A DNA stretch of 25,042 nucleotides from Candidatus Omnitrophota bacterium (GCA_041652675.1 JBAZGV010000002.1:1-25042); one strand, 5' to 3'. Counted from the stretch's first letter, positions 1 through 25,042 are shown. Translations and numbers: made by a program. The notes: generated by a model not told the origin, from the sequence alone.

Positions 1-631
1 TCTTCTTGGTAATATCACATACAGCCTTGAGCATAGGTTTTGGGCCGCAGGCGTAAATAGCTGATAGCTCATTGCTCATAGTTGGTAGCAAATTTACCAA
101 TAAATCTGTCACTCTACCGTTAAATCCGGCTGAACCGTCATCTGTCGCTATTCTAACATCACAACCCGAATTCCTAAACTCTTTTTCACAGAGAACCTGT
201 TTCTTTGCCCTTGCGCCGATTAAAACAATCTTATTTTTTGCTTTAATTTTTTCAGATAGAAAAAGTAACGGCGCAACGCCTATACCTCCGGCAACTAAAA
301 TAGCTATCTGGTTAGAAGGCTTCCCGGCCCGATGATGATCAAACCCATTTCCTAACGGGCCGATGATATCTAAATACTCGCCTCTTTTCCTGCCGGCAAG
401 AATTCTTGTCCCCTCGCCTAAAACTTCATATAGAATCTCTAATGTACCCCCAGAGACCTTATGTATGCTAAATGGCCTCCTTAAGAACGGCTTAAAACCA
501 TCGGATAATTTTATATTTAAAAATTGCCCGGGTTTGGCTCTTTTAGCCATAAGAGGAGCTTCAAAAATACAATGCCAATAATTTCCCCTGAACTTCTTAT
601 TATAGAGTATCTTATTTTTTGTTTGAATCAT
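1..631 (-). CDS. pyrK: Dihydroorotate dehydrogenase electron-transfer subunit (5' part; runs off the window edge)
   Basis: Not in the ORF track; translated manually from ATG at 631: MIQTKNKILYNKKFRGNYWHCIFEAPLMAKRAKPGQF...RRPFSI...LDIIGPLGNGF...LVAGGIGVAPL...ATDDGSAGFNG...IYACGPKPML. These are the FAD/NAD motifs of PyrK, and the gene lies in a pyr operon. Confidence 0.95.
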   Translation of the reverse strand, partial: MIQTKNKILYNKKFRGNYWHCIFEAPLMAKRAKPGQFLNIKLSDGFKPFLRRPFSIHKVSGGTLEILYEVLGEGTRILAGRKRGEYLDIIGPLGNGFDHHRAGKPSNQIAILVAGGIGVAPLLFLSEKIKAKNKIVLIGARAKKQVLCEKEFRNSGCDVRIATDDGSAGFNGRVTDLLVNLLPTMSNELSAIYACGPKPMLKAVCDITKK

Positions 632-1316
632 TCTGATTAAACGTACACCAACTTAAATACCCGGTTAAACATATAAATAAGAAAATAACCGCGGAGATAC
701 CTGTTAATTCTTTTAAATATTCTTTAATCCCGCCATATTTAATACCTTCCCAGGATTCTACCAAAAGAACCAAGAACAAAACTATAATAATAGCGCCGAT
801 CTCCTTCTTTATCCACTTTAGTTTTAAAGGGATATACTCGCAGATATCTCTCTCTAAAAGCGCATTTATTGAAGGGCATATACGCCGCGGAACCTCTTTG
901 CAATAAACAGAGTAGCTCTCAGGAAATAAAGATTTTAACTTTTTCTCCTCTTGATATATTAATAATATGTAACGAATAATAAAGAATACTATAAAAATAG
1001 CTACTACCCACCACTTAAAAAGCATAAGCACGACGCCTAAACCGATTAAAAATATACCGAGATACATAGGGTTACGCACTAAAGAATAGGGCCCGCCCTT
1101 GATCAAAACATTGCCATTCTTGGAATGTTCGGCTTTAAAACCCCGGGCAGATACCCGTATTAATTGCCCTAAAAGAATCAGGGCAATCCCCAAGACCTCC
1201 GCGATATTATCCGAAGAGCCGGTAATATCTTTGCGCAAAAATACCGCGGGGAAGGACGCGAGAAAAATTGTAGCTAAAAACATAACCAAACCGTTAATTT
1301 TAAGCCGTTTTTTCAT
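612..1316 (-). CDS. Membrane methyltransferase of the isoprenylcysteine carboxylmethyltransferase / PEMT family
   Basis: Hydrophobic helices plus the motif LIKGGPYSLVRNPMYLG and the downstream EEKKL...Y..Y...VPR pattern. Start is either ATG 1316 (2 nt after the fpg stop) or 1331 as in the ORF track. Confidence 0.8.
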   Translation of the reverse strand: MKKRLKINGLVMFLATIFLASFPAVFLRKDITGSSDNIAEVLGIALILLGQLIRVSARGFKAEHSKNGNVLIKGGPYSLVRNPMYLGIFLIGLGVVLMLFKWWVVAIFIVFFIIRYILLIYQEEKKLKSLFPESYSVYCKEVPRRICPSINALLERDICEYIPLKLKWIKKEIGAIIIVLFLVLLVESWEGIKYGGIKEYLKELTGISAVIFLFICLTGYLSWCTFNQNDSNKK

Positions 1317-1318
1317 AT

Positions 1319-2119
1319 TTATTTTTGGCACTTAGGGCAAAAATAAGTGCCTCTCCCTCCCAAAACATTCCTTTTTATCAGAGCCTTACAGGCAAAACAA
1401 GGCTTGCCTTCACGGCCATAAACTTTGTGATACTTTATATATTTCCCTTTTTCTCCGGATACCCTCACATAATCATCTACGGAAGAGCCGCCATAGCTTA
1501 TAGCTTCGGCCAAAATATCCTGCATTGAGTTAAATAAAAGCTCTTTCTCTCTGTTTAAAAGTTCGCTTGCTTTACGCTCTGGATTAATTTTAGCACGAAA
1601 TAGGATTTCTGCAGCATAAAGATTGCCAATACCGGAAATAAATTTTTGGTCCATAAGCAATGGCTTGATTTTAGTTTTTTTCACAGCCAGCATATCTTTA
1701 AATTTATTCAAGGTTAAATCTTTTGGCTCGGGGCCCAAATTTCGGATAAACTTAAACTCTCTCCAGTTATCCAGGAGCCTAAGCTCGCCGAATAACCTCT
1801 GATCATTAAAATCCAGGCTCTTGCCGTCGGATAAATGAAAGATTACTCTCGCGTTCTTGCCCTTCCCCGGATAAACAAGCTGGCCGGTCATCTTCAAATG
1901 AATAACCAAAGATTTAGCGCTGGATAATTCCAGAACCAGAACCTTTGCGCAGCGCAAAACCTTATTAATCCTTACCCCGCTTAATCCCTGTTTAAATTTT
2001 TGCAAAGAAGGTTCGCGAATTACTTTAGAGTTATAAACGCAAACTTCGCTGATCTTTTTCCCTATAATAACTTTTTCTAAATCACGTTTTATAGTCTCAA
2101 CTTCCGGTAGTTCCGGCAT
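1319..2119 (-). CDS. mutM: Formamidopyrimidine-DNA glycosylase / AP lyase
   Basis: N-terminal PELPEV, HLKMTG, H2TH motif GIGNLYAAE, and C-terminal zinc finger C..C...RGTYFCPKCQ. True start is probably the second Met (2119). Confidence 0.97.
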   Translation of the reverse strand: MPELPEVETIKRDLEKVIIGKKISEVCVYNSKVIREPSLQKFKQGLSGVRINKVLRCAKVLVLELSSAKSLVIHLKMTGQLVYPGKGKNARVIFHLSDGKSLDFNDQRLFGELRLLDNWREFKFIRNLGPEPKDLTLNKFKDMLAVKKTKIKPLLMDQKFISGIGNLYAAEILFRAKINPERKASELLNREKELLFNSMQDILAEAISYGGSSVDDYVRVSGEKGKYIKYHKVYGREGKPCFACKALIKRNVLGGRGTYFCPKCQK

Positions 2120-2129
2120 CATCGCCCCT

Positions 2130-5100
2130 TTACGGTTTTTTTATACCTTTGTGGTATGACTGCAAAGACTTAACATTTAAACCCTTCTTTAATAATATCT
2201 CCATGCCGCTTACTGTGGCCGAAGCCGCGGATATGCTTGTAATATAGGGTATATTATATAGTATTACCTGTGAACGGATTCTCACTTCATCCTGACGAGG
2301 AATTCTACCTGAAGGGGTATTAATCACTAATTGTATCTTTCCATCCTTCATTAAATCCAAAATATTCGGCCTTCCCTCGGCAATTTTAGGCAATACCGTA
2401 ACCTTAATATTGTTTTTCTCCAGGGCTTCGGCTGTACCAATAGTAGCATAGATATTAAACCCTAAATCTTCCAGCTTCTTAGCGATAAAAAGCACCTGCC
2501 GCTTGTCTCTATCGCGCACAGAAATAAACACATTGCCTTTCTTGGGCAGTTTCTGGCCCGCAGCAAGCTGGCTCTTAATATAAGCCAAACCAAAATCTTT
2601 ATCTATCCCCATAACTTCTCCGGTGGATTTCATCTCAGGCCCTAAAATAACATCTACCCCGGGAAAGCGGTTAAAAGGAAATACCGACTCTTTGATTGCG
2701 AAATATTTAGGTATAATCTCTTTGGTAAAACCTAAATCCTTGAGTTTTTTACCCAACATAACCTTAGTAGCCAGCTTGGCTAACGGTACGCCTATCGCTT
2801 TTGAGACAAAAGGCACGGTTCGAGACGCCCGTGGATTTACCTCTAGTATATAGACCTTGTCATCTTTGACCGCATACTGCACATTCATTAAACCCACGAC
2901 ATTTAATTCTTTAGCCATCTCTTGTGTCGCAAGGCGTATCTTATGCAGGATATCCTCTGATAAAGTATATGTGGGAAGAGACATGGCCGCGTCTCCTGAA
3001 TGAACTCCGGCATATTCAATATGCTCCAATATTCCGCCGACAACGAACGATTCGCCATCGCCGATTAAATCCACATCAACCTCGATGGCATCCTCTAAGA
3101 ACTTATCAATTAACACCGGATGCTCGCCAGAAACTTCGGCCGCCTCTTTTATAAATTGCTCCAGAGCGCTTTCATCATAAGCTATCTCCATAGCCCGCCC
3201 ACCTAGGACATAGGAAGGCCTGACTAATACAGGATAACCTATTTTCTTAGCTACTTCTTTCGCTTCTTCAAAATTAAAAACGGTGCCATTTTCAGGCTGC
3301 AGAAGATTTAATTTATGGAGCATCTGCTTAAAACGCTTACGGTCTTCGGCAATATCAATGCTCTCAGCTGAAGTCCCTAAAAGATTAACCCCTGCCTTAC
3401 GTAATGATACAGCTAAGTTTAATGGTGTTTGCCCGCCAAACTGCACAATTACACCCATAGGTTTTTCAAGCTCAACGATATTCATAATATCTTCGAAAGT
3501 AAGCGGCTCAAAATATAGCCTATCAGAAGTATCATAGTCTGTCGAGACAGTCTCTGGGTTACAATTAACCATAATACTATCAACGCCTTCATCTTTTAAA
3601 GCATAGGCCGCGTGGCAACAACAATAGTCAAATTCAATACCCTGCCCGATGCGGTTAGGGCCACCGCCTAAAATCACCACTTTTTTATTCTTGCTTGGCC
3701 TAGCCTCATCAGCTGTTTCGTAAGTAGAATAATAGTATGGCTGCTTAGCCGCGACTTCGCCGGCGCATGTATCAACTAACTTATATACTGCTTTTATATT
3801 TTGTTTCTTGCGCGATTCCCGCACTTTATCCTCCTTGGAATTTAACATAAACGCGAGCTGCCGGTCAGAAAAGCCATTCTCCTTAGCAGCCTTTAACAGT
3901 TCAAGGGGCAATTTTATCTCTTCTTCGGGTTTGTTATTTCTGTATTTCATTATCTTTCCCTCAACTTCAACCAACTCCTTCATATTATCAATAAACCAAC
4001 GGTCAATATGCGATAATGCGTAGATTTCATCCACGGATAAACCTGCTTTAAGCGCGTAACGAATATAAAAGATCCTCTCGTCGTTAGGCATGCGGATCTT
4101 ATCGCGGATCAACTTAACCAGAGAATTATCGGCTTTCTTCAGCTGTTCATCGGTGATTTTATCTTTACCATCCGCGCCAAAGCCAAAACGCGATATCTCA
4201 ATAGAACGAATGCCTTTCTGAAAAGCCTCCTTAAAGTTCCTCCCGATAGACATTGCCTCTCCAACTGCCTTCATCGATGTATTAAGAATGCGCTCCGCGC
4301 GAGGGAACTTTTCAAAAGTAAAACGGCAAATTTTAAATACACAATAATCAACCGTAGGCTCAAAGAACGACGCGGTCTTGCCCGTAATCTGGTTCATTAC
4401 TTCAGGGAGGGTAAACCCAACTGCTAATTTTGTGGCTACGCGCGCGATTGGAAAACCGGTTGCCTTAGAAGCTAAAGCTGATGAACGGGAAAGCCTTGGA
4501 TTAACTTCAATGATTACAATGCGGCCGTTATCAGGATTCTGGGCAAACTGAATATTCGCGCCTCCTCCGGTAATGCCAATCCTGCGGATAATCTTCTTGG
4601 ATAAATTCACGAAATTATTATACTCCTCCGCGGTCAAAGTCTGCGCGGGAGCAACCACAATACTATCTCCGGTATGCACGCCCATTGGATCCACATTCTC
4701 CATAGAAGTGATCATAATTACGTTATCCACGCAATCACGCATAACCTCAAATTCAATCTCCTTCCAGCCTAAGACTGACTGTTCAACCAAAATTTGATGC
4801 ACCGGGCTGGCTTCCAAGCCCTTAACCAAAAACTTTTCAAGTTCCTCGTGATTGTAAGCAATTGACCCTCCGCTTCCTCCTAAAGTATAGGCCGGCCTTA
4901 AAATTAACGGAAAGCCTATCATTAAACCAATCTTCATTCCTTCTTCTAAAAAAGTAGCTATGCCGCTTTTGGGCACATCAACACCTATCTCCTGCATCGC
5001 TTTTTTAAAAAGTTCCCTATCCTCGGCGCAAGATATCGCGTTTACCGAAGCGCCGATAGATTCTACCCCATACTTCTTTAAAATACCCTGTTTCATTAAA

Positions 5101-5402
5101 AAGAAGGCGAGATTTAAGCCTGTCTGCCCTCCTAAAGTCGGCAGTATCGCGTCCGGCCGCTCCCGAGCTATAATCTTAGTTACAATCTCGACGGTAAGAG
5201 GCTCAATATAAGTAACATCCGCTAATCCGGGATCAGTCATAATAGTTGCCGGGTTAGAATTAATAAGTATGGTAAAATACCCCTCTTCCCTTAACGCCTT
5301 GCAGGCCTGAGAACCGGAATAATCAAATTCGCAGGCTTGCCCTATGACGATAGGCCCGGAACCAATCATTAAAACTTTTTTAATATCTTTTCTGCGCGGC
5401 AT
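2130..5402 (-). CDS. carB: Carbamoyl-phosphate synthetase large subunit
   Basis: 1090 aa; [17 protein letters not shown], two ATP-grasp halves ([18 protein letters not shown]; [16 protein letters not shown]), [10 protein letters not shown], and a C-terminal MGS-like domain. Confidence 0.99.
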
Positions 5403-5419
5403 AAATTAACTCCTTCTTA

Positions 5420-6496
5420 TTAATGGCTCAGTAGCATTTTCATGAATCTTCTAAAGACATTATTAACTTCTTTGAACCCCGGGCAAACCGGTAAATACTG
5501 TATCCCTAAAATCTTTAATTTCTTGCTCTCAAACTCTTCCAGAGTACGGTCATTTAAATTATAACCGGTGATTTTTATCTCTTTAATCTTAAGCAACGAA
5601 GCAGCATCTATTACATAGGCATGATTCTGCGCGGTAATCTCTCCTTTAAAAACAGCGGGATTCTGCACCGGATAGTTTACGCCGCGATGGCCTGTTTTTA
5701 ATTTATGAGTTTTCACACCCAAAGTGCCGGCTAAAACTAAATTTCCCGTGGCTATGCCAAGAATGGGTATTTTGCCGATTAATGGCTTTAAATTTTTGGC
5801 AACCTCCTCTAATTCCGGCGCCTCTTCCGGGCCGTCTGATATAATTAAACCCGCGGGTTTCAGTTTTAAGATATCTTCCGCGTTCGTGTTATAGGGGAGA
5901 ATTGTTAATGAGAGCCCCAAAGGCTCCAACTGGCGGATAATGCTATTGGTTAGGCCAAGATCTAAAATCGCGACTTTTTTCTTACCCCTCACCCCTAGCT
6001 CTTTCTTTTTTTCAATAGAAATTTTGGCAAGCACCTCCGCGGGCTTATTTTTACGAAAAGCTTGGATCTTAGCAAGGAGCTCTTTTGTTTCAAAACAATC
6101 CGTGGAGACTATTCCTAACATAGAACCTTTTTGCCTTAAATGCACTGCCAACGTACGCGTATCTACTCCGGACAGAGTAATAAGATTATGCCTTTTAATA
6201 AAATCATCAAAACTCTCTTTAGCCTGCCAATTAGAGAATACGCGCGACTTCTCTTTGATAATTAAACCAGCCAACCAAACATTGCTTGATTCGTTAAATT
6301 TTGGGGCACAACCATAATTACCGATTAAAGGATAGGCCAAAACTAAGATCTTTCCCGCGTTAGCCGGGTCAGTGATCATCTCCTGATAGCCGACTACTGC
6401 AGTATTCATTATCGCCTCTCCAGTTCTTTCGCCTTTTAAACCCTCAACTTCACCCAGAAAACTCTTTCCATCTTCAAGCATAAGTATTCCCTTCAT
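5420..6496 (-). CDS. carA: Carbamoyl-phosphate synthetase small subunit homolog with a degenerate glutaminase active site
   Basis: LMLEDG, GYQE.ITDP, YPLIGNYG, GVDTR.L...LR..G, GHRG.N.PV and ITAQNH identify CarA, and it is adjacent to carB. Catalytic positions are substituted (GIATGNL instead of GICLGHQ; QYLPV instead of QxHPE). Confidence 0.95.
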   Translation of the reverse strand: MKGILMLEDGKSFLGEVEGLKGERTGEAIMNTAVVGYQEMITDPANAGKILVLAYPLIGNYGCAPKFNESSNVWLAGLIIKEKSRVFSNWQAKESFDDFIKRHNLITLSGVDTRTLAVHLRQKGSMLGIVSTDCFETKELLAKIQAFRKNKPAEVLAKISIEKKKELGVRGKKKVAILDLGLTNSIIRQLEPLGLSLTILPYNTNAEDILKLKPAGLIISDGPEEAPELEEVAKNLKPLIGKIPILGIATGNLVLAGTLGVKTHKLKTGHRGVNYPVQNPAVFKGEITAQNHAYVIDAASLLKIKEIKITGYNLNDRTLEEFESKKLKILGIQYLPVCPGFKEVNNVFRRFMKMLLSH

Positions 6497-6567
6497 TACT
6501 ATCCCTCCACTTTTGCCTTTATTCTGCCTATTCTATAGGTAAAATACTCCACTTATACCCTTAAATC

Positions 6568-6639
6568 TGCCCCTGACAGGAGTCGAACCTGTACCACTAG
6601 CTTCGGAGGCTAATGCGCTATCCATTGCGCTACAGGGGC
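6568..6639 (-). tRNA. tRNA-Arg(CCG)
   Basis: GCCCCTG acceptor pairs with CAGGGGC + discriminator A; D arm GCGC/GCGC; anticodon arm TTAGC-CT[CCG]AA-GCTAG; T arm ACAGG-TTCGACT-CCTGT. CCA is not encoded. Confidence 0.97.
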
Positions 6640-7878
6640 CTAAAATAAATTCAGCTGTTCTTCTTTATTCTTTTTAGCTTCGTCTTCGCCTAATATAGAG
6701 ATCGTCCCATATTCACCATCAAATCCGGCTAGGAGATTAACTCTACCTTCACGCACACTCAAAACTCCTTCGGCAACTTTTGGCGGCAATCCTTTTAAAA
6801 GATCATCTTTTGGCGCGCGCATTAATATATCAAACTCTGTTCCGAATTTAGATAAGTAACTATGATAATCCCTCTCTACTCCGACAGACCCCTTACCTAC
6901 GCCTTTTGCGTCGGCTATTATTTCTTCCAAAGGAATAAGATGTTTAAAAGGTATGGAATTATCCGGCTTAAAACCTTCTGGCCTGTCTGCTAACTTTTCT
7001 ACACGGTTTACCACGCCGATAGTAACTAACTTACCGCAGAGAGTGCATATGCCATTATGCTCTTTTGTTTCTTTTGGTGACCACCTTATTTTGCAAAGCC
7101 TATGGCCATCATAATGATATTTGCCTTCTTCAGGAAAAAATTCTATCGTATAAAGAAGCCTTTTCCTGTCTTTTGTCTTTAATACCTCACGTATAGTTTG
7201 GTAATCTAATTCACAATTAAATACATTCGCTTCCCGCCCGATCTTTTGCGGTGAATGCGAATCGCTATTAGAGATAAGCGTGAACTTATCCAACGCGCTT
7301 ATGCGCCAGTTCATTGCCGGATCAGATGAAAGCCCGGTCTCCAAGGCAAAAATCTTTGGCGTTTGCTCCTCAAAACAATCTTCAATTCTGTCAAATCCGG
7401 ACATCGAACCAAATAAACTGAACCAAGGGGTCCAAATATGCCCGGGGACAATCATACAATTTTCGTCAATATCAAAGACAATGCGCGCCAACTCTGCGGC
7501 ATCTAACCCCAGAATCGGCCTACCGTCGGAAGCCAGGTTACCTATACGCCCTAGCTTATCATTAATCTGATCTACGATTTTAAAAGAAGGAGCGAAAATT
7601 AGATTGTGAATCCTATAGGTCTTGCCTTTTTTAGAGTAAATACTGCTTATTTCCGCGGTTAAAATAAAATTAATACCATTGTATTTATATAAACCGTTAG
7701 CGCAATCTTCTAAATTATTTTTCAATTCCTCGAGCCATAAATGGTGCGTAAAATCTCCGGTACCCATTAGAGTGATACCCTTAAGCTTAGCCCACTCGCT
7801 TAAGTTTTTTACATCCATATTGCGGCTGGTGGCTCGGGAGTATTTAGAATGAATGTGAAAATCGGCTATGAATTCCAT
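6640..7878 (-). CDS. Endonuclease Q family (PHP-domain, TIGR00375-like) DNA repair endonuclease
   Basis: ADFHIHSKYS, GTGDFTH, GHIWTPWFS, ETGLSSD, SNSDSHS..KIGRE, GKYHYDGHR.C and a C..CG zinc motif match the EndoQ/YqxK family pattern. There is no UvrD fusion. Confidence 0.88.
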   Translation of the reverse strand: MEFIADFHIHSKYSRATSRNMDVKNLSEWAKLKGITLMGTGDFTHHLWLEELKNNLEDCANGLYKYNGINFILTAEISSIYSKKGKTYRIHNLIFAPSFKIVDQINDKLGRIGNLASDGRPILGLDAAELARIVFDIDENCMIVPGHIWTPWFSLFGSMSGFDRIEDCFEEQTPKIFALETGLSSDPAMNWRISALDKFTLISNSDSHSPQKIGREANVFNCELDYQTIREVLKTKDRKRLLYTIEFFPEEGKYHYDGHRLCKIRWSPKETKEHNGICTLCGKLVTIGVVNRVEKLADRPEGFKPDNSIPFKHLIPLEEIIADAKGVGKGSVGVERDYHSYLSKFGTEFDILMRAPKDDLLKGLPPKVAEGVLSVREGRVNLLAGFDGEYGTISILGEDEAKKNKEEQLNLF

Positions 7879-9143
7879 TTATTAACTTTCCCCTGGCAGA
7901 TTGTATATTCAACAAAACCTTTGAGGGTTTTGTTGATAAAACTTGAGTTTTTGGACTTTGATAAAAAATTCTCCTCCTTGACTATCCATTCTTTTTCCGC
8001 AGAGACTATAACTATATCCGCGTCTTTACCTATACTGAGGCAGCCCTTATCTATGCCTAAAATGCGGCTGGGGTTAATTGCCATCTTTTCCACAAGGCCG
8101 CTCCAACTTAAAATACCTCTTCCGATTAACTCTGTGATCGCAACCGCTAATTCCGTCTCTAATCCGGTTACTCCGAATTCCGCTCGCTCAAACTCTATCT
8201 CTTTTTCATTCTCCGTATGTGGGGCGTGATCCGAAGCAATAACATCAATTGTCCCGTTTGCTAAGCCCGCCCTTATCGCTTCAACATCTTCCTTGCTACG
8301 CAAGGGAGGATTCATTTTAAAATTTGTATCAAACCCTAGAACCATCTCTTCATTAAATGTAAAATAGTGCGGTGCGGTTTCACAGGTTAACTTAACTCCC
8401 TCTTTCTTAGCGCGGGCGATTATCTCTAACGACTCTTTACAGCTTACGTGCGCGATATGCATAGCCGCGCCTGTTTTTTCCGCTAACGCAATATCCCGGG
8501 CAACTCTTTTATATTCCGATTCTTTAGATATTCCCTTTAAACCTAAGCGGGTAGAAGTAAAACCCAAGTTCACTACCCCGGAGTCTGATAATTTCTTATC
8601 TTCAGAATGGCAGATAACCGGAATTTTTGCCTTTTGCGCGCATTCTAAGGCCTCTAACATTAGTTCCTCTGAATCAACCGATGCCCCATCATCAGAGATG
8701 GCCACCGCCCCATTTTTCTTAAGCCCGGCAACATCAACTAATTCCTTGCCTTGGCGGAGTTTAGTAATAGCCGCGCAAATGAAAACATTTGCCTTAGCGC
8801 TTTTAGATATCGCGTCTTTTAAAAATTTGATATTCTCTATGGAATCAATCGCCGGATCAGTATTAGGCATCGCTAAAAGAGTGGTAACTCCGCCGTGCAG
8901 AGCGGCTTTGGTCGCGCTACAGATAGTCTCCTTATCTTCTCTACCCGGTTCCCTTAAATGCACATGCATATCAACACAACCGGGGATCACAATTTTACCG
9001 CCTGCCTCAATTATGTTATCCGCGCCTGCCTTAATATTTTTTGCGACTTTAGATATTTTGGAACCATCAATTAAAATATCACTGACTTCATCTAAGTTGT
9101 TTACCGGATCTATAACACGCCCGTTCTTAATTAGTATTTTCAC
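7866..9143 (-). CDS. pyrC: Dihydroorotase (type I, multifunctional-complex type)
   Basis: VDMHVHLREPG, AISDDG, HSED, HIAHVS, KMNPPLR and SDHAPH; metal ligands look intact. Start placed at GTG 9143 (MKILIKNGRVIDP); the ORF track extends it to 9176. Confidence 0.97.
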   Translation of the reverse strand: MKILIKNGRVIDPVNNLDEVSDILIDGSKISKVAKNIKAGADNIIEAGGKIVIPGCVDMHVHLREPGREDKETICSATKAALHGGVTTLLAMPNTDPAIDSIENIKFLKDAISKSAKANVFICAAITKLRQGKELVDVAGLKKNGAVAISDDGASVDSEELMLEALECAQKAKIPVICHSEDKKLSDSGVVNLGFTSTRLGLKGISKESEYKRVARDIALAEKTGAAMHIAHVSCKESLEIIARAKKEGVKLTCETAPHYFTFNEEMVLGFDTNFKMNPPLRSKEDVEAIRAGLANGTIDVIASDHAPHTENEKEIEFERAEFGVTGLETELAVAITELIGRGILSWSGLVEKMAINPSRILGIDKGCLSIGKDADIVIVSAEKEWIVKEENFLSKSKNSSFINKTLKGFVEYTICQGKVNKWNS

Positions 9144-9218
9144 CCCCGCACCTTCCCTCAATTCATTACCCCTCACCTTTAAATATTTAATTATGAATAT
9201 TTTAGAAGGTGCGGGGGT
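9142..9218 (-). repeat. Perfect 14-bp inverted repeat (9142-9155 / 9205-9218) in the pyrB-pyrC spacer
   Basis: ACCCCCGCACCTTC at 9142-9155 is the exact reverse complement of GAAGGTGCGGGGGT at 9205-9218; 49-nt loop. Confidence 0.92.
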
Positions 9219-9226
9219 TCATCTTT

Positions 9227-10165
9227 CTAAATATTGGCTAATTTGTCCTGTGTCTGTGCCACTAAAAATAATACCGCCATGCGCACAGCGATTCCATTAG
9301 TCACCTGTTCTAAAATCACTGAATTAACGCCGTCGGCAACTTCACTTGACATCTCAATCCCGCGGTTAATCGGCCCGGGATGCATGACTATAATGCCCCT
9401 CTTCGCTTTCTTTAACCTATCAACTGTAATACCAAATTGCTTAAAGTATTCCAACTGCTTAGGAAAAGCTGTTTCTCCGTCCCGCTCAAATTGCATGCGC
9501 AGAACATTCACCGCGTCTGCCTTCGCTAAAGCTTCTTCTATCTCATTAGTTACAACTACGCCCATATCTTCTATCCCCACAGGAATAAGTATTTTAGGCG
9601 CGCATAAAGTTACCTTAGCGCCTAATTTAAGCAAGCCCCAAATATTCGAACGGGCTACCCGTGAATGCGCGATGTCGCCTACGATACTCACGTTTAAACC
9701 TTCAATTCTGCCTAACTTCTCTTTTAATGTAAATATATCCAGCAGCGCCTGCGTAGGATGTTCATGCCAACCATCTCCAGCATTAACCACGCTAATATGC
9801 AAGTTACGGGCAAGCATTGCCGCAGCCCCGGAAGCGTTATGGCGCATAACAATAATATCAGCTTTCAAGGCTTCAATATTTTTACCGGTATCAATCAGGG
9901 TTTCTCCTTTTTTGACACTGGAGGTTTCGGTAGCGATATTAATTACATCCGCGGACAGCCTTTTAGCGGCCACTTCGAAGGAGACGCGCGTGCGCGTAGA
10001 AGGTTCATAAAATAAGTTTACTACAGTCTTACCGCGTAATGCGGGAACTTTTTTTATCTCCCGGCTGGATACTTCTTTAAATGATTCAGCAGTAGAGAGG
10101 ATTAACTCTAATTCTTCCTTATTTAGCTCTTCCAACCCCAGCAAATCTTTTCTTATCCAAGTCAT
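9227..10165 (-). CDS. pyrB: Aspartate carbamoyltransferase catalytic subunit
   Basis: [42 protein letters not shown]. Confidence 0.99.
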
Positions 10166-10707
10166 TTTATCTCTTTATTAATAATAACTACTTCGTCCAC
10201 GCCATCTGTTTCCTCTAACCTGACCTCTACGGATTCATCCTTAGATGTAGGGATATTCTTTCCGGCATAATCCGCGCGAATTGGCAATTCCCTGTGCCCC
10301 CGGTCCACTAAAACCGCTAATTGGATGGACTTTGGCCTGCCGAAATCAATCAAAGCGTCAAGCGCGGCCCTTATCGTTCTTCCCGTGAATAAAACATCAT
10401 CTACTAAAACAAGATTTTTTCCATTAATATCAAAATCTATTTCAGTTTTACGCACTAAAGGTTGGCCGGAGACTAAAGCTAAATCATCACGGTATAAAGT
10501 TATATCCAGGGCTCCGCTTAAAACACCGGCTCCTTCAATATTTTTGATGCGCTCCGCGAGGCGCTGGGCAAGGTATACCCCGCGATTTCTTATGCCTATA
10601 AGGCAAAGGAATTCCGTACTCTTGTTTTTCTCAAGAATTTCATGAGCAATACGCGTAATTGCCCGCGCAACTCCCTCTTTATCTAAAATTTTAACCTTTT
10701 CTTTCAT
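10162..10707 (-). CDS. pyrR: Bifunctional pyrimidine operon attenuation protein / uracil phosphoribosyltransferase
   Basis: [22 protein letters not shown] motif [29 protein letters not shown]; first gene of the operon. Confidence 0.98.
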
Positions 10708-10720
10708 CTGCTACCTCATT

Positions 10721-10753
10721 AAAAAAATACCCCTGGCTTTTCTTGCCAAGGGT
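10721..10753 (-). terminator. Intrinsic attenuator terminator in the pyrR leader
   Basis: Minus strand ACCCTTGGC-AAGAAAA-GCCAGGGGT followed by A and T7, directly before the pyrR SD (GAGG). Confidence 0.88.
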
Positions 10754-10787
10754 GATATTTTTATTATTCTCTCTTGCATTATATTTA

Positions 10788-10819
10788 CCTTGCCAGCTTC
10801 ACAGAGCTGGGCTTAAAGG
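10788..10819 (-). promoter_or_regulatory. PyrR-binding stem-loop (anti-antiterminator)
   Basis: CCUUUAAGC-CCAGCU-CUGUGA-AGCUGG-CAAGG has the CUUUAA element, a CNGNGA hexaloop and a CCUU/AAGG basal stem, as in known PyrR binding loops. It lies upstream of the terminator and pyrR. Confidence 0.88.
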
Positions 10820-10838
10820 CCCTTTATCTAATTGCTTA

Positions 10839-10866
10839 ATTATAACATCACTGGCGCAATTGTCAA
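10839..10866 (-). promoter_or_regulatory. sigma70-type promoter of the pyr operon
   Basis: TTGACA (10866-10861) - 16 nt - TATAAT (10844-10839), with extended -10 TGn. Confidence 0.85.
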
Positions 10867-10872
10867 GGTGAA

Positions 10873-11526
10873 TCAAATAATTACAACAAACTCCCCGCGC
10901 GGCTTTGTTTGTTTAAAATACTCTATAATCCGGATAGCTTTATCCCGTTTGATTTCTTCAAATTTTTTTGTTAGTTCCCTGATTACCGCTATTTCTTTTT
11001 CTCCAAATACCGCGTGGATATCTTCTAAAGCCGCCAAAATACGGTGGCAAGATTCATAGAGAATAATTGTACGCCTCTCTTGGGCCAATTCCTTGAGCCG
11101 GTTTACCCGCGCGCCAGACCGGTTAGGCAGGAATCCAACAAAAATAAATTCATGCGCAGGCTTTCCTGAAAGTACCAAAGCGTTTACAAAAGCAGTGGCT
11201 CCCGGGATTACCGTTATCGCGATATTATTTTTTATAGCTAAATTAATTAAATTATACCCCGGGTCAAGTATGCCGGGGGTGCCGGCATCAGAGACAAGGG
11301 CAATATTTTTACCGTCTTTTAACAACCCCAAAATATACTCGCCCTTGGTAAGCCTATTCTGTTGAAAAAAACTTGTCGTTGGCTTATGGATATCGTAATG
11401 ATTAAGGAGGATTTTGGTGTGGCGTGTATCCTCACAGGCAATTAAATCTACGGATTTTAATACTTCTATAGCCCGAAGTGTTATATCTTTAAGATTGCCT
11501 ATTGGGGTGGCAACTATATATAGCAT
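10873..11526 (-). CDS. rsmI: 16S rRNA (cytidine1402-2'-O)-methyltransferase
   Basis: LYIVATPIGNLKDITLRA, ACEDTRHT, VSDAGTPG..DPG, YES.HR, RELTKKFEE, PRGEFVV. Confidence 0.97.
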   Translation of the reverse strand: MLYIVATPIGNLKDITLRAIEVLKSVDLIACEDTRHTKILLNHYDIHKPTTSFFQQNRLTKGEYILGLLKDGKNIALVSDAGTPGILDPGYNLINLAIKNNIAITVIPGATAFVNALVLSGKPAHEFIFVGFLPNRSGARVNRLKELAQERRTIILYESCHRILAALEDIHAVFGEKEIAVIRELTKKFEEIKRDKAIRIIEYFKQTKPRGEFVVII

Positions 11527-13364
11527 TATTCAACCGTAACGGACTTGGCTAAATTACGCGGCTGGTCAACATCGCAACCGCGCTTAACTGCAATATGATA
11601 TGCGAGCAATTGTAAAGGCAAAGCAACTAAAAGCGGAGAAAATATTTCATCCTGCTTAGGAATATAAATGACCTCCCGCACTAAAGCTTTAATCTCCTTA
11701 TCCCCTTCACTGGCTATAACGATAATCTTGCCTTTACGGGAACGTATTTCCTGAATATTAGAGACCATTTTTTCATAAACTTTCGAACGGACAGCAATAC
11801 AAACTACCGCACGGTATTCGTCAATCAAAGCAATCGGGCCGTGCTTCATCTCGCCGGCAGCATAACCTTCAGCAGGAATATAGGATATCTCTTTTAGTTT
11901 TAGCGCGCCTTCCAAAGCCGAAGGGTAATTAATATTCCTGCCTAAGTATAAAAATGAGCCGAAATGTGAATACTTACGACTGACTTTCGCTATAGCCCCT
12001 TGCTCCTTTAATATCTGGCCCATCTGTTTGGGTATTTTCCGTAATTCACCGAGATATTTATTAACCTTGAATCCAGAGAGCGTGCCGCGTATTTGGGCAA
12101 GATAAAAAGCAAATAAATATAACGCGACTAATTGCGCGGTATACGCTTTAGTAGAAGCGACCCCTATTTCAGGCCCAGCATAGGTATAAATTATCCCGTC
12201 AGATTCACGGGTTAAGGTAGAGCCTAAAACATTACAAATTGAGATTACGGATGCCCCGCGCTTGCGCGCTTCGCGCGCACCAGCCAAGGTATCGGCAGTT
12301 TCCCCAGACTGGCTTATCGCCACGACTAAAGTCTCCGGGCCGATTAAAAGATCCCGATAACGGAATTCGCTTGAAACATCTATATGTGTTGGAATAGCAC
12401 AGATTGATTCTAAGGCATATTTACCTACTAACCCCGCGTGATACGCCGTGCCACAGGCAATGATAAAAATGTTTTTGATTATTTTTAGTTTTTCTACCGG
12501 AACATTTTGTTCCTTAAAAATAACCTGCCCGGATTTTTTTTCTATCCTTATATTTAATATATTCTCCAAGATCTTAGGCTGCTCATTGATCTCCTTGAGC
12601 ATAAAATGTTTAAATCCGTTTTTCTGCGCCTGCGCTATATCCCAATTAATACGTACTGATTTCTTAAAAATTGTTTTTCCTTCAAAATCCGCTATCTTAA
12701 AACTGTCCCTTGATAAAACTACCAGTTCATTCTCACCTAAAAAAATAACATCCTTGGTCAATTCTAAAATCGCCGGGGCATCTGAAGCAAGAAAATTTTC
12801 ATTTTCCCCTATTCCGACAATTAATGGGCTGCCGGAACGCGCACCAACTAATTTATTAGGCTCTTTAGCGGAAATTACCCCGATAGCAAAAGAACCTACC
12901 AACAATTTAAGCGCTCTGGCAACAGCACCTTCTATCGGAATTTCTTGATAAAACTTTTCTATAAGATGCGCAATCACTTCGGTATCTGTATGGCTGCGGA
13001 ATTTATGGCCTTCTTTAATTAATTGCGCTTTTAAAGCCTCGTGATTCTCGATAATACCATTATGAACCACGGCAATCTCTCCCTTACAGTCTTCATGTGG
13101 ATGAGCGTTAGCTTGAGTGGGAGCCCCATGAGTCGCCCAGCGGCTATGAGCGATACCGGTGTTGCCGAAGAGTGGTTTTATTTTTAGGATTTTTTCTAGA
13201 TCTTTTATCTTGCCGGGAGTTTTCCTTATGGAAATGGTGTTTTTTTTGGGAAAGATTATAGCCATACCGCTTGAATCGTACCCGCGGTATTCAAGGCGCT
13301 TAATCCCGCTAAGAAGTACGGGTTGCGCTTCTCTTGCCCCAATATATCCAATTATTCCGCACAC
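11526..13364 (-). CDS. glmS: Glutamine--fructose-6-phosphate aminotransferase (isomerizing)
   Basis: GTG start followed by catalytic Cys (CGIIG), EYRGYDS, HSRWATHG, SQSGETADT, GEMKHGP, PRNLAKSVTVE. Confidence 0.99.
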   Translation of the reverse strand: MCGIIGYIGAREAQPVLLSGIKRLEYRGYDSSGMAIIFPKKNTISIRKTPGKIKDLEKILKIKPLFGNTGIAHSRWATHGAPTQANAHPHEDCKGEIAVVHNGIIENHEALKAQLIKEGHKFRSHTDTEVIAHLIEKFYQEIPIEGAVARALKLLVGSFAIGVISAKEPNKLVGARSGSPLIVGIGENENFLASDAPAILELTKDVIFLGENELVVLSRDSFKIADFEGKTIFKKSVRINWDIAQAQKNGFKHFMLKEINEQPKILENILNIRIEKKSGQVIFKEQNVPVEKLKIIKNIFIIACGTAYHAGLVGKYALESICAIPTHIDVSSEFRYRDLLIGPETLVVAISQSGETADTLAGAREARKRGASVISICNVLGSTLTRESDGIIYTYAGPEIGVASTKAYTAQLVALYLFAFYLAQIRGTLSGFKVNKYLGELRKIPKQMGQILKEQGAIAKVSRKYSHFGSFLYLGRNINYPSALEGALKLKEISYIPAEGYAAGEMKHGPIALIDEYRAVVCIAVRSKVYEKMVSNIQEIRSRKGKIIVIASEGDKEIKALVREVIYIPKQDEIFSPLLVALPLQLLAYHIAVKRGCDVDQPRNLAKSVTVE

Positions 13365-13383
13365 CAGGCACCTCTAATATCAA

Positions 13384-13457
13384 TGACCCCAACGGGATTT
13401 GAACCCGTGTCGAGAGCTTGAAAAGCTCTTGTCCTAACCAGGCTAGACGATGGGGTC
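13384..13457 (-). tRNA. tRNA-Glu(UUC)
   Basis: GACCCCA/TGGGGTC acceptor + discriminator A; anticodon arm AGAGC-TT[TTC]AA-GCTCT; T arm ACGGG-TTCAAAT-CCCGT. CCA is not encoded. Confidence 0.97.
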
Positions 13458-13461
13458 GTAA

Positions 13462-15896
13462 TTATTCTTCTACGCTTTCAGCAATTACCGGAGCAACACA
13501 AGAAACATGGTCCTTATCCTGCAATTTTATTAAACGCACGCCTTGAGCAGACCGTCCGGTTTCACGAATATCTTTTATGGCGCAGCGTAAGAAAATTCCG
13601 TTCTGCGTGATAACCATCAGCTCATCATTATCATTTACAGTCTTTAAATTTACTGCCTCGCCATTTTTATCTGTGACTTTTATGTTAATTACCCCTTTAC
13701 CGCCGCGGCTAGTCAGCCGGTATTCATCAACAGTAGTGCGCTTGGCAAAACCTAAAGTAGTAACTGTCAATATGGCTGCTCCCTTTTGAGGAATAACCAT
13801 ATCAATAACCTCATCTTTCTTACCTAAAGAAATGCCCCTTACGCCGCGCGCGCCTCTGCCCATATCGCGCACTTTTTCCTCGGAAAATCTTATCGCCTTA
13901 CCTTGACGAGTGCCGATCAGTAATTCCTGCTTGCCGTCAGTCATCTCTACTCCGATTAGCTCGTCATCTTTATCTAAAGTAATCCCGATAATCCCGCCTT
14001 TTCTGGGATTACCATAAGCGTCAAGCCGAGTCTTCTTAATCTGGCCTAACTTAGTAGCCATAACCAGATATTTATCGCCGACAAATTCCTTTACCGGCAT
14101 AGTTGAGCTGATCTTAGCGCCTGCCTCCATCTCCACCAGATTAATTATAGCTTTCCCCTTGGATGTGCGGGTAGCTTGAGGTATCTCATAGACTTTGAGC
14201 CAATGCACCTGGCCCTTACCGGTAAAAATCAAAAGATAGTCTTTGGTGGAAGCAATAAAAAGATGTTCGATAAAATCTTCGTCTTTGAGGTCTGCTCCGG
14301 TCGCGCCTGTGCCGCCGCGTTTTTGCTTACGATACGCGCTAACTGGCAGGCGCTTAATATATCCTCCATGGCTTACAGTTACAACAACATCCTCCTCGGC
14401 AATAAAATCTTCTACCGCCAATTCCTCCACCTCATCAACTATATCAGTCCTGCGTTCATCGCCGTATTTTTTCTTTAAATCTTCTAACTCTGTTTTAATG
14501 ATAGCTTCGATCTTCTTCTCTGAGGCCAAAATCGCCTGGCACAACTCAATTTTCTTTAAGAGCTCGGCGTATTCTGCTTCAAGCTTGTCCTGTTCCAGGG
14601 CGGTTAAACGCTGCAGCTGCATCTCCAAGATTGCTTGAGATTGAATTTCGGAAAGCTCAAATTCTTTCATCAAATTTATCTTCGCGGCTTCGACACTCTT
14701 GGAAGTTTTAATTACCTTAATAATACGGTCAATAAACTTAAGCGCGATTTTCAGCCCTTCTAAAATATGCGCGCGCTTCAAGGCCTTATCCAATTCAAAT
14801 TGCGTCCTGCGCCGGATAATGAGCTTACGATGTTCGATATAACAAAGAAGTACCTGTTTTAAATTTAAAACCCGCGGCCGGTTTTCCACCAAGGCGAGCA
14901 TGATAATGCCAAAGGTGGTTTCTAACTGGGTATGTTTAAAAATTTGGTTTAAATCAGCTGCGGCTCAATGTCGCGTTTCAATTCCACTACAATACGCATA
15001 CCGTCTTTATCCGACTCGTCACGGATATCCGAGATACCCTCAATCTTTTTGTCATCAACTAAACCGGCGATGGCTTCAATAACCGAAGATTTCTGCACCT
15101 GATAGGGAATTTCAGTAATAATGACCAGGTCTTTTCCGTTCTTCTGATGCTCTACAGTCGCCTTAGCGCGAACAGTGAGCTTACCGCGGCCGGTATTATA
15201 AGCCTCCTTGATCCCTGCCTTTCCGCAAATTAACCCCCCGGTCGGAAAATCCGGGCCCTTAATATAGCGCAGCAGGTCTTTAATTTCCGCTCCGGGATTA
15301 TCTAATATATGGATAATCGCATCCGCTACTTCATTGAGATTATGCGGCGGTATATTCGTTGCCATACCTACGGCAATTCCGCTGGAGCCATTCACCAAAA
15401 GATTGGGAAGCGCCGCGGGTAATAATAACGGCTCTTTCAGGGAAGCGTCAAAGTTTGGGCCAAAATTCACTGTATCTTTGTCAATATCACCGAGCATTTC
15501 ATCAGAAATTCCCGCAAGCCGCGCCTCGGTATACCTCATTGCGGCAGGCGCATCGCCATCAACCGACCCGAAGTTACCCTGTCCGTCAATTAAAGGATAG
15601 CGCAAAGAAAAATCTTGCGCCATTCTTACCAGGGTATCATAAATGGCCATATCTCCGTGCGGATGGTACTTACCCATAGTTTCACCGACGATACGGGCGC
15701 ATTTTTTGTATGGCTTAGAGTGGTCAAGATTAAGGTCCTGCATAGCATAAAGTATTCTTCTATGCACGGGCTTAAGCCCGTCTCTGGCATCCGGCAGCGC
15801 GCGCCCGACAATTACACTCATCGCGTAATTTAGGTAAGCATCCTTAACTTCTTCTTCAATGCAAATCGGGATTATTTTTTCGTTACGAGTATACAT
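13462..15896 (-). CDS. gyrA: DNA gyrase subunit A, interrupted by a single-base frameshift near 14950 (ORF pieces 14949-15896 and 13462-14901)
   Basis: The N-part has [22 protein letters not shown] and catalytic AAMRYTE. The C-part has the GyrA box QKRGGTG and beta-pinwheel repeats. One extra T at ATT|TAA restores ...[26 protein letters not shown]..., giving about 811 aa. Confidence 0.95.
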
Positions 15897-15898
15897 CT

Positions 15899-16669
15899 TT
15901 AGCTGACTGCCTCTTTTAATTTTTTATACAATACCAGCATAACAGATACCCACATAGGCACTGCCACCGCGCTTGCTAAAACCTGATAAATAATCAACAA
16001 AATCTCACCTGCGCCCTGAAGGCCGATTACCAGATTAAAGAGTAGAGCCGGAATAAACAATAACGAGAAAGGCAAAAGAATAAAACAGAATACCCCGACC
16101 ACCGGCGAGATACTCTTTTTTACCAAATCATGGCTAATTTTCAGCGATCTTACCGGCCCTGCTTCTTCCATAATACATATAATCCCGGCGAGCGAAAATC
16201 TAAACGCGCAATAAACCGCCGCACCCACACAAGCTATTATAACAATAGCGCCCGCCAATAAAACAGCTAAGTTTATACTAGGCATCCTAACAAAGGCGGC
16301 AGAGATAAAACTCATAATAATAGCTGCCAGCAAAATAATACCTAGGGTAATCAAGCTAAATAATAAAACAGTTAACATATAACGCCATAAATATTTAATA
16401 GCGGTTTTCATCGTATCCATTGCCTTATGTGCTATTGCATTTAACTGCTCGCGAACCGACAAAATTAAACTTGCCATAACAAATGCGTCCAATGCCCAAC
16501 GCACAAGACTGCTGGCAAGTTGGACCAAGGCCAGTTTTGCTCCTTTTGAAATCCAAAACAGGTCTATTAGGGTAAAAGGAATATAAACTAACAAGTAGAT
16601 CCCCGCGAGTTTACGCCAATTTACCCGCCAATTCTTTAAACCTTCAACAAAAATTGCCCAAGGATGCAT
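15899..16669 (-). CDS. Uncharacterised integral membrane protein (about 6 predicted TM segments)
   Basis: Long hydrophobic stretches, with a RFSLA...EE.GP..SLK.S..LV pattern reminiscent of uncharacterised multi-TM families. GGGAGG SD before ATG 16669; the ORF track starts at 16696. Confidence 0.8.
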
Positions 16670-16688
16670 AATGCCCTCCCATAATATA

Positions 16689-16719
16689 GGCACCAAATAC
16701 TTTGATATATTTGGGTGCC
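16689..16719 (-). other. Stem-loop just downstream of gyrB (possible weak terminator or mRNA-stabilising hairpin)
   Basis: Minus strand GGCACC(C)AAATA-TATCAAAG-TATTTGGTGCC: 11 bp with one bulge, followed by TATATTAT rather than a clean U-tract. Confidence 0.5.
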
Positions 16720-16728
16720 ATTTAAGAT

Positions 16729-19436
<2,708 letters not shown>

Positions 19437-19440
19437 CTTT

Positions 19441-20532
19441 TTAACTTATGCGCATAGGTAATACAATATAAGTATATCCGTTAATACGTATAACCCCCGG
19501 TTTTTCACTATCTGTTAATTCTATATCTACAGACTCTTCTCCTAAGTTTTTTAAAACATCTAGTAAGTAATTTGGATTAAAACCAATAGCTAATTCTTTA
19601 CCCTGATACGAAACCGCCAATTCTTCGCGCGACTCCCCCACATCCGGAGTTGACTTAGAGACAACAAGCTTATTCTTAAATACCTCCAACTTCACCGCCT
19701 GGTAATCAGGAGTAGAGAGCAATGCCGCCCTTTTCACAGCTAACAAAAGATCCCCTCTATTAACACGCACCTTATTTTCTGTCGTTGGCGGTATAACTTG
19801 TTTATAATCAGGGAACTCACCTTCGATGAGCCGCGAAATTATCACAACGCTTCCTAAATCAAACAACGCTTGATTGCTTCCCAAAACAATAGACAGCTCT
19901 CCTTCTTCGCGCAGGTTGCGATTTAACTCATGGATAGTTTTAATAGGAATAATAATACTCATCTCTTGGCTGACACTATAACTCATTTTTTTCTCTACAA
20001 CTGCCAAGCGCTTACCGTCTGTCGCCACTAAAATAAGCCCATTTTTACTAACCTTCAATAAAATCCCGTTCAATATATACCGCGTTTCGTCAATGGAAAC
20101 AGAAAAAGAGGTAAGGTTTAACATCTCCTTTAAAACCGATTGTTCTAATTTTAAAACTTCCTTATCCTTAAACTCCGGGAGCCTGGGGAACTCTTCGCGA
20201 GCAAGGCCCATAATTTTGAATTGGCATAAATCCGTCTCAATACTTACCTGATTATTTTTCTTAGTGGAGACGCTAACACTATTCCCGGGTAACTCCTTAA
20301 CAATATCACTAAACCTCTTAGCCGGAACCGTAACCGCGCCTGCTTCCTGGATATTAACAGGTATTAAACAGGTTATACCAATATCCAAATCGGTAGCTGT
20401 TAAGCGCAATCCGTCTTGTTGTGTTTCAATTAAAATGTTGGATAATATAGGTAAACTACTCTTAGTGACAATAACATTTTGCACAGTTTGAATACCGTTT
20501 ATTAATATACTCTTCTCTACTTTAAACTTCAT
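19441..20532 (-). CDS. dnaN: DNA polymerase III beta sliding clamp
   Basis: LPILSNIL, ATDLDI, ETRYILNG, VATDGKRLA, SRLIEGEFPDYKQVIP, IGFNPNYLLDVL, VLPMR. Confidence 0.99.
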   Translation of the reverse strand: MKFKVEKSILINGIQTVQNVIVTKSSLPILSNILIETQQDGLRLTATDLDIGITCLIPVNIQEAGAVTVPAKRFSDIVKELPGNSVSVSTKKNNQVSIETDLCQFKIMGLAREEFPRLPEFKDKEVLKLEQSVLKEMLNLTSFSVSIDETRYILNGILLKVSKNGLILVATDGKRLAVVEKKMSYSVSQEMSIIIPIKTIHELNRNLREEGELSIVLGSNQALFDLGSVVIISRLIEGEFPDYKQVIPPTTENKVRVNRGDLLLAVKRAALLSTPDYQAVKLEVFKNKLVVSKSTPDVGESREELAVSYQGKELAIGFNPNYLLDVLKNLGEESVDIELTDSEKPGVIRINGYTYIVLPMRIS

Positions 20533-20669
20533 TTTGCTCTCCTTACTATTTATTATTTAATATATTAAAACAGTATTAGTAATAATGGTTTAGTTTTCTG
20601 TTGAAAACCCCGTAAGCCCCTATCTAAGTGATAGTTAAAACAAAAAACAACCTTGGATAAGCCTCTTAA
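20533..20669. other. Probable oriC unwinding region (dnaA-dnaN spacer)
   Basis: Degenerate DnaA boxes at 20599-20607 (TTTTCAACA) and 20652-20660 (TTATCCAAG), a DnaA-trio-like run CAG TAT TAG TAA TAA at 20571-20585, then an almost pure AT tract at about 20545-20570. Confidence 0.7.
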
Positions 20670-22007
20670 TTACTGTTTAATGACTTGTGTAATTTTTTCT
20701 ACCTTTTCAGATAGTGATGGTTCAGTATTGATTGCTTCTTTAATTTTATTATACGAATGTAAAACAGTTGTGTGGTCCTTGCCGCCGAAAAACTGCCCTA
20801 TCTCAGGAAGAGAAAGATCGGTTAAATTTCTACTTAAATACATAGCTACTTGTCTTGGTAATACTATTGTTTTATTGCGCCGGCGAGCTTTTATGTCTCC
20901 CAAAGAAATACCAAATTCTTCCGCTACACATCGCTGAATAAAGTCTATAGTAATAAGTTTTTTAGGCTCTTTGAGGAGATCTTTTAAAACCTCTTTAGCT
21001 AAGTCAATGGTAATAGGTTTCTCTTCCATTAATGAGTAAGCCATGGTTCTGACCAGGGCGCCTTCTAATTCCCGGATGTTGGTTTTAATTAATTGGGCGA
21101 TAAAAAATATTACGTCATCCGGGACGGCAACCGGCTCTCTCTCAATTTTCTTTTTTAATATGGCGACGCGTGTTTCTAAATCCGGAGGTTGAATATCGGT
21201 AGTTAGGCCCCAGCCAAAACGCGAAACTAATCTTTCTTGCAGGTCCGCTATATCTTTAGGCGGCCTGTCAGATGATAAAATAATTTGTTTGTGCGCGTCG
21301 TAAAGAGCGTTAAAGGTGTTGAAAAACTCCTCTTGAGTAGAATCCTTGCCGCCGAAAAAATGCACATCGTCTATTACCAGAACATCGGTGTTCCTATATT
21401 TTTGCCTAAAGGCAGTTGTGGAATGATGTTGTATGGCATTAATCAGTTCGTTAGTAAATTGCTCTGAAGGCAAATAGGTGATCCTCAGGGTTCCGTTAGA
21501 ATTGGCCAGTACTTTATGGCATATTGATTGAATTAAGTGGGTTTTTCCTAATCCGACACCACCATAAATAAACAAAGGATTATATGTCTTCGCGGGTGCG
21601 TCTGCTACCGCGGCAGAGTAAGCGTGTGCGTGCCGGTTGGAAGGCCCAATTACAAAATTTTCAAAAGTATAACGGCTGTTGAGTTTTAAACCTTGTTGGC
21701 CGCGGCTTTCTATTGCGGGTGGGGTTTTTACCTCTTTTTTTTCTGCTACGCTTTCAAACTTTTCCCCTACCTCAATTTCTATGTTAATTTGCAAAAATCC
21801 CGCAGATTTGACCGAAGCTTCTATGTCCACAAAGTAATTTTTTTTGACCCAATCTCTAAAGAAGGTGTCTGGAGCCTCCAGTACAATGCAGTCTTGGCCT
21901 TTTATTTTTACCTTTAAAGGGGCAATCCAAGTCTCGAATGTCGATGCGCCGAGGCGTTCTTTCAAATATTCTTGTGCTTGACTCCAGGCTAAGCCCATAT
22001 TCTCCAT
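20670..22007 (-). CDS. dnaA: Chromosomal replication initiator protein
   Basis: YTFENFVIG, YNPLFIYGGVGLGKTHL, QEEFFNTFN, RL.SRFGWGL, RELEGAL, RQVAMYL, GGKDHTTVLHS. Confidence 0.99.
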   Translation of the reverse strand: MENMGLAWSQAQEYLKERLGASTFETWIAPLKVKIKGQDCIVLEAPDTFFRDWVKKNYFVDIEASVKSAGFLQINIEIEVGEKFESVAEKKEVKTPPAIESRGQQGLKLNSRYTFENFVIGPSNRHAHAYSAAVADAPAKTYNPLFIYGGVGLGKTHLIQSICHKVLANSNGTLRITYLPSEQFTNELINAIQHHSTTAFRQKYRNTDVLVIDDVHFFGGKDSTQEEFFNTFNALYDAHKQIILSSDRPPKDIADLQERLVSRFGWGLTTDIQPPDLETRVAILKKKIEREPVAVPDDVIFFIAQLIKTNIRELEGALVRTMAYSLMEEKPITIDLAKEVLKDLLKEPKKLITIDFIQRCVAEEFGISLGDIKARRRNKTIVLPRQVAMYLSRNLTDLSLPEIGQFFGGKDHTTVLHSYNKIKEAINTEPSLSEKVEKITQVIKQ

Positions 22008-22008
22008 C

Positions 22009-22050
22009 TTATCAACAGTTTATCCACATCTTGAATAAATCTGTGGAAAA
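22009..22050. promoter_or_regulatory. DnaA-box cluster immediately upstream of dnaA
   Basis: TTATCAACA 22009-22017, perfect TTATCCACA 22020-22028, and TGTGGAAAA 22042-22050 in the opposite orientation. Confidence 0.88.
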
Positions 22051-22146
22051 TAATTCTTCATATTTAGGCGTAATTTAGCTATTCTTTAATACACACACAA
22101 AATGCCATTTTGTAGCCAGATGATTGAAAAATCAACAACGTTGATA

Positions 22147-22174
22147 ATTATAACAGAAACAAAAACAGTTGCAA
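22147..22174 (-). promoter_or_regulatory. Candidate proximal dnaA promoter
   Basis: TTGCAA - 16 nt - TATAAT with TGn extension. Confidence 0.6.
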
Positions 22175-22196
22175 GTAAAAAAGTTAAACGCCAGTT

Positions 22197-22224
22197 ATTA
22201 TACAATAATTTTTTGAAGCGTCAA
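22197..22224 (-). promoter_or_regulatory. Candidate distal dnaA promoter
   Basis: TTGACG (22224-22219) - 16 nt - TATAAT (22202-22197). Confidence 0.7.
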
Positions 22225-22260
22225 TAAAAAATTGAGCACCTTAAGCTTTGGTCTAGCGAA

Positions 22261-22292
22261 ATACTTGACCGAACGTTAGTGAGGTCAAGTAT
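22261..22292. repeat. Perfect 10-bp inverted repeat with 12-nt spacer
   Basis: ATACTTGACC (22261-22270) / GGTCAAGTAT (22283-22292). Confidence 0.85.
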
Positions 22293-22329
22293 GAGTTCCT
22301 AAGAGATTGTATCCGTTTTTCGTCGGTAC

Positions 22330-22359
22330 TGTGGATAATTGCCGTCTATTTGTTCATAA
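22330..22359. promoter_or_regulatory. DnaA boxes upstream of the rpmH promoter
   Basis: Perfect TGTGGATAA at 22330-22338 and degenerate TGTTCATAA at 22351-22359. Confidence 0.8.
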
Positions 22360-22383
22360 CGTGCGGGTTAATAAAAATTACCA

Positions 22384-22411
22384 TTGACGAGGCAGGCTTT
22401 TATGTTATAAT
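22384..22411 (+). promoter_or_regulatory. sigma70-type promoter of the rpmH-yidD-yidC operon
   Basis: TTGACG (22384-22389) - 16 nt - TATAAT (22406-22411) with TGn extension; AGGAG SD before rpmH. Confidence 0.8.
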
Positions 22412-22453
22412 TAACCACTATTCTTATTAATACTATACTCTAGGAGTAAAAAG

Positions 22454-22591
22454 ATGAAGAAGAACTTGACTACGCCGACAAATATCGTCGGCAAGAGGAA
22501 GCTTGGATTCCGCAGTAAAATGTCTACCCGCAATGGCCGTAAACTGTTAGCGCGGCGCCGGCAGAAGGGCAGGAAAAAACTCTGCAGGTAA
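22454..22591 (+). CDS. rpmH: 50S ribosomal protein L34
   Basis: Not in the ORF track; manual translation MKKNLTTPTNIVGKRKLGFRSKMSTRNGRKLLARRRQKGRKKLCR (45 aa) carries the GFR..M.T..GR..LARRR.KGRK signature; divergent from dnaA. Confidence 0.95.
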   Translation: MKKNLTTPTNIVGKRKLGFRSKMSTRNGRKLLARRRQKGRKKLCR

Positions 22592-22806
22592 TGCTTAAGC
22601 GTACAGCCTTATTTTTGATTATGATTTATCAGTTTTCTCTGAGAAGGGTATTACCCCAGTCCTGTCGTTTTATTCCTTGTTGTTCCGAATACGCGAGACT
22701 GGCGATTATAAAATATGGATTTTTAAAAGGATTAATAAAAGGAGTCAGGAGAATATCTGCTTGCCGGCCATTTTCCGGTAAGTATGGATATGATCCCCTG
22801 GATTAA
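22591..22806 (+). CDS. yidD: Membrane protein insertion efficiency factor YidD
   Basis: IYQ....R.LP.SCRF.P.CSEYA..AI.KYG..KG...G..RI..C.PF....YDP signature; directly before yidC. Confidence 0.93.
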   Translation: MLKRTALFLIMIYQFSLRRVLPQSCRFIPCCSEYARLAIIKYGFLKGLIKGVRRISACRPFSGKYGYDPLD

Positions 22807-22807
22807 T

Positions 22808-24325
22808 ATGGAAAAACGTATGGTTTTAGCGATAGCATTATCTTTGGGAGTTTTATTAATTTGGTCAGTTCTCATGCCAAAGCCGCAAAGTGTTGTAGTG
22901 CAAGATGTTATGTCAAAGGAAGCCCTGCTGAATAAGCAAAATCCTTTGCCTTTAGCTGATATGACTCAACTAGCGAAGCCGGAATCAGAAAGTTTTGTTA
23001 AGTACGAGCAGAGCAATTTAGAGGTAATCTTTTATGAAAGGCTTGCAGCGCTTAAGGAGGTAATTTTTAAAAGCTATGGAAATCACTCATTCCCTTTAAA
23101 ATATGGCCTTTTATTAAACGATCCAAAACTAGAATTTAAAAAAAGCCAGATAACTGAAGATAGCATTAGTTTTGTCGCGGTTAGTCCTGGTAGAAGGATT
23201 ACTAAGAAATTCAAGTTCAATAAATCTAATTATACCATAGACTTAGAGATAATTATACAAAACTTGTCCTCTGTCCCGCTGAAATTAGAAACGTCTCTAT
23301 TGTTAGGCATTATAGACCTTTCGTCTAAAAATTCCCAAGTGCGATATCAAGATCTAACCGTAGCAATGCAGGACAAAACTATTCATATGGGCATCAATAA
23401 GGATACAGAGCAGAGCGGTATCAAATTTTTAGGCTTTAGGGATCAGTATTTTGCAGCTATTCTTGAGCCAGTTGTAAATAATGCCAGTATTTTTGTAAAT
23501 AAACTAAGCAAACAAGAATCTGAGATTGGGTTAAATGTCCAAACAGAAAATGTCCCATCTGGTGGGCAGATTGGACATTTATATCATATTTATATAGGAC
23601 CGCAAGATGTGAGCATACTGAATGTGATTAATCCAGCATGGTCTGCATTAGTTCATTATGGCACATTTGATGTTATCTCGCAAATCCTTTTGCAAGCTTT
23701 AGGCTTTCTCCATAAAATAGTTCATAACTGGGGATTAGCGATTATTTTGTTAAGTATTTTAGTATATTTAATATTATATCCATTATCTATTAAGCAGATG
23801 CGCTCAATGAAGGAAATGCAAGTTTTGCAACCTAAAGTGGAAGAGTTGCGTAAGGCCTATAAAGATAATCCACAAAAAATGAATCAAGAGATAATGGCTC
23901 TATATAAAGAGCACAAAGTTAATCCATTAGGCGGATGCCTGCCCTTATTGCTTCAGATGCCTATATTTTTCGCTCTTTATAATGCACTTATGCGTTCGAT
24001 AGTGCTTAAAGGAGCAAAATTTCTCTGGATTAATGACCTTTCTGAACCAGATAGATTAATCATTTTTCCTAAGGCCTTACCAATATTGGGCAGTGATCTA
24101 AATATTTTACCTATTATTATGGCAATAGGTATGTTTGTGCAACAGAAAATATCCTCGGCGTCCTCTAGTGGTACTTCTGCTGAACAGCAGAAGATAATGC
24201 TTATTGTTATGCCGGTCATGTTTGGCCTAATATTTTATCGAATGCCATCAGGATTAGTCTTATATTGGTTTGTAAATAGCACGCTCATGTTAATATTCCA
24301 AATGCGCATGAACAGGGCAAGATGA
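22808..24325 (+). CDS. yidC: Membrane protein insertase YidC
   Basis: N-terminal TM (MEKRMVLAIALS), periplasmic domain, NWGLAIILL, LQPK.EEL, LYKEHKVNPLGGCLPLLLQMPIFFALY, PSGLVLYW. Start placed at 22808; the ORF track starts at 22784. Confidence 0.98.
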   Translation: MEKRMVLAIALSLGVLLIWSVLMPKPQSVVVQDVMSKEALLNKQNPLPLADMTQLAKPESESFVKYEQSNLEVIFYERLAALKEVIFKSYGNHSFPLKYGLLLNDPKLEFKKSQITEDSISFVAVSPGRRITKKFKFNKSNYTIDLEIIIQNLSSVPLKLETSLLLGIIDLSSKNSQVRYQDLTVAMQDKTIHMGINKDTEQSGIKFLGFRDQYFAAILEPVVNNASIFVNKLSKQESEIGLNVQTENVPSGGQIGHLYHIYIGPQDVSILNVINPAWSALVHYGTFDVISQILLQALGFLHKIVHNWGLAIILLSILVYLILYPLSIKQMRSMKEMQVLQPKVEELRKAYKDNPQKMNQEIMALYKEHKVNPLGGCLPLLLQMPIFFALYNALMRSIVLKGAKFLWINDLSEPDRLIIFPKALPILGSDLNILPIIMAIGMFVQQKISSASSSGTSAEQQKIMLIVMPVMFGLIFYRMPSGLVLYWFVNSTLMLIFQMRMNRAR

Positions 24326-24531
24326 AAGAAGATAAGGCTATTGAGGTAGAGGGGAACACGGTAGAAGAAGCTATTAAAAAAGCTCTACAACAACTACAGC
24401 TACCACGTAAAAAAGTCAAAGTAGAGATTGTCTCTGAAGAAGCAAGAGGCCTTTTTGGTATGCCTGGAGCTAAGTTAGCAAGAGTGCGCGTAAGCATTAT
24501 TAAGCAATGTTCCACGGGACACAAATTGTAA
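24322..24531 (+). CDS. Stand-alone Jag N-terminal domain protein (no KH or R3H domain)
   Basis: IEVEGNTVEEAIKKAL..L......V.VEIV.E..RGLFG..G.K.ARVRV is the Jag_N pattern; ATGA overlap with yidC; stop after 69 aa, followed by parA 14 nt later. Confidence 0.85.
   Translation: MKEDKAIEVEGNTVEEAIKKALQQLQLPRKKVKVEIVSEEARGLFGMPGAKLARVRVSIIKQCSTGHKL
24508..24523. promoter_or_regulatory. parS-like centromere site
   Basis: TGTTCCACGGGACACA matches 14/16 of TGTTNCACGTGAAACA; 22 nt upstream of parA. Confidence 0.6.
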
Positions 24532-24545
24532 CTATATGAATTGCA

Positions 24546-25042
24546 ATGGGTAAGATAATTACAATCTGTAATCAGAAGGGTGGAGTAGGTAAAACTACAT
24601 CAGCAATTAATATTGCTGTATTTCTCGCCGTTGCCGGCAAGAAAGTTATGCTTGTAGATTTAGATCCTCAAGCGAACGCGACTAGCGGTATAGGCGTAAA
24701 CAAGCACGATATTAAAAAAAGTACTTACCATGTTCTTTTGGAAGAAATTGATATTCAAAATGTCCTCCAGCCTACTGCAATACCAAATTTGGTACTTGCG
24801 CCATCTAATTTAGACTTAACTGGCGCAGAGGTAGAATTAGTTGGATCGCTAGGCAGGGAATATAGATTAAAAAGGGCCCTGGAAAAAATAAAAACAGAAT
24901 TTGATTTTATCATTATCGATTCTCCTCCGTCACTAGGGCTTTTAACTATTAATGGTTTATGTGCGGCAGATTCAGTTATTGTTCCGGTACAATGTGAATA
25001 TTACGCCTTAGAAGGATTAACGCAACTCAATAATACCATTAG
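24546..25042 (+). CDS. parA: Chromosome partitioning ATPase ParA/Soj (5' part; runs off the window edge)
   Basis: Not in the ORF track; manual translation MGKIITICNQKGGVGKTTSAINIA...VDLDPQANATSGIG...LAPSNLDL.GAEVEL...IIDSPPSLGLLTINGL.AAD...PVQCEYYALEG. Confidence 0.96.
   Translation, partial: MGKIITICNQKGGVGKTTSAINIAVFLAVAGKKVMLVDLDPQANATSGIGVNKHDIKKSTYHVLLEEIDIQNVLQPTAIPNLVLAPSNLDLTGAEVELVGSLGREYRLKRALEKIKTEFDFIIIDSPPSLGLLTINGLCAADSVIVPVQCEYYALEGLTQLNNTI

Follow-up and report, generated by a model that had tools for sequence, protein, structure and literature searches.

The window analysed here was the whole stretch of 25,042 nucleotides from a Candidatus Omnitrophota bacterium (GCA_041652675.1 JBAZGV010000002.1:1-25042). 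It contained a gene cluster with pyrR, pyrB, pyrC, a homologue of Endonuclease Q (endoQ) and a tRNA-Arg gene, followed by genes for the small and the large subunit of a CPS, which we termed carA* and carB* (Table 1). The order pyrR-pyrB-pyrC-endoQ-(tRNA-Arg, LOG-like ORF)-carA*-carB-fpg-PEMT-like was conserved across 15 related genomes. In the relatives the LOG-like (TIGR00725-like) ORF was located directly upstream of carA*, and it was absent from the window. The endoQ gene does not belong to the CPS and was carried along as a conserved passenger.

Table 1. Features of the carA*-carB* locus and its upstream genes (positions are counted from the first letter of the window; residue changes are given from E. 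coli to the present protein)
Feature	Position	Strand	Details
carA*	5420..6496	-	358 aa; CarA homologue, CPSase_sm_chain + class I GATase fold, without the Cys-His-Glu triad
Cys269 to Ala249	5750-5752	-	codon GCC; nucleophile
His353 to Leu335	5492-5494	-	triad
Glu355 to one-residue deletion, or Val337 in a gapless reading	5486-5488 (Val337)	-	
Ser47 to Ala45	6362-6364	-	
Gly243 to Glu224	5825-5827	-	oxyanion loop
Gln273 to Leu253			alignment of carA* with E. coli CarA
Lys202 to Thr183			alignment of carA* with E. coli CarA
Gly293 to Val273	5678-5680	-	
Pro360 to Phe341	5474-5476	-	
Ribosome-binding site of carA*	within 6497..6520	-	GGAGGG, 7 nt before the ATG
carA*-carB* spacer	5403-5419	-	17 nt, with AAGGAG ahead of carB*
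carB*	2130..5402	-	1090 aa; full-length CPS large subunit of the clade accompanying Cys-less CarA
Thr232 in carB*	4707-4709	-	in place of the gate Cys
Val265 in carB*	4608-4610	-	in place of Arg
tRNA-Arg(CCG)	6568..6639	-	between endoQ and carA*
Endonuclease Q homologue (PHP-type)	6640..7878	-	5zb8, E = 1.6e-57
pyrC	7866-9176	-	upstream pyrimidine gene of the cluster
pyrB	9227-10165	-	upstream pyrimidine gene of the cluster
pyrR	10162-10707	-	upstream pyrimidine gene of the cluster
Region ahead of pyrR	10719..10866	-	promoter, leader, hairpin
Sigma-70-like promoter	10866-10839	-	consensus
PyrR-binding-site-like leader		-	ahead of pyrR; RF00515, 46.7 bits, below the gathering threshold of 54
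Terminator-like hairpin	10753-10729	-	

A CarA homologue without its glutaminase site

The translation of carA* was uninterrupted, and its whole-protein profile scores placed it in the CarA family: 325.5 bits on TIGR01368 (cut-off 307.35) and 329.2 bits on PRK12838 (cut-off 221). Both domains of the small subunit were found, namely PF00988 at residues 5-130 (E = 4.9e-41) and PF00117 at residues 177-334 (E = 5.1e-27). Canonical Omnitrophota CarAs reached 500-540 bits on TIGR01368.

Residue numbering was taken from a HMMER alignment to E. coli CarA (1t36_B, 1c30_B) and supported by codon checks. It has previously been claimed, in the original prediction made from this DNA, that Cys269, His353, Ser47, Gly243, Gln273 and Lys202 were all substituted, and the alignment and the codons bore out each of these changes. 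The prediction also had Glu355 replaced by Val. This was correct in the gapless reading, but in alignments with canonical CarAs the position was deleted and Val337 paired with Ala356; no carboxylate was present either way. The triad was missing, and so were Ser47, Gly243 and Gln273 of the glutamine site. Judged by these residues, carA* was a CarA homologue but not a glutamine-hydrolysing member of the family. Having no nucleophile, base or acid, it possessed the putatively inactive glutaminase module that is typical of an ammonia-dependent CPS (EC 6.3.4.16).

The intact reading frame, the Shine-Dalgarno sequence and the conserved motifs GHRG.N.P, TAQNH and PG, on which the prediction had also relied, were all found. 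The tunnel residues Pro358, Gly359 and Asn311 were kept in CarA*. GlmS encoded in the window started with (M)CGIIGY and retained its catalytic Cys, as had been stated, and a TrpG-like class I amidotransferase on contig C74 kept GVCLGHQ...HPE.

Loss of the triad extended to all 120 closest database homologues of carA* (65-87% identity). The nucleophile position 269 was occupied by Ser in 99 of them, by Ala in 16 and by Gly in 5; position 353 held Tyr, Ile, Leu, Cys or other residues, and there was no acid at position 355. Most clade members had Ser at the nucleophile position together with the retained His272 and Gln273 (motif GISTGHQ), and such proteins may still bind some ligand. The subclade of the window was the most degraded one, with GIATGNL instead of GISTGHQ and with Asn252 and Leu253 in place of His272 and Gln273.

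Among the 15 related genomes, the triad was lost in 16 of 16 orthologous loci, which, together with the 120 homologues, shows that the pattern did not arise by chance. When 40 related genomes were searched, the TIGR01368 scores split into one group of ~500-534 bits with canonical motifs and another of ~290-347 bits, and in the 45 CarA sequences that were extracted every low scorer lacked the triad and every high scorer possessed it. A survey of 401 genomes of the phylum (>=85% complete), in which CarA classes were assigned by score and not residue by residue, identified ~15-18 genomes with a low-scoring CarA only, mostly 1.0-1.3 Mb in size, roughly 30 with two CarA hits and 51 with none.

The carA* gene was plainly under purifying selection, somewhat looser than that on CarB. 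Its omega (Nei-Gojobori) was 0.11, 0.08, 0.14 and 0.165 in four genome pairs; carB gave 0.035-0.064 in these pairs, and pyrC and fpg gave 0.075-0.13. The frame was free of shifts and stops in all 16 orthologous loci and in every genome hit, and neither an omega near 1 nor patchy retention, as in a pseudogene, was observed. Thus, neutral decay, which had been named as a possible refutation of the prediction, was ruled out by the omega values of 0.08-0.17, the intact frames and the relatives in which carA* was the sole copy.

Sequence variation within the clade was unevenly distributed. The predicted CarB-contact residues of carA* had a mean entropy of 0.30 bits versus 0.97 elsewhere in the protein, and none of 10,000 permutations gave a value as low (p < 1e-4). 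Conservation was relaxed where the Cys and the His had been, with 0.79 and 2.5 bits versus 0.0 and 0.36 in canonical CarAs. Conversely, a number of residues were invariant in the clade: Ala33-Val34-Val35 (Ser35-Met36-Thr37 in E. coli), Ala45-Asn46, Lys49, Glu224, Val273 (Gly293), Tyr275 (His295), Glu321 (Gly339), Phe341 (Pro360) and Glu343. From this pattern, the former glutamine site looked remodelled, not merely eroded.

Phylogenetic trees of CarA and CarB were built from prokaryotic sequences only. In the CarA tree, the sequences of Omnitrophota carA* grouped together with a support of 99, well apart from the resident canonical carA, whose support was 95. An origin of carA* by recent duplication of the latter was ruled out, since the two types were only 38-40% identical in Omnitrophota and fell into separate well-supported clades. 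In an exhaustive search of 50%-identity representatives, ~64 of the best 150 hits were full-length CarAs without the Cys; their source names included Limnochordia, Planctomycetota and Sporomusaceae, and all of them were labelled 'glutamine-hydrolyzing'. Cys-less sequences were scattered over the tree, where well-supported branches forced at least 10-12 changes in a sample biased by the Cys-less query.

The partner CarB and the ammonia gate

The coupling of carA* to an intact carB had been part of the original prediction as well. The carB* gene was indeed adjacent, intact and predicted to encode a binding partner, but it was not an ordinary carB, because it belonged to a distinct clade with a changed ammonia gate. 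CarB* scored 1631 bits on PRK05294, and its alignment with E. coli CarB had no gap before about residue 341, which gave both a common numbering. In addition to Thr232 and Val265 it differed at Met234 and Phe346, and the gate residues Ala251 and Ala314 were retained. In E. coli, Cys232, Ala251 and Ala314 form the triangular gate of the ammonia tunnel (PMC8674909; PMC4655335). The changes C232T, I234M, R265V and C346F were present in 16 of 16 CarBs located beside carA* and in 0 of 24 canonical Omnitrophota CarBs. Between the same two sets, T249V and L218F were also fully discriminating, and Ala251, Ala314, His243, Asn283 and Asn301 were unchanged.

Three sources outside this set also had Cys-less CarAs adjoined by CarBs with Thr232 and a hydrophobic residue 265, namely one contig with a CarA that shared a >=90% identity cluster with a Planctomycetota-labelled protein, the assembly GCA_002426645, and the contig of a Limnochordia-labelled protein. 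In the CarB tree, these CarBs and the Omnitrophota ones formed one clade with a support of 99. Four shallower Cys-less lineages were sampled, one of them on a contig too short to read the CarB. In the other three, which were independent, all CarBs kept Cys232 and two of the three kept Arg265. Two of these lineages (P0142 and P0191) were in pyrB-pyrC-carA-carB operons, and another (P0253) came from a contig of only 2.3 kb with neighbours without family assignment. The proposal that Thr232 and Val265 were a convergent consequence of Cys loss was therefore not upheld: since the shallower lineages kept Cys232, the gate change was a mark of one old lineage and not automatic. The signature at residues 232 and 265 could be the mere history of one clade.

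Modelling of the complex also predicted binding. When carA* was modelled with CarB residues 1-560, the complex scored 0.91 versus 0.00 for the best of three controls, which, together with the start of carB* 17 nt downstream, is consistent with the two products forming one enzyme. Of 78 solved complexes, 51 attained this mark, as did 2 of 108 mismatched pairs, and the high score may reflect prior exposure of the modelling program to 1JDB-like solved CPS structures. In the model, residues 337-341 and 343 of carA* were placed against CarB 254-266, so that Phe341 and Val265 would be at the interface. We take these residues (Pro360 and Arg265 in E. coli) to be the positions that were mutated in E. 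coli tunnel studies. In 2004, Kim and Raushel reportedly changed alpha-Pro360, alpha-His361 and beta-Arg265 in an E. coli 'perforated tunnel' mutant, and this mutant is said to have lost glutamine use and kept ammonia use. Since the changes in the clade hit published gate residues, the clade would serve as a natural experiment on ammonia tunnelling in CPS.

Genomes with one and with two CPS systems

The original prediction had this lineage produce its carbamoyl phosphate from free NH3. For the present genome this was too broad. On another contig of the same assembly, C40, the final 58 codons of a canonical carA were followed by a carB N-half of 552 aa and then by purF. The 3' end of this carA (..QFHPEASPGPHD..) encoded both His353 and Glu355, and the purF product started with MCGIF (Cys1). 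Contamination was ruled out: the carB N-half was 86% identical to the copy from the same-genus genome G004 and sister to it in the tree, and the GC content of C40 was 39% versus 41% for the window. The G004 cluster comprised glutamine synthetase-like, Fis-like, gltB, gltD, an 859-aa ORF, pyrG, carA, the carB N-half and purF. Given canonical carA, half carB and purF on C40, the organism was not ammonia-only.

The canonical carA and half-carB genes were under strong constraint, with an omega of about 0.04 and saturated dS, and carA*-carB* is not necessarily the source of carbamoyl phosphate in this organism. Thus, an apparently active paralogue of carA, a possibility raised together with the prediction, did exist, but carA* was not thereby a relic. 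No carB C-half was found in any of the 10 sampled genomes holding both systems, whereas a C-half was present in most of the genomes that combined a split carB with canonical carA and lacked carA*. Guy and Evans reportedly found that half-molecules of CPS can perform the whole reaction.

Several species of the same genus had a simpler genotype. Namely, G001 (8 contigs), G007 and G010, which were 95-96% complete, possessed carA*-carB as their only CarA/CarB pair, and no canonical carA was found in them, including by direct protein search; this sole-copy status rests on metagenome-assembled genomes. All three had both argF (OTC) and pyrB (ATCase). Carbamate kinase (arcC), considered as an alternative source of carbamoyl phosphate in genomes with carA* only, was not found in the three genomes, where there were only weak hits to other amino-acid kinases. 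Accordingly, the pair must make carbamoyl phosphate in these species. Going by gene content, they are the strongest genomic argument for a working CPS without need of glutamine hydrolysis.

Moreover, glutamine synthetase had no hit in G001 and G007, and pyrG had none in G001, G007 or G010. The only PurF of these three genomes was a paralogue starting with MSGIFGV (Cys1 to Ser), encoded beside purM. This Ser1 paralogue was also present in the genome of the window, on contig C88. Reliance on the Ser1 PurF suggests a wider glutamine-free set of enzymes.

Possible roles of carA* and known CPS types

Since the gene stayed under purifying selection despite its erased site, carB was adjacent and some species had no other CarA, an ammonia-using CPS with a non-catalytic small subunit was the best reading. 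We put the probability of this reading, with carA* in a structural or tunnel role, at roughly 0.65. The carA* product would then be a dead glutaminase subunit that persists as a structural partner of a full-length CarB and as part of the ammonia tunnel, in a distinct and old CPS lineage. The CarA*-CarB* pair would most likely use bicarbonate, 2 ATP and free ammonia, the presumed nitrogen donor, to make carbamoyl phosphate. In this organism it would do so within a pyr cluster headed by a PyrR-site-like leader (below the Rfam threshold), and in the sister species without the glutamine-type genes it would be the sole source for pyrimidines and arginine.

Two routes for the ammonia can be envisaged. 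It could enter through the remodelled former glutamine pocket with its new invariant Glu224, Glu321 and Tyr275, or at the subunit interface near Phe341 and Val265, with Val273 narrowing the old tunnel as Gln318 does in human CPS1. The poor Km of E. coli CPS for ammonia counts against the ammonia reading. On the other hand, according to later accounts of the earlier work, NH3-dependent synthesis was kept by E. coli Cys269 mutants, by tunnel-blocked mutants and by the isolated large subunit (Rubino 1986; Huang & Raushel 2000, cited in PMC6245113, PMC4655335).

Alternatively, carA* might be a docking or adaptor subunit that takes nitrogen from another donor or ammonia-producing protein and not from bulk ammonia. 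The residues that are invariant in the clade at or close to the former pocket (Ala45, Asn46, Lys49, Glu224, Tyr275 and Glu321) would fit such a role in looking remodelled and not abandoned, and so would the conserved LOG-like ORF directly upstream of carA* in the relatives. However, that ORF was missing from the window, where carA* was nonetheless intact, and in the loci examined only EndoQ and Fpg, both DNA-repair enzymes, otherwise always travelled with carA*-carB. In addition, the former catalytic positions varied freely, and we consider an adaptor unlikely.

It would also be conceivable, with a slim probability, that carA* is a regulatory pseudoenzyme that binds glutamine or another metabolite without hydrolysis and tunes CarB, a role compatible with the non-catalytic subunit preferred above. 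Glutamine reportedly still binds to the C269S enzyme of E. coli and stimulates the partial reaction of the large subunit, and most clade members kept GISTGHQ, Asn311 and His312. Yet the loss of His272 and Gln273 in the subclade of the window speaks against this role, as do the loss of Ser47 and the Glu in place of the oxyanion-loop Gly243 in all members, which mean that the canonical glutamine pocket was badly altered.

It was very improbable that carA* still hydrolyses glutamine with the help of some other or displaced nucleophile: the conserved His312 and the Ser that 99 of the 120 homologues have at position 269 could be read in that way, but the protein of the window has Ala there, Ala, Gly and Ser interchanged among relatives at 80-87% identity, His353 and Glu355 had no substitute of constant identity or acidic character, respectively, and the CarA* alignment contained no clade-invariant Cys or Ser elsewhere. 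Equally improbable was a decaying relic with the canonical carA on C40 doing all the work, since, despite the strongly constrained canonical carA, carB N-half and purF in this genome, the omega of carA* was similar to that of pyrC and fpg, its frames were undisrupted, its clade persisted across the phylum, G001, G007 and G010 depended on it as the sole copy, and the canonical system lacked the carB C-half in genomes holding both.

A broader hypothesis, which we regard as being on an even footing with its negation, is that CarA*-CarB* represents an old separate bacterial CPS lineage, ammonia-dependent by nature, in Omnitrophota and the three other sources (Planctomycetota-related, Limnochordia and GCA_002426645). 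The changes that travel together in it (the erased triad, alpha-Pro360 to Phe, alpha-Gly293 to Val, beta-Cys232 to Thr and beta-Arg265 to a hydrophobic residue) would re-route or re-gate ammonia entry. The pair would be part of a glutamine-free nucleotide-synthesis set with the Ser1 PurF, able to fully replace the GS-GOGAT-pyrG-carA-half carB-purF cluster in small genomes without a glutamine synthetase hit.

Prokaryotic CPS is classified in textbooks as glutamine-dependent, and the ammonia-dependent CPS I as an animal invention for the urea cycle. Our literature search found no paper on a bacterial Cys-less CarA or an ammonia-dependent bacterial CPS. If a dead-glutaminase CPS lineage across several phyla is real, then ammonia-type CPS arose separately in bacteria, the database label 'glutamine-hydrolyzing' is wrong for these genes, and metabolic models of small-genome anaerobes should not route the carbamoyl-phosphate step via glutamine. 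The present analysis added the canonical carA, half carB and purF of this genome and the glutamine-type cluster of G004, the missing carB C-half in both-system genomes, the sole-copy species with argF and pyrB but no arcC, and a gate signature that was clade-bound and not convergent.

The CarA*-CarB* pair resembled the type II CPS of E. coli (1JDB, 1BXR, 1C30, 1T36) in having two separate adjacent genes, a two-domain small subunit, a four-domain large subunit and the same predicted interface. It differed from E. coli CarA in the absence of Cys269, His353 and Glu355 and in Ser47 to Ala, Gly243 to Glu, Gly293 to Val, His295 to Tyr and Pro360 to Phe, and from E. coli CarB in Cys232 to Thr, Ile234 to Met and Arg265 to Val.

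With vertebrate CPS I (human CPS1, 5DOT/5DOU), which matched carA* at E = 1e-42, the pair shared a retained inactive glutaminase-like module and, presumably, the use of ammonia. In CPS1, only the Cys is replaced (Ser294), the Cys-Ala-Ala gate is kept, and Gln318 at the position of E. coli Gly293 blocks the ancestral tunnel, for which an alternative entry path has been proposed (PMC4655335). Val273 of CarA* was likewise a bulkier residue at this position. However, CarA* had lost all three triad residues and the gate Cys was Thr in CarB*. CPS1 is also one fused polypeptide that needs N-acetylglutamate, whereas here the subunits were encoded by two genes (5420-6496 and 2130-5402). CarA*-CarB* probably works like CPS I, and the 'convergent CPS I-like state' of the original prediction was a fair analogy; its origin may be independent of CPS1.

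The pyrimidine-specific pyrAA-pyrAB CPS of the Bacillus type, encoded within a pyr operon under PyrR control, was similar in its place after pyrR-pyrB-pyrC with a PyrR-site-like leader and in the presence of a second CPS elsewhere in the genome. PyrAA of Bacillus is an active glutaminase. Here, by contrast, the copy in the pyr cluster was the dead one, and the second system consisted of a canonical carA and a half carB amid GS-GOGAT, pyrG and purF.

An apparent glutamine-type gene block with half of carB

In the genome of this bacterium, we found a canonical (glutamine-type) carA followed by the N-terminal half of carB only (about 550 aa) and then by a purF with Cys1. A cluster in G004, a genome from the same genus, was composed of a glutamine synthetase-like gene, a Fis-like gene, gltB, gltD, an 859-aa ORF, pyrG, carA, the carB N-half, and purF; the cluster has the look of a 'glutamine-type' gene block. 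A gene for the C-terminal half of carB was not found in the genomes that had both this canonical pair and the carA*-carB pair, where carA* is the homologue lacking the Cys-His-Glu triad (genomes: G000, G004, G005, G008, G011, G013, G014, G020, G022, G023, and G035). The C-half was present in most genomes that possessed a split carB but lacked carA*.

Orphan CarB and the Ser1 PurF paralogue

In another family of the same order, the pyr cluster (the conserved pyrR-pyrB-pyrC-endoQ-tRNA-carA*-carB-fpg order) had flavodoxin-like and LOG-like ORFs at the place of carA*, and downstream of them a full-length CarB was encoded that had no small subunit and belonged to a third clade, with Gln261 and Gln265. 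G034 (94% complete) had no CarA whatsoever. In G021 and G031, the orphan carB of the third clade was located directly 3' of a gene for a PurF-like protein of the Ser1 type, where the catalytic Cys1 is replaced by Ser.

A PurF paralogue of the Ser1 type, with the catalytic Cys1 replaced by Ser, was found in all five genomes of the window's genus that were checked (loci including L061-L063 and L065), and it was the sole PurF in G001, G007, and G010. Glutamine synthetase (PF00120) had no match in G001 and G007 (95-96% complete), and CTP synthase (PyrG) had none in these two genomes or in G010.

Locations of the genes and loci discussed (L, extracted locus; C, contig)
Feature	Location	Strand	Remark
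Canonical carA, carB N-half, purF	own genome C40 (L003 1-1664, L059)
Cluster with pyrG, carA, carB N-half	G004:C43 (L058 926-18082)
Pyr-cluster variants and orphan carB	L051 10457-11482, L052 6417-7439, L053 1658-2803; L049 9894-11366, L050 5614-7077
Ser1 PurF paralogue	own genome C88 (L064 1360-2775)	-	starts MSGIFGV, adjoins purM
Cys-less CarA settings	L068 2287-7535, L069 1302-10098
311-aa protein	L055 7011-7946
Fpg	window 1319-2122	-	other side of carA*-carB from Endonuclease Q homologue
tRNA-Arg(CCG)	window 6568-6639	-	begins right at end of endoQ stop codon; 71 nt upstream of carA*
Endonuclease Q homologue	window 6640-7878	-	match to 5zb8, E = 1.6e-57
gyrA, two ORFs	window 13462-14901 and 14949-15896	-	GyrA profile positions 2-309 and 327-796

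Cys-less CarA outside the Omnitrophota carA* group

Independent and shallower Cys-less CarAs, with Gly at position 269 (the nucleophile Cys in E. coli), were encoded by L068 and L069 in Bacillus-type pyrB-pyrC-carA-carB(-pyrK-pyrD) operons, one of them from a MAG of the Sporomusaceae and the other from a different metagenome contig. Loss of the glutaminase seems to be recurrent in the CPS of pyr operons.

At L055, on a contig whose CarA clustered with a Planctomycetota-labelled protein, the 311-aa protein encoded immediately 5' of a Cys-less carA contained only the NAD_synthase and GMP_synt_C domains. This protein is possibly a GMP synthase that lacks its glutaminase domain.

Passenger genes and a two-ORF gyrA

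The Endonuclease Q homologue and Fpg flanked carA*-carB in the pyr cluster, and both were kept as passengers across the order. Translated remnants suggest that the tRNA-Arg(CCG) of the window also occupies the equivalent place in the relatives. Elsewhere in the window, the two gyrA ORFs were separated by a gap of 47 nt, and gyrA may thus be read in two parts here because the gene is split, because it is frameshifted, or because the assembly is wrong at this point.
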